Assembly (NCBI GenBank): GCA_046294625.1
Contig: JBKBKN010000020.1
Coordinates: 1-64,000, forward strand
Reading direction: 5' to 3'
Source of the DNA: Flavobacteriales bacterium
GTDB lineage: Bacteria; Bacteroidota; Bacteroidia; M30B66
DNA length: 64,000 bases
Below are positions 1 to 64,000 of this stretch, in pieces. Under the pieces are notes generated by a model. That model searched no databases. It had not been told where the DNA came from and saw only the letters and a list, made by a program, of their open reading frames with translations. Each line of letters opens with the position of its first letter. The stretch's first letter is position 1. A program made the translations under genes and the position numbers.

Positions 1-19
1 GAAGCGAAAACTACATTCT

Positions 20-1219
20 TTGCTAATAGGAGCCAGCCTGTTATGGTCTATTACATTTTTACAAGCACAAGTACCACAGGCAATCAATTACCAAGCCATA
101 GCGCGCACCGGTAATGGTAGTTTGCTGCCAAATCAATCTTTACAAATTAGAATTTCAATTTTAGGCGGATCGCCTCAGGGGCCACTGCAGTATCAGGAAA
201 CACAGAATGTTACAACCAATCAGTTTGGCTTGTTCACAGCGAAAATTGGTCAGGGTACAGTTGTTTCCGGAGTTTTTCAGGATATTCCGTGGAATCAGGG
301 GAATCAGTGGGTAAGAGTAGAATTAAATCAAAACAACAATTTCGTGCAAATAGGCGAAGTCGAATTACTATCTGTTCCTTATGCACTTTTTGCTCAGTTT
401 GCTGCCAATGGCGGTGGCGGAGGAGGTGAGCCTGGTCCTCCAGGACCAGCAGGTCCACAGGGGCCACAAGGGCCGCCAGGTACTGATGGTGCCCAAGGTC
501 CTCCTGGACCACAAGGACCGGCAGGTCCACAAGGTCCGCAAGGAGAAACAGGACCGCAAGGTCCACAAGGGCCTCCCGGAAGTGGTGGTACCGGAGAGCC
601 TTCATGGGAATTGTTAGGCAACACTGCAACCAATCCAAGCACCAATTTCCTAGGCACAACGGATAATCAGCCATTAAATATCAGAACCAATAACCAAAAC
701 AGAGTGCATGTTGCCGCAGATGGAAGAGTTGGAATAAACAATCCAGCTCCAGATCAAACAGCGATGCTCGATATAGTATCCAGCAATCGTGGTATCATGA
801 TTCCCCGTGTAGCATTAACAGCAAGAAATAATCCCGCTCCAGTAACTAATCCGGCAAACTCACTTCTTATTTACAACACAGAAACATCAGGAACAGAACC
901 TAATGTTGTTTTTCCGGGGTATTATTACTGGGATGTTGATCGTTGGAGACGATTGGCCTCTGCTAGAATCGACCGATACTTTTATCCACCAACAAATATC
1001 AATGCTAACACCACATACACGGTAACAGGACTAGTCGATGGAATATTGCCTAGCAGCTCTGTTTTTGTCACTGTTATTGGTGAATGGCCAACCATGCCGC
1101 TCGTAGAAATAGACTATGTGGAAGCTAGAACCAATGAAGTGCGTTTCAGAGTAAGAAACACTTCTCTTACAGTTACTTATCAGCAAATGGAATTCATGAT
1201 CACCGTAATCAGACCTTAA
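20..1219 (+). CDS. Secreted collagen-like (G-X-Y repeat) protein; N-terminus probably begins at or just before the window edge
   Basis: The frame is open from nt 2 with no stop, and the track start at 20 is TTG. Residues ..[18 protein letters not shown] form a signal-peptide h-region with a Bacteroidota-style AQ cleavage context. An uninterrupted [49 protein letters not shown] run (~nt 420-590) follows a GGGGGG linker. It is flanked by a ~120-aa N-terminal and a ~210-aa C-terminal non-collagen domain. Confidence 0.6.
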
Positions 1220-1222
1220 GTT

Positions 1223-1600
1223 ATGATGAGATACAGTTTAATGTCGCTATTTTTGTTTGTTTTTGCCATGCTCAATGCACAGCAAGAGGTTAGCAGAAAT
1301 ACAAATGCTTCCAGCATCATCCACGAAGACAAGTCGGTGGTATTGCCTGCAATAAAGTTAGAAATGGCAGATGAAGAAGCTATAGATGCTGCTCGTGCAC
1401 GCAAGGGAAACTATGTTTTCTCTGCCCAAGCTATTAGAGAACAGGAAACATCTGTGGTTCAAATTTCTTCTAAACTTATATCGGCAGAACATTATCAGTC
1501 CAATGCCAAACCAGCTTTTAAAGTTGATGAAAGCGCCAAAGTGTCCTTTAATGATTTGAAGGTAATAGAACTCAAGGCCAGGCTTATTCCCTTTGATTAA
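1223..1600 (+). CDS. Hypothetical secreted protein
   Basis: N-terminal signal peptide MMRYSLMSLFLFVFAMLNAQ. It starts 4 nt after the collagen-like gene stop, so it is probably co-transcribed. I recognised no domain. Confidence 0.4.
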   Translation: MMRYSLMSLFLFVFAMLNAQQEVSRNTNASSIIHEDKSVVLPAIKLEMADEEAIDAARARKGNYVFSAQAIREQETSVVQISSKLISAEHYQSNAKPAFKVDESAKVSFNDLKVIELKARLIPFD

Positions 1601-1693
1601 TATTTTTTAAATAATATCGTTCTGCATGACGTTCAATCCTTAACATTGGCGAAGTCAATAATTTTTTTATCATTGCCTCCATAAATTAACTGT

Positions 1694-1903
1694 ATGCCTT
1701 GGGTAAAGATTTATGAAGATAGAATGATGCAGAACATAGCCATGGTGCGACACACGCTTGATGAAGCGGAGATAGAACACAATACTATCAATAACATCAG
1801 TAATTTATATCCTACTTTAGGAGAGATTGAAATTTATGTTCAGGATAGGGATGTGATTAAGGCCAAGCAATTAATCGATAAATTAATGGATGACCATGAG
1901 TAA
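1694..1903 (+). CDS. DUF2007-like small protein (putative signal-transducing protein fold)
   Basis: A 69-aa product with the pattern W-x-I...A-x-M-V...L-x-E-A-x-I...N-x-Y-P-x-L-G-E-I-E-I-Y-V...A-K-x-L-I, which matches DUF2007 family members from memory. Its stop overlaps the cdsA start. Confidence 0.45.
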   Translation: MPWVKIYEDRMMQNIAMVRHTLDEAEIEHNTINNISNLYPTLGEIEIYVQDRDVIKAKQLIDKLMDDHE

Positions 1904-2714
1904 TTTGAACACAAGAATCATCACGGCCATTATTTTTGGAACTGTATTAATCGGGAGTATATTTCTCAGCCCTTATTCACTCATTATCCTTTGTTTAGTA
2001 ATCAGCACTTATTCATCATTTGAGTTTAATAGTTTGTTGGTAAAGCACAAAGGCTCATCACTTGATCCCTTTTTTCAAAGTGCCATTGTTGCTTCTTTTT
2101 TTCTGATAGCCCTCTTTAGTTATTGGGATATCATTGATCCTAATGATGCTTTCATCATTTTTCCAATCATGATGGTGAACATAACCTTCGTGCTTTTCAA
2201 CAGAAATGCTAAACCCTTGCTTGATATCGGAAGCTTGAGCATACAGCTTTTCTATCTTGCCGCTCCATTACTAATGCTTTGTGTCACCGCTCTCCCCAAG
2301 GGTCTTGATGGTGATTACAGACCTTGGATGGTCATGAGTTTTTTCATTTTCATATGGGCTTCTGATGTAGGTGCTTATTTTGTAGGCAAGTATTTTGGTA
2401 AACGCAAGCTTTTTGAACGAATATCGCCCAAAAAAACTATTGAAGGGTTTATAGGGGGGGCTGTTTTAGCCGCTATTTGTGGTATTGTGTTGGCTGAATA
2501 CATGCATGAGTTCTCCTACACCAAAGGAATTATACTTGGTGTATTGCTGTCTTTTATGGGTACAATGGGCGATTTGGTGGAGTCGATGATCAAAAGAGAA
2601 TTAGACATCAAAGATTCTGGTTCAATTCTCCCCGGGCATGGCGGCTTTTTAGACCGTTTCGATTCTACCTATTTTGCTGCACCGTTTTATTTCTTCATTG
2701 TAATGTTCAGATAG
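1890..2714 (+). CDS. cdsA: Phosphatidate cytidylyltransferase
   Basis: Multi-TM protein with the C-terminal CdsA signature SGSILPGHGGFLDRFDS and the KRxxxxKDSG-type motif (KRELDIKDSG). Confidence 0.85.
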   Translation: MTMSNLNTRIITAIIFGTVLIGSIFLSPYSLIILCLVISTYSSFEFNSLLVKHKGSSLDPFFQSAIVASFFLIALFSYWDIIDPNDAFIIFPIMMVNITFVLFNRNAKPLLDIGSLSIQLFYLAAPLLMLCVTALPKGLDGDYRPWMVMSFFIFIWASDVGAYFVGKYFGKRKLFERISPKKTIEGFIGGAVLAAICGIVLAEYMHEFSYTKGIILGVLLSFMGTMGDLVESMIKRELDIKDSGSILPGHGGFLDRFDSTYFAAPFYFFIVMFR

Positions 2715-2934
2715 CAGTGGCTGTGGCGTGCATGCTTCTAAATATTTCCGTTATTTTCTCAAGTAATGAATCATTGATTTTTTGCTTTAAGTCTTCAAGT
2801 CCCGCAAAGTCGTCCTGATCCCATTTGTAAGTCTGCTCATAAGGTCCGGCTTCAAATTTCACCAGATACTTGTTGTTCATCACAAAAAAAGATATTTTAA
2901 AAGCGGGGTGACTGATTTGGTCAACAATTCTCAT
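2707..2934 (-). CDS. Small hypothetical protein (possibly shorter, starting at internal MNNKYLV)
   Basis: ORF only, convergent with and overlapping the cdsA stop by 8 nt. No recognisable motif. Confidence 0.2.
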   Translation of the reverse strand: MRIVDQISHPAFKISFFVMNNKYLVKFEAGPYEQTYKWDQDDFAGLEDLKQKINDSLLEKITEIFRSMHATATAI

Positions 2935-3057
2935 GTTTCAGTTGATTTTTTGCCAAAGTTAATTGAGAATTATGGAGAATGAATTGAAGGCGCTTCTAAA
3001 TTCGCAGATAATGTCATTTCTTTGGCTCATGTTTGAATGTGAAATATCGAGTTAGCG

Positions 3058-4350
3058 TTGGAGAACCATCAAATTAAAATAGCCATATTTGGTCCTGGAC
3101 CTGCATTTAAAGGAGGTATTGCTCATTTCAGCATGTCATTGGCCGCTGCTTTTAGCGAATTAGCCAATACGCAGGTCTATTTCTTTAGCTGGAAAAATCA
3201 GTACCCATCGATTATTCCCAGAGATTTTAAAGATAAGACCAGTAAGGATAATCCGCTTGATCAACATCATATCCGACCAGCCTATTTGCTTGATTTTAAT
3301 AATCCGCTCAGTTGGAAGTACACTGCTTTAAAAATTGCTGAAGTGAAACCCAACTTATTAATTGTGCAATGGGCAATCGCTATTCAAGGATTACCCTTGA
3401 GTGCAATGTTGAAGCGATTCAAAAAACTTATGCCTGATTGTCAAATCATATTTGATGTGCACAATGTGGTTCAAAAAGAAAACAGTAGAATAGACAGATA
3501 TTTTACAAGAAAAGCCTTTGCATTAGCGAACAAATTCATTGTTCATGGCGATTTAACGGTAACGGAATTTCAATCTTTCTTTCCTGATTGGGAAGTAAAA
3601 GTGGGGTCGGAAGGTTTTAATTATACTGAACCAACGCGTCAGATTTTAAAACTCTACCATCCAAATTATGAACTTTTTGATGGCTATCAGGAATTCGATG
3701 TGACTGAATTTAAAAATAAACTGGGACTTAAAGGATTTGTGTTTTTATTTTTCGGTTTCATAAGACCATACAAAGGGTTGCACCATGTTTTAAGGGCTTT
3801 TGCAGAATTCAGTAAGAAATATCCCGATTGCACCTTATTGATAGCGGGTGAATCGTTTTGGGCCAAAGCCCAATCGGGTTCATGGCCCCAAAAATTGCAA
3901 AACTTTGTTTTTGGTTTTATTAAGCGTCTGTTAATGGGCAAGGGGAATAATGATGCTGATTATCAACCACTGAAATTAGTCGCGGAACTCGGTATTGAAG
4001 ATCGGGTGGTGACGGTGAATACTTTTATACCCAACGAAGCAGTGCATCAGTACTTTAAAGCATCGGATGCTGTACTTAATTTTTATGAATATGCAACGCC
4101 AAGTGGAATAGAATCGATTGCCTATCAGTTTGGTGTACAAATCGTTGCTACTCCCGTTGGTCATTTCAGGTATGCCATTAAGTCCGGAATAAACGGCTAT
4201 CTCTCCGAAGGATTTGAAACAGCCCAATTGCTTAAGGCCATGGAAGCAGCGTGTCATCAACCCATAGCTAAAGAAAAAGTAAAAGACTATGCATGCCAGT
4301 TTTCTTGGAAAAATTATGTTTCGGCTATTTTAAATGGTTGGAATAAATGA
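3058..4350 (+). CDS. Glycosyltransferase, GT4 / group-1 family
   Basis: TTG start. C-terminal half carries the group-1 glycosyltransferase nucleotide-sugar binding pattern (E-x-F-G...GIESIAYQFGVQIVATPVGHF...GINGYL). N-terminal G-rich FGPGPAFKGGIAHF is typical of the GT4 acceptor domain. Confidence 0.6.
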   Translation: MENHQIKIAIFGPGPAFKGGIAHFSMSLAAAFSELANTQVYFFSWKNQYPSIIPRDFKDKTSKDNPLDQHHIRPAYLLDFNNPLSWKYTALKIAEVKPNLLIVQWAIAIQGLPLSAMLKRFKKLMPDCQIIFDVHNVVQKENSRIDRYFTRKAFALANKFIVHGDLTVTEFQSFFPDWEVKVGSEGFNYTEPTRQILKLYHPNYELFDGYQEFDVTEFKNKLGLKGFVFLFFGFIRPYKGLHHVLRAFAEFSKKYPDCTLLIAGESFWAKAQSGSWPQKLQNFVFGFIKRLLMGKGNNDADYQPLKLVAELGIEDRVVTVNTFIPNEAVHQYFKASDAVLNFYEYATPSGIESIAYQFGVQIVATPVGHFRYAIKSGINGYLSEGFETAQLLKAMEAACHQPIAKEKVKDYACQFSWKNYVSAILNGWNK

Positions 4351-4363
4351 TGCTGAATAAAAA

Positions 4364-5323
4364 TCAATCAGAAAACCATTTTCCAAATTTTGCCAAGTCC
4401 ACATTTCCGCCGCTTAAAATAATCCCAACTCTTTTTCCTTCAAAAAGCTTTTGATGTTTGATGGCTGCTGCCAAAGGGACTGCGCAGCTTGGTTCAATTA
4501 CTATTTTCATGCGCTCATACACCAACCGCAAAGCGGATAAAATTTCCTGGTCATTGACCAGTAATATGTCAGACACATGATTTCGAATGTGAAACAAGGT
4601 TCGTTCGCTTAGAGAGGTTAGAAGCCCGTCGGCAATTGTATCCACATAAGGCGCTTTTTCTACTGTTCCTGAATGAAAGGAGCGAATTGCATCTGCTGCA
4701 CCTTCAGGCTCAGCACCTAAAACATTTCCTTTGGGAAGCCAGTGAGCTACGCTAAGGGCTGTGCCTGACAATAGTCCACCTCCACCCACAGGAGCCATCA
4801 CGATATCAAGATGATCCATATCTTCAATCAACTCTTTAGCAACCGTGGCCTGACCGGCAATTACATGATCATGATCGTAAGGCGGTATGAATGTTGCACC
4901 TGTTTCAGCATGCAATTTTTTTGCCGCTTGTTCTCGCGCTGCTTGGTTGGGTTCGCAAAAAATTACTTTGGCTCCATAACCTTTCACAGCATTCACCTTC
5001 ACTTTGGGCGAGGTGCTTGGCATAACAATGTAGGCAGCAGTTCCTAAAATTTTAGCAGCATAGGCAATGGCCTGAGCATGGTTACCCGAAGAGTGCGTTA
5101 AAAGCCCATGTTTCAGTTGACCTTTATCAATTTGCAAGACAGCATTCATTGCACCTCTGATTTTGAAGGCACCAATTTTTTGAAAATTTTCGCACTTGAA
5201 AAAAACTTCAGCCTTCAATAGTTTATCTACTGTTGCAGAAGTGAAAACTGGGGTTCGGTGTACATATTGAACAATGCGTTGATGCGCATCTGCAATATCA
5301 TTCTTAGATATGGGATTAATCAT
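4364..5323 (-). CDS. PLP-dependent threonine/serine dehydratase family enzyme (threonine ammonia-lyase / serine racemase-like)
   Basis: PLP-lysine motif FKIRGA, SSGNHAQA, and the glycine-rich loop VGGGGLLSG of fold-type II PLP enzymes. ~320 aa, a catabolic-type enzyme without an ACT domain. Confidence 0.7.
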   Translation of the reverse strand: MINPISKNDIADAHQRIVQYVHRTPVFTSATVDKLLKAEVFFKCENFQKIGAFKIRGAMNAVLQIDKGQLKHGLLTHSSGNHAQAIAYAAKILGTAAYIVMPSTSPKVKVNAVKGYGAKVIFCEPNQAAREQAAKKLHAETGATFIPPYDHDHVIAGQATVAKELIEDMDHLDIVMAPVGGGGLLSGTALSVAHWLPKGNVLGAEPEGAADAIRSFHSGTVEKAPYVDTIADGLLTSLSERTLFHIRNHVSDILLVNDQEILSALRLVYERMKIVIEPSCAVPLAAAIKHQKLFEGKRVGIILSGGNVDLAKFGKWFSD

Positions 5324-5885
5324 TTTTTGAACTGTTGTCTGCTTTGGATTGAATCACTTCTGTTTTGCGGTTAAACATCCACCAGGCCATGTAGCAGAAA
5401 AACATACCAAGAATCAATGTGTAAAGGCCAACAAGCGTCAGAAAATCCAATGAACCCATTTCGGGGTTGAAAAAAAGCATTAACCCAAAACCTGCTGATA
5501 CAGCTGCATTGATGCCTATGAGCACTTTAAATTTTACCGCTTTGAAGGCTACATAAGCTAAACTAAAACCAGTTGCAATGGCAAAAACTGAGATAAGTTT
5601 AACAAAAATGATGGTTGTACCTTGGGTATTTATCAGGATGTAAATTCCAATCAGTAAATCAATGATGGCTAAGGCACTGATTTGCCACCAGTTTGGGCTT
5701 CTTTTTCGTTGTGCAATTCCAAACAACAATCCGATAGCCCCTAAAAGAATGAGTAGTATGGCAAACAATGTTAACGGTGCTTGAAGACTCGTGGACTTTG
5801 AAGTGAGTAGGTTGTAGCCAAGTATGAGAAAAACGATACCATGAGAAGCGGCAAGCCAAGCATTTGATTTTAAAAAACGATTCAT
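5316..5885 (-). CDS. HdeD-like (DUF308) integral membrane protein
   Basis: 189 aa with six evenly spaced hydrophobic helices and the repetitive GxxxG-rich pattern typical of the HdeD/DUF308 family. Overlaps the upstream dehydratase gene by 8 nt. Confidence 0.35.
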   Translation of the reverse strand: MNRFLKSNAWLAASHGIVFLILGYNLLTSKSTSLQAPLTLFAILLILLGAIGLLFGIAQRKRSPNWWQISALAIIDLLIGIYILINTQGTTIIFVKLISVFAIATGFSLAYVAFKAVKFKVLIGINAAVSAGFGLMLFFNPEMGSLDFLTLVGLYTLILGMFFCYMAWWMFNRKTEVIQSKADNSSKND

Positions 5886-6035
5886 TGGGTGAAAATTTCA
5901 TGCACAAGTTTAAGGATTTTTTGGATATGGCTTATTTCAGGTCTAATGACCCTACCGATGTTTCGGGGTGATGACAAATCGTTGTTATTTTTTTGCTTTT
6001 TTTTAAGTTCGTTGAATGCCAATGATGCCTTATAA

Positions 6036-6461
6036 TTGCAAGCTGATATCATGCGCACCGTAATTCTCAAAACAGCCACTAAATACATGCTACATTTGCT
6101 GCTGCTGTTTTCTATTTTCATACTGCTTCGAGGGCATTATCTACCGGGAGGTGGTTTTGTAGGTGGACTTGTAGCATCCATAGCATTCATATTGCATGCT
6201 TTTGCCTTTGGGAAAGAAGAAACCAAAGATTTTTTAAGGGTCCACCCCGGATTTCTAATTCCTGTCGGATTGAGTGTTTCGCTCATTAGTGGAGCTTTGC
6301 CACTTTTAGTAGGTTCACCCTTTATGACGGGCTTGTGGTATCCGGATGCATTCCCGGTGATTGGCATGGTGGGAACAGCATTGTTTTTCGATATCGGTGT
6401 TTACATTGTAGTAATCGGGGTAAGTCTAACTATTATTTTTACCATAGCAGAAGCAGTTTAA
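6036..6461 (+). CDS. mrpB: Na+/H+ antiporter Mrp/Mnh subunit B
   Basis: ~140-aa polytopic protein with the MnhB hallmark GGGFVGGL. It is the first gene of a cluster of overlapping or abutting Mrp subunits. Confidence 0.7.
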   Translation: MQADIMRTVILKTATKYMLHLLLLFSIFILLRGHYLPGGGFVGGLVASIAFILHAFAFGKEETKDFLRVHPGFLIPVGLSVSLISGALPLLVGSPFMTGLWYPDAFPVIGMVGTALFFDIGVYIVVIGVSLTIIFTIAEAV

Positions 6462-6464
6462 GGA

Positions 6465-6818
6465 ATGGAATTACTCTTAGCCATCATGATTGGAATTTTG
6501 TATGCTTCTGGGCTGTATATGATCATGCGGCGAAGTTTGGTTAAAATTATTATTGGTTTGATTCTGTTGGGAAATGGAGCTAATATTTTAATTTTTCTTT
6601 TGGGTAGAATAGCCAAAGGCAAACCGCCAATCATTCCAGAAGCATCGAAAGTTTTCACAGATGTGTATGCCGATCCGTTGCCTCAAGCACTGATTCTCAC
6701 TGCCATTGTAATTAGTTTTGGCCTTCAGGCTTTTGCCATAGTACTCATCAAGCGGGTGTATAGAGTCGTTGGAACCGATGATCTTGACCAGATTAATCAG
6801 AAAGGGGAGGAAATATGA
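6465..6818 (+). CDS. mrpC: Na+/H+ antiporter Mrp/Mnh subunit C (NuoK-like)
   Basis: 117 aa with 3 TM helices, NuoK/MnhC-like, in position directly after mrpB. Confidence 0.7.
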
Positions 6819-8332
6819 CGGAGAATCTCATCATCCTTCCTGTGATTTTTCAATTGGCATTGGCTGTGCTATTGATTTTCTTTTGGAATAGAGTCAATAC
6901 TCAAAAGTACATCTCTGTTATTGGAAGCGCGATTGCTTTGGGCATTTCGATATGGTTGTTTCATACTTTATGGAATGGACCAATCCTGATCATGCAAGCC
7001 GCAGGTTGGAAAGCCCCTTTTGGAATCTCTTTTGTCGTCGATGCCTTAGCTGCGACATTGGTGCTGCTTACTTCGATAGCCGGTTTTGCGGTGAGCATTT
7101 TTTCAACGGTTACCATTAGCAAACTCAGAATGCAGTTTGGCTATTTTCCTATACTACATTTCCTTTTGATGGGTTTAATGGGAGCTTTCCTCACGGGTGA
7201 TATTTTTAATCTCTATGTTTGGTTTGAGATTATCATCATAGCATCCTTTGTCATGATGACATTAGGAGGAGAAAAACCTCAGATCGAAGGTGCGATTAAT
7301 TATGTTACGATGAACTTGCTGGCATCAGCCATTTTCTTAACAGCAATAGGGGTATTGTATGGCTTAGCCGGTACTTTGAACATGGCAGACCTCGCCATTC
7401 AAGTGGCAAAAATCGAAAATCGCGGTTTGGTAAATGTAACTGCAATTTTGTTTCTGGTAGGTTTTGGGATTAAATCAGCCGTTTTTCCGCTTTATTTCTG
7501 GCTCCCGGCATCTTATCATACTCCACCATCAGCTGTTGCGGCTATCTTCGGTGGTTTATTGACTAAAGTTGGGGTATATGCACTACTTCGTGTATTCTGT
7601 CTTATTTTTATTCCTGATAACTTCATGCTGAATTTGATGTTGTCTATTGCTGTTTTCACAATGATTTCAGGAGCATTAGGCGCTTTGATTCAGCAAAACA
7701 TTCGCAAGCTGTTTTCTTATCTGATTATTTGTCATATAGGTTTCATGATTGCAGGTCTTGGCATGTTTACGGAATGGGCAATTGTTGGATCTGTATTTTA
7801 TCTCATTCATGATGTTATTGCCAAAACCAATGTATTCCTAATTTTAGGAGTTATTTTCAAAATAAAGGGAAGCTACAAACTCAAAGAATTGGGCGGACTT
7901 TACAAATCCTATCCCACACTTTCCTTATTAATGGCTTTGGCTTTGTTTTCCTTGGTAGGAATCCCTCCTTTATCTGGTTTTTGGCCGAAACTCTATTTGT
8001 TTGAAGCCGGATTTACGAATGAACAGTATTGGATCATCGGCAGTGTATTATTTGCCAGCTTTATCACTTTATGGGTGGTAGCAAAGTTTTGGGCGGAAGC
8101 TTTCTGGAAACCCTACACCGACAGGCATGAGTTGGTAGATGAATTTATTTATTACAACGAGCTGAGACCTTCCAAGAAAATATTGATGATTGCCCCTGTA
8201 GTTATGCTTACTGCAGTGTCACTCTATATTGGACTTGGAGCAGAAAATATCATTGTATTATCAAAGAAAATAGCACATGAACTCATGCATACTGAAATTT
8301 ATATTGATGCTGTACTGAGTGGACGACAATAA
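6815..8332 (+). CDS. mrpD: Na+/H+ antiporter Mrp/Mnh subunit D (NuoN/NuoL-like)
   Basis: 505 aa with ~14 TM helices and the complex-I antiporter-like subunit pattern (WLPxAxxxPxPxSAxxxxxLLTKxGxYxLLR). Overlaps mrpC by 4 nt. Confidence 0.8.
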
Positions 8333-8334
8333 TT

Positions 8335-8817
8335 TTGAATATGGTCAAAAAACTGTTAATGAACATTTTGCTCACCCTTGTTTGGATGGCGCTCACCGGC
8401 AAATTCTCCGGAGCCAATTTCCTGTTTGGGCTTGTTCTGAGTTTCTCCATCATGTGGATTATAAGCAGAAATGATGAAGATCAACGGTATTTCAGAAGAC
8501 TTCCCGCCATTATTAATTTGATCTTCTTTTTCATCTATGAGTTAATCAAGGCCAATATTCAGGTCGCTTATGATGTGATTACCCCTAAGTTTTATATGCA
8601 ACCGGGTATAGTGGCGATACCGCTTACAGTGGAAACCGATTTGGAAATTACCCTGCTCGCTAATATGATCACACTTACCCCGGGCACTTGCAGTCTGGAT
8701 GTGTCGCCTGATAAAAAGATATTGTACGTACATGCTATGTATATCAACGATAAGGAGTCCTTTATTGAAAGTATAAAAAACGGATTTGAGCAAAAAATTT
8801 TACGAATCATGCGATAA
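8335..8817 (+). CDS. mrpE: Na+/H+ antiporter Mrp/Mnh subunit E
   Basis: 160 aa with two N-terminal TM helices and a soluble tail, at the canonical position in the mrp order. Confidence 0.65.
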   Translation: MNMVKKLLMNILLTLVWMALTGKFSGANFLFGLVLSFSIMWIISRNDEDQRYFRRLPAIINLIFFFIYELIKANIQVAYDVITPKFYMQPGIVAIPLTVETDLEITLLANMITLTPGTCSLDVSPDKKILYVHAMYINDKESFIESIKNGFEQKILRIMR

Positions 8818-8843
8818 ACTCTGTAAACATAATTTGACAGCGA

Positions 8844-9116
8844 ATGAATCTCTATGACTTTCTTTATTACATTATCTTACCGGCATTAAGCATATCCATA
8901 ATGCTGGTGTTCGTTCGTTTTATCAAAGGTCCTGATATTGTAGATCGGGTATTAGCGCTCGACCTAATCATCACCATTGGTTTAGGTCTGATAACATGCT
9001 ACAGCATCATTTATGATCAACCTACCTTTTTGGATATTGGACTGATATTAGCTTTGATTGCCTTTCTCGGCACCATTGCATTTTCTTATTATCTTGAAAA
9101 ACGTGCTAAAAAATGA
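8844..9116 (+). CDS. mrpF: Na+/H+ antiporter Mrp/Mnh subunit F
   Basis: 90 aa with 3 TM helices, in the canonical mrpF position. Confidence 0.65.
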   Translation: MNLYDFLYYIILPALSISIMLVFVRFIKGPDIVDRVLALDLIITIGLGLITCYSIIYDQPTFLDIGLILALIAFLGTIAFSYYLEKRAKK

Positions 9117-9460
9117 GAGATCTGTTAATCATGATACTATGTGGCTCCGGCACCTTATTTATTTTATTGGCCGCAATTGGCATGTTAAGAATGCCTGATT
9201 TTTACACTCGCACATCGGTAACCACCAAGGCTGTTACTTTAGGTTTAGGATTAATTCTAGCTGGTGCAGCTGTTTATTTTTCACAGATAGATGTTACATC
9301 AAGAGTGTTAGCCATTATTCTCTTTTTGATTTTAACTGCGCCGGTTGGCGCCCATATGATTGGGAGGGCAGCTTATCGCACCGGCAGTAAAATGTGGGAA
9401 AAGTCCGTTATGGATGATATGAAAGATGTGTATCAAGACAATCAGTCAAAGGAGAAATAA
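9113..9460 (+). CDS. mrpG: Na+/H+ antiporter Mrp/Mnh subunit G
   Basis: 115 aa with 3 TM helices plus a charged C-terminal tail. Overlaps mrpF by 4 nt. Confidence 0.65.
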   Translation: MRDLLIMILCGSGTLFILLAAIGMLRMPDFYTRTSVTTKAVTLGLGLILAGAAVYFSQIDVTSRVLAIILFLILTAPVGAHMIGRAAYRTGSKMWEKSVMDDMKDVYQDNQSKEK

Positions 9461-9486
9461 CAAATTCTTCTCGCACAAAATTTCTT

Positions 9487-12400
9487 TTAACGTTTCAAAG
9501 TCACCGTTCCTGTTCGGGTAAAGAATTGTCCGCTTTCCCAGGTGAGTTCAATCAAATAGGCATAAACGTCAATCATGGCAGGTCTGCCATCGGGTCTTTT
9601 TCCATCCCAAACATCGCCCAGTTCGGTGGCATGTGCAAGCAGAATGCCTCTACGGTCATAAACATATACGTCTATTTTACGTATTCCTGTACCAAAAACC
9701 TGCAATACATCATTTAAGCCATCAGCGTTTGGTGTGAAAGTATTTGGGATATAAACAGCCCTTTTATCTAAAATACAAATCCTTTCGGTGTGGTCACTTT
9801 TGCAGCCATTTGCGTCGAAAATCAAAAGGTTAACATTAAACTCGCCTGGTTCGGTAAATTCATGGGAAGGAGTAAAAAAAGGTTCGTAAGAGTAGGTGGT
9901 TTGATCTCCCATATCCCAACTTCCTGTCAAACCACCGGAGCTTTGATCTATCAGGCTAATAAATCGCTGATCGAACTCAAGACATTGGGCTGAATTTGGG
10001 TTAATTAAAAAGTTTGCAATCACCGGAGGATGAGCAGGTAGAGTGAAGATAGTATCTTTTTTACAACCTGAAACCGGATCTGAGATTTCTAAGCCATAAG
10101 GGGTGCCAGCTTGTCCATTCAAGGTGTTACCTGTGAATGTTTGATTGCCTCTTCGCCAGATGATATTGAGATTGGGATCGCTTATTTCAATACTGGCCGT
10201 TGAAGGATCGCCAAAACACTTGATATCGTTAACAGTGAGCGTATATTCGATTGCATTGGCTACAAATATGGCGAAGGTATCGTTCACTACGGTGCAACCA
10301 TCACTAATGGTGACAATGTAATTTGTGCTTGTTGACGGATTAACGATTTGTTGCGAAACCGCAGGAAGTTCGTTGTTCCACTGAAAGGTGATTAAGCTTC
10401 CATTGCCGCCAAAAGCATTGACTTGAATATTGGCAAAATCACCTGCACATAGTGTGTCTCTGCTAATTACAGATGTAAAGTTAACACGCGGGAATACCAG
10501 AACATCTGTGGTACTTGTAGCCTGACAGAATCCTTCGCCTATTATATACTGTATTGTATGTAATCCGGCATCAGCAAGCAATGGATTGAAGCTATTTGCT
10601 ATCACTCCCGGCCCACTAAATATCCCGCCCGGAGGCTGAGCGGAGAGAGCAATCAATGTATCTCTAAAACACTGCGGATCAACAGGAGAAATGATGGCTG
10701 CTGCAAAATTACCTACTTCTATAGCGATTTGGTCTGTGCACCCGTTTGGGCTAGTATAGGTGATGATATGGCTCCCTACTCCGGCAACCGTTGGTGCGAA
10801 AATTCCCAAATCTGAGTTAGTAATTCCTGTCCCGCTGAACTGCCCACCTGCTGCATAATCTAGTAATGGGAGCTCAAAAGGGGGATTTAACTCACAAACA
10901 TTTTCTACCGCAATCAGCATTTCATCATACACGATCACTTGCATAGTGTCAGAACAAGTATTGGCTGAGTAGGTTAAAGTGAAAACCCCTTGACCGGCTA
11001 TTTCAGGATTAAAAAGAAAGGTGTTTTGCGGACCTGTTAGAGTACCTGCCCCTGTCCATACTCCGTTTGGAGGGACTATACTTGTATTATCATTGTTTAA
11101 ATTCAAAGCATCATCACCTACACAAAAGCGTAGCAGATCTTCTCCAATTACAGTTTGGCGCACTCTGGCTATAATCTGGTCTTCGCAACCATTGGGTAGG
11201 GTATAGGTCAAAGTAGCATTTGCATTGCCATTGTTAAAGGCTGGATTAAATAATCCATTGATAGGATCAATAATACCATTGCCTGACCAGACTCCGCCTG
11301 TTGGTGAAAACCCAGTAATTTGGATGAACTCTTGAGAAGGGCAAGCAAAGAAATTACTTCCGGCATCAATGGCTTTTACAAAAATGTCAAATTGGGCATT
11401 GCATCCGTTTATGGCATATGTAATCAGGTGCAAGCCACCACCAGCTTCATCGGCCGAAAATATTCCTGAAAAAGGATCTGTGATACCGTTGCCAGTCCAA
11501 ACGCCTCCTGGTGGTTGAAGTGCAAAAGCAAACTCCTGTTCTGATTGACAAATGCTATCTGTCTGAGCAGGAACATTGGTAATGAAATCCACAAATACCA
11601 TTTTTACATCGCTACAACCATTGAACGTGTAGGTGATTTCATAAGCGCCCTGAGCCTGTGGGTCAAACAAACCAGTGCTATTGGTAAATAGGCCACTCCA
11701 TGTTCCGCCTTCGGGAATGTTTCCAGTCAGTTGAAAAGGGTCAGATCCGGGGCAAGCCGCTTCATCAAACCCTGCTGAGATAGGCCTAAGATCAATAAAC
11801 ATAGTATCTGCGCAAAAAAAGTTGCTGCTGTAGAAGTAGGCATATTGAATGAGGTTCAAGCCAGGGTTGGCGCTATCTGGGTCAAAGATTCCTTGCACTT
11901 GGTCTATTATGCCGCTCCCCGACCAAAAGCCATCCAATGGGGAGCCGTTGAGTTGAAGGGGATCGTCTGACTGGCATAGCGTAAGGTCATTTCCTGCAAT
12001 TGTTTTTGGGAATAGGGTGATACTTTTTGAAGCCGAAGCCGGAAGGGCGGGAGATGTGTCATCAACAGTTACAGTGTAGGTGGTGTTGGAAACTGGACAA
12101 ACCAAATGTGGACCAAATGTGGGTGGAAGGCCGTTACTCCATGAAAAGGTATATTGCCCATTGCCTCCGGACGCCAAAGCACTGAGATAGGTGCATTGAT
12201 CAGCGCATAAACTGTCCTGCTCAGCAATTATGATAACTTCAATTGGACAGTCGAATATATCGATTTGAAAAGTTCTTTGAAATAACCATAAACTATCACA
12301 GGCATCAAGGTGTCGGTAAGTGTAAACCACCTGATAGCTTCCACCTACTGTCAAGCCCGGATTTAGCGTGAGCGAAGCTCCTGATGTTAAGCCCTGATTG

Positions 12401-13002
12401 CAAGATAATGCTTGTGCATTCACCACTGTTGCATTGGCGGGTCCGCTAATCGAAAAAACGCCTGCATAAACGGAATCGCATTTTACAGGATTGCTGAAAT
12501 TGACATTGATCACCGTCTGATTGCATGCAGGCAAGGCTGTGGAGGCAGTAATATTAGGTGGTATGGGTGGAATGATTTCTGTGCTCCAATCGGCTATCCA
12601 ACCAAAACAGGCCACATTGGCATCGCTCCTGAAATTCAAGGTCATGCAGCCACTCAACGCGGTCACGGGAGCAGGAATGCTATTGCCGGTGAGCGTTGGT
12701 CCTAGTTGTGGCGAGTTCATGTTAGGACCGTCAAATATCCTGAGCGAGTCAAAGCCGGCTTCTACACAAAAACTAAGGAAATTTAAGGTGATTGGGGCTG
12801 TTTGATTTACACAAATGGTAAAAGTGAGATTGGCATTATGGGAGTAATTTGCTCCAGGACCGCCATTGTCAAATAATCGACCTTTGCACTCAGTCACAAT
12901 GGTATCGCGCATGTTGAAGCTCATTTGCGAAAAACCCATTGATATGCTCCAAGATGAAATGAGCAAAAGCAGCAATAAACGATATCGAATGCAATGGCTC
13001 AT
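9487..13002 (-). CDS. Giant T9SS cargo protein: N-terminal CUB domain, seven tandem ~70-aa Cys-pair repeats, SprB-type repeats, and a type-B (gliding-motility-associated) C-terminal sorting domain
   Basis: Signal peptide MSHCIRYRLLLLLLISSWSISMGFSQ. Residues 39-140 have the CUB spacing (C...GxxxSPxYP-like...C-W-x-I...F-x-S-F-x-x-E...C-x-F-D-S-L-R-I-F-D-G...C). Repeats follow the pattern C-x-P...GG-x-W-S/T-G-x-G-I-x-D-P...G-x-F-x-P...G-x-H-x-I-T-Y-T...G-C. The C-terminus YIPNTFTPNADGLNDVLQVFG...DRRGILL...WDG matches the TIGR04131 / CHU_C-type T9SS domain. Confidence 0.75.
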   Translation of the reverse strand: MSHCIRYRLLLLLLISSWSISMGFSQMSFNMRDTIVTECKGRLFDNGGPGANYSHNANLTFTICVNQTAPITLNFLSFCVEAGFDSLRIFDGPNMNSPQLGPTLTGNSIPAPVTALSGCMTLNFRSDANVACFGWIADWSTEIIPPIPPNITASTALPACNQTVINVNFSNPVKCDSVYAGVFSISGPANATVVNAQALSCNQGLTSGASLTLNPGLTVGGSYQVVYTYRHLDACDSLWLFQRTFQIDIFDCPIEVIIIAEQDSLCADQCTYLSALASGGNGQYTFSWSNGLPPTFGPHLVCPVSNTTYTVTVDDTSPALPASASKSITLFPKTIAGNDLTLCQSDDPLQLNGSPLDGFWSGSGIIDQVQGIFDPDSANPGLNLIQYAYFYSSNFFCADTMFIDLRPISAGFDEAACPGSDPFQLTGNIPEGGTWSGLFTNSTGLFDPQAQGAYEITYTFNGCSDVKMVFVDFITNVPAQTDSICQSEQEFAFALQPPGGVWTGNGITDPFSGIFSADEAGGGLHLITYAINGCNAQFDIFVKAIDAGSNFFACPSQEFIQITGFSPTGGVWSGNGIIDPINGLFNPAFNNGNANATLTYTLPNGCEDQIIARVRQTVIGEDLLRFCVGDDALNLNNDNTSIVPPNGVWTGAGTLTGPQNTFLFNPEIAGQGVFTLTYSANTCSDTMQVIVYDEMLIAVENVCELNPPFELPLLDYAAGGQFSGTGITNSDLGIFAPTVAGVGSHIITYTSPNGCTDQIAIEVGNFAAAIISPVDPQCFRDTLIALSAQPPGGIFSGPGVIANSFNPLLADAGLHTIQYIIGEGFCQATSTTDVLVFPRVNFTSVISRDTLCAGDFANIQVNAFGGNGSLITFQWNNELPAVSQQIVNPSTSTNYIVTISDGCTVVNDTFAIFVANAIEYTLTVNDIKCFGDPSTASIEISDPNLNIIWRRGNQTFTGNTLNGQAGTPYGLEISDPVSGCKKDTIFTLPAHPPVIANFLINPNSAQCLEFDQRFISLIDQSSGGLTGSWDMGDQTTYSYEPFFTPSHEFTEPGEFNVNLLIFDANGCKSDHTERICILDKRAVYIPNTFTPNADGLNDVLQVFGTGIRKIDVYVYDRRGILLAHATELGDVWDGKRPDGRPAMIDVYAYLIELTWESGQFFTRTGTVTLKR

Positions 13003-13463
13003 TCTCTAATGATAAGTATAGGCGTGGTTTGTATGGTTTGACTCCAATTGTTGGCGCGGTCGCGCAATTTGATCGAAAAGGTGGTTTGCTCCTGATTGCC
13101 GTTGCCAAAGAGAAAAGTCGGCTTCATTCTTATAAAAAGTTCTCCTTGTATGGATAAATTCTGCAAATCAGGAGTTAATGGCTGCACATGAAACAGATCG
13201 GCTTGCTGCAGCCTTGCATCTTGCACCCAAATAGCAGGTTCATCAGGGTCTTCAAAGCCAATGTCTCCATCCTGATCTTCATAGCGTATGCGAATTATCA
13301 CGGAATCGCGAAATTGAACAACCGTGTCAGGCGTGATGGAAATAAAGTTGATAACCGGTGCAGTGCCTGCAGCCGTTTCTTCTTTTTTACAAGATGAAAT
13401 CATTGTGATAAGCATAATGAATAGTGAAGATAATGCGAAATGTTTCACAAGTTGGTACATCAA
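12999..13463 (-). CDS. Small lipoprotein, hypothetical
   Basis: Lipoprotein signal with lipobox ...ITMISSCKKEE. Has 4-nt ATGA overlaps with both neighbours. Confidence 0.5.
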   Translation of the reverse strand: MMYQLVKHFALSSLFIMLITMISSCKKEETAAGTAPVINFISITPDTVVQFRDSVIIRIRYEDQDGDIGFEDPDEPAIWVQDARLQQADLFHVQPLTPDLQNLSIQGELFIRMKPTFLFGNGNQEQTTFSIKLRDRANNWSQTIQTTPILIIRE

Positions 13464-14401
13464 TTTCTTTCTAGGGAATAATATTGTTTTACGTGAGCTG
13501 CACTTCCATTATTAGGCATTTCAATTGTAGCGTCATTTTCATTTACTTTAATTTGAAGCCGGACATAAGAAAGATTCGAAGGAAGCTGATTGACATTCAC
13601 CGTTATTTTAAAGGAGTAGGGCATGGGATTGCCTGAGAAACCAGGCCAGTTTTGAGTGCTTGCAATTTGAAGAGATTGACCCGCGCTTTGCGGAAAATTA
13701 TTAATATCGCTCGAAAAATAGGCTTGATTGAAAGCTAAATCGGACGCAGAAGAATTTCCGCTAACTATCGCAAACCATAAATCAATCGAGCTCACTCCTG
13801 TAGGTATTTGAATGGCGCTATTTTGAGTTGATCGGGAAAGTGCTTGATTGCTTCCGGGCAAGGTAGCCACCATTCCCGTTAATTGGATGGGTGCGGCTGC
13901 TTGTTGCGGGGTGTTGCCAAAAATATCACGTGCTCCATTTTGAATCCAGTTGTAGATATTACTGATGTATTCCTGATTTTTCGCTTCCCAGTCTGAATCC
14001 GGCTCTATCGATAGGGGCATAATACCCGATTGGCCGTCAATATCTTCAATTAAGCGTTTATAGAATTGCGACAATTGAACATTTCCCGGAATGACTCTGT
14101 AGGTGTAAATACCCTGCGGATTGTTTTTAATCACGGGATGATAAACTAAAGTATTGTATGATGATTCCACGGTGCGAAAGTCAGGCTCAAAGGTTCCATC
14201 GTGGCAACCTGAATTGGCACAGGTAGGTTTTAAAATTCTTTGATGGATTCCTGCAATGGAGTTTGGATCAATCGTTGGCTCTCCATTGTTTCCGTTGCCA
14301 TTGTTATTGTTTGATAGACTATATGGATTAATATATTCTTCCTTTTTACAGGAAGTAATTACTATCAATAAGATCAGACCTATGGATGCAATGATTTTCA
14401 T
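13460..14401 (-). CDS. Lipoprotein with CX3CH motif (possible haem- or metal-binding, PSCyt-like)
   Basis: Lipobox LLIVITSCKKEE and a poly-N/G linker, then RILKPTCANSGCHDGTFEPDF. Has 4-nt overlaps on both sides. Confidence 0.45.
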   Translation of the reverse strand: MKIIASIGLILLIVITSCKKEEYINPYSLSNNNNGNGNNGEPTIDPNSIAGIHQRILKPTCANSGCHDGTFEPDFRTVESSYNTLVYHPVIKNNPQGIYTYRVIPGNVQLSQFYKRLIEDIDGQSGIMPLSIEPDSDWEAKNQEYISNIYNWIQNGARDIFGNTPQQAAAPIQLTGMVATLPGSNQALSRSTQNSAIQIPTGVSSIDLWFAIVSGNSSASDLAFNQAYFSSDINNFPQSAGQSLQIASTQNWPGFSGNPMPYSFKITVNVNQLPSNLSYVRLQIKVNENDATIEMPNNGSAAHVKQYYSLERN

Positions 14402-15792
14402 ATTCTGTCAAATAATGATTGAGAGCCACCTTGCAGAAATCCCGATGATAATACTTCTTGTTTAACACCCAGGATTTCTGAAATAGTTGGCACGCCATCA
14501 GATGTAAGTCCAATAGGATTATTTTCACTACCTATTGAAAGATTTGAAGGCACATTTGGTCCTGCCATGATTCCAAAAACTCTTTCCGCATTAGCATCGC
14601 TATGATCATAGGCAAACCAGTCATTTTGATCGCGAATGGGATTATGATTCAAGTTTCTTCCACACTCAGGCATGGCAATGATGATGGTATTTCCTGCCAT
14701 CTCGGGCACCTGAGTTTGAATGAAATTCCAAAGGTGACCAACCGCATGATCGGCACGGTGCAATGCCCTTAAATAGCTTGTAAAATTGCTGTGACAACCA
14801 TCAACGTCGTTCATGTTGATTACAGTTAGATTGGGCTTAAACCAACGAAGCAGCTCACAAGCAAAACCGACTGTTCGCGTGTCGTTTGTATCGTTGACCC
14901 CGGGGAAAGGGATAGCTTGCTGTTGCACCCTGGTAAATACTGAATTCATGAATTGTTTGATATTGTATTTCTCCTCGTCAGTGTTACCTAATGCATCTAA
15001 TCCTGTTCCCATTCTATCGAAACTATTGTCGAGAAAAAGTTTCATCTTATAAACCGGATCAAGTTCATATTCCGGGTGATAGGCTTTTGCATTGGCAAGG
15101 TGCATTTGTCCGAGTTGGCCGAATGTGATTCCCGGTGCAAAAAAATTAGCCCCAAACCTAGCTCCATAATCTGGGTGACTGCTGTGATTGAGCAATGGAA
15201 CTGAATTGTTGATGCCATTCCCCACAAACCAAACTTTAGAAGCCGGATAGCCACCATGTCGACGTATGTATTCAAAAATAGTTGGATTTACAGGCTTTTG
15301 TTTCAATCCCTGAGTGGTTACCATACTCCCTTGGAGCAGCTGATTAAGCCCTCCATAATGACCGGTGGATCCAGAACGAACTTCTCTAAATAGCGTGCCT
15401 TGTGTTTGCAGAGTTTGATTGAGTATTTTTGGAATAGGTGTTCCTCCTTCAGCGCCGCCACCTTGATTGGTGCCGAACACTATCTTTTGTGAAGGAGATG
15501 GACCATTGAGCATGTTATGCATGAGGTTCCCTTCGTAGGGCTCTCCTTGACTATCGGCCAAATAGCGCTGTAAAATAGATTCCTGTTGCCTTACACCTCC
15601 TGCAAAAAGTACATAAACAACATGCTCGGCCAATTGACTTCCTGTAGCGGCAAACAATCTCCCACTGGGCAGAATGTAGGGCAGGGTAAATGCACCGGCT
15701 GTGGCAGCAGCTCCTGTTTTGATGAATTTCCTTCTGTTCATGGCTTTTGGTGTAAATGTATCAGTAGAAAAGATATTCGTCAGACAGTGCAA
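14398..15792 (-). CDS. Tat-secreted DUF1501-like protein (sulfatase / alkaline-phosphatase superfamily)
   Basis: Twin-arginine signal MNRRKFIKTGAAATAGAFTLP. It is ~460 aa with an overall pattern reminiscent of DUF1501 (C-terminal MPECGRNLNHN...DHSD). This is a family assignment from memory, not a search. Confidence 0.4.
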   Translation of the reverse strand: MHCLTNIFSTDTFTPKAMNRRKFIKTGAAATAGAFTLPYILPSGRLFAATGSQLAEHVVYVLFAGGVRQQESILQRYLADSQGEPYEGNLMHNMLNGPSPSQKIVFGTNQGGGAEGGTPIPKILNQTLQTQGTLFREVRSGSTGHYGGLNQLLQGSMVTTQGLKQKPVNPTIFEYIRRHGGYPASKVWFVGNGINNSVPLLNHSSHPDYGARFGANFFAPGITFGQLGQMHLANAKAYHPEYELDPVYKMKLFLDNSFDRMGTGLDALGNTDEEKYNIKQFMNSVFTRVQQQAIPFPGVNDTNDTRTVGFACELLRWFKPNLTVINMNDVDGCHSNFTSYLRALHRADHAVGHLWNFIQTQVPEMAGNTIIIAMPECGRNLNHNPIRDQNDWFAYDHSDANAERVFGIMAGPNVPSNLSIGSENNPIGLTSDGVPTISEILGVKQEVLSSGFLQGGSQSLFDRI

Positions 15793-16255
15793 AGGAGTAA
15801 TATACCAATTCAGCTGTCACTTGAGGGTTGGATTGAAGAAAATTTTTGAACCACTGTCGTTCAGCTTCTGTTGGTTTTCTCACAAAAAAACGTTCATAAG
15901 TCTCATCCAAAAAGGAATCGGTTTCGTTACGCATATAATCATTAGAAGGCAATATCACCCCTGGTTGGTTCATAAAGTTGCTGATAATGACTTCACGAGC
16001 CAATTCTTTGTCTCCAATTGATTCCATGCTGTTGATGATTTGCACCAATTGATTACCTGAAAGGGCGGTTTGAAAAAGATTGGTGTACAGAATAGAAATG
16101 TATTGTTCTTTCGTCTTGGGTTTGGTTTTGTTGCCGGAAAAGCCTCTTGCATCCACAGCATTCAGCTCATAAATTCGTTCCGGCTCTTTCTTGCAAGACA
16201 TAATTGCTAGCATGAAAAGCCCCACCCCCAATATTTTAAAAGTTTGCATACTCAT
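15761..16255 (-). CDS. Lipoprotein with DUF1549/DUF1800-like R-x-P-T-x-x-E motif
   Basis: Lipobox LAIMSCKKE. Contains FFVRKPTEAERQWF and ends ALSDEYLFY, the same ending as its upstream neighbour. Confidence 0.4.
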   Translation of the reverse strand: MSMQTFKILGVGLFMLAIMSCKKEPERIYELNAVDARGFSGNKTKPKTKEQYISILYTNLFQTALSGNQLVQIINSMESIGDKELAREVIISNFMNQPGVILPSNDYMRNETDSFLDETYERFFVRKPTEAERQWFKNFLQSNPQVTAELVYYSFALSDEYLFY

Positions 16256-17144
16256 CGCTCATCATCATTTGGGTTTGAATGTGTTGTAGATTTTTATTGA
16301 CAAAAAATGCATTCAGGTATTGATCAATCTCCGCTGTACTTGGTTGTCGCGCCAATAAGGTGGTGTAAAGCCAAATGATGACACCTTGATGGGCTTCACG
16401 TGCATTAATCATGATTTGAATGAAATCTGATTTATTGATTCCAGGCATTTGAAAGAGTGTCCCGGCTTGGTCATTTTCAACCATTTCATAAGCAATTAAA
16501 AACTCAGTTTGTGTGGGAAAACGAAACAGCAAGTCATTAAAGGCTGCATTCACAAAGTTGAAGGCATTCATGTTAATAAAATCATAAATACTATTTTGGA
16601 GCATGTAGGCATACATTTGCATGATATTGATTTCACCTTGCTGATAACGCAGCCTCGATTCAACAACATTTTTAAGGTTATTAGCTTCAAGTAGTGCTTC
16701 CGACGCTGAAACCATATTTCCGCCCAGTGAGTCACTTAGATAGCGCTGGAGAAAAATATTTCTTTCGTCTTGTATATATTGATCTGATGCTCCTTCAAGA
16801 AATCGAATTTTACTCAACTCATAAATTCTTTTGAAGTAAGCCAATTGATATGAACTGTCTCCTTCCACATATTCTGTGGAGGACATCAACATTTCGATAA
16901 GCGACTTTCGGCTTTCATTGCTCAAATTTGCACTTCGCAAACGAGCCACTTCCTGATCCATTTCTATATTATTAGGCTCTCTTCCGATGAGATCTATAAA
17001 TATACGGTTCACATAATTTCTGATTTTCACTGTAGGCACCTTGCTGTAATCAGGTATTTGATTATCGGGCATTACAACAATTTCTTCCTGACATGAAGAG
17101 AAAAGAATCAAACAACCAACCAACACATAGAAAAAGCGCTTCAT
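16236..17144 (-). CDS. Lipoprotein with two copies of the DUF1549/DUF1800-like motif
   Basis: Lipobox ILFSSCQEE. Contains RIFIDLIGREPNNIEMDQ and LLARQPSTAEIDQYLNAF, and ends MSDEYANF. It is the first gene of the coupled operon. Confidence 0.4.
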   Translation of the reverse strand: MKRFFYVLVGCLILFSSCQEEIVVMPDNQIPDYSKVPTVKIRNYVNRIFIDLIGREPNNIEMDQEVARLRSANLSNESRKSLIEMLMSSTEYVEGDSSYQLAYFKRIYELSKIRFLEGASDQYIQDERNIFLQRYLSDSLGGNMVSASEALLEANNLKNVVESRLRYQQGEINIMQMYAYMLQNSIYDFINMNAFNFVNAAFNDLLFRFPTQTEFLIAYEMVENDQAGTLFQMPGINKSDFIQIMINAREAHQGVIIWLYTTLLARQPSTAEIDQYLNAFFVNKNLQHIQTQMMMSDEYANF

Positions 17145-17246
17145 TTTTTATGAGTTCTTCTTTGCTAAATTAAGCATTATCGTATTGATAATGTAGCTGT
17201 TTGCAGAAACTGTAAGAAAACTGTAAAATTAGGCTTCCAAGTGGTG

Positions 17247-17615
17247 CTAATCTCTAAAGGCAAAATAGACCGCCAAAATCAGAAACATAAATGAAATGGC
17301 ATAATTCCAAGTGAGTTTTTCGGATTTAAAAAAGTAAACTGCAATCACAGTAAATACACTGAGCGAAATCACTTCCTGCAGTACCTTAAGCTGAAAAAGA
17401 TTAAAAGGACCACCGTGTCCTTCATGGCCAAGCCTATTGGCAGGTACTTGAAATATGTACTCAAAAAGAGCCAAACCCCAACTAAATAAAATGACCCCAA
17501 GCATCCCCCATTTGTGCAGCCAAGTACTTTCTTTCATTTGCAAATGACCATACCATGCCAATGTCATAAAGATATTAGAAATTATTAATAATGCAATTGA
17601 CCAAATCCCCTTCAT
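17247..17615 (-). CDS. Small DMT-superfamily membrane protein (DUF486-like)
   Basis: 122 aa with 4 TM helices and a half-size EamA-like topology. Confidence 0.35.
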   Translation of the reverse strand: MKGIWSIALLIISNIFMTLAWYGHLQMKESTWLHKWGMLGVILFSWGLALFEYIFQVPANRLGHEGHGGPFNLFQLKVLQEVISLSVFTVIAVYFFKSEKLTWNYAISFMFLILAVYFAFRD

Positions 17616-17626
17616 TTATTCCCGTA

Positions 17627-18472
17627 TTATGAATTCACGTTACTATGTCTTGCATGCGTATCATACCAGCCAGGAGTGGCATTTCGTGTTAGGAATTGCA
17701 CCATTCTTCTCAATATCTTTAGTAAGATAAATCGCTTTATTTTACTGTGGTCACCCCAAAGTTTATATCCAATAAATATGGATTCGTATTTGCTGATAGC
17801 TTGATTTTTATTTAGCCATTTTCTGCCAAGGTCTTTACCAAAAGGCCCGGTTGATCCATGTTCAAAATAATGCCCAAGAAATTTTCCTTCCCCATTTTCT
17901 CTTTTCTCTTTCTGTCGCGTAATATTGCCTTGATTCACAATTTGGAATGCATTATAGCCCAAGGCATCAAAGAGTTGAAATTCGGCCTTAATGTTATCCA
18001 TGCTCACTTTATCAGACTCGATTGAAATGTAATCAGGTTTATTGTCGAAATGCAACAAACTTTTTAGACAAACAGTATCCATTCCTTCAATGTCAATTTT
18101 CATGTAATAAGGGATACCATATAATCTTAGACATTCGGCAAAATCAATCGCTTTTACTTCAATGACTTCACTCTGTGCTCCAAGTTTTACATTACGTTCT
18201 GACCAGTCCTGCACTACTGTGCCCCAAACAGTATTTTTATTGTTTTTGTAAAATCTAACTACATCCCCTGCCTTTATATTTTCAACTATTGCACCTTCTA
18301 CTATCCTGAGTTGACCTGACGAGATTTCTTTTGCAAATTTTTGTTTACAGCTCTTTATTAAATCAGGATCTGCTTCGAAGGCCACCACTTTAAATCCTTT
18401 TCTTAAGTAGTATCCGGTATCTTCTCCTTTATGCAGACCAACATCAAATATCAAATCCTTGTGTTTTGTCAT
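17627..18472 (-). CDS. FkbM-family methyltransferase
   Basis: Methyltransf_21 pattern DLIFDVGLHKGEDTGYYLRKGFKVVAFEADPDLI. The start is reassigned to the internal ATG at 18472 (MTKHKDLIFDVG...), because the track's longer version (to 18721) would overlap the divergent NfeD-like gene and its N-terminus has no homology sense. Confidence 0.55.
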   Translation of the reverse strand: MTKHKDLIFDVGLHKGEDTGYYLRKGFKVVAFEADPDLIKSCKQKFAKEISSGQLRIVEGAIVENIKAGDVVRFYKNNKNTVWGTVVQDWSERNVKLGAQSEVIEVKAIDFAECLRLYGIPYYMKIDIEGMDTVCLKSLLHFDNKPDYISIESDKVSMDNIKAEFQLFDALGYNAFQIVNQGNITRQKEKRENGEGKFLGHYFEHGSTGPFGKDLGRKWLNKNQAISKYESIFIGYKLWGDHSKIKRFILLKILRRMVQFLTRNATPGWYDTHARHSNVNS

Positions 18473-18635
18473 CGTACTTTCTTTGACGCCAAATGTAAGT
18501 GTTAATTCGTAAAAACATGTGTCCAACGAATATGCAAAAAGCAAATTCGACCTTAGTAGTAAAAAATATTGATAACGGGTAACGCTACTTGAAATTTCAG
18601 GTTTTTTCATTTTCTTTGAAACAAAATAATTAACC

Positions 18636-19214
18636 ATGATCGATGCTTTTTGGGAAAGCCTTGACTTATTTGAGAAATTTCTCTGGGCAACAGCAGTTCT
18701 CTTCACGACTATGTTTGTCATTCAAACTTTATTCACCTTCGCATCAGGTGGAGAAGATAGTGCTGTAGGTGAATCTGATGCTTATGTAGAAGGTGATAGC
18801 GGCATAGGATATCAGCTTTTTACGGTACGTAACTTTTTTATTTTTTTCACTATTTTCGGTTGGGTTACACTTGGTTGTTACAAGGAAGGTTTATCATCCT
18901 TGATATCATCATTTATTGGAATTCTGAGTGGTGTGGTTGTGGTGTATCTTATGCTTTGGCTTATGCGTCGAATTTCTACCTTGAAGCAAGATGGAACCTT
19001 GCAATTAAACAATGCTATTCATAAAAATGGAACGGTATACATCCCTGTTCCTCCATCGGGCAAAGGTTTGGGCAAGATTCAAATTATCATTCAAGGATCA
19101 ACAAGGGAACTGGATGCGATTACTTACGAGGATGAAAGCATTTCCACAGGATCACTCGTTACTGTAACCGGGATAAAAGATAACTTATTAATCGTAAAAC
19201 CCTTCAATTCCTAA
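18636..19214 (+). CDS. NfeD-like (YqiJ-type) membrane protein, partner of flotillin
   Basis: Three N-terminal TM helices followed by a ~70-aa OB/beta C-terminal domain (GKIQIIIQGSTRELDAITYEDESISTGSLVTVTGIKDNLLIVKP). Sits immediately upstream of the SPFH gene, as in the E. coli yqiJK arrangement. Confidence 0.6.
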   Translation: MIDAFWESLDLFEKFLWATAVLFTTMFVIQTLFTFASGGEDSAVGESDAYVEGDSGIGYQLFTVRNFFIFFTIFGWVTLGCYKEGLSSLISSFIGILSGVVVVYLMLWLMRRISTLKQDGTLQLNNAIHKNGTVYIPVPPSGKGLGKIQIIIQGSTRELDAITYEDESISTGSLVTVTGIKDNLLIVKPFNS

Positions 19215-19217
19215 CTT

Positions 19218-20828
19218 ATGGATTTTATCATTTTAGCCATACTACTGACCATCATATTTGGTTTTGTAGTCATTTTTTCGCTCATCAAAAGATACAAACG
19301 ATGCCCAAGTGACAGAGTGCTTGTTGTGTTTGGTAAAGTTGGAGCAAATGCCGATGGAACGAGAGCCGCAAAATGTATTCATGGTGGAGCTGCATTCATT
19401 TGGCCTATTATTCAGGATTATGCATTTATGGATCTTACCCCACTTTCACTGGAAGTAAATCTCACCAATGCTCTGAGCCGTCAAAATATCCGGGTTGATG
19501 TTCCTTCTCGATTTACAGTTGCCATCTCCACTGAGCCTGGTGTGATGAATAATGCAGCAGAGCGACTCCTTGGATTGCAACGACAACAAATTCATGACCT
19601 CGCAAAAGATATCATCTTCGGACAGCTCCGTTTGGTAGTTGCCACGATGGACATTGAAGAAATCAACAACAATCGTGATAAGTTCCTGTCTAATGTTGCG
19701 TCAAATGTTGAGGCTGAATTAAAAAAGATAGGTTTGAAACTGATCAATGTTAATGTCACCGACATCAAGGACGAAAGTGGGTACATTGAAGCATTGGGGA
19801 AAGAAGCTGCTGCAAAGGCTATAAATGAAGCCAAAATTTCCGTTGCAGAACAAGAGAAGGTTGGTGAAATTGGTAAGACTAATGCGGAACGTACCAAGGA
19901 AGTTGAAATTGCTGAAACGCTTCGAGATCGGGATGTGCGAATTGCTGAAACAGAAAGAGACCGCGATGTGCAAATGGCGATTGCAAAAAAAGATAAGGAA
20001 GTATTGATTGCGGGGGCTGAACGTGATGAAGCCATCGGTAAAGTAGAAGCTGACAGAGATACCAGAATTAAATCAGCTGACGCTAACGCGAAGGCGGTAG
20101 AAGGGGAGAATACTGCAAAAATTACCATTGCTGACTCTGATGCAAAACGAAGAGAAAAGGAGGCAGAAGCACTTAGAATTGCTGTGGCAGCTGAGAATGT
20201 GCAAAAAGCAAAAGCTCTTGAAGAATCTTATTTAGCAGAACAAAAAGCAGAACATGCAAGAGCAGACAGAGAAAGAGCGTCGCAAGTGGCAAATGTGGTA
20301 GTAACGGCCGAAATTCAAAAGCAAAAAGCAATCATTGAAGCAGAAGCTGAAGCAGAGAAAATACGCATACAAGCTAAAGGGGAAGCAGATGCAACCTATG
20401 CAAAACTCGAAGCAGAAGCCCGTGGTATGTTTGAAATGCTCACCAAACAAGCTCAAGGTTTGGATCAAATTGTAAAAGCTGCAGGCAACGATAGCAAGAA
20501 TGCGGTGCTCCTATTGATTGCCGATAAGCTGCCGGAATTGGTTAGGTTACAATCTGAAGCGATAAAGAATATCAAAATAGATAAAGTAACTGTTTGGGAT
20601 GGCGGGAATAATAATGGAGAAGAAGGAAAAACATCAACGGCCAATTTTCTTTCAGGGATTTACAAGTCTGTGCCCCCGCTAAAGGATGTATTTGATTTAG
20701 CAGGGATGAATTTGCCTGAATATTTGGGGAAAGATAAAGCAGCTAATGGCATTAATTCTAGGAAATCAAGCGACACAGGCATGAATGACGGTGGCGCTAA
20801 GGAAGATGATAATACCACTGAGATTTGA
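19218..20828 (+). CDS. Flotillin-family SPFH/Band-7 protein (YqiK-like)
   Basis: N-terminal TM segment and an SPFH domain (VFGKVG...IHGGAAFIWP...LEVNL). A long EA-rich coiled-coil (AETLRDRDVRIAETERDRDVQMA...; EAEAEAEKIRIQAKGEADA) is typical of flotillins. 536 aa. Confidence 0.8.
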   Translation: MDFIILAILLTIIFGFVVIFSLIKRYKRCPSDRVLVVFGKVGANADGTRAAKCIHGGAAFIWPIIQDYAFMDLTPLSLEVNLTNALSRQNIRVDVPSRFTVAISTEPGVMNNAAERLLGLQRQQIHDLAKDIIFGQLRLVVATMDIEEINNNRDKFLSNVASNVEAELKKIGLKLINVNVTDIKDESGYIEALGKEAAAKAINEAKISVAEQEKVGEIGKTNAERTKEVEIAETLRDRDVRIAETERDRDVQMAIAKKDKEVLIAGAERDEAIGKVEADRDTRIKSADANAKAVEGENTAKITIADSDAKRREKEAEALRIAVAAENVQKAKALEESYLAEQKAEHARADRERASQVANVVVTAEIQKQKAIIEAEAEAEKIRIQAKGEADATYAKLEAEARGMFEMLTKQAQGLDQIVKAAGNDSKNAVLLLIADKLPELVRLQSEAIKNIKIDKVTVWDGGNNNGEEGKTSTANFLSGIYKSVPPLKDVFDLAGMNLPEYLGKDKAANGINSRKSSDTGMNDGGAKEDDNTTEI

Positions 20829-20885
20829 TGGATTACCCTTGTTGCAAGTCTATGCCTCTTGATTGGCTAATGATATTGCGTTTTC

Positions 20886-21080
20886 AATATGTCAGGTCTG
20901 CGCCCTTCTAATTGAACGTGTGATTTTTTTGTTCCGATATGTCAGGGATACGCTCATTTATGTCTTGTTCGACATTTGGTTATATCACGTTATGGCTTCG
21001 TCCTATTGATTGTTTGGATGATATTTTATCTATGATCACGTTAGGGTTACGCATTTTAATGACCTAGATGATATTTAGGA
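20886..21080. repeat. Four degenerate ~48-bp direct repeats in the convergent intergenic space between flotillin and accC
   Basis: The units start ATATGTCAGG / ATATGTCAGG / ATATCACGTTATGG / ATGATCACGTTAGGG and share the pattern ATaTCAcGTtaGGgtTaCGC...ATTT. Units 3 and 4 are ~75% identical. Confidence 0.4.
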
Positions 21081-21142
21081 TAGAATCCTTTCATGACTTA
21101 ATCATTACTATGGATAAGATTTCAGGATTTTAATAGCTTTAT

Positions 21143-22483
21143 TTAGCTTTTGAAATCAAATCCTTCCAGAAATTTAGTAGTGTAGTTTCCTTCGATAAAA
21201 TCTGGATTTTCCATCAATTTTTTATGAAATGGAATGGTTGTTTTCACACCGTCAATCACAAATTCATGGAGCGCACGTTTCATTTTTGCAATAGCTTCTT
21301 CACGAGTCTGGGCAACTGTGATGAGTTTTGCAATCATCGAATCATAATTTGGTGGTATGGTGTATCCGGCATAAGCATGTGTGTCGAGTCTCACACCATG
21401 TCCGCCCGGCGCATGAAAAGTGGTAATTGTGCCCGGTGATGGACGAAAATTATTATCAATATCTTCTGCATTGATTCTGCATTCCATAGCATGCATTTGC
21501 GGGTAGTAGTTTTTGCCTGTGATTGGAATGCCTGCGGCAACTTTGATTTGCTCACGGATTAAGTCATAATCAATTACTTCTTCAGTTATTGGGTGTTCAA
21601 CTTGAATACGAGTGTTCATTTCCATGAAATAGAAATTGCGATGCTTATCTACCAAAAACTCGACTGTTCCAACCCCTTCATATTTCACAGCTAAAGCAGC
21701 TTTTATGGCTGCATCACCCATTTCATCACGTAGTTCCTGTGTCATGAATGGCGATGGCGTTTCTTCCACCAATTTCTGATGTCGGCGTTGTATAGAGCAG
21801 TCACGTTCAGAAAGATGACAAGCTTTCCCAAACTGATCTCCAATAATTTGTATTTCGATGTGTCGCGGTTCTTCGATAAACTTCTCCATGTACATACCAT
21901 CATTTCCAAAGGCCGCCAAAGCTTCCTGACGAGCTGAATCCCAGGCGTGCTCTAAATCTTCTTCCTTCCAAACGATACGCATTCCGCGCCCGCCTCCGCC
22001 AGCTGTCGCTTTTAGAATGATAGGATACTTTATCTTTTTAGCTACTTTCTTGGCATTATCGTAACTATCTAATAAGCCATCTGAGCCTGGAATAGTAGGT
22101 ACTCCAGCAGCTTTCATAGTTTCCTTAGCCATTGATTTATCGCCCATCTTCTCGATTTGTTCGGGAGTGGCACCAATAAATTTGATTCCATAATCTTGAC
22201 AAATCTTTGAGAATTTTGCATTCTCTGACAGGAAACCATAACCAGGGTGAATAGCATCCGCATTGGTGATTTCAGCTGCAGAAATGATATTGGGTATGTT
22301 AAGATATGACTCTTTGCTAGTTGGTGGACCGATGCAAACAGCTTCATCAGCAAATTTCACATGAAGACTTTCCTTGTCGGCGGTCGAATAGACAGCCACG
22401 GTCTTTATGCCCATTTCATGCGCTGTACGAATTACTCTTAAAGCAATTTCTCCTCGGTTGGCAATAAGTATTTTTTTGAACAC
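21143..22483 (-). CDS. accC: Acetyl-CoA carboxylase biotin carboxylase subunit
   Basis: [21 protein letters not shown]-terminus, an ATP-grasp core and the motifs GGGGRGMR and [14 protein letters not shown]. 446 aa. Confidence 0.95.
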
Positions 22484-22522
22484 AGCTACAGGATTTTGAA
22501 ATTAAACAAGTCGTTTTGAAAT

Positions 22523-23023
22523 TTAAGCAGGCTCAACTAAGAAGAGTGGTTGATCATATTCCACAGGAGTGGAATCGTCAACGAGCACTTTTACAATACG
22601 TCCACTTACTTCAGACTCTATTTCGTTGAATAATTTCATCGCTTCAATGATGCAAATTACTTTGCCCGGCTTGATTTCGTCTCCAACATTCACAAAAATG
22701 GGCTTATCTGGACCTGGAGCGCGATAAAAAGTTCCTATCATTGGGGATTTTATAGTGATTAATTTGCTGTCGTTTGATGATTTAGGCGCAGATGTACTTT
22801 CCTGTTTTGCGGCAACCGGATCGCTTGGCACAACCGGAGTTGTAGCCGGAGCTACCGGAATTTCTGCCGGAGGTAAGCTGGCATAAACTATGGTCTCTTT
22901 TTTATCCTTAGAGGCCACGTCTGTTTTAACAGTAATCTTGAAATCCTTAGTTTCAAGTTGCACTTCGCTTACACCGGATTTAGATACAAACTTAATCAGG
23001 TCTTGAATTTCCCTTATGTCCAT
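22523..23023 (-). CDS. accB: Acetyl-CoA carboxylase biotin carboxyl carrier protein
   Basis: C-terminal biotinyl domain with the EAMKLFNEIE biotin-lysine motif and a Pro/Ala-rich linker. Sits immediately upstream of accC. Confidence 0.9.
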   Translation of the reverse strand: MDIREIQDLIKFVSKSGVSEVQLETKDFKITVKTDVASKDKKETIVYASLPPAEIPVAPATTPVVPSDPVAAKQESTSAPKSSNDSKLITIKSPMIGTFYRAPGPDKPIFVNVGDEIKPGKVICIIEAMKLFNEIESEVSGRIVKVLVDDSTPVEYDQPLFLVEPA

Positions 23024-23146
23024 AAAATTGTTGTTTAAATTATAGGGCGGTAAATATATAAAATAAGCATTTGCTAACTAAAAAATGAAATAACTGCATT
23101 AGTAGCAAAAGCTACAGGGTTGTCTGGCAATAACTTGTAAGATTCT

Positions 23147-24145
23147 TTAAGGTGTGTCGTAAGCCCATTTAAGCCATACAGCTCCCCAGGTGAACCCGCC
23201 TCCAAATGCGGCTAAGATGATATTATCTCCTTTGTGCAATTGCTTCTCCCATTCCCAGAGGCATAATGGGATGGTAGCATTTGTGGTGTTGCCGTAACGT
23301 TGAATATTAACCATTACTTTTTCATTACCCACACCCATTCGACTAGCAGTGGCATCTATAATTCTTTTGTTTGCCTGATGAGGAACAAGCCACGCAATAT
23401 CGTCACTCGTTAGGTGATTTTTTTCCATGATTTCCGCAGAAACATCTGCCATATTTGTAACTGCAAATTTAAAAACCGGTTGTCCATCTTGAAAAACATA
23501 ATGCTCTTTACGGTCTACGGTTTCATGACTTGCAGGTTTGATAGAGCCTCCTGCTTTCTGGTGCAGATAATGTCTACCAGAGCCATCCGTTCTCAAAATA
23601 GCATCTTGAATGCCGTTCCCTTCTTTACATGGTTCTAGCAAAACAGCTCCTGCTCCATCACCAAAAATTACACAAGTAGCGCGATCGGTGTAGTCAATTA
23701 TGGAACTCATTTTATCAACACCTACAATTAGAACTTTTTTGTGTGCTCCGGATTCAATAAATTTTGAACCTGTTGTAAGTGCGAATAAAAAACCGGAGCA
23801 TGCTGCCCCTAAATCATATCCCCATGCGTTTTTGAGACCAGCTTTATCAGAAATAATATTTGCAGTAGCAGGGAAAACCATATCTGGAGTAACCGTGCTG
23901 CAAATAATTAATTCGATTTCTTCTGGTTTGGTATTTGTTTTCTCCAAAAGCCTTTTCACTGCTTCAACGGCCATATCAGATGATCCTTTGCCCTCACCTT
24001 TTAGAATTCTCCGTTCAGCAATACCTGTTCGTGATAGAATCCATTCATTGTTGGTATCTACCATTGTTTCCAGCTCTGCATTGGTCAACACATAGTCAGG
24101 TACATAACCTGCTACGCCAGTAATAGCTGCTCTGATTCTTGACAT
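23147..24145 (-). CDS. fabH: 3-oxoacyl-[ACP] synthase III
   Basis: Active-site Cys in the AACSGF context and a His/Asn thiolase-fold C-terminus (HQANKRII...GNTTNATIP). 332 aa. Confidence 0.9.
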
Positions 24146-24206
24146 GTTGAGTGAATTAGTATTTAGCCTTATCTTTTTATCAAGATAAGGCTAAAAATAT
24201 TTTCTA

Positions 24207-24398
24207 TCAGGCTTTAACTGCAGCAGGAACGATAAGCTTTCCTTTGTAGTAAAGATCTCCTTCCACGTAATATGCTCTATGGTAGAGGTGGATTGTTCCT
24301 GTTGTTGAACACTTCGCTAAAGTTGGTACTTCGGCTTTGTGGTGTGTTCTTCTTTTGTCCCGGCGGGTTTTCGAAATTTTTCGTTTCGGATGTGCCAT
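24207..24398 (-). CDS. rpmF: 50S ribosomal protein L32
   Basis: [22 protein letters not shown]-terminus, 63 aa. Confidence 0.9.
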
Positions 24399-24434
24399 TG
24401 TTCTGTGTATTTATAATTTAGTAATGTATTCTGT

Positions 24435-24962
24435 TTACTTTTTAATCTGATTCAATTTTGCCCAACGCGGATCAATTACTGTCTCATCTTCGGCCGAAGT
24501 ATTTATTTCATTTATTCTCTTGATAACATCCTGATCACAAATATTTTGATCGTCTAAAATTTCACATGGTACTATTTTCAGTGGCATTGCTAATGCAATA
24601 CTATCAAAAATAAATTGTGATAAATCTATTTCAAAGCTTCCTTTTGGCAAAGTAATGATTTCATCTTGTTCTTCATATTCTTCACCGGCAGTTTTCACAA
24701 TCAGTCGCGAATTTCCAGAGATCGGATATGCGTAATCATTTGCACAACGGTCGCAAAGGGTGTCCACTGTTCCTTCAAAATGAAATTGCAGTGTCAAGGT
24801 ATGATTATTTTTCTCAAGCTCCAATTTCACAGCCACATCCCCGCAAGAAATAAGCTCACTATGAATCAAATTAAAGAACTCTTTGTCTGCTTCAAAATCA
24901 AAATAATGAATGCCATTGCTTAACCCAACAAATTGAATGGTATATGCAGATGACGTTTTCAA
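24435..24962 (-). CDS. yceD: YceD/DUF177 family protein (23S rRNA accumulation protein)
   Basis: Conserved position upstream of rpmF. Contains the CDRCxxxY Cys motif and an acidic C-terminus. Confidence 0.7.
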   Translation of the reverse strand: MKTSSAYTIQFVGLSNGIHYFDFEADKEFFNLIHSELISCGDVAVKLELEKNNHTLTLQFHFEGTVDTLCDRCANDYAYPISGNSRLIVKTAGEEYEEQDEIITLPKGSFEIDLSQFIFDSIALAMPLKIVPCEILDDQNICDQDVIKRINEINTSAEDETVIDPRWAKLNQIKK

Positions 24963-25132
24963 TGTACTTCTTTTTTAAGGGTGGCAAAGATACATTTTTT
25001 TTATATGCAAATTGCCTTTCATTGAAATTTACACACAGCCAATTGTGGATAGATGTAGCTTGATTTTTTAATCAATTATTCACACAAAAGATTTGCGCAT
25101 GCTTAAAAAACTGTTTTATTTGCAGCCAAGCA

Positions 25133-26278
25133 ATGGAAGCGGTCAGCAACGAGATTTTTACACAGGAGAGCATTAGGCCTTTCTTCGACAACGAAGTGCC
25201 TGACGCTATTGAGCGTTTATCTAAACAGCCATCATTTCATACTGCATTGAGATTTGTGTTTCCAGATATGCGGTCAGAAGAGCTTTTAGATAAGTTGCGT
25301 AGTGTAAGAAGCATTCGCGACTTTCAAACTAGCCTTATTTACGATGCGGTCAAAAGAATCGTTAGAGCTTCAACACAAGGAGTCAAGCAAAGTGGATTAG
25401 AAAATCTTGATCCTAAAAAGAACTACTTGTTTATTTCAAATCATAGGGATATTGTATTGGATTCCGCCTTTCTCAATTATCTGATGTTGGGTGAAGGGTT
25501 TGACACTACGCGAATCGCCATCGGAAGCAATCTTTTGCAGAAAAAATGGATTTATGATCTGGTGAAATTAAACAAGAATTTCATTGTTCCGCGTAATGTG
25601 CAAGCCAGGCAGCTATTGGAGTATTCATTAATGTTATCTAACTACATCAGGCAATCGATCACTAATGACCATCAATCGGTATGGATTGCGCAACGCGAAG
25701 GCCGAACAAAGAATGGTGACGACCGTACTACGCCGGCTTTGCTTAAAATGTTTGCAATGAGTTATGAAGGTGACCCAATTGCAGCGCTTAAAGAATTAAA
25801 TATCGTACCTGTTTCCATTTCATTTGAAATAGAACCCTGCGATTGGTTAAAGGCTAAGGAACTGTACGAAAGATCAATTAATCCGGATTATTCCAAGAAA
25901 CCTGATGATGATTTGGAGAGTATGAAAATGGGTATAGCGATGAAAAAAGGTCATGTTCATTACCATTTCTCATCATGCATCAATGAGCAACTTGATAGTT
26001 TGGCCGATGTGAATAAAAATGATCTCATGAAGGAAGTAGCAACATTGATTGACAAGGAAATTATAGCTAATTACAAGCTTTTCCCCAACAATTATATAGC
26101 TTATGACTTAATACATGGCGGAGAAAGATTTAAAAATGAATACGACAGTGTGGATAAAAATTATTTTCTGCGACATATCGATCATAAACTCATGATGACA
26201 CTAGGCGATGAAGATGCCATTCGAAAGAATATGCTGATGATTTATGCCAAACCTCTTATGAACAAATTGGGGGAGTAA
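25133..26278 (+). CDS. Putative lipid acyltransferase (PlsC/GPAT-like H-x-x-x-x-D variant)
   Basis: FISNHRDIVLDSAFLNYLM resembles acyltransferase motif I. It sits divergent from the fab/acc lipid operon. Assignment is tentative. Confidence 0.3.
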   Translation: MEAVSNEIFTQESIRPFFDNEVPDAIERLSKQPSFHTALRFVFPDMRSEELLDKLRSVRSIRDFQTSLIYDAVKRIVRASTQGVKQSGLENLDPKKNYLFISNHRDIVLDSAFLNYLMLGEGFDTTRIAIGSNLLQKKWIYDLVKLNKNFIVPRNVQARQLLEYSLMLSNYIRQSITNDHQSVWIAQREGRTKNGDDRTTPALLKMFAMSYEGDPIAALKELNIVPVSISFEIEPCDWLKAKELYERSINPDYSKKPDDDLESMKMGIAMKKGHVHYHFSSCINEQLDSLADVNKNDLMKEVATLIDKEIIANYKLFPNNYIAYDLIHGGERFKNEYDSVDKNYFLRHIDHKLMMTLGDEDAIRKNMLMIYAKPLMNKLGE

Positions 26279-26328
26279 TAAAATAGAACGACTTCGATAC
26301 CGTTTTTTGCAAAACATAATCTCATCTT

Positions 26329-26847
26329 ATGATTAGATCTTTTGTTTTCTTCATTATTTATGCAGTTGCCATAAATCTTAATGCACAGCACAGTTTTCCA
26401 GAAGTTTTTTGCGAAAATCTGAAAGGTCAACAGGTGTTGCTTCCTAGGTCAGACAAGCATCAGATCATTGTAATGGCATTTGGAAAGCATAATGAAAAGG
26501 AACTTGATTCGTGGCTGCAACCTGTTTATGATAAATTCATTCAGAAAACCGGTTTAATTGATTTAATGTTTGATGCTCATGTCTATCTGCTCACTGTGCT
26601 CAACGGCGTAGAAGCTGCTGCAGCAAAGGCAAATATCAATAAAATTAAAAATGAGACTGATGAAGCTTTGCATCCAAATATCCTCGTGCTAAAAAGCGAT
26701 GCTGATTTGATTTTGCAAACCCTGAAGCCTGATACCAAACAAGTGCATGTTTATTTACTCAATAGGAATGGTAAAGTGCTTCAAAGCGTAAAGGGAAAAT
26801 ACAATGAAGATAAAATGGAAGCACTCGAAGATGCTTTCGAAGACTAA
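26329..26847 (+). CDS. Secreted hypothetical protein (thioredoxin-fold-like without CxxC)
   Basis: Signal peptide MIRSFVFFIIYAVAINLNAQ. The N-terminal pattern FPxF...L...KHQIIVMAF resembles redoxin topology but lacks the redox cysteines. Confidence 0.3.
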   Translation: MIRSFVFFIIYAVAINLNAQHSFPEVFCENLKGQQVLLPRSDKHQIIVMAFGKHNEKELDSWLQPVYDKFIQKTGLIDLMFDAHVYLLTVLNGVEAAAAKANINKIKNETDEALHPNILVLKSDADLILQTLKPDTKQVHVYLLNRNGKVLQSVKGKYNEDKMEALEDAFED

Positions 26848-26875
26848 TTGATTTTTCAAAGAAAAGCGGTTAAAA

Positions 26876-27967
26876 TCAATCAGTGAGTTTGGTGAACTTT
26901 TTAGTTACAGTCCGTTCTCCATCTGAAAAACTTAAAAGATAAACACCTTGCATGCCGGAAGGCAAATCATCAATTACAAAGGTTTCATTAGGAATGATGT
27001 TTCTTCGTAAAACCGTTTTTCCCATTAAATCAATTATGTTGTAATGCGTGGGTCTGAAATTGACATGATCTATTTTCACAAAAATCATGTTTTGCGCCGG
27101 ATTAGGATAAACACTTAAGTGTTCGGAAGTTAAATCATTCAATGATGCTACATTGCTTTGAAAGTAAATCACACGGGTGATTTGATCAAATGTGAACAAT
27201 TGTGTGGCAGTGATTTCAAGAACAGGCCATGCGTGACCCGGAGCAAGCCATTTATATTTCACTTCAGTGGGTATAGGCAGGTTGAAACCAAATCCGAGGG
27301 TATCCAGCTGTATGGAGTCTGTTGCGGTAACAGTAGATTTTACTCTCAAACAATTGTAGGTGGCACCACCCGGCAGAGAAAGTGTTCCCCAACCATCCAC
27401 ATGGTTTACACGTCTTCCTTTTCTTCCATAATAACCTAAGGTTGGAATATCAATATTGTAAGCGAAATTACTGGTATCTCGATTACCAAATTGCAAAGGA
27501 AATCGATAGATAAAGTCGGCAGGGTTGTATGCAACCGGAACAGGGAAGTTTTGAATTTTTACCCCAAGACCGACTTGAGCAAAATCTCCATTTCGTTTTC
27601 TATAAAATGCATAAGGATCTTCTAAAGTAACTCCTGTCTGCGGAGGAATAGGAATGGGGAAGTTTTCCTTCTTCGCTAAATTGGCCTGATTGGGACTCAA
27701 TGGTGTGGAAAAAAATATCGCGTATACAAAATCTGTAGCAGTGAGTGGCAGAAACTCTTCATTCAGCTGTCCATTGCCTAAAAGATTGCTGTAGTTCCAG
27801 TTTGAATTAGCGCCTGTGCTGCTGGTTTGCACTCCGGTAGTGGCGGCTTGCCTGTATTGCAGGTTGTCGCCAACAGAAGGCAAATCGTTAGAAGTAATTG
27901 TAATTTGAGCGAAATGTGTTGTTGCCCATAGCAAACATGGCAATAGCAGGGTAGATGGATTGAACAT
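26876..27967 (-). CDS. T9SS type-A C-terminal-domain secreted protein, function unknown
   Basis: Signal peptide MFNPSTLLLPCLLWATTHFAQ. The C-terminal ~80 aa (VYPNPAQNMIFVKI...GVYLLSFSDGERTVTKKFTKL) match the Por/T9SS sorting domain. Confidence 0.65.
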   Translation of the reverse strand: MFNPSTLLLPCLLWATTHFAQITITSNDLPSVGDNLQYRQAATTGVQTSSTGANSNWNYSNLLGNGQLNEEFLPLTATDFVYAIFFSTPLSPNQANLAKKENFPIPIPPQTGVTLEDPYAFYRKRNGDFAQVGLGVKIQNFPVPVAYNPADFIYRFPLQFGNRDTSNFAYNIDIPTLGYYGRKGRRVNHVDGWGTLSLPGGATYNCLRVKSTVTATDSIQLDTLGFGFNLPIPTEVKYKWLAPGHAWPVLEITATQLFTFDQITRVIYFQSNVASLNDLTSEHLSVYPNPAQNMIFVKIDHVNFRPTHYNIIDLMGKTVLRRNIIPNETFVIDDLPSGMQGVYLLSFSDGERTVTKKFTKLTD

Positions 27968-28114
27968 TAGTTTGAAAAATCACGTCAATATTAAGCTTTT
28001 TTCTGAAATCCTTCAGAAGTTTCGGAAAATTTTATTGCAATAAAAAAATCGTCATTTATGCTATGAAGAATACAGCGATAAATGACGATCAAGATTATTT
28101 AAACTCTTTTAAAG

Positions 28115-28129
28115 AGCAGATTCTGTCTG
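28115..28129 (-). terminator. Possible intrinsic terminator after hbd
   Basis: Hairpin GCAGA-TTCTG-TCTGC immediately after the hbd stop. On the minus strand it is followed by a T-rich tract (TCTTTTAAAGAGTTT). Confidence 0.3.
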
Positions 28130-28130
28130 C

Positions 28131-29021
28131 TTACTTTTTAAAGTTTGCGGCAACAACCAATTCTTTACCGCCGAGAGAATAATCATAAAATCCGCGTCCG
28201 GTCTTTACACCCAAATGTCCTGCAGTAACCATATTTACTAAAAGTGGGCAAGGAGCATACTTAGGGTTACCAAAGCCTTCTTGTAGCACATTTAAAATCC
28301 ACAAACACACATCAAGACCGATGAAATCAGCCAATTGAAGTGGTCCCATGGGATGGGCCATACCCAATTTCATTACCTGATCTATTTCTTCTACTCCGGC
28401 TACACCTTCGTGAAGCGTGATGATGGCTTCATTAATCATAGGCATGAGAATTTTATTAGCTACAAATCCGGGATAATCGTTCACCACGATGGGTATTTTG
28501 TTTAGCTTTTTCGATGCATTTACAATACTGTTTGTGGTTTCGCCTGAAGTGTCGTAGCCATTTATAATCTCTACCAGCTTCATAATTGGAACAGGATTCA
28601 TGAAATGCATGCCGATCACCTTATCCGGTCTTTTGGTTTGCGCGGCAATTTTGGTGATGGAAATGGATGATGTATTGCTTGCTAAAATGGTGTTGGCATT
28701 GCAGATTTGATCAAGCTTTTTGAAAATTTCTGCTTTGATATGAAACTGTTCTGAAGCTGCTTCTACCACAAGATTCGCATCCGCAATCTGCTCGTCTATC
28801 ATCGTGCGGGTTTGGATGTTGGATAGCGTTTCTTGTTTTTTATTTTCATCTATGCTGCCTTTTGCCACCATCCGGTCTAGGTTTTTGCTGATGGTCGAGA
28901 TCGCTTTATCGAGAGCTGATTGAGACACATCAATTAGTGTTACTTTATCGCCATGCATCGCGAAAGTGTGCGCGATACCATTTCCCATAGTTCCCGCGCC
29001 GATTACAACTGTTTTGTTCAT
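28131..29021 (-). CDS. hbd: 3-hydroxybutyryl-CoA / 3-hydroxyacyl-CoA dehydrogenase
   Basis: Rossmann motif VVIGAGTMGNGIAHTFA and a 3HCDH C-terminal domain. The start is reassigned to the ATG at 29021 (MNKTVVIGAG), which removes the overlap with the upstream gene. Confidence 0.8.
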   Translation of the reverse strand: MNKTVVIGAGTMGNGIAHTFAMHGDKVTLIDVSQSALDKAISTISKNLDRMVAKGSIDENKKQETLSNIQTRTMIDEQIADANLVVEAASEQFHIKAEIFKKLDQICNANTILASNTSSISITKIAAQTKRPDKVIGMHFMNPVPIMKLVEIINGYDTSGETTNSIVNASKKLNKIPIVVNDYPGFVANKILMPMINEAIITLHEGVAGVEEIDQVMKLGMAHPMGPLQLADFIGLDVCLWILNVLQEGFGNPKYAPCPLLVNMVTAGHLGVKTGRGFYDYSLGGKELVVAANFKK

Positions 29022-29049
29022 ATATAATTCCGTGTGATGATTTAAGTGT

Positions 29050-30477
29050 TTATTTTCCTCTTCCCTGTATAACAATGAGCAGGGTATAAATTAATATTTT
29101 GAGATCAAGCGCAAAGGTCATATTCTCGATATAAAGAATATCATACTTGAGTCGTTCGATCATTTCATTAATATTTTCAGCATATCCGAATTTAACTTGT
29201 CCCCAACCTGTGATTCCAGGTCGCACTTTGTGCAGCATTCGATAGTGCGGAGCAACGGCAACCAACTGATCGATATAGTATTGCCTCTCGGGTCTTGGTC
29301 CTACTAGCGACATATTTCCAATTAGTACATTATAAAACTGGGGTATTTCGTCAAGTCGAACTTTTCGCATAAACCTTCCGAAGGGTGTGATACGACTATC
29401 GTTTTGACTAGAAAGTTGAGGACCATTTTTTTCAGCGTCGCAATACATTGACCTAAACTTATACATCAGAAAAGGTTTTCCATTTAATCCAACTCTATAA
29501 TGACTATATAGTGCAGGCCCTTTTGAAGTACTTTTTACAATGATGGCGGTGATGATAAAAACAGGTAAAAGAATCAGTATGGCGCAAATGGAAACCATGA
29601 TATCAAATAATCGCTTTAGCGATCTTTGCCAGCGTGGCATGACAGCATGTGATATTTCAACCAATGGAGCGCTAAAAATCGCACTCATTTTTACCGAACC
29701 CAAAACTAAATCATATACACCCGGGATGATCTTAATAATAACGTTACTGATTTCCAGTTCAGCAATCATTTTCTCCAGATAACTATGCTCATTGACTTCA
29801 GGCGCCAGTATCACTTCTTCAATATCGTGTTGCTGAATAATGTGAATGACATCTTTAAATTCGCCTAACTTGGGTAGGATTCCATGTAGCTTGCCTTCGT
29901 CTATTCCATTAACAGGTACGTAACCCACAAATAAGTTTCCACTCGAAAGTTCCTGGTTTTCAATTTCCTGATAAATTTCTTTGGCTTTGCTGCCTGAACC
30001 AATGATGAGGGTATTGAATCCAACCGTTTTGTTTTGAATTCTTTTAGCATTGAATGTGCCAATCACCATTCGCTGCAGCGCTGTAATGCCAAAATGCAGA
30101 CTGAATAGTGCCAGATAGGAAATGTAATATTGACGGTAGTTGACTATGGAGTCGTCGAGAATCAGCAAAAAAAATAGTATAGTAACGCCGACCAAAGAAA
30201 TTATTAGTGTTTCGCCCAATATTCCCAGCCTTGAACGCCGATAAACATTGTAATAGGTGCCCAGCATTTGATAGGCAATGAGCCAAAAAATGGGAATAAT
30301 CACAAGACCCCAGTAAAACTGCTCATCAAGCACAATAGGAATTTCTGTTTGAAAAGTTTCGGTCTCGATAAATACTTTTCTAAAAACAAAAAACAAACCC
30401 CACGCCAATGAAGCAGAAAGGAAATCTGCTATGACCTGAATACCAGCTTGTTTCTTATCTCTTGCGATTGAACTCAA
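29050..30477 (-). CDS. Polyprenyl-phosphate glycosylphosphotransferase (bacterial sugar transferase, WbaP/WcaJ-like initiating enzyme)
   Basis: Five N-terminal TM helices and a central Rossmann-like domain. The conserved C-terminal sugar-transferase block is RLDEIPQFYNVLIGNMSLVGPRPE. Confidence 0.8.
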   Translation of the reverse strand: MSSIARDKKQAGIQVIADFLSASLAWGLFFVFRKVFIETETFQTEIPIVLDEQFYWGLVIIPIFWLIAYQMLGTYYNVYRRSRLGILGETLIISLVGVTILFFLLILDDSIVNYRQYYISYLALFSLHFGITALQRMVIGTFNAKRIQNKTVGFNTLIIGSGSKAKEIYQEIENQELSSGNLFVGYVPVNGIDEGKLHGILPKLGEFKDVIHIIQQHDIEEVILAPEVNEHSYLEKMIAELEISNVIIKIIPGVYDLVLGSVKMSAIFSAPLVEISHAVMPRWQRSLKRLFDIMVSICAILILLPVFIITAIIVKSTSKGPALYSHYRVGLNGKPFLMYKFRSMYCDAEKNGPQLSSQNDSRITPFGRFMRKVRLDEIPQFYNVLIGNMSLVGPRPERQYYIDQLVAVAPHYRMLHKVRPGITGWGQVKFGYAENINEMIERLKYDILYIENMTFALDLKILIYTLLIVIQGRGK

Positions 30478-31370
30478 TTGATGTACAGCACTTTTAAATT
30501 ATCAAGAAACAGCTCTAAAGGTGGATTTCCGGGTTCTTTCATTGCTCTGAAATACAAACGATAACCAATTGCATTAGGCGTCAAAGATACATTTTCCGTT
30601 AGGTTTACGTATACTTTATTCCATTCATTTGTTGGATTGAGTGTAAGTGAAGCTCTGGCAAAAGTATTCCCAGGCGCAAGAGTAACTAAACCTACATCAA
30701 GTAGACCGCTTACTTTGTAATCCATTTCGAGATAAACCGTTCTATTGTTTTTCGGAAGATCCATCACCACCGTTGATTGAAATGCCATCACTGAAGAGTC
30801 TCGTGTCAAAACGGATGTAGCAGAACCAAACCCTTCAAAAACCTGAGCCGGATTGTTGGTAACCCAAATGGATGTATCACTTGATGGCAAAGGCTCAAGG
30901 GTTATACCCGATGGATCATCAAAATTAGCCCTGTAGGCAAAATTCACATCCGGAAAATAGGTAACTCTCGGTTTAATTGTGGTAATGCTATCAGCTGTGA
31001 GTTGAACTTCTTCTGTGTAGAAATCATAAAAGGGAAACGGAAATCTCAATGCTGCAATGCCGTTGATCCTGATTCCTGCTCTGACAACTACTTTCGATTT
31101 GCCTTGTTGCAAAACCGGAACCAAACATGGAATTTCAAATGCTCCAATGGATTGGTCATTTACAAAAATCCAGGCATCTGAAATTTTATGAGATGTACTT
31201 CCCTGGGTAGCAGGAGTTGTAAATTTTTGAATACTGTCTATTCTGATGTATGCGGGAATAGGTTCGTCAGGATTAATCAAGTTGCATGAATGGAAAGTGG
31301 CCAAAACAGAAAAAATGATAGTTACGGCTATCAAGTATGCTTTCAACCTATGTCCATTCATATTTTGCAT
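30474..31370 (-). CDS. Hypothetical lipoprotein, translationally coupled to the sugar transferase
   Basis: Lipobox ATFHSCN and a 4-nt overlap with the downstream gene. I recognised no domain. Confidence 0.4.
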   Translation of the reverse strand: MQNMNGHRLKAYLIAVTIIFSVLATFHSCNLINPDEPIPAYIRIDSIQKFTTPATQGSTSHKISDAWIFVNDQSIGAFEIPCLVPVLQQGKSKVVVRAGIRINGIAALRFPFPFYDFYTEEVQLTADSITTIKPRVTYFPDVNFAYRANFDDPSGITLEPLPSSDTSIWVTNNPAQVFEGFGSATSVLTRDSSVMAFQSTVVMDLPKNNRTVYLEMDYKVSGLLDVGLVTLAPGNTFARASLTLNPTNEWNKVYVNLTENVSLTPNAIGYRLYFRAMKEPGNPPLELFLDNLKVLYIN

Positions 31371-31384
31371 TTGTTCTAACCTGT

Positions 31385-32371
31385 TTAAGCCATCAGGTTT
31401 GGCGACGTAGAGAGTTTATCGATAATTTTGTAAGCCACATCAAGGGCTTTGAGCCCATCTCCGGCAGTCACTTTTGGATCCTTATTCTCTGCAATTGCTT
31501 CCATAAAACTCGTCAGCTCATCTTTGATGGCATTGTTTGCATTCACTTTGGGATTTTCGAAGAAAATTTCTTTCAAACCTTTATCTCCACCTAGTTCCAC
31601 AGTAATGGATAAGGGGTCAGCTTCACCTTCTACCTGTTTCATCATCACCACATGGGCTTCTTTTTCCAGAAAATCGATCGAAATATACGCATCGCGCTGA
31701 AACAATCTTGTTTTTCTCATATTTTTTAACGAAAGTCGGCTCGAAGTGAGATTGGCAACGCAACCATTATCAAATTCAATACGCGCGTTTGCAATATCAG
31801 GTGTTTCGCTCACTACTGCCACACCACTTGCACTTATTTTGCGAATATTGGCTTTCACCACATTTAAAACAATATCGAGGTCGTGAATCATCAAATCCAA
31901 GATCACAGATACATCTGTTCCTCTTGGATTAAATTGCGCTAAACGATGAGTTTCGATAAACATCGGGTTGTGCACATATGGTAATGCAGCTGTAAAGGCA
32001 GGGTTGAATCGCTCTACATGGCCAATTTGAACCTTAGCCTTGATTTCTGATGCAAGTTGTTCTATTTCCTTTGCTTCATCAATGGTAGTTGCGATTGGCT
32101 TTTCGATGAATACATGTTTGCCTCTGCGAAGTGCCTTAGTTGCGTAGTAATGGTGGCTCAAGGTAGGTGTTACAATATCCACTGCATCGCATTCAATGAG
32201 CAATTCATTGAAATCGTTGAACGATTTGACACCAAATTCATTGGCAACGCTTTGAGACACTTTCTGGTCAATGTCGTGAAAGCCGATGAATTCACAATTC
32301 TCGATTTCCTTAAGCAACCGAATGTGAATTTTACCCAAATGACCTGCACCTACAACACCAATTTTTATCAT
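31385..32371 (-). CDS. Gfo/Idh/MocA-family NAD(P)-dependent oxidoreductase (sugar dehydrogenase-like)
   Basis: N-terminal Rossmann fold MIKIGVVGAGHLGKIHIRLL with the characteristic EKP motif (HVFIEKPIA). Confidence 0.75.
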   Translation of the reverse strand: MIKIGVVGAGHLGKIHIRLLKEIENCEFIGFHDIDQKVSQSVANEFGVKSFNDFNELLIECDAVDIVTPTLSHHYYATKALRRGKHVFIEKPIATTIDEAKEIEQLASEIKAKVQIGHVERFNPAFTAALPYVHNPMFIETHRLAQFNPRGTDVSVILDLMIHDLDIVLNVVKANIRKISASGVAVVSETPDIANARIEFDNGCVANLTSSRLSLKNMRKTRLFQRDAYISIDFLEKEAHVVMMKQVEGEADPLSITVELGGDKGLKEIFFENPKVNANNAIKDELTSFMEAIAENKDPKVTAGDGLKALDVAYKIIDKLSTSPNLMA

Positions 32372-32638
32372 CTTTTACTGATTTTGCTGCAAACCTAATG
32401 GAATTCAATTGATGCTATAGTTCAGGATAGAAAATTATCGGACACAGCTTTGTTGATAAACCATTCTGTTTATCATCAAGCTGCTTATTCATCGGCAGCT
32501 CAACTTCTTATCTTCTGATTTTGCTGCCGAAATAAGAAATTAACATTACTATGTGAAAGCATTTCTGAATGAATGTTTCACATAAGATTGCAATGCGCCG
32601 AAATTTGCTTGTTCAGTTTTAGCACCAATAGAAGAGAA

Positions 32639-33286
32639 ATGGAAGATTCATACAGATTTAAAGGCCTTAGAAGACACCTGATAGAAGAGTTGAGAAAGAA
32701 TTATAGTCCTTTGGATGAAAGAGTATTACAAGCCATGCTTGATGTTCCCCGACATTTTTTCTTTCCCGATAAGGTATTTTGGGAAAAAGCATATGAGAAT
32801 ATTGCTTTTCAGATAGGAGAAGGACAGACTATTTCTCATCCTTCTACAGTAGCCAGACAAAGTAGTTTGCTCATGGTACAGAAAGGTCATAAGGTATTGG
32901 AAATTGGAACGGGCAGCGGCTATCAGGCAGCAGTGCTGTTACAACTAGGTGTTAAGTTGTTTAGCATTGAACGTCAACATGCATTGTTTGTAAAAACCAA
33001 AGCCTTGTTAGAAAAACTAGGTTATAATGCCCGATTGAGTTTTGGCGATGGATATCTTGGATGGCCAATTCATGCTCCATTTGACAGAATCATTGTTACT
33101 GCGGGTGCGCCGTTTGTTCCACCATCGTTGATCGAGCAGTTAGTTGCAGGAGGTAAGATGGTGATTCCTGTGGGTGATGATGGAAAGTATATCATGCATG
33201 TGATTACTAAAAATGAAGATGGTAGTATTGAAAATGAGACTGTAGGCGATTTTCGTTTTGTTCCTCTTTTGGAGAACCGAAATTAG
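32639..33286 (+). CDS. pcm: Protein-L-isoaspartate O-methyltransferase
   Basis: ISHPSTVARQ and VLEIGTGSGYQAAVL SAM motifs. The start is reassigned to the ATG at 32639 (MEDSYRFKGLRRHL), giving a typical 215-aa Pcm. Confidence 0.85.
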   Translation: MEDSYRFKGLRRHLIEELRKNYSPLDERVLQAMLDVPRHFFFPDKVFWEKAYENIAFQIGEGQTISHPSTVARQSSLLMVQKGHKVLEIGTGSGYQAAVLLQLGVKLFSIERQHALFVKTKALLEKLGYNARLSFGDGYLGWPIHAPFDRIIVTAGAPFVPPSLIEQLVAGGKMVIPVGDDGKYIMHVITKNEDGSIENETVGDFRFVPLLENRN

Positions 33287-33299
33287 CCTTTTGAAAGTC

Positions 33300-33330
33300 C
33301 GGTGGTTGCAGTTGCGAGCCACTTTTTTTC
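33300..33330 (+). terminator. Rho-independent terminator after pcm
   Basis: GTGGTTGCAGTTGCGAGCCAC hairpin followed by TTTTTTT. Confidence 0.5.
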
Positions 33331-33359
33331 AATATTAGATTTGTTCACTTCAATCTGGC

Positions 33360-35051
33360 CTAATTCTTGATTAGCTTTATACTTTGTTTCTGTCCCATAA
33401 AATCAAGGGAGCCAATATATGCGCCCCGTGTTAGGTGGTTTGCCTGAATGGTTTGACGGAATGCTGAAGAAGCTTCTAATTGAAATTTTTCTGAAATCAC
33501 TTCCTGCCCAAGATAATTATACAGCCTGAAGGTTGCTATTCCACTCATTCCTGTGGGCTTATACTCTATGGAGAATGAATCTTTGAAAGGATTAGGGAAA
33601 ACGGTTGCTTCTACTACATCATCCGGGATGTCATTTCGGTCATGGAATGTTCTTCGCTGCATAGCTGCGCCACAATTGACATTGATTACCATAATTCCAT
33701 CCAAATCATATCCATCGGCAGAATTAGGAAAGAAGGTCATTGGAGAGCGATCGGTAACTCTAATAAAATGGATTGCTTTCATCCCGGCAAGGTCGAGTGT
33801 GCCATCAAGACATATGGTGCCAAGTGGTGTCCAATTAATGCCATCAAGTGAGCCTTCAAAATAGGCCTCTTCAGGATAGGTTTGGCAGTCAGGCGCGCCA
33901 AATGATGTTTCAACCACCATCAAATCATTACCTTCGAGATTAAAGACTGCATAGTCAAACTTAAGCGTTATGGAGCCATAAAATCCAAGTGCTACAAAGC
34001 TAATTCCCAAATCGTCCATGCTAGGTACGCCAAGTGCCATTTGTGGATTTGAGCGTGATGAATGCACCGGAGTGCCATTTTTTCTTCTGCCGGGTGAGTA
34101 ATTGACTATTCGTTGAGGACTTCCGGGAATCATGTTTGATGGGGTAGTGTTACCAGCATATCCATTTAAGCATGCCACACCTTCAAGGTCATACCCATCG
34201 GCTACTTCATTGTTGTAAGCTGCATTTAATGGACTAATATCAATGAGCTTTATGTATTGCGCCCATTCCAGACTTTGTAGATCAAATTCTGCATCCTGAC
34301 AACCTTCCCCCAGATAAACAAAGTTGCAGCCATCTTGTGAAGCAAAAGCCATGATACGCTCCGGATAACGCCCACAAGCGACATTGGCAGGTGTGTTTTC
34401 GAAAACCTTAATATCAGGCCCGGCACCATTTGAAATGGCTTGTTCAAATTTTAAAGTGATTTCGCCTCCAAAACCAAGTGAAACATATTTTTGAATGCTT
34501 TCATCTACCGGACCAAGCGCTTTTGATGGGTCGCTGAGTGAAAAAGGTATAATTGAGCCATCGTTTCGTTTGGTTTGTTTGAAATCAACTACTTCGCTTA
34601 CAAAGCAACCCGACACCGGACAAACATCTGTAATGGAAGTTCTCATCAGCTCCAACCACTCTCCATATTCATTTTGCCATCTTATTTGCAGTGGATTTAA
34701 TCCACGAATGGTATTGGTAACTAAAAAATTATTACCCGGACGAGCAATCATTAACCCGGATTGAGAATGTTGAAGAATTCGCCATTCAAAAGGGATATCT
34801 GTGTTATTTGGGTTGTAAATAATCCAACGGCGATTTACATTCGGGGTATTGGAGCAAATAGCTGTAATGTCGAGCGGCAATAAGTTACTGCCATCATCAT
34901 TTGCTCTTGAATCGCGATTATTGAAAAACAGAAAGGCAGACACCGCAACCAGCACTACTGCACCAACAATGATCAGACGCTGTTTGAGCAGTCTCTGTCT
35001 GAAATTTACCTTAACAACATTGCGAAGTCTGGAATTGTATTTGTTTCTCAT
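33360..35051 (-). CDS. T9SS type-A cargo protein with two copies of an unnamed ~130-aa domain (paralog 1)
   Basis: N-terminal signal/anchor segment. The internal duplication carries the motifs ALG-P, (V/F)(S/V)LGFGG(E/S)ITLKF, E(N/T)(T/S)FG...C-x-x-YPE, DG-x-N(F/W)...G and DGYDL(E/D)G. C-terminal T9SS domain (ATVFPNPFKDSFSIEY...GAYIGSL). Confidence 0.6.
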   Translation of the reverse strand: MRNKYNSRLRNVVKVNFRQRLLKQRLIIVGAVVLVAVSAFLFFNNRDSRANDDGSNLLPLDITAICSNTPNVNRRWIIYNPNNTDIPFEWRILQHSQSGLMIARPGNNFLVTNTIRGLNPLQIRWQNEYGEWLELMRTSITDVCPVSGCFVSEVVDFKQTKRNDGSIIPFSLSDPSKALGPVDESIQKYVSLGFGGEITLKFEQAISNGAGPDIKVFENTPANVACGRYPERIMAFASQDGCNFVYLGEGCQDAEFDLQSLEWAQYIKLIDISPLNAAYNNEVADGYDLEGVACLNGYAGNTTPSNMIPGSPQRIVNYSPGRRKNGTPVHSSRSNPQMALGVPSMDDLGISFVALGFYGSITLKFDYAVFNLEGNDLMVVETSFGAPDCQTYPEEAYFEGSLDGINWTPLGTICLDGTLDLAGMKAIHFIRVTDRSPMTFFPNSADGYDLDGIMVINVNCGAAMQRRTFHDRNDIPDDVVEATVFPNPFKDSFSIEYKPTGMSGIATFRLYNYLGQEVISEKFQLEASSAFRQTIQANHLTRGAYIGSLDFMGQKQSIKLIKN

Positions 35052-35162
35052 AAGCTGATTCTATGATCATCAAAGACGAGAGTTCTCTTAATTTAGTTAC
35101 ATTAATGAATGTGAATCCAGAACTGATCATTAAAATCATAGTGTAAGAAAGTAGAATAAACC

Positions 35163-35195
35163 AAAAAGCCTGCAGAATCATCTGCAGGCTTTTTG
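35163..35195 (-). terminator. Rho-independent terminator downstream of paralog 2 (bidirectional-looking hairpin)
   Basis: AAAAAGCCTGCAGA-atcatc-TCTGCAGGCTTTTTG: a 10-bp perfect stem with an A-tract upstream and a T-tract downstream. Confidence 0.6.
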
Positions 35196-35226
35196 TTGGA
35201 AAATATATTGTATCAAGCGCTTGTCA

Positions 35227-36873
35227 TTATTGCTTAATCAGCTTGTGCGTTTCGATGCTGTTATTACTTTCTACTCGGATAATGTAGATGCCTGCAGTCA
35301 GGTGAGAAAGTTCGATATTTTGTACGAATACTTCATTGTTTCCTGCATTCACAGTGTGCTTGCTCATTACTTGACCAGTGTAGGTCATCACGCTAATGTT
35401 GATTTGTCCTTCTGTCGTGTTAAGCATTTCTACATTTACATTGTTGATGAAAGGATTGGGGTAGATATTTACTCCGAAAGTTTCGTCAGCTGTCCACACA
35501 TCGTCAACAATTCTGTTTGAAGTTTCTTCGTTTACGCATCCTGCGTTAATAACTACTACACCGTCTACGTCGTAACCATCGGCTGTGCCACCAAATCTTG
35601 TTGCATTAGAGCGATCGTGTATTCTGATGTATTGTGCGAATTTCACACCGCCTGTTGCAAAGTCAACATTACCATCGAGGCAGATTTCGCCAATTTCAGT
35701 GAAGTTTACACCATCTAGTGAAGCTTCGATCAAAGCACCTTCAGGATATTGGTTACATGAAGGGTTGCCAAAAGATGTTTCAACGATTTGAAGATCATCA
35801 CCATCCTTGTCGAAAATAACGTAACCAAATTTTAAGGTAATGTTACCGCCAAATCCAAGTGATACGAAGTTAATGATATCAGAGAAATCAGGTGCTCCAA
35901 GTGCTTGAGCAGGGTTGCTACGGTTAGCTGCTACAGAAGTACCATTTTTGCGTAGGCCTTGGTTGAAGCTCACTACTTCAGTAGCATATTGGTTGCCAAA
36001 ATCTTGCATTACAGGGTTTTCTTCGAATCCATGCAAACAAGCGATACCGTCTACATCATATCCATCGGCTACACTATTGTTGTAAGCAGCGCCAACTGGA
36101 CTTGCATCAACTAAGCGGATATATTCTGCCCAGTTTAAAGGGCCAAGGTCAAATTCTGCATCCTGACATTTTTCACCAAGATAGATCCAGTTGCAGCCAT
36201 CTTGCGAAGCAAAAGCCTTCACACGCTCAGGGTAGCGGTTGCAATTTCCTGACATGCTGCCATAAGTTGTTTCAAATACTTTGAAGTCATTGCCTTCACC
36301 ATTTTTGATAGGACCAGCCATGCGCAAGGTGATTGACCCACCAAATCCAAGTGCTACAAAGTTTGCCTGAGATTCTGAAACTGCGGCATCGCTGTTTTGC
36401 GGAGCACCCAAAGCTCTTTCTGCAATTCTTCTGGCTGCAGGAATATCAGTTCCGTCGTTTCTTTTTGCTGGCTTGTAGTCAATTACCTGAATAGCATAGC
36501 ATCCTGGCAATGAAGGTGGATCAATAATTACGTCGTTGTCATTACTACCTTCATCATCATTACTTTGATCATCATTGATTTGATCGTCATTTTCTTGCGG
36601 AGGAGTAACACAAGGTCCTAAAGTTGCACCAGCTTGCATCATTCCATGCAATGCATTTTGATCAACAGTGAGCGTGTTACCATTTAAGCATACTACCAAA
36701 GGTGTGTGACCGTTTCCGCCGGAGTTGGGATTGTTTTGTCCATTACCTTGTCCGTTGCCTTGGCCTGGGCCTTGCGCCATGACGCTAAAAGTAAATAAAC
36801 ATATTATTAATATTAATGCTGAAGTAATTTTTGCTTTCATCATTTCTGTTTGGTTAAGTGTTAATGTTTTCAT
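35227..36873 (-). CDS. T9SS type-A cargo protein with the same duplicated ~130-aa domain (paralog 2)
   Basis: Signal peptide, then a GQGNGQGNGQ low-complexity region and an acidic DDQINDDQSNDDEGSNDND linker. Same motif set as paralog 1 (ALGFGGSITLRM / SLGFGGNITLKF; ETTYG...C-x-RYPE / ETSFG...C-x-QYPE; DGYDVDG twice). T9SS C-terminal domain (VNIYPNPFINNVNVEM...GIYIIRV). Confidence 0.6.
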   Translation of the reverse strand: MKTLTLNQTEMMKAKITSALILIICLFTFSVMAQGPGQGNGQGNGQNNPNSGGNGHTPLVVCLNGNTLTVDQNALHGMMQAGATLGPCVTPPQENDDQINDDQSNDDEGSNDNDVIIDPPSLPGCYAIQVIDYKPAKRNDGTDIPAARRIAERALGAPQNSDAAVSESQANFVALGFGGSITLRMAGPIKNGEGNDFKVFETTYGSMSGNCNRYPERVKAFASQDGCNWIYLGEKCQDAEFDLGPLNWAEYIRLVDASPVGAAYNNSVADGYDVDGIACLHGFEENPVMQDFGNQYATEVVSFNQGLRKNGTSVAANRSNPAQALGAPDFSDIINFVSLGFGGNITLKFGYVIFDKDGDDLQIVETSFGNPSCNQYPEGALIEASLDGVNFTEIGEICLDGNVDFATGGVKFAQYIRIHDRSNATRFGGTADGYDVDGVVVINAGCVNEETSNRIVDDVWTADETFGVNIYPNPFINNVNVEMLNTTEGQINISVMTYTGQVMSKHTVNAGNNEVFVQNIELSHLTAGIYIIRVESNNSIETHKLIKQ

Positions 36874-37180
36874 TTTTGTAAGATTAGGTTGTTGTTTTGC
36901 TATTTATTACTTGATTTTTATAAATCGGGTTACAATTTTGCATCAAAAAAATGTTTTGTAATCAGGTTTTACTATTGTATACACTTGATATACAGGTAAA
37001 TAAAATTTTATTTGGTTTTATTTATTCATAATACTCACGAAATCTTACATATGTTTTCGGGTGAAATTGTCTCTTTTGAAAGGCTGACTCATCAGTTTAA
37101 GATCTGCTGACCTTGATTCAAGATGTGATTGTTTGAAAAGCAATCAGTTAATAATGCTATTTTAGCGCCTTATTCAAGCA

Positions 37181-38701
37181 TTGAAACAATTTAATATTTA
37201 TAGAAACCGCCAAAGATGGAAGCTCCTGCTTTCGTTAGTTGCCGTATTTATTATTGCAATTTCACTGTATTATACCAATCAGTTGGTGAGCAAAATAGCT
37301 CAAGACGAAAGACAGAAGGTTGAACTTTGGGCAGATGCTGTGCGAAGTAGAGCTGTTTTGGTTAATTACACCGATGAATTGTTTAAGCGAATTAAAACAG
37401 AAGAGCGAAAGAGAGCCGAACTTTGGGCTCAGGCTATCAGAAATCTAAATACAACAGAAGACAATGATGCGCGAAACTACTATTTGAAAGTGGTTTCAGA
37501 GAATACCAACATTCCTGCATTAATTGTGGATCAGGATGGACGAATCAATTATCATTACAACGTAGAGACAGAACTTATTAAAGGTCACGAATATTTTAAA
37601 GGTAAGATAAAAGAAGCTTTTTCACAGCATTCTCCTATCGCAATTGATGATGGATTTTCCAATGTATTTTATATCTATTATCAAGATTCTAAGGTATTTT
37701 CTGAACTGAAGAATGTATTGGACGACATTATAAGGTCATTTATTTCGGAAGTGGTGATTAATTCAGCATCCGTTCCGGTTATTTTCACTGATAGTCTTCG
37801 ATCAAGAATAATCTCAAGCGGCAATCTTCATGAAGCAATTGGAAATGATACTGCTTCCATTCTCGCTTACACCAAGCAGATGGAATTGAATAACAAACCA
37901 TTGGAAGTAGAATTACCAGAAGTAGGTAAGTGTCAGATATTTTACGAAAATTCCTATTTGCTCACGCAGCTGAAGTATTACCCCATTGTTCAGTTTCTGG
38001 TGATAGGTTTGTTTATCATTATAGCCTATTTTCTTTTCAGTTTTTCGAGAAGAGCAGAACAGAATCAAGTTTGGGTGGGTATGTCAAAAGAGACTGCTCA
38101 TCAGCTTGGCACACCTTTGAGCGCACTTATGGCTTGGATAGAATTGCTCCGAATGAAAGGTGTGGATGAAGAATCGCTCGTGGAAATGAGCAAGGATATC
38201 AAACGTCTGGAAGTGGTCACAGAGCGATTTTCGAAAATTGGTTCCATTCCTGAGATTGAGAAGCATGATGTTTTTCAGGTTATTTCAGACTCCATTGCCT
38301 ACATCAAACCACGATCCTCATCAAAAATTCAATTTAATATTTTAGAGCCTTCTACTAAGATTTATGCACTGATGAATGTGCCCCTTTTTGACTGGGTAAT
38401 TGAAAATTTGGCAAGAAATGCCATCGATGCCATGGAAGGCCCCGGTACTATCGATATTGAAATCAATATACGCACCAATTGGGTGGTTGTGGATTTCAGC
38501 GATACGGGAAAAGGTATCCCTAAAGGCAAGCTAACCACGGTCTTTGAACCGGGATATACATCAAAAAAGCGTGGATGGGGTCTAGGACTTTCTCTAACCA
38601 AACGAATTATTGAAAATTACCACAAGGGAAAAATATTTGTGAAGAAAAGTGAGATTGGAAAAGGAACCACCTTCAGGATACTTTTGTTAAAAGCAGAATA
38701 A
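37181..38701 (+). CDS. Sensor histidine kinase (two TM helices, periplasmic sensor domain, HisKA + HATPase_c)
   Basis: TM1 (LLLSLVAVFIIAISLYY), a ~240-aa extracytoplasmic region, TM2, the H-box SKETAHQLGTPLSAL, N-box NLARNAIDA and G-boxes DTGKGIP / GWGLGL. Confidence 0.8.
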   Translation: MKQFNIYRNRQRWKLLLSLVAVFIIAISLYYTNQLVSKIAQDERQKVELWADAVRSRAVLVNYTDELFKRIKTEERKRAELWAQAIRNLNTTEDNDARNYYLKVVSENTNIPALIVDQDGRINYHYNVETELIKGHEYFKGKIKEAFSQHSPIAIDDGFSNVFYIYYQDSKVFSELKNVLDDIIRSFISEVVINSASVPVIFTDSLRSRIISSGNLHEAIGNDTASILAYTKQMELNNKPLEVELPEVGKCQIFYENSYLLTQLKYYPIVQFLVIGLFIIIAYFLFSFSRRAEQNQVWVGMSKETAHQLGTPLSALMAWIELLRMKGVDEESLVEMSKDIKRLEVVTERFSKIGSIPEIEKHDVFQVISDSIAYIKPRSSSKIQFNILEPSTKIYALMNVPLFDWVIENLARNAIDAMEGPGTIDIEINIRTNWVVVDFSDTGKGIPKGKLTTVFEPGYTSKKRGWGLGLSLTKRIIENYHKGKIFVKKSEIGKGTTFRILLLKAE

Positions 38702-38723
38702 ATTGTAATTACCTGTCACTTAA

Positions 38724-39647
38724 CTATTTTCGAGTTCTCATCTCTTTTAATCTATTGTTTACGCTGCTTGCATTTATTAAATAAATACCGATAAAGATAC
38801 CCGCTAAACCGATTAATTGAATTGCATAAACAGGTTCATCATCGATTATTCCCCAAAACAAAGCAACGACCGGAATCAGGTAGGTTACAGATGAAGCAAA
38901 AAGGGCAGTGGTGTGTTTGATCAAGTAATTGAAAACCAAAACAGCCAAAGCAGTACCAACAATTGCAAGGATAAAAATGTAAATAAAGGCCGTAATGTTT
39001 TCAGGCGATGAGAATGCTTTTTGGAAAGTATGATTGGCCATAAGATAAATGAGCATTGGCGGACCTACAAACATAAACGCAAAACTGGTCACCAAAGCTG
39101 CATTAAGATTTTGAAGATGTTTCTTAATCACATTGGTGCTGACGGAATAGCATACCGAACCGGCAAGCGCAACAAACCAATAAAAATAGGATGAACCATC
39201 ACCTTGCATACCGCTGCTCAGCATCAGGAAGCCTGCGCCTGCAAGGCCGGTAAGCACTCCTGCATAAGCCGAACGATTGGTGAAAACACCAAAGAAGAGT
39301 GAGCCAATCAACAAAGTGAACAGGGGAGTGGTGGAATTGGTAAATCCGGCAATGGAACTGCTGAGATTGGTTTGGGCGATTGCAAAAAGAAAAGACGGTA
39401 TTCCATTGCCAAACAAACCGGCTATGGCAAGCCAATACCATTTTTCGCGTGGAAGTTTTCGAATATTCAGCAAGATAATAGGAAGAAGCGCCAGAAAAGC
39501 AAGAAACATGCGCATGCTTGCCAATTCCACCGGTGTAAAACCAATCAAAGATTTTTTAATCAAAATAAACGAACTTCCCCAGATAATACTTAAAATGAGA
39601 AGCGTGATAAACTGCCATGATTTTCTACTCAGGTCTATGATTGGCAT
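38724..39647 (-). CDS. DMT-superfamily transporter (EamA/RhaT-like, 10 TM)
   Basis: 307 aa with two EamA-like 5-TM halves. Confidence 0.6.
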   Translation of the reverse strand: MPIIDLSRKSWQFITLLILSIIWGSSFILIKKSLIGFTPVELASMRMFLAFLALLPIILLNIRKLPREKWYWLAIAGLFGNGIPSFLFAIAQTNLSSSIAGFTNSTTPLFTLLIGSLFFGVFTNRSAYAGVLTGLAGAGFLMLSSGMQGDGSSYFYWFVALAGSVCYSVSTNVIKKHLQNLNAALVTSFAFMFVGPPMLIYLMANHTFQKAFSSPENITAFIYIFILAIVGTALAVLVFNYLIKHTTALFASSVTYLIPVVALFWGIIDDEPVYAIQLIGLAGIFIGIYLINASSVNNRLKEMRTRK

Positions 39648-39707
39648 TGATTGCTTAAGGGGTTATTGATGTTGGTTGATACAACAATAGATTCAGAAAA
39701 ATGATTA

Positions 39708-41372
39708 TTAAAAATCATAATATCTATTGGGTAGATTTGTTCTGAAGCCAAAACGAATCCAGCTAGCGTTTTCAACACCTATCTTCGCATTGTCGAATAC
39801 CCTTTGGGTGATACCTAGTTCAAAGCGCATATTGGTTTTAACGTTAACTAGGTAGGTGAGTAGAAATTCGGCATAGAGCACGTTGGTTTTCAAACCTTGA
39901 TGAACTTTGTTGCCAAACACGTTAGGCAAAGTAGATTCTGTAACCGGCAGAAAAATATTTTGACCGAAATTTTGGTTCACAGGCTGACCATTCACGATTC
40001 TAATGGTATCAGCTCCATACTGCAACAAATTAGCTTTTAGTTCCACACCAATTCTTCTATATCTGTAATTCAGCATACCAATGGCTTCGGTGAGATTGGC
40101 CCCCACGGGATGAGCCAATGCTTGTGCAAAATGAGTATAACTCTGTGTAGTAGTAAAATGTGTATAAGTATAAGGTCTAATGTAATTATACTCTGCCATG
40201 ATATTCAGATTTTTCACTCCGAACAGGTCAAACCATTTTGTGCCGAGCTGAAATCCTTGTTTATTGGCCCAAAATCCGGTTCTGTTTCGTGTTTCATTGA
40301 TATGAAAATCAGCAATGACCAATTGGCCGTATAGGATATTGTGTTTGAATAATATGTATTTGGAGCTAAAGCCTATGATTACATTATCCGGAGAACCGAG
40401 CGAAAACTCTACCGGGCGGTAAAAGATTACGGGGTTGATGTAGTTGAGATCAAAATTTCGTCCTTGGCCGGTTGAGTCTTTTCCTTGCCAAATTACCGTC
40501 TCAAATAATCCAAGATTCCAGCGTTTGGTGATGTTCCAGCTCAAATGGTGCATGGTTGTGAATTTGCGCGGATAGCCACCAATCGGAGCATTGCCGCCAC
40601 CGCCAATGTTTTGATAAGTCGTGAAGAGATTGGTGTATTGGATTTTCCAGAAGGAGGATGTGATTTTGAGATAGGGACTAAAAAAGGCATTGTCAGACAA
40701 GAAAAGCGAGCGATAGCCATCACCAATAAAAACACGGTCGTTGCCTAATTGAATATCGAAAAATCGAGAAGGTTTGTAAGCAATATGTCCTATTGCCCAT
40801 GCATAATCGAATCCATCAGTTTTAAAAGGCTTGGCACGTCCCTGTCCTGGCATCACTTCGGTTCGGTTAACAAAATCGCCTACCCAGAAAACAGGTCTAG
40901 ACTGATTTTCCATAAAAGCAGAGTAAAACGAAAAGTCTTTGCCCAGATTCCCCATCACCTGAAAGCCCCTGGAGTTAACATAGGTGGAGCGGTTGGCAAA
41001 TTGATCTCTGCCAATAGAAAATTCAAATAGTGGATCGATATAGAGCTGATATTTCGCCGAATCGATGTGAATAAAGTGATGCGTGAATAGTTTTCTCCCA
41101 AATCTACCTGCAAATAGTTTGCTCTCGGGCATTTTAGAACCTGATAAAGTATCTAATGCAATCAGTTCTTTCAGCTGAGCTTCGGTGAAGGGTTTGAAGG
41201 CTGAGTGGAAATTTTTTCCCGGTTGATGGGTATATTTTTCAATCAATTGATATTGAAAACGATCCATCATAACGCTATAATGTTGGGCCTTTGTTTGACT
41301 CAAGCTTATAATGCAAAGAAAAAGAGCAATATTAAAAGCATGCCACTTAAATTTGTAAATGCTAATGTGCAT
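39708..41372 (-). CDS. Predicted outer-membrane beta-barrel protein (possibly Wzi-like capsule-assembly family)
   Basis: Start reassigned to 41372 (MHISIYKFKWHAFNIALFLCIISLSQTKAQ signal peptide). Alternating amphipathic beta-strand character and a C-terminal YYDF aromatic terminus. It sits adjacent to the WecA-like gene. The Wzi assignment is speculative. Confidence 0.35.
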   Translation of the reverse strand: MHISIYKFKWHAFNIALFLCIISLSQTKAQHYSVMMDRFQYQLIEKYTHQPGKNFHSAFKPFTEAQLKELIALDTLSGSKMPESKLFAGRFGRKLFTHHFIHIDSAKYQLYIDPLFEFSIGRDQFANRSTYVNSRGFQVMGNLGKDFSFYSAFMENQSRPVFWVGDFVNRTEVMPGQGRAKPFKTDGFDYAWAIGHIAYKPSRFFDIQLGNDRVFIGDGYRSLFLSDNAFFSPYLKITSSFWKIQYTNLFTTYQNIGGGGNAPIGGYPRKFTTMHHLSWNITKRWNLGLFETVIWQGKDSTGQGRNFDLNYINPVIFYRPVEFSLGSPDNVIIGFSSKYILFKHNILYGQLVIADFHINETRNRTGFWANKQGFQLGTKWFDLFGVKNLNIMAEYNYIRPYTYTHFTTTQSYTHFAQALAHPVGANLTEAIGMLNYRYRRIGVELKANLLQYGADTIRIVNGQPVNQNFGQNIFLPVTESTLPNVFGNKVHQGLKTNVLYAEFLLTYLVNVKTNMRFELGITQRVFDNAKIGVENASWIRFGFRTNLPNRYYDF

Positions 41373-41382
41373 AATGTTCAGG

Positions 41383-42498
41383 TTAAAAGGTAGCTTCTTT
41401 TGACTCTGCTTGCTTTCTGAACAGCAATAGTGCTTTGGGCATCGTAGCAAGCAAAAGGGAAACAAAAAGTAAAACAATGATATGGGTATTTATATCTGTA
41501 TTCAGACATAGAAAGAATATGCCAATATTAAACAGGCTAAACAGTCCCAAAATAATTGAAGCAGAGAAATGCGAGCACCCTAATTCAAGTAAAATATGAT
41601 GAATGTGATTCCTATCGGCGGTAAAAGGAGATTTTCCTTTGATAAGCCTAATCACAAACACCCTGCTAAGATCGGTGAGTGGTACGATTAGCGCTGATAA
41701 AACAAAAAGAAACATCCGGTTGTGAAGTAATGTAGAAAAGCTTTGATAATCAGCGCTATCTGATGTAAAAGTTGGAACATTGATTAGACTTAAAATCAAA
41801 AAAGCTGACATATATCCAATCAATAACGAACCGGAATCACCCATAAATATTCTAGGTTTGATCAGGTTGAATCTAAGAAAAGCAACAATACCACCTGCTA
41901 AAGACAAAGCGATGACAGCCAGATTGATTTGATGAAAATATAGTGCCATGATTCCGGCACTCAAGGAGATGATGAGTCCACAAATACCAGCCAAGCCATT
42001 GATACCATCAATTAAGTTAAACGAATTGACTACTGCCAACACTAAGATAAAAGTAAGAAAAATAGAAAGCCATTCCGGAAGACCATGAATTCCGAACAGG
42101 CCATTAAGATGAGTGAGTGTTTCTTTTCCGGCTATTACCAAAAGCGAAGCCGGAATAAATTCACCAATCAACTTTTGAAAAGGCTTGATGGGATACATGT
42201 CGTCCAACAATCCAACAAAGAATATAATCACAGTTCCCGCAATCAAAAAACCATAGCTTGGCAATGCTTCGGTATCAATGAAAAGTGATATGCTTACGAT
42301 TACGGAAAACATGATGGCAATGCCACCAATCCTGGAAATGTTGTCGTCATGCAGTTTTCTTCCGTCAGGAATATCGAAAAGCTGTCTTTTATTGGCAAAC
42401 CTGATTACAAATGGCATGGCAGTCCATGCAATTACCAATGAGGTCAGGAAAGAGATGAAAGCCGGCAAGGCTTCTGATAAATTCATCATGCCATGCAA
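41383..42498 (-). CDS. Polyprenyl-phosphate N-acetylhexosamine-1-phosphate transferase (MraY/WecA family, GT4 membrane)
   Basis: 11 TM helices with the cytoplasmic-loop motifs DIPDGRKLHDDNISRIGG and DDMYPIKP typical of WecA/MraY-like phosphotransferases. Confidence 0.75.
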   Translation of the reverse strand: MHGMMNLSEALPAFISFLTSLVIAWTAMPFVIRFANKRQLFDIPDGRKLHDDNISRIGGIAIMFSVIVSISLFIDTEALPSYGFLIAGTVIIFFVGLLDDMYPIKPFQKLIGEFIPASLLVIAGKETLTHLNGLFGIHGLPEWLSIFLTFILVLAVVNSFNLIDGINGLAGICGLIISLSAGIMALYFHQINLAVIALSLAGGIVAFLRFNLIKPRIFMGDSGSLLIGYMSAFLILSLINVPTFTSDSADYQSFSTLLHNRMFLFVLSALIVPLTDLSRVFVIRLIKGKSPFTADRNHIHHILLELGCSHFSASIILGLFSLFNIGIFFLCLNTDINTHIIVLLFVSLLLATMPKALLLFRKQAESKEATF

Positions 42499-42602
42499 AT
42501 GTAATATAATTCGTATGCTTTTGCCTGTCTATGACTTTCAGGCTTTTTGAATTTCTATATTGACTCAGAGGAGTGCTTGGCATGAAGGTCTAAATTTCAT
42601 GC

Positions 42603-44567
<1,965 letters not shown>

Positions 44568-44921
44568 TTAAAATATTAGATAATGTTGAGTGTGTTTATT
44601 TTTGGGCAGTGCAAAATTAACATTTCAATTGTAATATCCATTAAAAACCTAATATGTATCCTTTGATTTTTTCACACGCAATTAACATTCAGGGTGCTTT
44701 AAATTGAATAAAAAATGATTAGGTGAATGGTTTTAAGGTTTTTCAATGATTTGTTTCAAATTATCCGCGTTTAATGAAAACAGATCAACATGATTAGCGA
44801 AAATTGAAACCCGAATGGTTTTTGAAACAATCCTGACTTTTGCCAAATCTTATTAATTCAATACAATCGGGCTTTTACCAAGTGGAGGAAATAGGCAAAT
44901 TTGCGCTAGGTTTAAATTTAT

Positions 44922-47336
44922 ATGAAACAATCACTTTTACTTGCTTTTATATTAGTTTTCGGTGTGTCTGAAACATTTGCTCAGTATCATTGCAAGTCTA
45001 CACACCATCATCATGCAAAAAGCATCAGAGATGCAGCTAATTCGATCGATCTTGATCCGAGAGTTGACAGTTTAGCTATTATCCATTATCATATTAATAT
45101 TGAATTTCCACCATCTGTTCAAGCCATTATAGCCAATACTGAAGTAACTTTTCAAACCAAAGTTTCAGGAGTTCAGTCTGTGACACTTGATTTGGAAAGT
45201 TTAACGGTAGATTCTGTGATTTACAATGGTCAAAACTTAAACTTCACCCATGTCAACGGCAAATTGCACATTCCGTTAAGCAATCCATTGAGCATCGGAA
45301 CAGAGTTTGCCGTAAATGTGTATTATAGGGGTGCGCCACAACAAGACCCAACTGGCTTTGGAGGCTTTTACTGGTTACAAGGTTATGCCTTTAACCTTGG
45401 CGTGAGTTTAACAGACATACCCCATCCTTACGGTAGGGCTTGGTTTCCCTGTTTCGATAATTTTATCACCCGGAGCACTTACACGCTAACAGTAAAGACA
45501 CACGGCAACCAAACTTCTGTTTGTGGCGGACTATTGGTAGAAGAAATATTAGAGAACAATCAAATGATTCGTCGGTGGGAGATTTATCAACCCATACCAA
45601 CTTATTTGGTGTCTATTGCTGTTGGGCCATACGTTTTTGTAGAAACTACTTACCAAAGTATAAGCGGGGAGGCGATCCCTGTGATGCTGGCAGCTGCCGC
45701 ATCGGATACGACCAATATGAAAAGCTCATTTTCTAATCTGGAAGCTTATTTTCATCGAATGGAAGAGAATTTTGGACCATATTTATGGGATCGTGTAGGC
45801 TATGTGCTGGTGCCGTTCAACTCAGGTGCGATGGAACATGCTATGAATATAGCATTTCCTCGCATAGCTGCCAATGGGCAACTCACTTTTCAAGGGGTGA
45901 TGGCTCACGAAATGGCGCATAATTGGTTTGGTAACTTGGCTACCTGTCGCGTGGCTGAAGAAATGTATCTCAATGAGGGTTTTGCAGTGTATGGTGAATT
46001 TTTGTTTAACGAATGGCTGCAAGGACAAGAAGCCTATCGCACAGCGGTGCGCAACAACCACCGTTCTATGCTACGTTTTGCTCATGTAAAGGATGAAGGA
46101 TATTGGCCGCTTTCAAATGTTCCGCAAGAATACACGTATGGCGACCACTCCTATCGAAAAGGTGCTGATATCATTCATACCCTGCGCACCTACATGGGCG
46201 ATGAACCATTTTTCGAAGGTTTGCGCTATTTTTTAGAAAACAACATATACAAAGATGTGACTTCTGACACACTGCAACATTATCTAGAGCTGAGTTCAGG
46301 ACAAAATTTATCTGACTTTTTTGATTACTGGATTCATCAAAAAGGTTGGACGCATTTTGGGATTGACAGCATGCAGGTAACTCCTTCAGGCAATCAGTTT
46401 AATGTCCGCGTTTTTTATCAGCAGAAACTGGTAGCCGGTGAAAACTATTTTCAGAATGTACCGATGCAGTTAAGCTTTCTGCGCGACGATTTTTCTGTGA
46501 ATAATAGTCAGGTGATGCTTTCCGGACAATTTGGAACCTTAGAAGTTACCGTTCCATTTCAGCCGGTACATGCATTTTTCAACCGCGATGAGAAAATCAG
46601 CATGGCGGTGACAGCTGATGAAAGGGTGTTCAGAAGCACTGCATCACAAAATTTATCCAATGCTTTGTTTGAAATTTATCCATCAGTAGTGACCGATTCT
46701 ACCTATCTTCGAATAGAGCACAATTTTGTTGGACCGGATGGGGAAGTAGAGGGGAACTTCAGAATTTCTCAAAATCGCTATTGGACAGTAAAAGGACTCA
46801 CGCGTGGAAACTTCAATGCACGTATGCGAGTGTATTACGATGGTCGCACCAGTGCGACAAACTCCGGCTGGCTAGATCACGAATTGATTGATGTTCCTGA
46901 TAATCAGGTGATTTTATTGCATCGTGCTCATCCTGGCGACATTTGGAGAAGAATGGCTGCCACCACCAATACAACCTTCCCCAATAACACAGATAAATAC
47001 GGTTTTATTGAGCTAGTTAATTTTCCTTTTGGTGAATATGTTTTGGCTGTTTCTGATAGCGTGCTCAGCACATCTCAAATCATGTCTGAGCAAGTTGCTG
47101 ATTTTACTGTATTTCCAAATCCTGCTTCAGATTTTGTTCAAATACAATTGGAGAATTTTAAGCAACCTATGCATTTAAGTGTCATAGATCTAAGCGGGAA
47201 AGAAATACATTCAGAAATGATGAATCAAAGTTTAATCCAAATGAACACCAAGGGGATGAAACCTGGAGTGTATTTCATCCGGTTGAGCAACCCCGCTACT
47301 GGAGAGAACAGTCAGCAAAAACTGATCATTCGATAG
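44922..47336 (+). CDS. M1-family zinc aminopeptidase with C-terminal T9SS type-A sorting domain
   Basis: Signal peptide, GAMEH exopeptidase motif, the HEMAHNWFGN zinc-binding HEXXH and the downstream LNEGFAVY glutamate. C-terminal FTVFPNPASDFVQIQL...PGVYFIRL T9SS domain. Confidence 0.8.
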   Translation: MKQSLLLAFILVFGVSETFAQYHCKSTHHHHAKSIRDAANSIDLDPRVDSLAIIHYHINIEFPPSVQAIIANTEVTFQTKVSGVQSVTLDLESLTVDSVIYNGQNLNFTHVNGKLHIPLSNPLSIGTEFAVNVYYRGAPQQDPTGFGGFYWLQGYAFNLGVSLTDIPHPYGRAWFPCFDNFITRSTYTLTVKTHGNQTSVCGGLLVEEILENNQMIRRWEIYQPIPTYLVSIAVGPYVFVETTYQSISGEAIPVMLAAAASDTTNMKSSFSNLEAYFHRMEENFGPYLWDRVGYVLVPFNSGAMEHAMNIAFPRIAANGQLTFQGVMAHEMAHNWFGNLATCRVAEEMYLNEGFAVYGEFLFNEWLQGQEAYRTAVRNNHRSMLRFAHVKDEGYWPLSNVPQEYTYGDHSYRKGADIIHTLRTYMGDEPFFEGLRYFLENNIYKDVTSDTLQHYLELSSGQNLSDFFDYWIHQKGWTHFGIDSMQVTPSGNQFNVRVFYQQKLVAGENYFQNVPMQLSFLRDDFSVNNSQVMLSGQFGTLEVTVPFQPVHAFFNRDEKISMAVTADERVFRSTASQNLSNALFEIYPSVVTDSTYLRIEHNFVGPDGEVEGNFRISQNRYWTVKGLTRGNFNARMRVYYDGRTSATNSGWLDHELIDVPDNQVILLHRAHPGDIWRRMAATTNTTFPNNTDKYGFIELVNFPFGEYVLAVSDSVLSTSQIMSEQVADFTVFPNPASDFVQIQLENFKQPMHLSVIDLSGKEIHSEMMNQSLIQMNTKGMKPGVYFIRLSNPATGENSQQKLIIR

Positions 47337-47473
47337 TTGCTGCAACTAACAGGTTGGCTTATTACAATTTTATGATTGTGTAAATTGTATTTTCGTTCAT
47401 TGTTAGCGATTTTAAGAAGCAGATTTATGCCACTTGCCTTCAGACTGTAAAATAGCTACTTTGAAACTGCAAT

Positions 47474-48115
47474 TTATCTTTTGCCGGATTTGGGATAAAG
47501 GTACACGAGTACTTTAGTTCGAAAGAAATCTTCGTGAAACCAATTGTAGATTTCCATCACTTCCTGATGGAAATTAGTGGGAACTTTACTTAACTCTTCG
47601 GTTAGGTCACCCCCTTTTAAAAACAACCAACCATTTGCAATTTCATGTTGCTGTTTCACGGAAAGCAGGTGTTTGGTCCATTGAATTAACATGGATGATT
47701 CAGCCACTGCACGCGACACAATGAAATCATAGTTCCCTTTGAGCTGCTCAACCCGTGTATGTGTGGTTTGAATGTTTCTGATGTCAAGTCTTCCAGCGAT
47801 GTCATCAATCACTTTCAGCTTTTTGCCAATGGAGTCAACTAAATGAAATTGCGTATCTTCAAACAAGATAGCTAATGGCAATCCGGGGAAACCTCCGCCA
47901 GTTCCTATGTCCAGAATTTTTGCTCCGGGATTGAATTTTGTTCGTCTGGCAATTGCCAAACTATGCAGTACATGATGCAGTTCTAACTGATCAATATCCT
48001 TTCGACTCACCACGTTGATTCTTTCATTCCACTCTTTGTAAAGTGGAACAAGCTCATTGAGCTTTTCCAAGTGCGTCTTATTGATTTCAGGGAAATACTT
48101 TTTGATCAGCGACAT
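47474..48115 (-). CDS. rsmG: 16S rRNA (guanine527-N7)-methyltransferase
   Basis: KILDIGTGGGFPGLPLAILF SAM-binding motif. 213 aa, GidB-like. Confidence 0.85.
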   Translation of the reverse strand: MSLIKKYFPEINKTHLEKLNELVPLYKEWNERINVVSRKDIDQLELHHVLHSLAIARRTKFNPGAKILDIGTGGGFPGLPLAILFEDTQFHLVDSIGKKLKVIDDIAGRLDIRNIQTTHTRVEQLKGNYDFIVSRAVAESSMLIQWTKHLLSVKQQHEIANGWLFLKGGDLTEELSKVPTNFHQEVMEIYNWFHEDFFRTKVLVYLYPKSGKR

Positions 48116-48129
48116 GCGAATAACCTGAT

Positions 48130-48738
48130 CTAAATTCTATCTTGCTTGTTGCGAAGCATATTGTAAAGAAACTCTCTTGAGCGAAATAGCTGCGCTTTAA
48201 CTGTTCCTATAGGAAGATCGAGTTGTTCGGCAATTTCTTCATAAGACATCTCTTGAAAATAACGCATTTCAATCAAGGTGCGATAGCGCGGCTTCAGCTT
48301 TTGCACCAATTCTCGCATGAGCTTGTTTTTTTGCTTCTTGATATAGTTTTCTTCCGGATCGGGGCCGTCAGATCGAATATCCATAGTGAGCTCACTTCCA
48401 TCGCTGTTCATAAATGCTTTGTCGAGCGACATGGTAACTGCTCTTTTTTTACGAATAAAATCAATACAGTTATTGGTGGCAATGCGAAATAACCAAGTAC
48501 TGAATGCATAGTTGGGCGTGTATTGGGCAATGTTTTTAAATGCTTTGCCAAATGCCTCAATGGTTAAATCTTCTGCATCGTCTTGGTTGTTGACCATTTT
48601 GAGAAGGAGAAAATAAACCGATTCACGGTAGCGATCGTGCAATTCAGCAAATGCAGCTTGATCACAATGATCGGCTGCTTTTTTTACCAAATCAAGATCA
48701 TAGAGCGCTTTGACCGATAATTTATTTTCTATTTCCAT
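48130..48738 (-). CDS. RNA polymerase sigma-70 family factor (ECF-like, regions 2 and 4)
   Basis: Region 2 (DLTIEAFGKAFKNIAQYTP...FSTWLFRIATNNCIDFIRKK) and a region 4 helix-turn-helix (MSYEEIAEQLDLPIGTVKAQLFRSRE). Confidence 0.75.
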   Translation of the reverse strand: MEIENKLSVKALYDLDLVKKAADHCDQAAFAELHDRYRESVYFLLLKMVNNQDDAEDLTIEAFGKAFKNIAQYTPNYAFSTWLFRIATNNCIDFIRKKRAVTMSLDKAFMNSDGSELTMDIRSDGPDPEENYIKKQKNKLMRELVQKLKPRYRTLIEMRYFQEMSYEEIAEQLDLPIGTVKAQLFRSREFLYNMLRNKQDRI

Positions 48739-49856
48739 TTGTTTTTTCTAAGTCTGAACGTAGCCAGTTTGTAGCTTGGATAGATAAACAGATACATAAT
48801 CAATTCATTTATCGGTGCCAACCAAGGCTGCATGCGTTCATCGAGTTTTTTCCCAATTGTGTGCAAGATAAATATTTGCAATAAAGCGCGTAAGAAAATT
48901 ACGGAAATTGTTATTAACACTTCAATCTGCAAAATCAACAAAAGTGCCGCGAAAGCATAGAAGCATAGCAAACTCAGGGGATACAGCCACAAGTAAGCTT
49001 TATCTGAAGACTTGTAGTATTTTGCAGTACTGTTGTGTCTTTTCTTTTGTCTAAACCATTCTTTCCAAGTTGTTTTTGCCAAAGTGATGGTATGCGCATT
49101 TTTGCTAACACAGATTTGCGTGTTATCACCTTTAGCCACAGCTTGGATAAAGAGATCATCATCACCGGAGTTGATGTGCATGTGAGCGGCAAACCCTTTC
49201 TGCGCAAAAAAGTTTGATTTTTTGTAGCTTAGATTCCTACCAACGCCCATATATGGTTTACCCCATAAAGTTCTGCTGAAATACATGGCTGCATTGAAAA
49301 AGTTCTCCCACCGAACGACGTAATTTAGGAATCCCGATGCTTTCTCAAATTTTCCATAACCCAGTACAATTTGTGTTTGGTTTCGATAAGCACGCATCAT
49401 TTCTGAAATCCAATATTCACTTTGTGGATAGCAATCGGCGTCGGTGAGAAGCAGCACTTCATACCTTGCCGCTTTTATGCCGATGGTAAGCGCAAACTTT
49501 TTTCCATGCTCACGACCTTCCACTTCTTTGATATCGGCCACCCTAAGAATGGGATATTGTAAAGCTAGCTCTTTGAGATAGTCGTAGGAACCATCCCAGG
49601 AACAATCATTTACCAAAACTACTTCATAATTTGGGTACTGTTGCTGAAGCACCAAAGGCAAAAACTTTTGCAGATTTTCAAGCTCGTTTCTTGCGCAGAT
49701 AACCACCGATACAGGCGGTTGATTAGCACCTTCTTGTTTGGGTTTATAAAAGGCAAAACGTGATAAATACACGATGAGATAAAACAATTGAATGGCCAGA
49801 AAAATGCCAGCCAAGATGATAATAACAAGTTGATATTCCTGAAAAAAATCGATCAT
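48729..49856 (-). CDS. Membrane-anchored family-2 glycosyltransferase
   Basis: GT2 motifs PVSVVICARNELENL, VVLVNDCSWDGS and DADC. N-terminal TM helix and C-terminal TM helices. Start possibly at 49922 (track) or the internal ATG at 49856. Confidence 0.7.
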   Translation of the reverse strand: MIDFFQEYQLVIIILAGIFLAIQLFYLIVYLSRFAFYKPKQEGANQPPVSVVICARNELENLQKFLPLVLQQQYPNYEVVLVNDCSWDGSYDYLKELALQYPILRVADIKEVEGREHGKKFALTIGIKAARYEVLLLTDADCYPQSEYWISEMMRAYRNQTQIVLGYGKFEKASGFLNYVVRWENFFNAAMYFSRTLWGKPYMGVGRNLSYKKSNFFAQKGFAAHMHINSGDDDLFIQAVAKGDNTQICVSKNAHTITLAKTTWKEWFRQKKRHNSTAKYYKSSDKAYLWLYPLSLLCFYAFAALLLILQIEVLITISVIFLRALLQIFILHTIGKKLDERMQPWLAPINELIMYLFIYPSYKLATFRLRKNKWK

Positions 49857-49938
49857 AATTATCCCTTCAAAAGGGGCTACAAAACTATCATTTAGCCTGT
49901 CCGCAAAAGCATATCTTTGCACAACTTTTTAACATAGG

Positions 49939-51069
49939 ATGTTTTTTAAATTAACAAATCAAGACCCACAATCAAAAGCAAGGTCAGGGGAGATTACCAC
50001 GGCACACGGCAGCATCCAAACGCCTATATTTATGCCTGTGGGAACAGCCGGAAGTGTGAAGGCTGTCCATCAGCGCGAACTCCGTGAAGATATCAAGGCA
50101 CAGATTATTCTTGGTAATACCTATCATTTATACCTGAGACCCGGTCTCGATGTGCTTCAGGCTGCCGGTGGTTTACATAAATTTAATGGTTGGGAGAGCC
50201 CCATTTTAACTGACAGTGGCGGCTATCAGGTATATTCGCTCAGCGATAGCCGAAAAATTAAAGAAGAAGGAGCCACTTTTCAATCGCATATTGATGGGAG
50301 TCGCCACTTATTTTCGCCGGAACGTGTCATGGACATTCAACGTGTTATAGGTGCTGATATCATTATGGCATTTGATGAATGTACGCCTTATCCATGCGAG
50401 TTTATTTATGCGAAAAAATCCATGCACATGACCCATCGGTGGTTAGACCGATGTATTCAGCGTTTTAGCGAAACCGAAGCGCCTTATGGCTATGAGCAAT
50501 TTCTATTTCCTATTGTTCAGGGTAGTGTGTTTGAAGACTTGAGAGTGGAGTCAGCTGAATATATTGCATCTAAAAACATGCAGGGCAATGCAATTGGCGG
50601 ACTCTCAGTTGGCGAACCTGCTGATGATATGTATCGAATCACCGATTTGGTAACCAACATTTTACCTGAAGATAAACCACGCTATTTGATGGGTGTAGGC
50701 ACACCGGTAAATATTTTGGAATGTATAGCATTAGGCGTAGATATGTTTGATTGTGTAATGCCTACGCGAAACGCCAGAAATGGAATGCTGTTTACCTGGA
50801 ACGGCATTATCAATATTAAAAATGTAAAATGGCGCGATGATTTTTCGCCGGTAGATGAGCAGGGCACCACTTTTGTAGATCACCACTATACCAAGGCATA
50901 TCTTCGTCATTTAATGGTGGCAGGCGAATATTTGGCGGCACAGATTGCCAGCATTCACAATCTTGGATTTTACCTTGATTTGGTGAAAACTGCTCGCGAA
51001 CATATTATTCAAGGCGACTTTGCAGAATGGAAAAATAAGATGGTTCTCCAATTGAGCCAGCGTTTATGA
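49939..51069 (+). CDS. tgt: Queuine tRNA-ribosyltransferase
   Basis: TIM-barrel Tgt motifs (TPIFMPVGT, DSGGYQV, LFPIVQG). Zinc site CxCxxC...H present (CVMPTRNARNG...H). Confidence 0.9.
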   Translation: MFFKLTNQDPQSKARSGEITTAHGSIQTPIFMPVGTAGSVKAVHQRELREDIKAQIILGNTYHLYLRPGLDVLQAAGGLHKFNGWESPILTDSGGYQVYSLSDSRKIKEEGATFQSHIDGSRHLFSPERVMDIQRVIGADIIMAFDECTPYPCEFIYAKKSMHMTHRWLDRCIQRFSETEAPYGYEQFLFPIVQGSVFEDLRVESAEYIASKNMQGNAIGGLSVGEPADDMYRITDLVTNILPEDKPRYLMGVGTPVNILECIALGVDMFDCVMPTRNARNGMLFTWNGIINIKNVKWRDDFSPVDEQGTTFVDHHYTKAYLRHLMVAGEYLAAQIASIHNLGFYLDLVKTAREHIIQGDFAEWKNKMVLQLSQRL

Positions 51070-52145
51070 AAAGCATCATCGATCAATACATTATCAGGAA
51101 ATTTCTGAGCACATTTTTCTTTGCCATACTACTTATTGTAGTGATTGCAGTGATTTTTGATCTCACCGAAAAGATGGATGATATCATTGAAAAGGAAATA
51201 CCCATCAAAGTGCTGGTATTCGATTACTATTTCAATTTCATCCCCTATTTCGCCAATCTTTTCAGTCCGCTATTCGTCTTCATTTCAGTGATATTTTTCA
51301 CATCAAAAATGGCCAATCAGACAGAGATTGTAGCCATTCTGAGCAGCGGAATGAGTTTTGGAAGGTTGTTAAGACCATATATCTTAAGTGCTACGTTTAT
51401 CGGACTTTTTTCTTTTGTACTCGATGGTTTTATCATTCCGCACGCCAATGCCAAACGGATCAATTTTGAAAACACTTACATGCGTTCGGCTTGGTTTAGA
51501 AATGGCTTTAATGTGCACCGACAAGTTGCTCCTGGAAATTATGTCTACATAGAATCATTTAATGTTGAGTCCAACACGGGCTATAGATTTACCTATGAAG
51601 TGATGAAAGATGGTATGCTCGAATATAAGCTTCGGTCTGAATATCTTCGTTGGGATACCCTAAGCAATATATGGAAACTTGAAAACTACACTGAGCGATT
51701 TATTGATGGTGATCAGGAGCGGCTTATCAGAGGCATGCACAAGGACACCAGTTTCAATTTCACCCGCGATGAGTTTGGAAAATATGAGCGTAGTGTGGAG
51801 ACCATGGATTTGTTTTCGCTTAATGATTTTATTGAGTCGGAGCGAATGAAAGGAAGCGATCAGCTTGAATTCTATTTATTAGAAAAATACAAGCGTTGGG
51901 CTAATCCATTTGCCACTATCATTCTCACGCTGATTGCAGCTGCGCTTGCCAGCCGTAAGGTTAGGGGAGGTGTAGGTTTGCATATTGGTATGGGGCTTGG
52001 CATAGCATTTACTTACATTCTGCTGATGCAAATATCCAGTGTGTTTGCAACAGCTGGTGGACTCGACCCTTTCATTGCTGCCTGGATGCCTAATATTCTC
52101 TATTTTAGTCTGAGCTTGTGGCTTATTTACAAAGCACCTAAGTAA
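51066..52145 (+). CDS. LptF/LptG-family LPS export permease
   Basis: YjgP/YjgQ topology: 3 TM helices, a large periplasmic beta-jellyroll, then 3 TM helices. 359 aa. Overlaps the tgt stop. Confidence 0.7.
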   Translation: MKSIIDQYIIRKFLSTFFFAILLIVVIAVIFDLTEKMDDIIEKEIPIKVLVFDYYFNFIPYFANLFSPLFVFISVIFFTSKMANQTEIVAILSSGMSFGRLLRPYILSATFIGLFSFVLDGFIIPHANAKRINFENTYMRSAWFRNGFNVHRQVAPGNYVYIESFNVESNTGYRFTYEVMKDGMLEYKLRSEYLRWDTLSNIWKLENYTERFIDGDQERLIRGMHKDTSFNFTRDEFGKYERSVETMDLFSLNDFIESERMKGSDQLEFYLLEKYKRWANPFATIILTLIAAALASRKVRGGVGLHIGMGLGIAFTYILLMQISSVFATAGGLDPFIAAWMPNILYFSLSLWLIYKAPK

Positions 52146-52180
52146 TTCATATCACATAAAGTAATCAAATTGAAAGCACT

Positions 52181-52726
52181 ATGAAAAAAATATTTTCCTA
52201 CTTTATAAAAGGTATGCTGTTGATTGCACCGATTGGCATCACAGTGTTTATTGTTTGGAAAACCTTTGTTTTCGTTGGCAGCCTGCTACCTGAAGAGTTT
52301 CCCTGGCTTGCCGGCATATCAATGGTGGTGATTATTACTTTATTAGGCTTTTTAGCCACCACCTATATCCAAGCACCGCTCTCACGTGCATTAGAAAAAA
52401 CGATTGAGCGCATTCCATTAGTTAAAGTTATTTACACCGCTATTCGCGATTTGCTCGGCGCTTTTGTGGGTAATGAGAAAAGGTTTACTAAAGCGGTAAT
52501 GGTGCGCATGAGCAAGGAGAATGAAATTTATAAATTAGGTTTTATCACACAAGATAATTTAGAACACCTCGGTATTCCTGATGGTAAATCTGCTGTTTAT
52601 TTGCCTCATTCCTATAATTTTTCTGGCAATCTTTTTATTGTTTCAAATGATTTAATCACCCCCATCGATAAACCATCGGATGAAACCATGAAGTTTATTG
52701 TGTCAGGAGGGATAACGAAGCTTTAA
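52181..52726 (+). CDS. DUF502-family membrane protein
   Basis: Two N-terminal TM helices (LLIAPIGITVFIVW ...) and a conserved soluble tail. Family assignment from memory. Confidence 0.4.
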   Translation: MKKIFSYFIKGMLLIAPIGITVFIVWKTFVFVGSLLPEEFPWLAGISMVVIITLLGFLATTYIQAPLSRALEKTIERIPLVKVIYTAIRDLLGAFVGNEKRFTKAVMVRMSKENEIYKLGFITQDNLEHLGIPDGKSAVYLPHSYNFSGNLFIVSNDLITPIDKPSDETMKFIVSGGITKL

Positions 52727-52906
52727 AATTTGGGCAAATTTAGTTTTTTGATAAACTCATAACCTGTATTAAAATGTTCTAGGCTACACAATCATCATAT
52801 AATAGCACGAATGGCAAGTGTAATTAATGTCGAGTTTCTAAAAGTTGACTCTTTTTTGCACTTTGGTATAATGCGGCTTGAATAAAGCGGTTTAAAATAC
52901 CTATGT

Positions 52907-55900
52907 TTGAACTTTTCTTATCAAATGGCGAATCAAAAAAACTTTCAGGTTTACAAGGCATCGGCAGGCTCGGGCAAAACTTCGCGAATGGTGCAGGAAT
53001 ATCTGATACTTGCCTTAGGAAATGAGAATCCGGCTTATTTTAAAAAGATATTAGGCATTACTTTTACTAACAAAGCTGCCAATGAGCTGAAAGAAAGAAT
53101 TGTGCATACGCTGCAATCTATATGCGAACTACCGGTAGCAGAATTTCAAAACAAATACTTTATCAAACCTTTGCTTGATGAGCTTAATATCAGTGCCACA
53201 GAATTGAAAAAAAGAGCAGAGGCAACTTTGAAAATTATGCTCCACCAGTATTCGGAGCTCTCTGTCGGCACCATCGACAGTTTTATGCATCGATTGGTAA
53301 GAGCTTTTTCAAGAGATTTGAATTTGCCCATGAATTTTCAGGTAGAATTGGATGCCGATTTACTGCTCAATGAAGCCATCGAAAGCTTGATCGCTCAAGT
53401 GGGCATTGATGAAAAAATTACTACCAACCTTCGAGATTTTATTATTGAAAGACTTGATGATGAAAGAAGTTTTAGAGTAGAAGACGAGATAAAAAACATG
53501 GCCAAACAGCTCTTCAGTGATGAGAGCATCGAATATGTTAGAAAACTGGAACACATCACAGCGGCAGAGTTTGACAATGCAAGAAAACAGTTAAAAGGCC
53601 AAACCAGAATATTTGAAAATGAAGTGAAGCGCCTTCGCGATGCAATGATGGAAATTTTGAATAAACATGGTTTGGAGGTTGAAGACTTCGCTTATGGAAA
53701 TAGTGGAATAGGGGGATTCATTAATAAGTGTTATGACAAACTTACTTCGGAAGGTATGCTCATTCCAGGTAAAAGAGTACTTGAAGCACCCCAAACTCCG
53801 TTTTGGACTTCCGCAAAGCAGGAGCAACAAATAGTCGAAAAAGCTGTAAAAGCCAGAGATGAAATACTTCCTTATTTGCTGGAGTTACTCGATTTACTCG
53901 ATGAGCCTCAAGGAAAGTATATCATTCAATCGATGATTTTGAATCAGCTTCATGCTTTGTCCTTACTTAATGATCTCCGCCAGATTCTTTCCGACATCAG
54001 AAAAGAATCAGGGCGGGTGCATATTTCTGAATTTAATAAAAGGGTTCTCCATATAGTTGCCACGGAAACTGTTCCTTTCATATATGAACGTCTGGGTGAA
54101 AGATATAATCACATACTTATCGATGAGTTTCAGGATACTTCGGTGGCGCAATGGCACAATCTCATGCCTTTAATTGAAAATGCCATTTCTAAAGGATTTA
54201 AAAGCATGATTGTAGGCGATGGCAAGCAAGCCATTTACCGATGGCGAGGTGGATTTGCCGAACAGTTTACTGCGCTACCGGAGATGCAACCCCACTCAAA
54301 CGATGAAATAGTTATTGAGCGATTTGCGCAATTGCAGTTTGCCTACGAACAGCAACAATTAGTGACTAACAGGCGGAGTTGCAAAGAAATCGTAGAATTT
54401 AACAATCGATTTTTCAAAAAACTCAGTCAAGAAACGCAATATACCGAAGCACTCCGTTCCATTTATGAAGACATTGCTCAGGAAGCTGTTCAGGAAAAGC
54501 AGGGTGGACTGGTCAGAATTGAATATTTGCCCTATAAATCTGGTCATCGGGAAGAATTCAGAGCTTTAATATTTGAGAAAACGATTTCACTCATTCGCGA
54601 TTTAATCATAGAACAGAACTATGAATATAAAGACATTGCTTTATTAACACGTGGTAATCGCGATGCAAGTGAATTGGCTGCATGGCTATTGGAAAATGAA
54701 ATTCCTGTAATTTCCTCAGAAGCATTGCTCATCAACAATTCACCTGATGTCCAATTCTTATTGGCATGGCTAGATAGTGTTCGCCATCCTGAGAAGCATT
54801 CACCGATTATTGTTATTTTGAATTACCTCGAACAGAAAAAAATTATTGACCAAGCTAAAGGTAAAACTGAATTTTTTAAGTCAATTTTCAATCTAGAGCT
54901 GCTCTTAAGCTTCCTGCGTTCACATCAGATAAAATTGGACAAAATAGAGCTCAGCAGTTTGACCATGTTTGAACTTTGTCATTTGCTTTGCCGAAGTTTT
55001 AATATTTCCACTTCCGACAACGCTTTTGTAAGATTTTTTCTTGAGCACATCTGGCAAAGGACAATTAAAGATGGCAATGATGTAGCCACCTTTATGTCCT
55101 GGTGGGAAGAGAAAAAATCAAGTCTCTCCATTATTACCCCATCAGACGCCAATGCAGTAAAAATCATGACCATTCACAAAAGTAAGGGACTTCAATTTCC
55201 GGTGGTCATTATTCCATTTGGCATTGAAACCCAATCAAAAGCTAGTCTGATATGGCTTGATGCTGCTATGGAAACCGATGGAATTCTACCCGTGGCTTTG
55301 ACCAAATTGAATGCCGGGCTAAATTACACCAGATTTGCAGAACTTTATCAGAAGGAGTTGAATAGAAGATTACAGGATGCTGCTAACCTTCTCTATGTGG
55401 CATTTACCAGACCCGAAGACGCATTATTTGTATTTACTTCTAACGGCAGGAAAGACAATGTTTGGGAGCCTATGCTCCATTTAATCCCTGAAGAAAAGCC
55501 GGAAAAAGAAAAGGAAGTTATTTATCATATTGGAGCTAAACAGGTAAAAGGACGTTCAGTAAATGCAAAAGCTATTATTCAAAAAGATGGTTTGTTTAGC
55601 CAGCTTCCGCATGTTTTTGCCAATTCATGGCGAAATCGATTAAGCTTGAGCACCGATACTTCAAAGCTTTATTTTATTCATGAAGGTTCTAGCGCTCAAT
55701 CTAACGGTAATTTGATTCATGCTATATTAGAAGAAATCAAGCATGAAAACGATTTAGTTAAAGTGCTTCATTCGTTTGAAGAAAAAGGATTGATTTCGGT
55801 TGCGCAAAAACCTGTTATGCAAGATTATATCACGCAAATTTTTGCCCATCCTGATTTGAAAAATGCTTTTCATAGAGAAACTGAGGTTAAGAATGAACAA

Positions 55901-56119
55901 ACCATTGTTTTCCCTGATGGAACAATAAGACGACCAGATCGAATTGTTAAAATTGGTCAGATTTGGAAAGTAATTGACTTCAAAACCGGCCTGAAACGAC
56001 CTGAACATGAGAAGCAAGTTAGGGAATATCAAAAGGCGTTGATTCAGATGACAGGAGCTACAGTTCAAGCTTATTTGGTATATGTGGGAGCTAATCTGGA
56101 AGTAGTCTCGCTAAATTAA
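52907..56119 (+). CDS. UvrD/REP-type SF1 helicase fused to C-terminal PD-(D/E)XK (RecB-family) nuclease; AddA/RecB-like
   Basis: Walker A ASAGSGKT, motif Ia TFTNKAANE, and DEFQDTS (motif II, the DExQD-like box). The C-terminal RecB-nuclease signature is PDRIVKIG...WKVIDFKTG (hhDYKT-like) with an upstream acidic residue. 1070 aa. Confidence 0.7.
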   Translation: MNFSYQMANQKNFQVYKASAGSGKTSRMVQEYLILALGNENPAYFKKILGITFTNKAANELKERIVHTLQSICELPVAEFQNKYFIKPLLDELNISATELKKRAEATLKIMLHQYSELSVGTIDSFMHRLVRAFSRDLNLPMNFQVELDADLLLNEAIESLIAQVGIDEKITTNLRDFIIERLDDERSFRVEDEIKNMAKQLFSDESIEYVRKLEHITAAEFDNARKQLKGQTRIFENEVKRLRDAMMEILNKHGLEVEDFAYGNSGIGGFINKCYDKLTSEGMLIPGKRVLEAPQTPFWTSAKQEQQIVEKAVKARDEILPYLLELLDLLDEPQGKYIIQSMILNQLHALSLLNDLRQILSDIRKESGRVHISEFNKRVLHIVATETVPFIYERLGERYNHILIDEFQDTSVAQWHNLMPLIENAISKGFKSMIVGDGKQAIYRWRGGFAEQFTALPEMQPHSNDEIVIERFAQLQFAYEQQQLVTNRRSCKEIVEFNNRFFKKLSQETQYTEALRSIYEDIAQEAVQEKQGGLVRIEYLPYKSGHREEFRALIFEKTISLIRDLIIEQNYEYKDIALLTRGNRDASELAAWLLENEIPVISSEALLINNSPDVQFLLAWLDSVRHPEKHSPIIVILNYLEQKKIIDQAKGKTEFFKSIFNLELLLSFLRSHQIKLDKIELSSLTMFELCHLLCRSFNISTSDNAFVRFFLEHIWQRTIKDGNDVATFMSWWEEKKSSLSIITPSDANAVKIMTIHKSKGLQFPVVIIPFGIETQSKASLIWLDAAMETDGILPVALTKLNAGLNYTRFAELYQKELNRRLQDAANLLYVAFTRPEDALFVFTSNGRKDNVWEPMLHLIPEEKPEKEKEVIYHIGAKQVKGRSVNAKAIIQKDGLFSQLPHVFANSWRNRLSLSTDTSKLYFIHEGSSAQSNGNLIHAILEEIKHENDLVKVLHSFEEKGLISVAQKPVMQDYITQIFAHPDLKNAFHRETEVKNEQTIVFPDGTIRRPDRIVKIGQIWKVIDFKTGLKRPEHEKQVREYQKALIQMTGATVQAYLVYVGANLEVVSLN

Positions 56120-56215
56120 TTTTTCGGTAAATATAGATTAGCGTTAAGTAATTCAGAAAAAAAATTATTTTTGCAGCCCGTTTAGAAAGCGTTCCTTCAT
56201 TTATTGAAATACTTA

Positions 56216-56289
56216 TGGCGAGGTAGCTCAGATGGTTAGAGCGCAGGATTCATAACCCTGAGGTCACGGGTTCAACTCCCGTCCTCGCT
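56216..56289 (+). tRNA. tRNA with CAT anticodon (tRNA-Met elongator, or tRNA-Ile2 if lysidinylated)
   Basis: Manual cloverleaf: acceptor GGCGAGG/CCTCGCT (G1-U72 wobble), D-arm GCTC-AGATGGTTA-GAGC, anticodon arm CAGGA-TTCATAA-CCCTG, T-arm ACGGG-TTCAACT-CCCGT, discriminator A. No encoded CCA. Followed by a T-run. Confidence 0.85.
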
Positions 56290-56385
56290 ACTTTTTTCTT
56301 CAATATCCGATTTATTTTCACAGCTTTCTTTTAGCATCTATTTCCCTGTTAGCTTTGCAATGTCATTTGCCCAACAACAGCATAA

Positions 56386-58410
56386 ATGGTTTTAGTATTT
56401 CAAACATTTCTGGCAGGAACAACAATTCCACCCTTAATCACGCAGATAAGCACAATTTTCGGTTTGGCAATTATTGTTTTATTGGTTTGTAATCGATTTA
56501 AAATTCCTACATTATTAGGTTTTTTAATCACAGGTGTGATTGCAGGGCCTGACTTCATTGGGCTGCTAAGCGCAGGCGATGATGTGAATCTATTTGCAGA
56601 AATTGGAATTATATTACTCCTGTTTACGATTGGGATTGAATTTTCGCTTAAAGACCTGATCAAAGCAAGAAGGCAGGTGCTTCAAGGTGGTACGTTACAG
56701 GTTTTTCTTACCATTATTATCGTTAGCATTTTAGGGGTGTTTCTAAAAATGCCGCTGCGAGAGTCTATTTTTCTGGGAATGTTATTTTCATTGAGCTCTA
56801 CCGCTATTGTTCTAAAATTGCTTCAGGATGGTGGTCGCTTGTCGAGTCCGGAAGGAAAAAGCACCATGTCTATCCTCATTTACCAGGATATTATTGTAGT
56901 GCCGATGATGTTGATTGTGCCTTATCTCGGCGGCGAGGCACAGGGATTTGACTGGGGTATCATTACCATGATTTTAAAAGGTATTATCACCGTAATTATC
57001 GTTATCATTCTATCTCGTGTAGTTATGCCGAAATTGCTTTTCGAGGTAGCTAAAAGTAAATCAAGTGAACTATTTCTACTTACGATTATAGTGGTATGTT
57101 TATCCGTGGCATGGTTAACTGCATTGATTGGATTATCTTTCTCACTTGGGGCCTTTCTTGCCGGTTTGATCATTTCTGAATCTGAGTATAGCCACGAAGC
57201 ATTTAGTACCATATTACCTTTCAGGGAAGTATTTACTTCTTTCTTTTTTATCTCCATTGGTCTATTGGTGGATATTGACTATATCGTTCATCACCCTTTC
57301 AAAATTGTAGCCATCACGTTAGCCGTTTTGATTGTTAAAGCATTGCTCACCACATTGGCTGTAGCAAGTTTAGGTAACACCCTGAGAGTAGCTTTATTGT
57401 CCGGTTTATTTTTATGTCAGGTTGGAGAGTTCTCATTCATATTGGCAGGTACAGGATTGATGTTTGATATTTTGGATAGAAATATTTATCAGCTTTTTTT
57501 ATCTGTTTCCATTCTTTCGATGGCGATCACACCAAACATGATCGTAGGCTCAGATCAAATTTCGCGTTGGCTTGGTCAGCGCCTAAAAACCAATAAACTA
57601 AGCAAACGATTTCAAAAAATTATTGAAGGCAAAGCGGCACAAAAGCCAAAGGAAAAAAATCTAAAAGATCACTTAATCATCATTGGAGTGGGAGAGACCG
57701 GTAAAAATCTAACCAAAGCCGCTCGAATGGCTGGTATTAAAGTGCTGGGAATAGACAATGATCCGGAAGTGGTGCTGGCTGCGCAAAGCAAACGTTTGGA
57801 TGTAATGTATGGCAATTCAGCCAACAGAATCCTTCTTGAACATGCTAATGTGCAGCAGGCTAGAGCTGTAGCCATCACTCATACGGAGTTAAACGATGTT
57901 TTGGCAACCATTAGGATGATTAGGAAAATGAATCCTGCAGTGTATGTCATTTCAAAGGCAAAACGTGTAAAAGATATGGCGGCACTGTATGATGCCGGTG
58001 CTGATGAAGTGGTGAGCGAAATTTTCGAAACATCTGTTGAAGTAATTACGCGAGTGCTTACGCACTACCTGGTGGGGAGAAATGAAATTGATGATTTTAT
58101 TGTGAAACTTCGAAATGTTAATTATGACATGATGCGCTCTATTCGCTATGAGCAGCGTGGATTACAGGATTATCGATTAGAGATTTCTGATACTGAAATC
58201 ATTACCATCAAAGTAAAAATGGGCTCTATGTTGATAGGGAAGAAACTAAACGAACTGCAGCTTCGAAATCTTTTTGGTGTTTCTATTCTGGCCATCAAAC
58301 GCGATGATGAAATTTCTCCTAATCCAGAGGGAGACTACATAATTCAAGAAAATGATATTCTCGTAATCTTTGGAACACATGAAGCAATCGACCGATTCTC
58401 TAGAATGTAG
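56386..58410 (+). CDS. CPA2-family monovalent cation:proton antiporter (KefB/KefC-like) with C-terminal RCK/TrkA-N and TrkA-C domains
   Basis: 12-13 TM helices with Kef-like motifs. Rossmann motif IIIGVGETGKNL (TrkA-N) and a C-terminal TrkA-C domain (ILAIKRDDEISPNP...DILVIFG). Confidence 0.8.
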   Translation: MVLVFQTFLAGTTIPPLITQISTIFGLAIIVLLVCNRFKIPTLLGFLITGVIAGPDFIGLLSAGDDVNLFAEIGIILLLFTIGIEFSLKDLIKARRQVLQGGTLQVFLTIIIVSILGVFLKMPLRESIFLGMLFSLSSTAIVLKLLQDGGRLSSPEGKSTMSILIYQDIIVVPMMLIVPYLGGEAQGFDWGIITMILKGIITVIIVIILSRVVMPKLLFEVAKSKSSELFLLTIIVVCLSVAWLTALIGLSFSLGAFLAGLIISESEYSHEAFSTILPFREVFTSFFFISIGLLVDIDYIVHHPFKIVAITLAVLIVKALLTTLAVASLGNTLRVALLSGLFLCQVGEFSFILAGTGLMFDILDRNIYQLFLSVSILSMAITPNMIVGSDQISRWLGQRLKTNKLSKRFQKIIEGKAAQKPKEKNLKDHLIIIGVGETGKNLTKAARMAGIKVLGIDNDPEVVLAAQSKRLDVMYGNSANRILLEHANVQQARAVAITHTELNDVLATIRMIRKMNPAVYVISKAKRVKDMAALYDAGADEVVSEIFETSVEVITRVLTHYLVGRNEIDDFIVKLRNVNYDMMRSIRYEQRGLQDYRLEISDTEIITIKVKMGSMLIGKKLNELQLRNLFGVSILAIKRDDEISPNPEGDYIIQENDILVIFGTHEAIDRFSRM

Positions 58411-58479
58411 TTTAATCAAATAGAATCAATGTTTTTTAACACGAAGAAAACGCTTAGGCTAAAATGGCTAGGATGGCGT

Positions 58480-58971
58480 TCAGATTTTACGATTAAATTC
58501 TTCCATCTTCTCATTCAGAATTTTGTAATCCAACTTGACCTGATTTTCTTTTAGATGCTCCATCACCGCCAAAGATTTATTGATTCTGCTTTGCACATTT
58601 TTAACCTTACCAATCATGTATAGGAGGCTTCTTTTCTTCCCTGCTGTGAGTTGATGAAAAAGCTGACTGCCAATTTCATCCTGCTGCATCACTTCTTCAA
58701 ATTCTTCAGGCATTTACATTCCGTATTCAATCTCGTCTTTAATTAAAGTAACATGAAATTGATCCAATAAATTCAAGTTTAGTTTGAGTCTAACTTCCTT
58801 ACTCATCATAATGAAGTAGCCATCTGAAGAAGGCATCAGAGCGCTATGCATGGTGTGCTAATGGTTTATGGTGCACAACACTCTTCGCTGCTTATCATGC
58901 ATAATTTGCATAGAAATTTCATCAGGAACAAGGAAGCGATAGCTTCCAAGACTTTCGTCAAATTTCTCCAA
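58480..58971 (-). pseudogene. YdeI/OmpD-associated (DUF1905-type) family gene interrupted by two in-frame stop codons
   Basis: A single minus-strand frame reads (TTG)EKFDESLGSYRFLVPDEISMQIMHDKQRRVLCTINH-TAG-HTMHSALMPSSDGYFIMMSKEVRLKLNLNLLDQFHVTLIKDEIEYGM-TAA-MPEEFEEV...KKRSLLYMIGKVKNVQSRINKSLAVMEHLKEN. The parts on either side of both stops (TAG at 58858-58860, TAA at 58714-58716) co-align with the YdeI family layout. There is no in-frame ATG at the 5' end. Confidence 0.55.
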
Positions 58972-58993
58972 CCGTGCTGTAAAACTTATTATG

Positions 58994-60325
58994 CTAATTG
59001 TTCTTGGGATTTAACATATCCCTTAACCAATCTCCTAAAAGGTTGAATGAGGTGACGGTCAAAAATATGGCTAGCCCTGGAAATATCACAAGCCACCAGG
59101 CATCAAACTGCTGTCGCCCGGAACTCAAAACAGAACCCCATGTAGAAACATCGTCTGGCACTCCAATACCCAAAAAGGAAAGACCAGATTCAAGCAAAAT
59201 AGCTGCAGCTACACTAAAAGCAATCTCGATCATCACAGGTGCAAATGCATTGGGCAAGGCATGCTTAAAAATTACTCCCCATTCTGAAATCCCTAAAGAC
59301 TTTGCCGCTTCTACGTATTCAAGCCTGCTTTGACGCATCATTTCCGCTCTAGTAAAACGGGCTATACCTGTCCAACTTGTCAATCCAATGATAGCAATAA
59401 CCAATCCCAGACTCTTATCTTTAAAAACCGCAGCAATAGTGATGATTATCAGAATGCGTGGAAGAGAATTCATAATCTCTATCAACCTGCTCACAATAGC
59501 ATCCACAGGGACATTTGTTTTGCGTTTTAGAAATGGAATAAAATGAAACAGTCTGCCCGATAGCATAAACAAAGCGAGAATGGCTATAAATACAGTAATG
59601 CTTAAAAGAAGATTGAAAATAGCACTACTATAACCTTCTTCGAAGCTTAAACTAAGTGAGGCAGAGCGAAAAATAAATGCATAGAAAATTGCGGGAAATA
59701 GTCCTAAAACACCGAAGTAATATGCTGATCTTGAAATTCGAAAACCGAAGTTTCCAAAATATCCGGCTAGGGCACCAAGCATAATTCCAATAGATGATGC
59801 AATGAATATGGATATAAGCCCCACTTGTAATGCCAATCTACTTCCGTGGATCAATGTAGCCAGAAGATCATTACCTACTTGATCAGTACCTAAATGATGT
59901 CTAAAGCGAAAGCTTGATTCAACTATTTGCCCGTTAGGCAATTTCATTTTCTGTAAATCTCCCGGTGAAACATAATCTCTGTTTAATTTATCGGGTTTTC
60001 CGGGCGAATAGGGGATCGGTGCAAATAGGATAAAATCCGTTTCTAGCGTTTTCCATTCCACTAAATCAAATTGTAAAATTTCTATGGCGCCTGTTTGCGG
60101 ATCAATAATAGAGTCGGTTCTCGTAGGGTTAATAATGTGAGAGACTGCCGGATAATATGAATGTCCTTTGTACTTAACATACAAGGGCTGATCTGTAGCA
60201 ATCAAATCGGCAAACAAGGCTAGAAAAAATATGTTGCCAATTACGATTAATGCAAAAATAACCTGTTTGCTGCTTTTCATCTTGGTGAGCCATTGACGTT
60301 GCTGATGGATTACAGGCGCTTTCAT
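58994..60325 (-). CDS. ABC transporter permease, OppC/DppC-like
   Basis: N-terminal TM helix, a ~130-aa periplasmic insert, then a 5-TM core with the EAA-like loop (LEYVEAAKSLGISEWGVIFKHALPNA). Confidence 0.75.
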   Translation of the reverse strand: MKAPVIHQQRQWLTKMKSSKQVIFALIVIGNIFFLALFADLIATDQPLYVKYKGHSYYPAVSHIINPTRTDSIIDPQTGAIEILQFDLVEWKTLETDFILFAPIPYSPGKPDKLNRDYVSPGDLQKMKLPNGQIVESSFRFRHHLGTDQVGNDLLATLIHGSRLALQVGLISIFIASSIGIMLGALAGYFGNFGFRISRSAYYFGVLGLFPAIFYAFIFRSASLSLSFEEGYSSAIFNLLLSITVFIAILALFMLSGRLFHFIPFLKRKTNVPVDAIVSRLIEIMNSLPRILIIITIAAVFKDKSLGLVIAIIGLTSWTGIARFTRAEMMRQSRLEYVEAAKSLGISEWGVIFKHALPNAFAPVMIEIAFSVAAAILLESGLSFLGIGVPDDVSTWGSVLSSGRQQFDAWWLVIFPGLAIFLTVTSFNLLGDWLRDMLNPKNN

Positions 60326-61800
60326 TTATTTCCTCCAAGATTAATTCGCGGGTCGGCTGCTTTATATAACAAATCGGATATGAAGTAGCCGATAATGGTT
60401 AACAAACCAAATATGGTAAATACTGCAACTATCATAGGATAATCATAGTTTTGTATTGACTCATATATTTCTAGTCCCATTCCCGGTATTGAGAAGATGG
60501 TTTCAATTATAACAGAACCGCCAAAAGCAACAGGAAAAATACTAGCAAAAATAGTGATGATGGGTAATAGTGCATTTCTGAAAGCATGCTTAAGCAAAAC
60601 TTTCTTTTCACTTAAACCTTTTGCCCTAGCAGTGCGGATGAAATCTTGTTTCATTACATCAGCAATACTTCCGCGCATTTGACGGCTTATAAATGCAAAG
60701 GATGCATAGGTATAGGTTATTACAGGCAAAACTAGATAAGGAGCATAATGGGAAATACGTTTAAAAAAAGACCAATTTGGGTCAAACTCAGAAGGATCTT
60801 TAACACCAGATTCGGGAAACCAGTCAAAAAAATCGGGATTTGCAAATACTACAAGAAGCAAGGTGCCAACAAAAAAGCCTGGCAAAGAATATAGAGCGAA
60901 GAGAAGTACTCCGGTAATTTTATCGAAAAAACTATTGGCCTTATATCCGGCATAGAGTCCCACTGGTATGCTCACTAGATAGGCAATGAGAATAGATATT
61001 ACGGCTAAAATCAGAGACCATTTCATTTTTTGTCCGATACGATCACTGATTCTCTGACCATCTCTAAATGAAATACCAAAATCACCCTGTATAATCCCAT
61101 TTGATGTGCTTCCATTGCCAAACATCCAATAGTGATATTGATTTTGCAAGCCAAACCATGATATTACCGGAACAAATGCCTTCCATATTTTTTGCTCATT
61201 GATTATGATATGGATGTTTTCTTTGACACTTGACACCAATTCCGGCTTCCAATCTATTGGGAGTTGATCGAGTAATAGATTGAGTGTATCGCATTTGGAT
61301 TGAAAAAAGCCAAAACTTCCTTTCCCAAACAATTTTGCTGAAGCTACTTCAATTTTGGTGATGAGCTCTTGATCGATGCTCTTATAGGATATTGTACTGT
61401 TTTGGATATGCCCTTCTTTTTTTAGCACTTCAGCCAATCGTTCTGTATCCTTGTGTAAAGCATAAACTTCATCCGGCCTTCCTGAAACTCTTGCTAAATA
61501 AAGTAGCGTCTTCCGCTTCTGATTGTCAGTGATGGCATGTATTTCCCTATTTTCAGCCAACGTCCCAAAGCCTATGTAAAATAACGGTAAGTCAAGACCC
61601 ATTTTTCGGATGATATCTCGCTTCATTTCCTCCCTGTCACCTCCCATTGCACTGGCTTCTCCACTAGTATTTTCAGCAACAGAAAGCAATCTGTCAACAG
61701 GATCGCCGGGGGCATTTGCACTGATTACAAAAGCCAGCAAGGAGATTACCACTAGTGTGGGAATCATAATCAATAGCCTTTTGGCGATGTAACTTAGCAT
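60322..61800 (-). CDS. ABC transporter permease, OppB/DppB-like with large periplasmic insertion
   Basis: TM1, then a ~200-aa extracytoplasmic region, then a 5-TM core with the EAA loop (DFIRTARAKGLSEKKVLLKHAFRNALLP). 4-nt overlap with the downstream permease. Confidence 0.75.
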   Translation of the reverse strand: MLSYIAKRLLIMIPTLVVISLLAFVISANAPGDPVDRLLSVAENTSGEASAMGGDREEMKRDIIRKMGLDLPLFYIGFGTLAENREIHAITDNQKRKTLLYLARVSGRPDEVYALHKDTERLAEVLKKEGHIQNSTISYKSIDQELITKIEVASAKLFGKGSFGFFQSKCDTLNLLLDQLPIDWKPELVSSVKENIHIIINEQKIWKAFVPVISWFGLQNQYHYWMFGNGSTSNGIIQGDFGISFRDGQRISDRIGQKMKWSLILAVISILIAYLVSIPVGLYAGYKANSFFDKITGVLLFALYSLPGFFVGTLLLVVFANPDFFDWFPESGVKDPSEFDPNWSFFKRISHYAPYLVLPVITYTYASFAFISRQMRGSIADVMKQDFIRTARAKGLSEKKVLLKHAFRNALLPIITIFASIFPVAFGGSVIIETIFSIPGMGLEIYESIQNYDYPMIVAVFTIFGLLTIIGYFISDLLYKAADPRINLGGNK

Positions 61801-61807
61801 GGTTTAA

Positions 61808-63589
61808 TTAGAAGTGATCAGGATTGCGAAGATAATTTTCTTTTAGCTTAAGATTGTTAAGAATTATATGAGGTTTTTCATTGTAAAACTCTATGTTTTC
61901 AAACCTTTTGTGAACAGCAACTTTTTTTGTTGCGTTAAATATAAAAACGTAAGGCTGTTCTTCATATACAATTTCTTGAAGCTGATGCATAATCATTTTG
62001 CGTTTCTCCGGATCTAAGGTCACATTAGATAATTCTATCAAAGAGTCAGATACGGAATTGCCGAAACCAACAAAGTTAGCGCCCTTTGATGTCCAGGAGC
62101 TAGAGTGCCAAATTTGACGTGCATCTTCAGGTCCGGCACTCGACGACCATGAGCCTAACATCGCATCAAAGTCCTGAGCAAACGCTTTTTGGTAAAAAAC
62201 TGAAAAATCCATCGGGTTTGGAATAACATTGATACCTGCCTTATACATGGTTTCTTTCACCATGAGTCCAATCTCTTTGGTAACAGGTGATATCATGTAA
62301 TTAAGCGTAAAAGAAAAAGGTACTTTTTTACCATTGATAACTTTATCACGAATGTTATCTCCATCCGTATCTATCCAGCCCGCTTCGTCTAATAGTTTTT
62401 TTGCTTTTGCAATGTCAAGCTGTATCAAAGGAAGATTATGATTATAATCATCTTGCATAGGTAGAATAAAACTTGCCATTCTGTTTGCTTTGCCCTTAGC
62501 CATCACTTCGATAATTTCTTCTACCGGTGTGAGATGAGCTATGGCCCTTCTTACCCGCTTATCTGTGAAAAATGGCATTCGACTCGATGCCGGCTTCATA
62601 TTCATGCCTAAATATGCATAAGTAAACGAACCCACATAATCAGAAGCGTAGTTTTCATTAAAGTATTTTAGTTTCTGGAGTTTGATCATAGCTGGTGTTG
62701 TCAGCTCTGTAGTTATATCAATTTGTTCTTTTTTCAAAGCCAACACAACCGGCTCCATGTCTTTGATAATTTTGAAAATGATCTTATCAGGGAATTGTTG
62801 ATCATATACACTCGTGCTGTTTGCACCCCACCAATTTTTCTTTCTTTCAAGAATTAAACTGCTACCGGTAGACCATTCTGTAATTCTATAAGGACCCAAA
62901 CCAACCAATTGCGAAGGTAAACGTGCATTATCAACCTTGTTGAATCCTTGAACGATAGTAAATAACTGTTTGTGTTTATCGCTTTCGAAGTTTTTATCAA
63001 AATCGTCAATACGGTATTTTCTGAAGACTTTTTCTGGATCCCAGAAGCGTTCCTGTAGAACATGAATTTCTGTCAGCATTCTGAGATTGGCGAAATATAA
63101 CTTTCGCATTTCTATGCTGAATTTTAGGGAGTCATCATCGTAAAGTCGAATATTCTTGATGTTTTCAAAAATTGGCTTTGAAGTGGGGTTATTTGTAAAG
63201 GGGCATTTAATCATTTTAAGCGTAAAAGCCACATCTTTGGCGGTGCAAGCTGTACCATCGTCCCATTTAATTCCTTCTTTTAGTCGGAAATGGTAAGTGA
63301 GTGAATCTGCGGACATTTCCGGTAAATCAACCAATAAATCGGGGATAATTTCAAAATTTCTGATGTCGGTCATCAGAAGCCTTTTTTGGGTCAGACTGAA
63401 TATGATTCTTTGATAAATATTATTGTCGTTCGTGGGGTGTAATCCTAAGGGCTCAGCCAGAAAATGCATGATAATGGTGTTCTGAGACAAATCCCGCTTT
63501 TTTACACATGATACCCCTATGAACATTATTAAAATAGGGATTAGAAGCTTTTGGCGCGTTTTCATTTTAACGAAGTAAACGTACATCAA
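61808..63589 (-). CDS. ABC transporter substrate-binding lipoprotein, family 5 (peptide/nickel, OppA-like)
   Basis: Lipobox FIGVSCVKK. ~590 aa with cluster-C SBP size and pattern. It is the first gene of the SBP-permease-permease operon. Confidence 0.7.
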   Translation of the reverse strand: MMYVYFVKMKTRQKLLIPILIMFIGVSCVKKRDLSQNTIIMHFLAEPLGLHPTNDNNIYQRIIFSLTQKRLLMTDIRNFEIIPDLLVDLPEMSADSLTYHFRLKEGIKWDDGTACTAKDVAFTLKMIKCPFTNNPTSKPIFENIKNIRLYDDDSLKFSIEMRKLYFANLRMLTEIHVLQERFWDPEKVFRKYRIDDFDKNFESDKHKQLFTIVQGFNKVDNARLPSQLVGLGPYRITEWSTGSSLILERKKNWWGANSTSVYDQQFPDKIIFKIIKDMEPVVLALKKEQIDITTELTTPAMIKLQKLKYFNENYASDYVGSFTYAYLGMNMKPASSRMPFFTDKRVRRAIAHLTPVEEIIEVMAKGKANRMASFILPMQDDYNHNLPLIQLDIAKAKKLLDEAGWIDTDGDNIRDKVINGKKVPFSFTLNYMISPVTKEIGLMVKETMYKAGINVIPNPMDFSVFYQKAFAQDFDAMLGSWSSSAGPEDARQIWHSSSWTSKGANFVGFGNSVSDSLIELSNVTLDPEKRKMIMHQLQEIVYEEQPYVFIFNATKKVAVHKRFENIEFYNEKPHIILNNLKLKENYLRNPDHF

Positions 63590-63711
63590 TTCTATGATAT
63601 CGCAAAGTTCAACAACATTTTATTTGGTTGATTACTTGTGGCTTAACAAAAACTTTTTGCAAGAATTTTTTTCAAAGTATTTTTATTTACATTTGCACCC
63701 TCTTTATGAAT

Positions 63712-64000
63712 GCCTAAGGGTATTCATTAGGTGCAGTGGGTTTTTGGCTGAAACCAATCCCTACCAACCAGCAGGGACTAAACTGTCGTACAGGAAACTG
63801 TTTTGCAGTATAAATAAAAGAAGTTCTTTCACATAATGTGAGGTGGGTGAGTGGCTGAAACCAATCCCTACTAACCAGTAGGGACTAAACTGTCGTACAG
63901 GAAACTGTTTTGCAGTATAAATAAAAGAAGTTCTTTCACATAAGGTGAGGTGGGTGAGTGGCTGAAACCAATCCCTACTAACCAGTAGGGACTAAACTGT
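63712..64000. repeat. 107-bp tandem repeat array (at least 2.7 copies, ~97% identical), truncated by window end
   Basis: GGCTGAAACCAATCCCTAC(C/T)AACCAG(C/T)AGGGACTAAACTGTCGTACAGGAAACTGTTTTGCAGTATAAATAAAAGAAGTTCTTTCACATAA(T/G)GTGAGGTGGGTGAGT recurs at 63736, 63843 and 63950. Each unit has a 7-bp stem / 4-nt loop palindrome CCCTACT-AACC-AGTAGGG. Confidence 0.9.

Follow-up and report, generated by a model that had tools for sequence, protein, structure and literature searches.

A cluster of six minus-strand genes (g1 to g6) in the window, which is the whole 64,000-nucleotide stretch of Flavobacteriales DNA analysed here, may represent a conserved Bacteroidota envelope module of the metalloprotein-cytochrome type, a split-up relative of the planctomycete pairs formed by a partner and a DUF1501 protein; we put this reading forward tentatively, as having nearly an even chance of being right. 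The cluster comprises the following genes:

16236..17144, minus strand: g1, a 302-aa lipoprotein (Cys18) of the DUF4214/phycobilisome-linker type
15761..16255, minus strand: g2, a 164-aa lipoprotein (Cys21), paralogue of g1
14398..15741, minus strand: g3, 447 aa, DUF1501-related, alkaline-phosphatase fold, true ATG at 15741
13460..14401, minus strand: g4, a 313-aa lipoprotein (Cys18)
12999..13463, minus strand: g5, a small lipoprotein, 153-154 aa long (Cys25 when numbered from the TTG)
9487..13002, minus strand: g6, a 1171-aa T9SS type-B cargo with a Sec signal

In the ORF list, all six reading frames are minus-strand and occupy the positions given by the original prediction, and the lipobox that it expected is present in each of g1, g2, g4 and g5. 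Among the tight junctions that it described, the ATGA overlaps of g3/g4 (14401/14398) and g5/g6 (13002/12999) are borne out, as is the 20-nt overlap of g1/g2, which shrinks to 14 nt should translation begin at the second ATG. Two others had to be corrected. The 32-nt overlap claimed at 15792/15761 is an artefact of the longest, TTG-initiated ORF of g3; 19 nt separate the g2 stop from the ATG at 15741, and the homologues listed for g3 are mostly 440-450 aa long (median 444) and start at the equivalent ATG. The ATGA claimed at g4/g5 (13463/13460) actually reads TTGATG, which gives a 4-nt overlap from the TTG start or a 1-nt overlap from the ATG. Tight junctions are seen in the window and also in loci L002, L003 and L088. 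The six genes are probably co-transcribed, and their products may be anchored in the outer membrane and assembled together; scans for generic sigma-70 promoters and for terminators stayed at chance level and are uninformative in either direction.

The gene order recurs in about 70 loci from other species, with protein identities of 32-73%, where naming sources label the products as hypothetical, Tat-signal-domain or DUF1501 family proteins. The expected co-conservation is strongly confirmed by gene neighbourhoods, since g1 and g2 are in place at 70 of the 71 testable loci and g4 and g5 at all 70 (L002-L084 in both cases), and g6 follows g5 in 57 of 58 close loci. The T9SS cargo, which had been counted as part of the original unit, is nevertheless not ancestral: L088 and L089, where g3 identity falls to about 34%, contain g1-g5 without g6, L045 lacks both g1 and g6, and no g6 lies within about 3.5 kb after g5 in L066. 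Because loci from more distant Bacteroidota carry g1-g5 but no g6, the conserved core consists of five genes. The domains of the two downstream products are as follows:

13257-13277, minus strand: conserved DxDGDxG loop of g5, with residues invariant in 29 orthologues
12592-12897, minus strand: CUB domain of g6 (Pfam, 35 bits)
9784-9993, minus strand: PKD domain of g6 (PKD_4, 31.8 bits)
9490-9750, minus strand: CHU_C/type-B CTD of g6 (CHU_C, 42.2 bits; TIGR04131, 40.2 bits)

No Pfam family matched g5. The CUB, PKD and CHU_C/type-B sorting domains identify g6 as the CUB-domain T9SS cargo that had been predicted; its CUB region is conserved in 55 of 56 orthologues, its middle region is Ig-like and Cys-paired, and its PDB matches are the PCPE-1 CUB and ColH PKD domains. 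Cargo of the SprB/SprF type carries a T9SS type-B CTD and has an adjacent PorP/SprF-like gene (PMC9143113, PMC12618676). g6 resembles it in its CHU_C/TIGR04131 domain and in the PorP/SprF gene that stands directly after g6 in 33 of 52 orthologous loci, but differs in sharing its operon with lipoproteins and a Tat enzyme, and no PorP/SprF gene adjoins g6 in the window, nor in its closest clade, none being found anywhere in the 64 kb. One alternative, that g1-g5 assist or anchor g6, as SprC and SprD do for SprB, with no enzymatic role of their own, would fit the nearly constant position of g6 directly after g5 in close loci, often followed by PorP/SprF, and PorP-like proteins are known to hold type-B CTD cargo (PMC9143113). 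We regard it as unlikely, given that L088, L089 and L045 do without g6, that T9SS cargo is missing from the planctomycete relatives, and that g3 is the most conserved gene (60-73% identity, versus 32-45% for g6), which is the opposite of what an accessory role predicts.

The most conserved product, g3, contains these elements:

15724-15735, minus strand: RRKF Tat motif
15649-15681, minus strand: invariant PYILPSGRLFA
15577-15606, minus strand: FAGGVRQQES
15349-15363, minus strand: GH128YGG
14791-14802, minus strand: D314-G-C-H317
14653-14670, minus strand: PECGRN
14596-14610, minus strand: YDH380SD

Both RRKF and TIGR01409 (17.1 bits, cut-off 16.7) support the predicted Tat signal. The proposed likeness to DUF1501 stands at the level of remote homology and fold, but not as a direct match: PF07394 (DUF1501) does not match g3 itself at any E<=1 in the Pfam search, whereas hhalign matches the g3 family profile, from one end to the other, to 23 planctomycete proteins positive for PF07394 (probability 100%, E 1.9e-47, 370 columns), and the structure model of g3 has an alkaline-phosphatase fold. 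A narrow g3 profile found nothing among PDB sequences. The top structural neighbours of the model are phosphonate monoester hydrolase, sulfatases (S1), PafA/PhoK and NPP, all of the alkaline phosphatase superfamily, with which g3 shares 13-18% identity, and more distant g3 relatives match Pfam Sulfatase, Phosphodiest and Metalloenzyme. These matches speak for g3 being a conventional nutrient-scavenging phosphatase, phosphodiesterase or sulfatase, with the lipoproteins and g6 capturing substrate as in polysaccharide utilisation. However, Gly48 stands in place of the strand-1 metal Asp and the invariant His128 in place of the Ser/Thr/formylglycine nucleophile, so that ordinary phosphatase or sulfatase activity is unlikely for g3; this Gly/His pair characterizes essentially the whole family, the Asp/Thr pair being kept only in its three most distant members. 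Moreover, g3 has no CxPxR formylglycine motif, the neighbouring loci examined contain no SusC/SusD-like genes, and the association with a cytochrome is kept across two phyla, all of which makes such a hydrolase improbable.

One canonical metal site is retained in g3 (Asp314, His317 and His380, plus Glu359), where the protein would bind a metal. The equivalent of His258 is Cys (Cys360) in the g3 family and variable in the wider family, so a second metal site is uncertain. It is distinctly unlikely that g3 is instead catalytically dead and serves, like PbgA/YejM, for binding or sensing within a structural or sensory envelope complex, since about 150 positions are invariant, including D314, H317, E359, H380 and H128 at the metal-site positions of the superfamily, and export by Tat suggests that a cofactor or metal is inserted beforehand.

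The partner side of the proposed module is represented by g1, g2 and g4. The elements of the first two are:

16962-16997, 16500-16535 and 16323-16358: three (F/Y)xDLxGRxPxxxE-type motifs of g1
16239-16259: C-terminal SDEYANF of g1
15854-15889: motif FFVRKPTEAERQ of g2
15764-15784: C-terminal SDEYLFY of g2

The three motif instances and two SDEYxx(F/Y) C-termini reported previously are present, and are conserved in 35 g1 and 29 g2 orthologues; a third copy in g1, DLLFRFPTQTEF, had been overlooked. g1 exceeds the Pfam cut-off for DUF4214 (24.8 bits versus 23.2) and matches PSCyt2 with E 0.003. Its 35 orthologues match DUF4214 in 22 cases and PBS_linker in 16 and, below threshold, PSCyt2 in 12, PSD1 in three and DUF1800 in one, while 21 of the 29 g2 orthologues match DUF4214. 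The g1 and g2 families align with each other (hhalign probability 88%, E 2.7e-6). The g1 family profile also matches the REP domains of ApcH/ApcE (E 3.4e-5), and g1 shares with phycobilisome linker REP (PF00427)/DUF4214 proteins the elements 'G-I-x-hydrophobic-x-E-F' and 'LGRxP...S-EY'; unlike those linkers, the g1 family is non-cyanobacterial and lipid-anchored, has no phycobiliprotein context and carries its motif three times in 300 aa. g1 and g2 are thus best described as DUF4214/PBS-linker-type proteins. The g2 HMM aligns with the last 125 or so residues, up to the C-terminus, of three planctomycete DUF1501 partners, and a g1 homologue (L090) and a fused planctomycete partner (L086) reach 25.2-25.5 bits for DUF1800 (cut-off 26.1). 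The suggested affinity of the lipoproteins to DUF1549/DUF1800 proteins therefore holds as remote homology, although the PSCyt2, PSD1 and DUF1800 matches stay below threshold, and g1 and g2 are the counterparts of the C-terminal portion of DUF1800/PSCyt2-PSD1 partners, down to the conserved EYxx(F/Y) C-terminus.

For g4, the relevant features are:

approximately 13907-14269, minus strand: N-terminal helical domain, PSCyt1/FoxE-like
14201-14221, minus strand: CANSGCH
14012-14029, minus strand: SGIM128PL
13931-13948, minus strand: WIQNGA
approximately 13463-13894, minus strand: C-terminal beta-sandwich domain

The CX3CH motif attributed to this lipoprotein has the wrong spacing, as C-A-N-S-G-C-H is CX4CH; C-x3-G-C-H, MP and WI..GA are invariant in the family. 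PSCyt1 matches, together with the retrieval of FoxE by sequence as well as by structure (weak statistics, E 0.008), point to a probable monohaem c-type domain of the PSCyt1/FoxE type, with Met128 as its likely distal haem ligand. If this domain were a FoxE-like oxidase, the module could handle metal, for example through Fe(II) or Cu oxidation or uptake at the envelope. We consider this very unlikely: the sandwich matches generic Ig-like folds without significant Foldseek support, the loci examined show no conserved TonB-dependent receptor or metal transporter beside the cluster, and the role of g3 would be left unexplained. Compared with the Fe(II) oxidase FoxE (PDB 5mab), g4 has a single domain with CX4CH and is a lipoprotein with an extra sandwich domain.

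DUF1800/DUF1501 and PSCyt1-PSCyt2-PSD1/DUF1501 pairs occur in Planctomycetes and Verrucomicrobia, and their function is uncharacterised (PMC3542564, bioRxiv 10.1101/150078). Planctomycete DUF1501 gene pairs are abundant. Like the cluster, these pairs combine a Tat-signal protein of the alkaline-phosphatase clan with a partner in which a Cys-His motif like that of cytochromes accompanies a helical module with xxDLxGRxPxxxE; proteins positive for PF07394 can be aligned along the whole of g3, both systems have the C-terminal module and tail seen in g1/g2, and g4 is related to PSCyt1. Unlike them, the cluster has its partner split into lipoproteins g1, g2 and g4, an added small lipoprotein (g5), CX4CH rather than CXXCH, products below Pfam thresholds (g3, g2 and g4), a single copy per related locus examined, a conserved g3 insertion (about 45 aa) missing from the planctomycete clade and, in Flavobacteriales, an attached T9SS cargo. 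Outside Bacteroidota, the sequence closest to g3 (profile E 4e-40; hhalign E 1.9e-47) belongs to a planctomycete triad (L086, L091, L092), in which a DUF4214/DUF1800-like partner is followed by a DUF1501-like protein and then by a multihaem LVIVD cytochrome. The triad shares with the cluster its partner-enzyme-cytochrome order, the CX4CH motif (N-terminal in two of the three partners) and the EYxxY C-terminus (EYQ(N/Y)Y in all three). Its cytochrome, of about 1000 aa with 8-10 haems and LVIVD repeats, contrasts with the monohaem lipoprotein g4, and it is followed by an EF-hand protein, with neither g5 nor T9SS cargo.

In the proposed metalloprotein-cytochrome module, g3 would fold in the cytoplasm, probably gain its metal there and then leave by Tat, and g4 might exchange electrons with g3 or with the substrate of g3; alkaline-phosphatase-fold proteins are not known as redox enzymes. 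The helical g1 and g2 could hold g3 at the membrane, perhaps via their extreme C-terminal EYxx(F/Y) tails, and g5 would be a small beta-rich accessory lipoprotein. The C-x-K-[DE][DE] lipoprotein export signal occurs in 26 of 68 g4 orthologues and in 2 of 63 g2 orthologues, and with such mixed signals the lipoproteins could be exposed on the cell surface and g3 confined to the periplasm, an arrangement that would speak against a direct complex. The Flavobacteriales lineage would then have gained g6, a surface CUB/Ig-like protein exported by T9SS and probably anchored on PorP/SprF where such a gene follows, which most likely serves the module as an outward-facing binding arm.

Six open reading frames (ORFs) on the minus strand span 9487-17144, with coordinates that match the original prediction exactly, and are named here g1 to g6.

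g1, 16236-17144, minus strand, lipoprotein, ORF of 302 aa
g2, 15761-16255, minus strand, lipoprotein, ORF of 164 aa
g3, 14398-15792 (longest ORF), minus strand, Tat-exported DUF1501-like protein, 464 aa
g4, 13460-14401, minus strand, lipoprotein, ORF of 313 aa
g5, 12999-13463, minus strand, lipoprotein, ORF of 154 aa
g6, 9487-13002, minus strand, T9SS cargo with a CUB domain, ORF of 1171 aa

Direct reading of the junctions shows the ATGA overlaps of g3 with g4 and of g5 with g6, as well as the 20-nt overlap of g1 and g2 (14 nt if counted from the second ATG), all of them anticipated in the original prediction. However, the ATGA overlap reported for g4 and g5 actually reads TTGATG, and the 32-nt overlap reported for g2 and g3 is only apparent, arising from the use of the longest ORF. 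The listed homologues of g3, mostly 440-450 aa long (median 444), begin at MNRRKF; this start is the ATG at 15741, 19 nt away from the end of g2. The six genes are thus packed very closely together, and one operon would be the natural reading. Scans of the region for sigma-70 promoters and terminators stayed at chance level, with a tool that does not model Bacteroidota promoters, and an Rfam scan of the window placed no RNA element or riboswitch in the cluster region, its sole match being a tRNA at 56217-56290, outside that region.

A protein identical to the window g3 is encoded in a Flavobacteriales MAG, and a scan in which each species was represented by one genome gave relatives of g3 in at least 579 genomes, which mostly carry a Bacteroidota label. 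Gene order was compared by tblastn, in which the six products, together with PorP/SprF as an additional query, were searched against the best 80 loci plus three others. Both g1 and g2 lie upstream of g3 in 70 of 71 testable loci, g4 and g5 lie downstream of it in 70/70, g6 follows g5 in 57 of 58, and a PorP/SprF gene comes directly after g6 in 33 of 52. The order is kept across the loci of about 70 species, and this synteny rules out a chance adjacency of the six genes. Identity to the window is 60-73% for g3 across the 80 closest loci and lowest for g6 (32-45%), and one copy of the cluster is present per locus examined. Flanking genes show no conservation between the loci compared and, thus, the unit spans from g1 to g6 or to the PorP/SprF gene. 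In the window, subunits D, E, F, and G of an Mrp/Mnh-type cation/proton antiporter (6815-9460, plus strand; domains Proton_antipo_M, MNHE, MrpF_PhaF, and PhaG_MnhG), not conserved with the cluster elsewhere, converge on the g6 end. The stretch upstream of g1 (17247-20828) holds, on the g1 strand, genes for an FkbM-type methyltransferase and for a membrane protein of the DMT_6 (DUF486) type, followed further out by a divergent NfeD-like gene and an SPFH/Band 7 gene; none of these four is syntenic with the cluster in the other genomes compared.

In the distant loci L088 and L089, where g3 is 34% identical, g1-g5 are kept (305, 167, 439, 320, and 151 aa) without g6, while L090 retains g1-g4 and L087 retains g2-g5. 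These distant loci show that the core of the module is g1-g5, and that the T9SS cargo g6 is a near-universal addition within the Flavobacteriales clade. Locus L045, on a complete chromosome (OZ260106.1, 9506-12766), carries only g2-g3-g4-g5, without g1 and g6; a GyrB-like gene occupies the g1 position, and the locus represents a naturally occurring, reduced form of the cluster. The co-occurrence of the CUB cargo with the other genes thus holds in nearly all of the close loci but not in L088, L089, or L045. A rival explanation takes g1-g5 as SprC/SprD-like accessories for g6, and is supported by the near-constant place of g6 after g5 in close relatives and opposed by the distant loci that have the five genes and no g6.

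The assignment of g3 to DUF1501 in the original prediction fails at the Pfam threshold and stands at the level of full-length homology. Against PF07394 (DUF1501; gathering threshold 27 bits), g3 gives no match at E<=1; no listed homologue carries a precomputed Pfam domain, and NCBIfam and Pfam searches of g3 return no family besides the Tat signal. Single-sequence and narrow-profile searches of PDB sequences were both empty, and only the wide family profile (A2) reached NPP and sulfatases there. When 1.8 billion representative proteins were searched by profile, 699 clusters related to g3 were obtained, and 45 full-length distant relatives matched Sulfatase, Phosphodiest, Metalloenzyme, and DUF1501 in similar numbers and with low scores. 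Of the higher-scoring outgroups, P0153 (28.6 bits) and P0170 (28.0 bits) lie just over the 27-bit threshold of DUF1501, and P0154 and P0142 match Phosphodiest or Sulfatase instead. The planctomycete clade of P0153 has PF07394 in about one third of its members and bears the JGI name 'DUF1501 family'; source names for the window proteins and their relatives are hypothetical, Tat-signal-domain protein, or DUF1501 family. When the g3 family (A1) was aligned by hhalign to 23 PF07394-positive planctomycete proteins of that clade (A8), a probability of 100% and an E-value of 1.9e-47 were obtained, with 29% identity over 370 columns. Thus, on this profile-profile alignment, g3 truly belongs to the DUF1501 lineage, as a divergent protein beyond the reach of the Pfam model.

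An N-terminal twin-arginine signal and an alkaline-phosphatase-clan fold are both found in g3, and its core alpha/beta fold contains the DxxH and DH metal ligands of the alkaline phosphatase superfamily. The wide g3 profile aligned to Xanthomonas NPP at E 1.3e-13, which allows the catalytic residues to be mapped.

Catalytic residues of Xanthomonas NPP and their counterparts in g3
NPP D210/H214/H363 (first metal site): g3 D314/H317/H380, all invariant
NPP D257: g3 E359
NPP D54 (strand 1): g3 Gly48
NPP T90 (nucleophile): g3 His128, invariant
NPP H258: g3 Cys360; position taken by H, F, C, or M across the wider family

The strand-1 Asp and the Ser/Thr/formylglycine nucleophile, belonging to the second metal site, are lost in g3, and the Asp/Thr pair is kept only in its three most distant relatives. 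The signature GGxR...H...DxxH...PE(F/H/C)GR...DH is common to g3 and the DUF1501-borderline proteins. A conventional hydrolase is a rival explanation, but the strand-1 Asp and the nucleophile are replaced (Gly48, His128), and this residue pattern argues against ordinary ester hydrolysis. A sulfatase was likewise considered and rejected, as there is no CxPxR motif and His stands at the nucleophile position. In another rival explanation, g3 would be a pseudoenzyme or sensor, against which the invariant residues of the metal site speak.

Two further segments of g3 are conserved outside the metal ligands. Directly after the Tat RRxF motif, the segment PYILPSGRLFA (residues 21-31; 15649-15681, minus strand) is near-invariant, although the h-region and cleavage site of a signal peptide, expected at this place, are variable as a rule; only I23 varies, and it is kept in at least 90% of sequences. 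Such near-invariance at a normally variable position suggests a possible function beyond targeting, e.g., chaperone binding or an uncleaved anchor. Moreover, the Bacteroidota proteins have an insertion of about 45 aa (residues about 57-105; 15427-15573, minus strand) with Y60, Q65, G71, N72, N76, G80, P83, K86, G90, T91, G99, P102, and I103 invariant. This insertion, a low-confidence region in the model, is missing from the planctomycete DUF1501-like clade and may be a contact surface for Bacteroidota-specific partners.

The lipoproteins g1 and g2 had been likened to the DUF1549 (PSCyt2)/DUF1800-type partners of DUF1501 proteins, a likeness for which there are remote matches that stay below threshold, with DUF4214 as the commonest match. 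The window g1 scores 24.8 bits against DUF4214 (PF13946; cut-off 23.2), which is matched by 22 of 35 g1 orthologues, followed by PBS_linker_poly (16/35), PSCyt2 (12/35), PSD1 (3/35), and DUF1800 (1/35), the last three always below threshold; the g1 homologue of L090 scores 25.2 bits against DUF1800 (cut-off 26.1). In the PDB, the g1 family profile finds phycobilisome linker REP domains (ApcH/ApcE; PBS linker PF00427) at E 3.4e-5. DUF4214 is also found in 21 of 29 g2 orthologues, the window g2 being under the cut-off at 21.3 bits, and both proteins are paralogous (hhalign probability 88%, E 2.7e-6). The short motif that they were said to share is real and conserved, with three copies in g1, and so is their common C-terminus, as both end in (S/T)(D/N)EYxx(F/Y) with an invariant Glu-Tyr.

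The g4 protein contains an invariant T-C-A-N-S-G-C-H-D-G, in addition to R-V-x-P, S-G-x-M-P-L, and W-I-x-x-G-A, a combination similar to that of PSCyt1. Its cysteine motif, originally read as CX3CH, is C-x3-G-C-H, i.e., CX4CH, in place of a canonical CXXCH haem-attachment motif, which g4 does not contain; the C-x3-G-C-H motif shows no variation among 30 orthologues and recurs in every distant locus examined (CAVGGCH, CLVRGCH, CANAGCH, CGTSGCH, CATSGCH). The window g4 has no match to PSCyt1 (PF07635), which is matched by 3 of 30 orthologues (best E 3.3e-5), nor to any other Pfam or NCBIfam family. An invariant His67, a near-invariant Met128-Pro129, and a four-helix topology are only indirect signs of a His/Met-ligated haem. 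The g4 protein is read as a probable monohaem c-type lipoprotein, although cytochrome-fold statistics are weak. Among the distant relatives of g3, P0257 (997 aa) shows an apparent C-terminal fusion to a cytochrome c7/c3-like region (sub-threshold Pfam matches at residues 929-979), which, if real, would be a further link between the g3 family and haem proteins.

Three planctomycete sister loci share the order partner, DUF1501-like protein, and LVIVD cytochrome (L086, cytochrome at 9197-12277; L091, 8405-12202; L092, 8223-11210). The partners, of 342-902 aa, have DUF4214/PBS-linker/DUF1800-type matches, that of L086 reaching 25.5 bits against DUF1800 (threshold 26.1) up to the end of both model and protein, and the LVIVD-repeat cytochromes, of about 1000-1265 aa, have 8-10 CXXCH motifs/haems. 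An EF-hand protein or domain accompanies these cytochromes, and a conserved but unnamed triad is apparent. CX4CH stands at the start of two of the three partners, all three end in EYQ(N/Y)Y, and the g2 HMM aligns to the final ~125 residues of these partners, reaching the C-terminus. The g4 HMM does not detect their N-terminal CX4CH region, the link of g4 to the partners being drawn entirely from the motif and alignment A7. From its CX4CH start and its C-terminal match to the g2 HMM, the L086 partner is read as a fusion of a g4-like motif and a g2-like module in one protein beside the enzyme. The Gly/His replacement in the catalytic centre, the cytochrome link, CX4CH, and the partner C-terminal tail are conserved across both phyla. 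Nothing argues more strongly for a joint action of the three components, and for an involvement of electron transfer, than this order of helical partner, enzyme, and cytochrome in both phyla. Metal oxidation or uptake by the module is a rival explanation, which leaves g3 without an explained role.

For g5, Pfam and NCBIfam searches give only noise; its DxDGDxG loop (13257-13277, minus strand), with D62, G65, and G68 invariant and D66 in at least 90%, looks like a calcium-binding loop, albeit with no family match. The g6 protein combines CUB, PKD, and a type-B T9SS sorting domain, the C-terminus scoring 42.2 bits against PF13585 (CHU_C; cut-off 27) and 40.2 against TIGR04131 (cut-off 35), and its CUB region is kept in 55 of 56 orthologues. 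In its middle (9784-12592, minus strand), about seven modules of ~70-75 aa with paired cysteines can be seen by eye, sharing a 'GGxW(S/T)GxGI...F.P...G...I.Y' pattern; BLAST self-comparison found no significant internal repeats, a regular expression caught one of these modules, and no Pfam model covers them. Type-B T9SS cargo is anchored by PorP-like proteins (PMC9143113). A PorP/SprF-like gene is found neither after g6 nor elsewhere in the 64-kb window, and none adjoins g6 in its closest clade (loci L007-L010). Regarding the lipoproteins, the surface export signal of Bacteroidota is C-X-K-(D/E)2-X (PMC5080379), fitted by g4 and g5 (both CKKEE) and partially by g1 (CQEE) and g2 (CKKEPE). Their topology is uncertain, with an LES-like C-x-K-(D/E)2 in a minority of orthologues (g4, 26/68; g5, 17/56; g1, 17/65; g2, 2/63).

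Taken as a whole, the original interpretation is largely right and the finding is real, with corrections to the junctions, the cysteine motif, and the cargo as a core member. In the mechanism proposed here, g3 would be exported by Tat and act as a metalloprotein that keeps one canonical metal site while its catalytic centre is remodelled, g4 would be a dedicated haem lipoprotein serving g3, g1 and g2 would hold g3 at the membrane, g5 would be an accessory protein, and g6 would act as a lineage-specific surface binding arm. This scheme in its entirety is put forward tentatively, with slightly less than even confidence, whereas confidence that the cluster is a conserved DUF1501-lineage module is far higher. 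A weak point of the scheme is that no redox enzyme with an alkaline-phosphatase fold is known.

Planctomycetes and Verrucomicrobia carry highly multiplied genes for DUF1501 proteins and their PSCyt/DUF1800 partners, and the system has been flagged since at least 2012 as important, with its function unexplained (PMC3542564; bioRxiv 10.1101/150078). Full-text literature searches found no paper assigning a function to the DUF1501/PSCyt association. It is conceivable, if rather unlikely, that the DUF1501 lineage, including its Bacteroidota branch, is a non-hydrolytic new class of alkaline-phosphatase-fold metalloproteins with His at the nucleophile position, acting with a dedicated c-type cytochrome (here, a monohaem lipoprotein with the unusual CX4CH) and with a helical partner whose conserved C-terminal EYxx(F/Y) tail would serve for docking. 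The Flavobacteriales cluster ties a DUF1501-type module to a T9SS surface protein, and its separate small proteins, with one cluster per examined locus, would make genetics, pull-downs, and biochemistry much easier than with the large, fused, multi-copy planctomycete genes. If the proposal is true, this split-up version in cultivable Flavobacteriales, e.g., Sanyastnella, with one cluster copy in the examined locus, would be the system for solving the function of a gene family that ranks among the largest uncharacterised ones in Planctomycetes and Verrucomicrobia.

Follow-up and report, generated by a model that had tools for sequence, protein, structure and literature searches.

A CUB domain with a predicted Ca2+ site at the N-terminus of a T9SS type-B cargo encoded in a conserved Bacteroidota operon

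Results

The window analysed here is a 64,000-nucleotide stretch of DNA from a Flavobacteriales bacterium (GCA_046294625.1, JBKBKN010000020.1:1-64000). Its minus strand carries six co-directional genes in the order g302, g164, g464, g313, g154 and, as the last of the series, a gene for a CUB-containing protein of 1171 residues (Table 1). The stop and start codons overlap between the last four of these genes. The downstream neighbours are convergent mnhF/G-like genes, and a promoter and terminator scan gave counts equal to those of shuffled sequences. For g154, g164, g302, g313 and g464, no Pfam match above cut-off, no NCBIfam match and no PDB relative was found. The invariant block of g313 looks like a variant c-type haem site; haem binding by this lipoprotein is putative and is given as a lead only. 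The g313 product may resemble the planctomycete PSCyt1 cytochrome domain, and the g464 product DUF1501; both resemblances are leads only, and Pfam reproduced neither at E values of up to 10. The g464 enzyme has a TAT signal without a lipobox or a T9SS domain and is probably periplasmic. Because the head of the CUB protein would be extracellular, a direct hand-over between the two is not obvious.

Table 1 Operon genes, domains of the CUB protein and residues of the predicted Ca2+ site, in window coordinates.
Feature	Coordinates	Strand	Remarks
g302, lipoprotein, first gene	16236..17144	-	weak DUF4214 and PSCyt2 (DUF1549)-like matches; 70/82 loci
g164, small lipoprotein	15761..16255	-	weak DUF4214-like match; 73/82 loci
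g464, TAT-exported enzyme of the alkaline-phosphatase/sulfatase superfamily	14398..15741 (ORF to 15792)	-	start probably M18 at 15741
g313, lipoprotein	13460..14401	-	invariant T-C-A-N-S-G-C-H-D-G ... M-P ... W-I-x-x-G-A block, 67 orthologs
g154, small lipoprotein	12999..13463	-	lipobox ...SSC, then KKEE; stop overlaps CUB-gene start
CUB / T9SS type-B cargo gene	9487..13002	-	1171 aa; Pfam CUB, PKD and CHU_C matches
Signal peptide, residues 1-25	12928..13002	-	hydrophobic LLLLLLISSW core; predicted mature N-terminus Q26
CUB domain, residues 27-145	12568..12924	-	Pfam envelope residues 36-137 (12592-12897)
Y53, CUB Ca2+-site tyrosine	12844..12846	-	119/120 orthologs; aligns with the 'nYP' tyrosine of cubilin and PCPE-1
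E81, first acidic Ca2+/ligand residue	12760..12762	-	PCPE-1 Glu60; 120/120 orthologs
D85, second acidic residue	12748..12750	-	PCPE-1 Asp68; 120/120 orthologs
D127, third acidic residue	12622..12624	-	PCPE-1 Asp109; in conserved S-D-A-N-V loop; 114/120 orthologs
P-P-x-P-P linker and second (Ig-like) domain, residues 150-253	12244..12555	-	weak Big_5 match, residues 161-226
Stalk, residues 254-1000	10003..12243	-	partial SprB-repeat match; SprB-like repeats at both ends; boundaries approximate
PKD domain, residues 1004-1073	9784..9993	-	Pfam PKD_4 E 1.5e-7, PKD E 3e-6; shortly before the sorting domain
T9SS type-B C-terminal sorting domain, residues 1085-1171	9490..9750	-	CHU_C, TIGR04131

The arrangement is conserved. 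When the five upstream proteins were searched by tblastn in 82 loci collected with the CUB protein as seed, g154 lay immediately upstream of the CUB gene in 78, and all five upstream genes were present in the same order and orientation in approximately 70. Most loci without the full operon are contigs that end too early; three loci (L015, L042 and L046) contain the CUB gene and at least 8 kb of upstream sequence, yet most or all of the operon is missing. A search that started from g464 homologs recovered the same operon in Sanyastnella coralliicola (CP132543.1) and in CP064979.1. In both, a PorP_SprF gene directly follows the gene for the large protein, the N-terminus of which is again CUB-like. 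Neither the window nor the 82 CUB-seeded loci yielded an SprF-like gene. An adjacent shuttle gene is common for type-B T9SS substrates, and 'orphan' exceptions are documented (PMC12618676); the CUB protein of the window would be an 'orphan' substrate in that sense.

The CUB gene product is 100% identical to an NCBI protein from a Flavobacteriales MAG, where it is named 'gliding motility-associated C-terminal domain-containing protein'. In an alignment of 120 orthologs, position 26 is Gln in 109, and position 25 is Ala, Gly or Ser. The Bacteroidetes 'Q-rule' is the basis for cleavage before Q26 and pyroglutamate formation, and the signal peptide is probably removed at this site. At the opposite end, the sorting domain matches CHU_C (42.2 bits, cut-off 27, E 9.3e-11) and TIGR04131 (40.2 bits, cut-off 35, E 2.8e-10). 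With this domain and an N-terminal Sec signal peptide, the protein is a T9SS type-B cargo by prediction of its export, in agreement with the preliminary description of the locus, in which it had been read as T9SS cargo. Between the termini, residues C160, C175, C201, C235 and C252 of the second domain are invariant in 25 full-length orthologs. The stalk contains seven units of approximately 70 residues with a G-G-x-W-S-G ... G-x-F-x-P motif. Five of these were located by a motif scan (starting at residues 432, 499, 569, 719 and 792), and two more were read by eye near residues 358 (DGFWSG) and 647 (NGVWTG). The Cys, Gly and Trp columns of the stalk are conserved in the full-length ortholog alignment.

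A CUB domain had been proposed at residues 39-140, encoded by positions 12583-12888. These coordinates are borne out by the ORF call, all of the peptide strings quoted for the domain are found in the protein, and the F-D-S-L-R-I-F-D-G block is present at residues 84-92. Two of the checks suggested at that stage, a Pfam profile search and a structure prediction, returned a CUB domain. The Pfam CUB profile (PF00431) matches the full protein with 35.0 bits (cut-off 21.4, E 1.9e-8), spans positions 5-108 of its 110 and gives 40.7 bits for the isolated domain; 36 of 37 sampled orthologs also score above the cut-off. A phmmer search against all PDB sequences yielded CUB proteins only, including cubilin (E 2e-14), PCPE-1 (E 1e-7) and neuropilin-2 (E 1.6e-5). 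The predicted structure of the domain is the antiparallel beta-sandwich (jelly-roll) of the CUB fold, and no clear bacterial CUB structure ranked among its fold matches. That residues ~27-145 are a true CUB homolog with a CUB fold is considered practically certain. In the model, DSSP assigns two short extra strands at the N-terminus (residues 28-30 and 34-36). Animal Ca2+-binding CUB domains are reported to consist of two four-stranded sheets, without beta1 and beta2 (PMC8051872). If equivalent to beta1 and beta2 of spermadhesins, the extra strands in the model would count against a Ca2+-type assignment.

The residues at the predicted ligand site favour a Ca2+-type domain. In PCPE-1, Glu60, Asp68 and Asp109 coordinate Ca2+, Glu60 and Asp109 form a salt bridge with the ligand lysine, and mutation of Asp68 leaves no measurable procollagen binding (PMC6372009). 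The Ca2+ loops are the ligand site in the Ca2+-binding subset of CUB domains (PMC8051872), and animal members of this subset typically bind protein partners via a basic residue (PMC6372009). Equivalences were taken from the phmmer alignment to PCPE-1 chain 6fzv_D, numbered as in PMC6372009. The Ca2+-binding subset is defined by a tyrosine and three acidic residues (Glu, Asp and Asp) in loops L5/L9; all four are conserved in the bacterial domain (Table 1), and F84 aligns with the stabilising Tyr67 of PCPE-1. With Y53, E81, D85 and D127 at the positions of the PCPE-1 site, the domain has a complete Ca2+-type signature. In addition, the neighbouring loop residues D45, G47, H55, N56 and S126 are nearly invariant among the 120 orthologs. 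From these aligned residues, a functional Ca2+ site appears quite likely, and the domain would most likely act as a Ca2+-dependent recognition head. CUB copies elsewhere in bacteria keep the triad less strictly, with E81 in 51% and D127 in 62% of them, so a Ca2+ site is not a general property of bacterial CUB domains. Together, the profile match, the predicted fold and the conserved residues of the Ca2+ site support the earlier view that a T9SS cargo bears a bona fide CUB domain.

The cysteines of the domain tell of a bacterial pattern. Five are conserved (C39, C64, C79, C119 and C132), and none occupies a canonical CUB position. In the register given by the Pfam match and the alignments with cubilin and PCPE-1, C1 falls near R32, C2 at L59, C3 in a four-residue deletion between E81 and F84 and C4 at T105. 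As the canonical positions fall at non-Cys residues or in a deletion, the expected C1-C2 and C3-C4 disulfide pattern is absent. The preliminary description had called the domain metazoan-type, on the view that four cysteines (the second at position 63) had CUB spacing. This spacing is coincidental, the second cysteine is C64 and the fifth, C132, had been missed; with all four canonical cysteines absent and different co-varying pairs in use, the label is not supported. The lack of canonical disulfides does not exclude membership of the CUB family, because animal CUB domains that lack one exist, as in CUB2 of ADAMTS13 (PMC8051872).

Among the 120 orthologs, whenever C79 or C132 is missing, the other is missing too (18 of 18 cases; Fisher p 9e-22). 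Both C64 and C119 are missing in eight sequences, C64 alone in one and C119 alone in two (p 5e-10); C39 is almost never lost. The coupling of C64 with C119 recurs elsewhere: of 461 CUB copies taken from further T9SS proteins, 119 have both residues, nine have C119 without C64 and none has C64 without C119 (p 2e-100). The canonical C4 was never seen in these 461 copies. The co-loss favours C64-C119 and C79-C132 as putative, bacterial-specific disulfides. Canonical disulfides C39-C64 and C79-C119 were also considered and are ruled out by the alignment register and the cysteine co-loss. Likewise, C39 is not the canonical C1, as those other bacterial copies that have a Cys at position 39 almost never have one at the canonical C2 position (59). 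Residue C39 probably forms a bond outside the CUB domain. In tandem-CUB proteins, the partner of the C39 equivalent appears within Cys-rich linkers; in the present protein, C160 of the next domain may be guessed as the partner.

More than 400 ortholog clusters were found, with a nearly constant length of ~1170 aa, and most have a precomputed Pfam CUB match. Overall identity within this family is only 28-47%. In a scan of one genome per species, relatives occur in at least 129 GTDB species, all of them Bacteroidota, from the Flavobacteriales, Chitinophagales/Saprospiraceae, Lewinellaceae and Cytophagales. Nearly all carriers are environmental MAGs from ponds, lakes, activated sludge and sea water; cultured carriers are Sanyastnella coralliicola and Pontibacter sp. 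G13 (CP134696.1). A profile of the CUB domain, searched against 1.84 billion representative proteins, matched 18,818 at E <=1e-3 and 1,768 at E <=1e-30. The best 150 matches are multi-CUB giants with up to 34 copies in 6578 aa, and an iterated profile detects a T9SS sorting domain at the C-terminus of 93 of them; a Pfam spot-check of these C-termini confirmed six of seven, including the top match. The CUB domain is thus a normal and frequent building block of the proteins that Bacteroidota secrete, and it has a sequence character of its own. The notion that it is rare in bacteria is contradicted by the 93 T9SS cargo proteins among those best 150 matches and by the spread of the ~1170-aa family. 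Earlier reports list a Pfam CUB domain in a Bdellovibrio subtilisin (NP_967057.1) and in sponge-symbiont Thaumarchaeota, with a role that is 'not clear' (PMC2605481, PMC7848895). A literature search for CUB domains in connection with T9SS or Bacteroidota found nothing relevant, and no study of CUB-bearing T9SS proteins of Bacteroidota was found.

Discussion

The CUB protein is proposed to be a T9SS type-B surface fibre that is tipped at its distal end by a vertically inherited, Ca2+-type CUB head and acts together with the products of its operon; this reading as a whole is judged likely. Once the signal peptide is removed, the mature protein would begin with the CUB domain. Because it lies directly behind the cleavage site, the domain would sit at the far end of a string of beta-sandwiches of ~1000 residues. 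The string would comprise the P-P-x-P-P linker, the Ig-like domain, the SprB-like repeats, the seven ~70-aa units and the PKD domain. The type-B C-terminal domain would direct export by the T9SS and hold the protein at the cell surface, consistent with studied cases in which this domain also directs cell-surface attachment or targeting (PMC12618676). In the head, the C64-C119 and C79-C132 bonds would stabilise the CUB fold, and the tyrosine and acidic triad would bind Ca2+ and clamp a lysine or arginine of the ligand. The head probably captures or positions a substrate or partner for the envelope system of the operon. Confidence in any specific ligand is low, be it a protein encoded by the operon or an external substrate or surface. 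The analysis shows the homology, the predicted fold, the T9SS signal, the conservation of residues and of the operon, the cysteine co-variation and the fold of the g464 enzyme; from these we infer that the domain binds Ca2+, what kind of ligand it has, that the protein is attached at the surface and that it is functionally linked to its operon.

The origin of the domain can be read in two ways. The preliminary description had suggested horizontal acquisition or mimicry, that is, a metazoan CUB domain gained by transfer and imitating host ligands or adhesion molecules. In keeping with this suggestion, animal proteins make up all of the best PDB matches, by sequence and by fold, and prokaryotic CUB domains are treated as 'eukaryotic-like' in the literature (PMC7848895, PMC2605481). 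The identity to animal CUB domains is only 21-28%, however, the four canonical cysteines are absent, and the bacterial pairs found in their place are common to hundreds of T9SS CUB copies. The family spans several Bacteroidota orders with conserved synteny, and its sources are environmental waters and sludge, not animal hosts. The G+C content of the CUB-coding part (0.457) lies within the range of the rest of the gene (0.41-0.48), so that this comparison gives no compositional anomaly of the kind expected for a recent transfer, and T9SS cargo predominates among the best profile matches. A transferred, host-mimicking domain is therefore regarded as highly improbable, and host mimicry in particular is unlikely because the carriers are free-living. 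An ancient, vertically inherited bacterial family, not derived from animals, is considered very likely, since CUB domains are common in Bacteroidota secreted proteins. A more far-reaching and rather doubtful idea is that bacterial CUB domains of the Ca2+-binding type form a clade that equals the animal domain in age or gave rise to it.

Two further readings concern what the head does. It may recognise a protein of its own operon, for example a Lys or Arg on a surface lipoprotein, and so serve as an assembly module with no external ligand. The six genes are strictly co-linear and translationally coupled, and in four of the partners, all of them lipoproteins, the lipid-modified Cys is followed by K-K-E-E or Q-E-E, a sequence presumed to resemble the Bacteroidota surface-export signal. 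The basic residue through which animal Ca2+-binding CUB domains typically reach their protein partners would also suit such a contact. A head ~1000 residues from its anchor would be odd for binding a membrane-proximal lipoprotein, and this reading is considered unlikely. Alternatively, the protein could be a generic SprB-like adhesin for gliding or attachment, in which the CUB domain is a siteless beta-sandwich and the linkage to the operon is incidental. The NCBI and JGI name ('gliding motility-associated'), the SprB-like repeats and the type-B C-terminal domain agree with this idea, as does the general prediction of type-B substrates as adhesins (PMC12618676). Against it, Ca2+-site and loop residues (D45, G47, Y53, H55, N56, S126 and D127) are near-invariant despite the 28-47% identity, and both the length of ~1170 aa and the operon are constant. 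This constancy argues for a specific, conserved role of the CUB protein, and a generic adhesin is judged distinctly unlikely, a step below recognition of an operon partner.

For the preferred reading of a Ca2+-type recognition head on a surface fibre, functional coupling of the CUB protein with the operon is regarded as somewhat probable. A broader proposal is that the CUB-tipped fibre is the extracellular arm of an undescribed, Bacteroidota-wide envelope system of six genes, or seven with PorP/SprF, that includes four lipoproteins, one of them a putative haem binder with an invariant C-x4-C-H...M-P block, and a TAT-exported hydrolase of the alkaline-phosphatase superfamily that belongs to no Pfam or NCBIfam family. 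This proposal is tentative and rather doubtful.

The description of the CUB domain as essentially an animal extracellular module fails in metagenomic sequence space, as Bacteroidota secrete very many CUB-bearing proteins via the T9SS. The ~1170-aa family offers a clean entry point to these proteins, with a single CUB domain, a fully conserved predicted Ca2+/ligand site, a fixed architecture, cultured carriers and a closely linked operon. The identity of the ligand would show the role of a bacterial CUB domain and could assign a function to a widespread orphan operon, the enzyme of which is a new branch of the alkaline-phosphatase superfamily. The family also bears on the evolutionary origin of a module that is central to complement, collagen processing and axon guidance. 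The leads to follow are the conserved operon, none of whose genes is annotated, and the large number of CUB arrays in bacteria, with the operon of more interest than the CUB head.

Close known counterparts are the animal Ca2+-binding CUB domains, namely CUB1/2 of PCPE-1, CUB5-8 of cubilin, CUB_C of TSG-6, a1/a2 of neuropilin and those of C1r/C1s/MASP. Unlike these, the bacterial domain lacks the four canonical cysteines, has a C3 loop that is four residues shorter and would use different disulfides; its model also has the two extra short N-terminal strands. The context differs as well, with a single copy at the mature N-terminus of a T9SS protein. The Bdellovibrio subtilisin-CUB and Thaumarchaeota cases share a Pfam CUB domain in a secreted prokaryotic protein, whereas their phyla and architectures are different, and the papers list the domain without an analysis of residues, structure or context. 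With the type-B T9SS substrates (PMC12618676), the protein has in common the TIGR04131/CHU_C domain, SprB-type repeats and a long repetitive stalk, and the window gene resembles the 'orphan' substrates in having no adjacent sprF-like gene. As these substrates are described, it is set apart by its operon of enzyme and lipoproteins and by its head, since PMC12618676 mentions no CUB head. Finally, the multi-CUB T9SS cargo proteins from Bacteroidota metagenomic data, such as P0242 (34 copies in 6578 aa), P0251 (13 copies) and P0001 (two copies), share with the ~1170-aa family the C-x-G-x-L-x-D-S-G-G ... N-Y motif, the C64-C119 pair, the absence of C3 and C4, a frequent Y/D/E/D set and secretion by the T9SS. 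These proteins are tandem arrays with mostly a type-A (Por_Secre_tail) sorting domain, whereas the ~1170-aa family combines a single CUB domain with a constant stalk, a type-B domain and an operon of its own. The C79-C132 pair is a mark of the ~1170-aa family alone and is absent from the T9SS CUB set.

Genomic context of the CUB gene

The CUB gene and the five genes upstream of it form a six-gene operon. The order of these genes is kept in ~70 of the 82 related loci seeded with the CUB protein, across Bacteroidota. Three loci (L015, L042 and L046) contain a relative of the CUB protein and extend 8 kb or more upstream of it, and most or all of the operon is missing from them; these may represent paralogs or rearrangements. 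At its 3' end, the CUB gene is convergent with Mrp/Mnh-type antiporter genes, where the Proton_antipo_M and MnhE genes are followed by two small membrane ORFs and the stop-to-stop gap is only 26 bp.

Coordinates of features in the window and in related loci
Feature	Location	Strand	Description
Mrp/Mnh-type Na+/H+ antiporter genes	window 6815-9460	plus	Pfam matches: Proton_antipo_M subunit, MnhE
CUB gene	window 9487-13002	minus	
Residue Q26 of CUB protein	window 12925-12927		
Five upstream genes	window 12999-17144	minus	four lipoproteins and one TAT-exported protein, without family annotation
Lipoprotein block	window 13460-14401, residues ~58-130	minus	invariant T-C-A-N-S-G-C-H-D-G ... M-P ... 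W-I-x-x-G-A
PorP_SprF shuttle gene	L083 15215-16213		directly after CUB / type-B cargo gene
PorP_SprF shuttle gene	L084 15251-16369		directly after CUB / type-B cargo gene

The invariant block of the tabulated lipoprotein may bind haem through a C-x4-C-H motif, with Met as a ligand. It may resemble planctomycete PSCyt1; no match supporting either reading was found in Pfam or the PDB.

A PorP_SprF gene lies directly 3' of the cargo gene in two loci reached from homologs of the TAT-exported protein, those of Sanyastnella coralliicola and another Flavobacteriales genome; none was detected in the window or in the 82 other loci.

Relation to exported proteins

A T9SS C-terminal domain is found in 93 of the 150 best matches to the CUB-domain profile (P0242-P0391). 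They include giant bacterial proteins from metagenomes that carry a T9SS Por_Secre_tail at the C-terminus and as many as 34 CUB domains in tandem (P0242, 6578 aa). At the probable mature N-terminus of the CUB protein, Gln directly follows the predicted signal-peptidase site (position 26) in 109 of 120 orthologs, which agrees with the Bacteroidetes 'Q-rule', whereby exported proteins carry an N-terminal pyroglutamate.

Follow-up and report, generated by a model that had tools for sequence, protein, structure and literature searches.

Positions 58480-58992 on the reverse strand of the window, the 64,000-nucleotide stretch of Flavobacteriales DNA analysed here, hold what is very probably a genuine, ordinary pseudogene, left from a gene for a two-domain DUF1905 + OmdA protein. 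Its disabling lesions are derived, its sequence records past constraint, and relatives dispense with the gene. The lesions are presumably fixed in the population, and none of the remaining fragments is likely to be functional. The gene, its annotated remnant and the two flanking genes lie as follows:

58480..58992, reverse strand: whole ydeI-like pseudogene (DUF1905 + OmdA), 170 codons plus TGA, without an indel relative to the intact orthologue
58480..58713, reverse strand: 77-aa open reading frame (ORF) annotated as MFN4123613.1, 'YdeI/OmpD-associated family protein', a C-terminal OmdA-domain remnant
58994..60325, reverse strand: OppC-like ABC permease, 443 aa, MFN4123615.1, intact, ending in TAG; upstream flank, 90% identical to its orthologue
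56386..58410, forward strand: Na+/H+ exchanger with TrkA domains, 674 aa, intact, ending in TAG; downstream convergent flank, 97% identical to its orthologue

Positions 58480-58971 (reverse strand) can be translated in one frame of 164 codons, which closes with TGA at 58480-58482 and is interrupted by TAG at codon 38 (58858-58860) and by TAA at codon 86 (58714-58716). In the ORF listing, this TTG-based frame is split into three fragments, one of 37 aa that starts with the TTG and two others of 45 and 77 aa. The original prediction, made from the DNA letters and their ORFs, was of one frame broken only by these two stops and free of indels, and both the translation and the orthologue DNA alignment bear this out. 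The three segments, on whose co-alignment that prediction had been made to depend, align gaplessly to single intact proteins. Its choice of start does not stand: TTG 58971, proposed as the first of ~165 codons, encodes a Leu inside the gene, for which the orthologue uses CTG, and the orthologue's ATG lies seven codons upstream, aligned with ATA at 58990-58992. With this ATG as guide, the gene occupies 171 codons or 513 bp including the stop (58480-58992). An in-frame ATG had correctly been reported missing, and the orthologue alignment gives the reason, namely that the start codon was mutated from ATG to ATA.

The proposed YdeI/DUF1905 identity was likewise right. The 163-residue stop-masked translation matches Pfam DUF1905 (PF08922) with 29 bits over residues 9-76, spanning the TAG, and Pfam OmdA (PF13376) with 27.1 bits over residues 86-143, the gathering scores being 24 bits and 25.6 bits, respectively. 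The 77-aa ORF alone scores 27.6 bits against OmdA, above the 25.6 cut-off; this match and the ORF positions agree with the earlier view that the annotated protein is just the last fragment. A search of 5.8 billion proteins with the stop-masked translation returned 13 full-length homologues, each with both domains, the best of which (P0001) has 83% identity (E 9e-72); the sole OmdA-only match (P0014) sits on a 560-bp contig. Judged by these sequence comparisons, the homology of the three fragments to intact family proteins is far beyond chance. An NCBIfam search of the translation gave no match, and searches of the PDB by sequence, with single-protein and family-profile queries, gave no meaningful match. 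An AlphaFold model (pLDDT 90.5) shows a DUF1905 beta-barrel at the N-terminus and a five-helix OmdA domain at the C-terminus, with the TAG located between two strands of the barrel and the TAA in the inter-domain linker, before the five-helix domain. The ancestral product would have been a cytoplasmic protein composed of these two domains.

The intact orthologue P0001 is encoded on six contigs of Logan assemblies, and three of these, from three separate runs (L001-L003), were compared with the window. Their gene order is the same as that of the window (SBP_bac_5, two ABC permeases, ydeI, convergent Na+/H+ exchanger with TrkA domains), their DNA is about 83-85% identical to it, and the alignment contains no indel inside ydeI. 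On L001, the gene caller had started P0001 at an internal TTG, giving 150 aa; the real ATG is 20 codons upstream (region L001:4907-4966), 1 nt after the permease stop, and the resulting 170 aa fit the family N-terminus. Against this orthologue, three disabling lesions are evident:

58990..58992, reverse strand: lesion 1, ATA for the orthologue's ATG start (G>A), 1 nt past the TAG stop of the permease
58858..58860, reverse strand: lesion 2, TAG at codon 45, where the orthologue has CAG for Gln (C>T)
58714..58716, reverse strand: lesion 3, TAA at codon 93, CCA (Pro) in L001 and in two more distant relatives, L168 and L170 (adjacent CC>TA)

The orthologue begins, 1 nt after the permease TAG, with ATG ATT AAT TTC ACA GCA AGG CTG GAG, and the corresponding codons in the window are ATA ATA AGT TTT ACA GCA CGG TTG GAG. 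Methionine occupies the start column in L001, L168, L170 and 75% of 152 homologues. Loss of the start is a probable lesion, with the proviso that translation might in principle still begin at the TTG seven codons further downstream. The presence of CCA (Pro) at the TAA column in L168 and L170 implies that this codon is ancestral and, therefore, that two adjacent changes were needed to produce the TAA. All four base changes behind the three lesions run from G/C to A/T. The gene, to which the window copy is homologous over its full length, is intact in L001, L168 and L170, and comparison with orthologues and outgroups alike marks the disabling lesions as derived. It had been anticipated that relatives would carry an intact Trp, Gln or Glu codon at the two stop sites; sense codons are indeed found at both, and the expected residues were right for the TAG (Gln) and wrong for the TAA (Pro). 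Family members have one uninterrupted ORF of ~170 aa with a start codon, which the window gene lacks, having ATA for ATG and an in-frame TAG and TAA; it belongs to the two-domain DUF1905 + OmdA proteins by descent only, that is, as a pseudogene.

Further damage is visible at the most conserved positions of the protein. In an alignment of 152 family members obtained from genome and metagenome contig scans, 42 columns are conserved at a level of at least 85%. At these columns the window copy has four private mismatches and L001 has none, a difference that is small on its own (sign test ~0.06); the two sequences also have four conservative departures in common. The private replacements are:

58945..58947, reverse strand: Gly16 (GGA), W16G; Trp in 86% of the 152 homologues and in the orthologue
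58729..58731, reverse strand: Ile88 (ATT), S88I; Ser in 96% of the homologues and in the orthologue
58537..58539, reverse strand: Val152 (GTC), G152V; Gly in all 152 homologues and in the orthologue; inside the 77-aa ORF
58501..58503, reverse strand: Glu164 (GAA), K164E; Lys in 97% of the homologues and in the orthologue; inside the 77-aa ORF

They are spread over all three fragments, two of them in the 77-aa ORF, and with the three lesions counted in, the damaging private changes number seven in the window and zero in L001. In the comparison with L001, the dN/dS of the gene (Nei-Gojobori) is 0.066, from a dN of 0.099 and a saturated dS of ~1.5. This ratio, which is dominated by the earlier, constrained period, lies within the range of 0.017-0.083 given by the intact flanking genes (substrate-binding protein 0.030, permease 1 0.083, OppC 0.054, Na+/H+ exchanger 0.017), and the gene was therefore functional during most of the divergence.

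The length of the unconstrained period was estimated with a substitution model (transition/transversion ratio 2) in which 17.9% of changes are non-synonymous in conserved columns, 4.0% create stops and 0.6% affect the start codon. On this basis, the four conserved-column changes correspond to ~20 neutral substitutions, or ~0.04 per site since inactivation, which suggests a neutral period amounting to between a few per cent and ~10% of the branch that leads to L001, the nearest known relative. The same ~20 substitutions predict about one stop, two being observed. They also predict one to a few indels, and the absence of any is a mild tension that, in view of the uncertainty, falls short of significance. 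It can be resolved if inactivation began with one of the radical replacements, in which case the neutral period was shorter. The description of the pseudogenization as 'very recent' thus needs qualifying: decay came late on the scale of the divergence, in keeping with the dN/dS of 0.066, but it is not brand new, because the TAA takes two base changes from CCA, and four private replacements are present in addition. As for closer relatives, scans of genomes and metagenome contigs gave nothing above 51% identity, the GTDB representatives not including the window's own genome, and a protein search with OppC found no sequence between 90% and 100% identity.

Graded relatives were instead found with the adjacent permease as query, and OppC identities were measured on the alignment:

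L001: OppC 90% identical to the window; ydeI intact
L165: OppC 81% identical to the window and 81% to L001; ydeI absent, with the same two flanking genes ~165 bp apart
L166/L167: OppC 75% identical; ydeI absent, with a biotin carboxylase gene after OppC
L168: OppC 71% identical; ydeI intact (171 aa), directly behind the permease
L170: OppC 70% identical; ydeI intact (172 aa), directly behind the permease

The absence of ydeI from L165, L166 and L167 indicates repeated loss, and the existence of a sister lineage (L165) with the same flanks and no ydeI shows that this clade can do without the gene. Neither tblastn nor blastn detected a ydeI remnant in the L165 spacer (L165:2079-2250, Logan SRR27730027), which contains only chance 7-11-mers; L165 represents a complete deletion, independent of the point-mutated copy in the window. 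Within one clade, the locus is thus found intact (L001, L168 and L170), point-mutated (the window's metagenome-assembled genome, MAG) and fully deleted (L165), a small, clean example of stepwise loss.

The gene sits directly after an Opp-like operon (58994-63589, reverse strand) that encodes a substrate-binding protein and two permeases; no ABC ATPase gene separates the permeases from the convergent gene that comes next. The arrangement of ydeI behind OppC, with a spacing of 1-4 nt, is common to L001, L168 and L170; of the more distant homologues, 126 had sufficient sequence on the upstream side, and an OppC-like gene directly upstream was found in none of these. A functional link to the ABC transporter was considered and set aside, since an adjacency that is clade-specific says little about function. 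A 66-aa ORF on the forward strand (58846-59046) overlaps, in antisense orientation, the pseudogene at its 5' end and the permease gene at its 3' end and was also called by the Logan gene caller in L004, a second assembly of the locus. It has no Pfam match, and the same frame in L001 has a stop seven codons before its end. It is probably MFN4123614.1, the accession between those of the two neighbours, and probably a spurious shadow ORF. A tRNA-Met gene (CAT; 56217-56291, forward strand), the only tRNA gene in the 64 kb, lies between a 1070-aa ORF (52907-56119) and the Na+/H+ exchanger gene. General genome decay was also rejected for the window: long ORFs cover 86% of it, a normal coding density, small intact ORFs occur in the larger gaps, and ydeI was the only obviously broken gene seen.

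Three other explanations were weighed against an ordinary pseudogene. Gene fission would leave the DUF1905 half dead and the 77-aa ORF (58480-58713) as a functional stand-alone OmdA-domain protein, perhaps expressed through termination-reinitiation. The architecture lends itself to this, as the TAA falls at the inter-domain linker and is followed immediately by an ATG (ATG-TAA-ATG), and the ORF, which is annotated as a protein and has this ATG as its start, covers all five C-terminal helices of the model (pLDDT 90.5) and passes the OmdA cut-off by itself. If true, a nonsense mutation at a domain boundary would represent domain fission caught in the act and not simple decay. Yet two of the private replacements, neither present in the orthologue, fall inside this very ORF, at a residue that is Gly in 152 of 152 homologues (G152V) and at one that is Lys in 97% of them (K164E); upstream translation, on which reinitiation would depend, is crippled by the loss of the start and by the TAG; and both domains are found together in 13 of 13 full-length homologues, the one OmdA-only match being that on the 560-bp contig. 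We regard fission as very unlikely. An artefact of sequencing, assembly or consensus calling, behind which the real gene would be intact, has to be considered since the window comes from a MAG contig, deposited at NCBI under 'Flavobacteriales bacterium'. L004 (Logan assembly, SRR31360865) is 100% identical to the window over 6786 bp, with all lesions included, but may stem from the same reads as the MAG, which likewise leaves some room for an unfixed polymorphism. On the other hand, two assemblers agree completely, and an artefact would need four base errors at three disabling sites as well as four radical missense errors, all within 513 bp, amid 6.8 kb of flanks that are clean and under strong constraint. 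Indels, the usual type of long-read error, are missing, and all four lesion-making changes run from GC to AT, the normal direction of bacterial mutation. An artefact is accordingly judged more improbable still.

In the least credible account, the full-length protein is still made, be it by read-through of the stops, by means of a suppressor tRNA or by local recoding. In its favour, the frame is kept over 171 codons and the TAG is followed by C, a context reported to terminate weakly in E. coli. However, two different stops, UAG and UAA, would both have to be passed, UAA read-through is very rare, and the start codon is lost as well. The stops are not conserved, every relative having sense codons at both sites, and the private changes at invariant residues, some of them downstream of the stops, may point to relaxed constraint. 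No suppressor tRNA gene is present in the 64-kb window, in which tRNA-Met stands alone, a count that is not informative genome-wide. Moreover, TAA (25) and TAG (9) together terminate 34 of 45 long ORFs in the window, both neighbours of ydeI included, the other 11 ending in TGA. An alternative genetic code is ruled out for the window by the same usage and by the TAG ends of both flanking genes, and its exclusion in the original prediction was sound.

An ordinary pseudogene being the preferred reading, its history probably ran as follows. Ancestrally in this Flavobacteriales clade, the gene would have come immediately after the final permease gene of an operon for an Opp-like ABC transporter, and selection on it would later have been lost in the window's lineage. 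GC-to-AT point mutations would then have destroyed the start codon (ATG>ATA) and introduced two stops into the frame (CAG>TAG and CCA>TAA), and four radical replacements would have struck near-invariant residues, with no indels so far. A full-length product would now be impossible, and short fragments at most would be translated. The pseudogene opens no new biological question; the main value of the finding lies in annotation hygiene, in that MFN4123613.1 (77 aa) is to be flagged as a fragment of a pseudogene spanning 58480-58992.

The annotated name calls for similar caution. Salmonella YdeI/OmdA, the OmpD-associated polymyxin-resistance protein, is the source of the Pfam family name. That protein is periplasmic and belongs to the bacterial OB-fold (BOF) family as a homologue of YgiW and SipA (PMC6370654). 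Only the name, as used in Pfam and NCBI labels, is common to it and the window family. The folds differ, a BOF OB-fold in the Salmonella protein as against a DUF1905 barrel plus five helices in the model of the window family, and there are no BOF structures among the 50 fold matches listed for the model. By inspection, the N-terminus of the window protein (MINFTARLEKFD...) is hydrophilic and lacks a hydrophobic signal segment. Because the fold is different, the name says nothing about function; the 'YdeI/OmpD-associated' label is misleading and empty of functional information, and the function of the Salmonella protein should not be transferred.

A closer structural counterpart is PG0164 of Porphyromonas gingivalis (PDB 2d9r), a solved DUF1905 domain with which the N-terminal domain of the window gene product has its fold in common (Foldseek of the model domain, TM 0.73 normalised to the target, r.m.s.d. 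2.2 Å over 76 columns, probability 0.99, with a weak E-value of 0.36). PG0164 differs in consisting of one domain of 85 residues, with no helical OmdA domain following at the C-terminus, and its sequence is 12% identical to that of the window protein. Intact Bacteroidota DUF1905 + OmdA proteins of ~170 aa, exemplified by P0001 (the L001 orthologue), L168, L170 and homologues in Saprospiraceae, Roseivirga and Cyclobacteriaceae, match the window gene in both architecture and length, the nearest with 83% identity; in comparison with them, the window copy has no start codon, two premature stops and four near-invariant residues replaced. Finally, set beside ordinary bacterial pseudogenes, which arise by point nonsense mutation with later deletion, the window gene is slightly peculiar in having no indel yet, but nothing essential differs: its GC-to-AT disabling substitutions, its dispensability and the deletion of the gene in a sister lineage are all features that it has in common with them.
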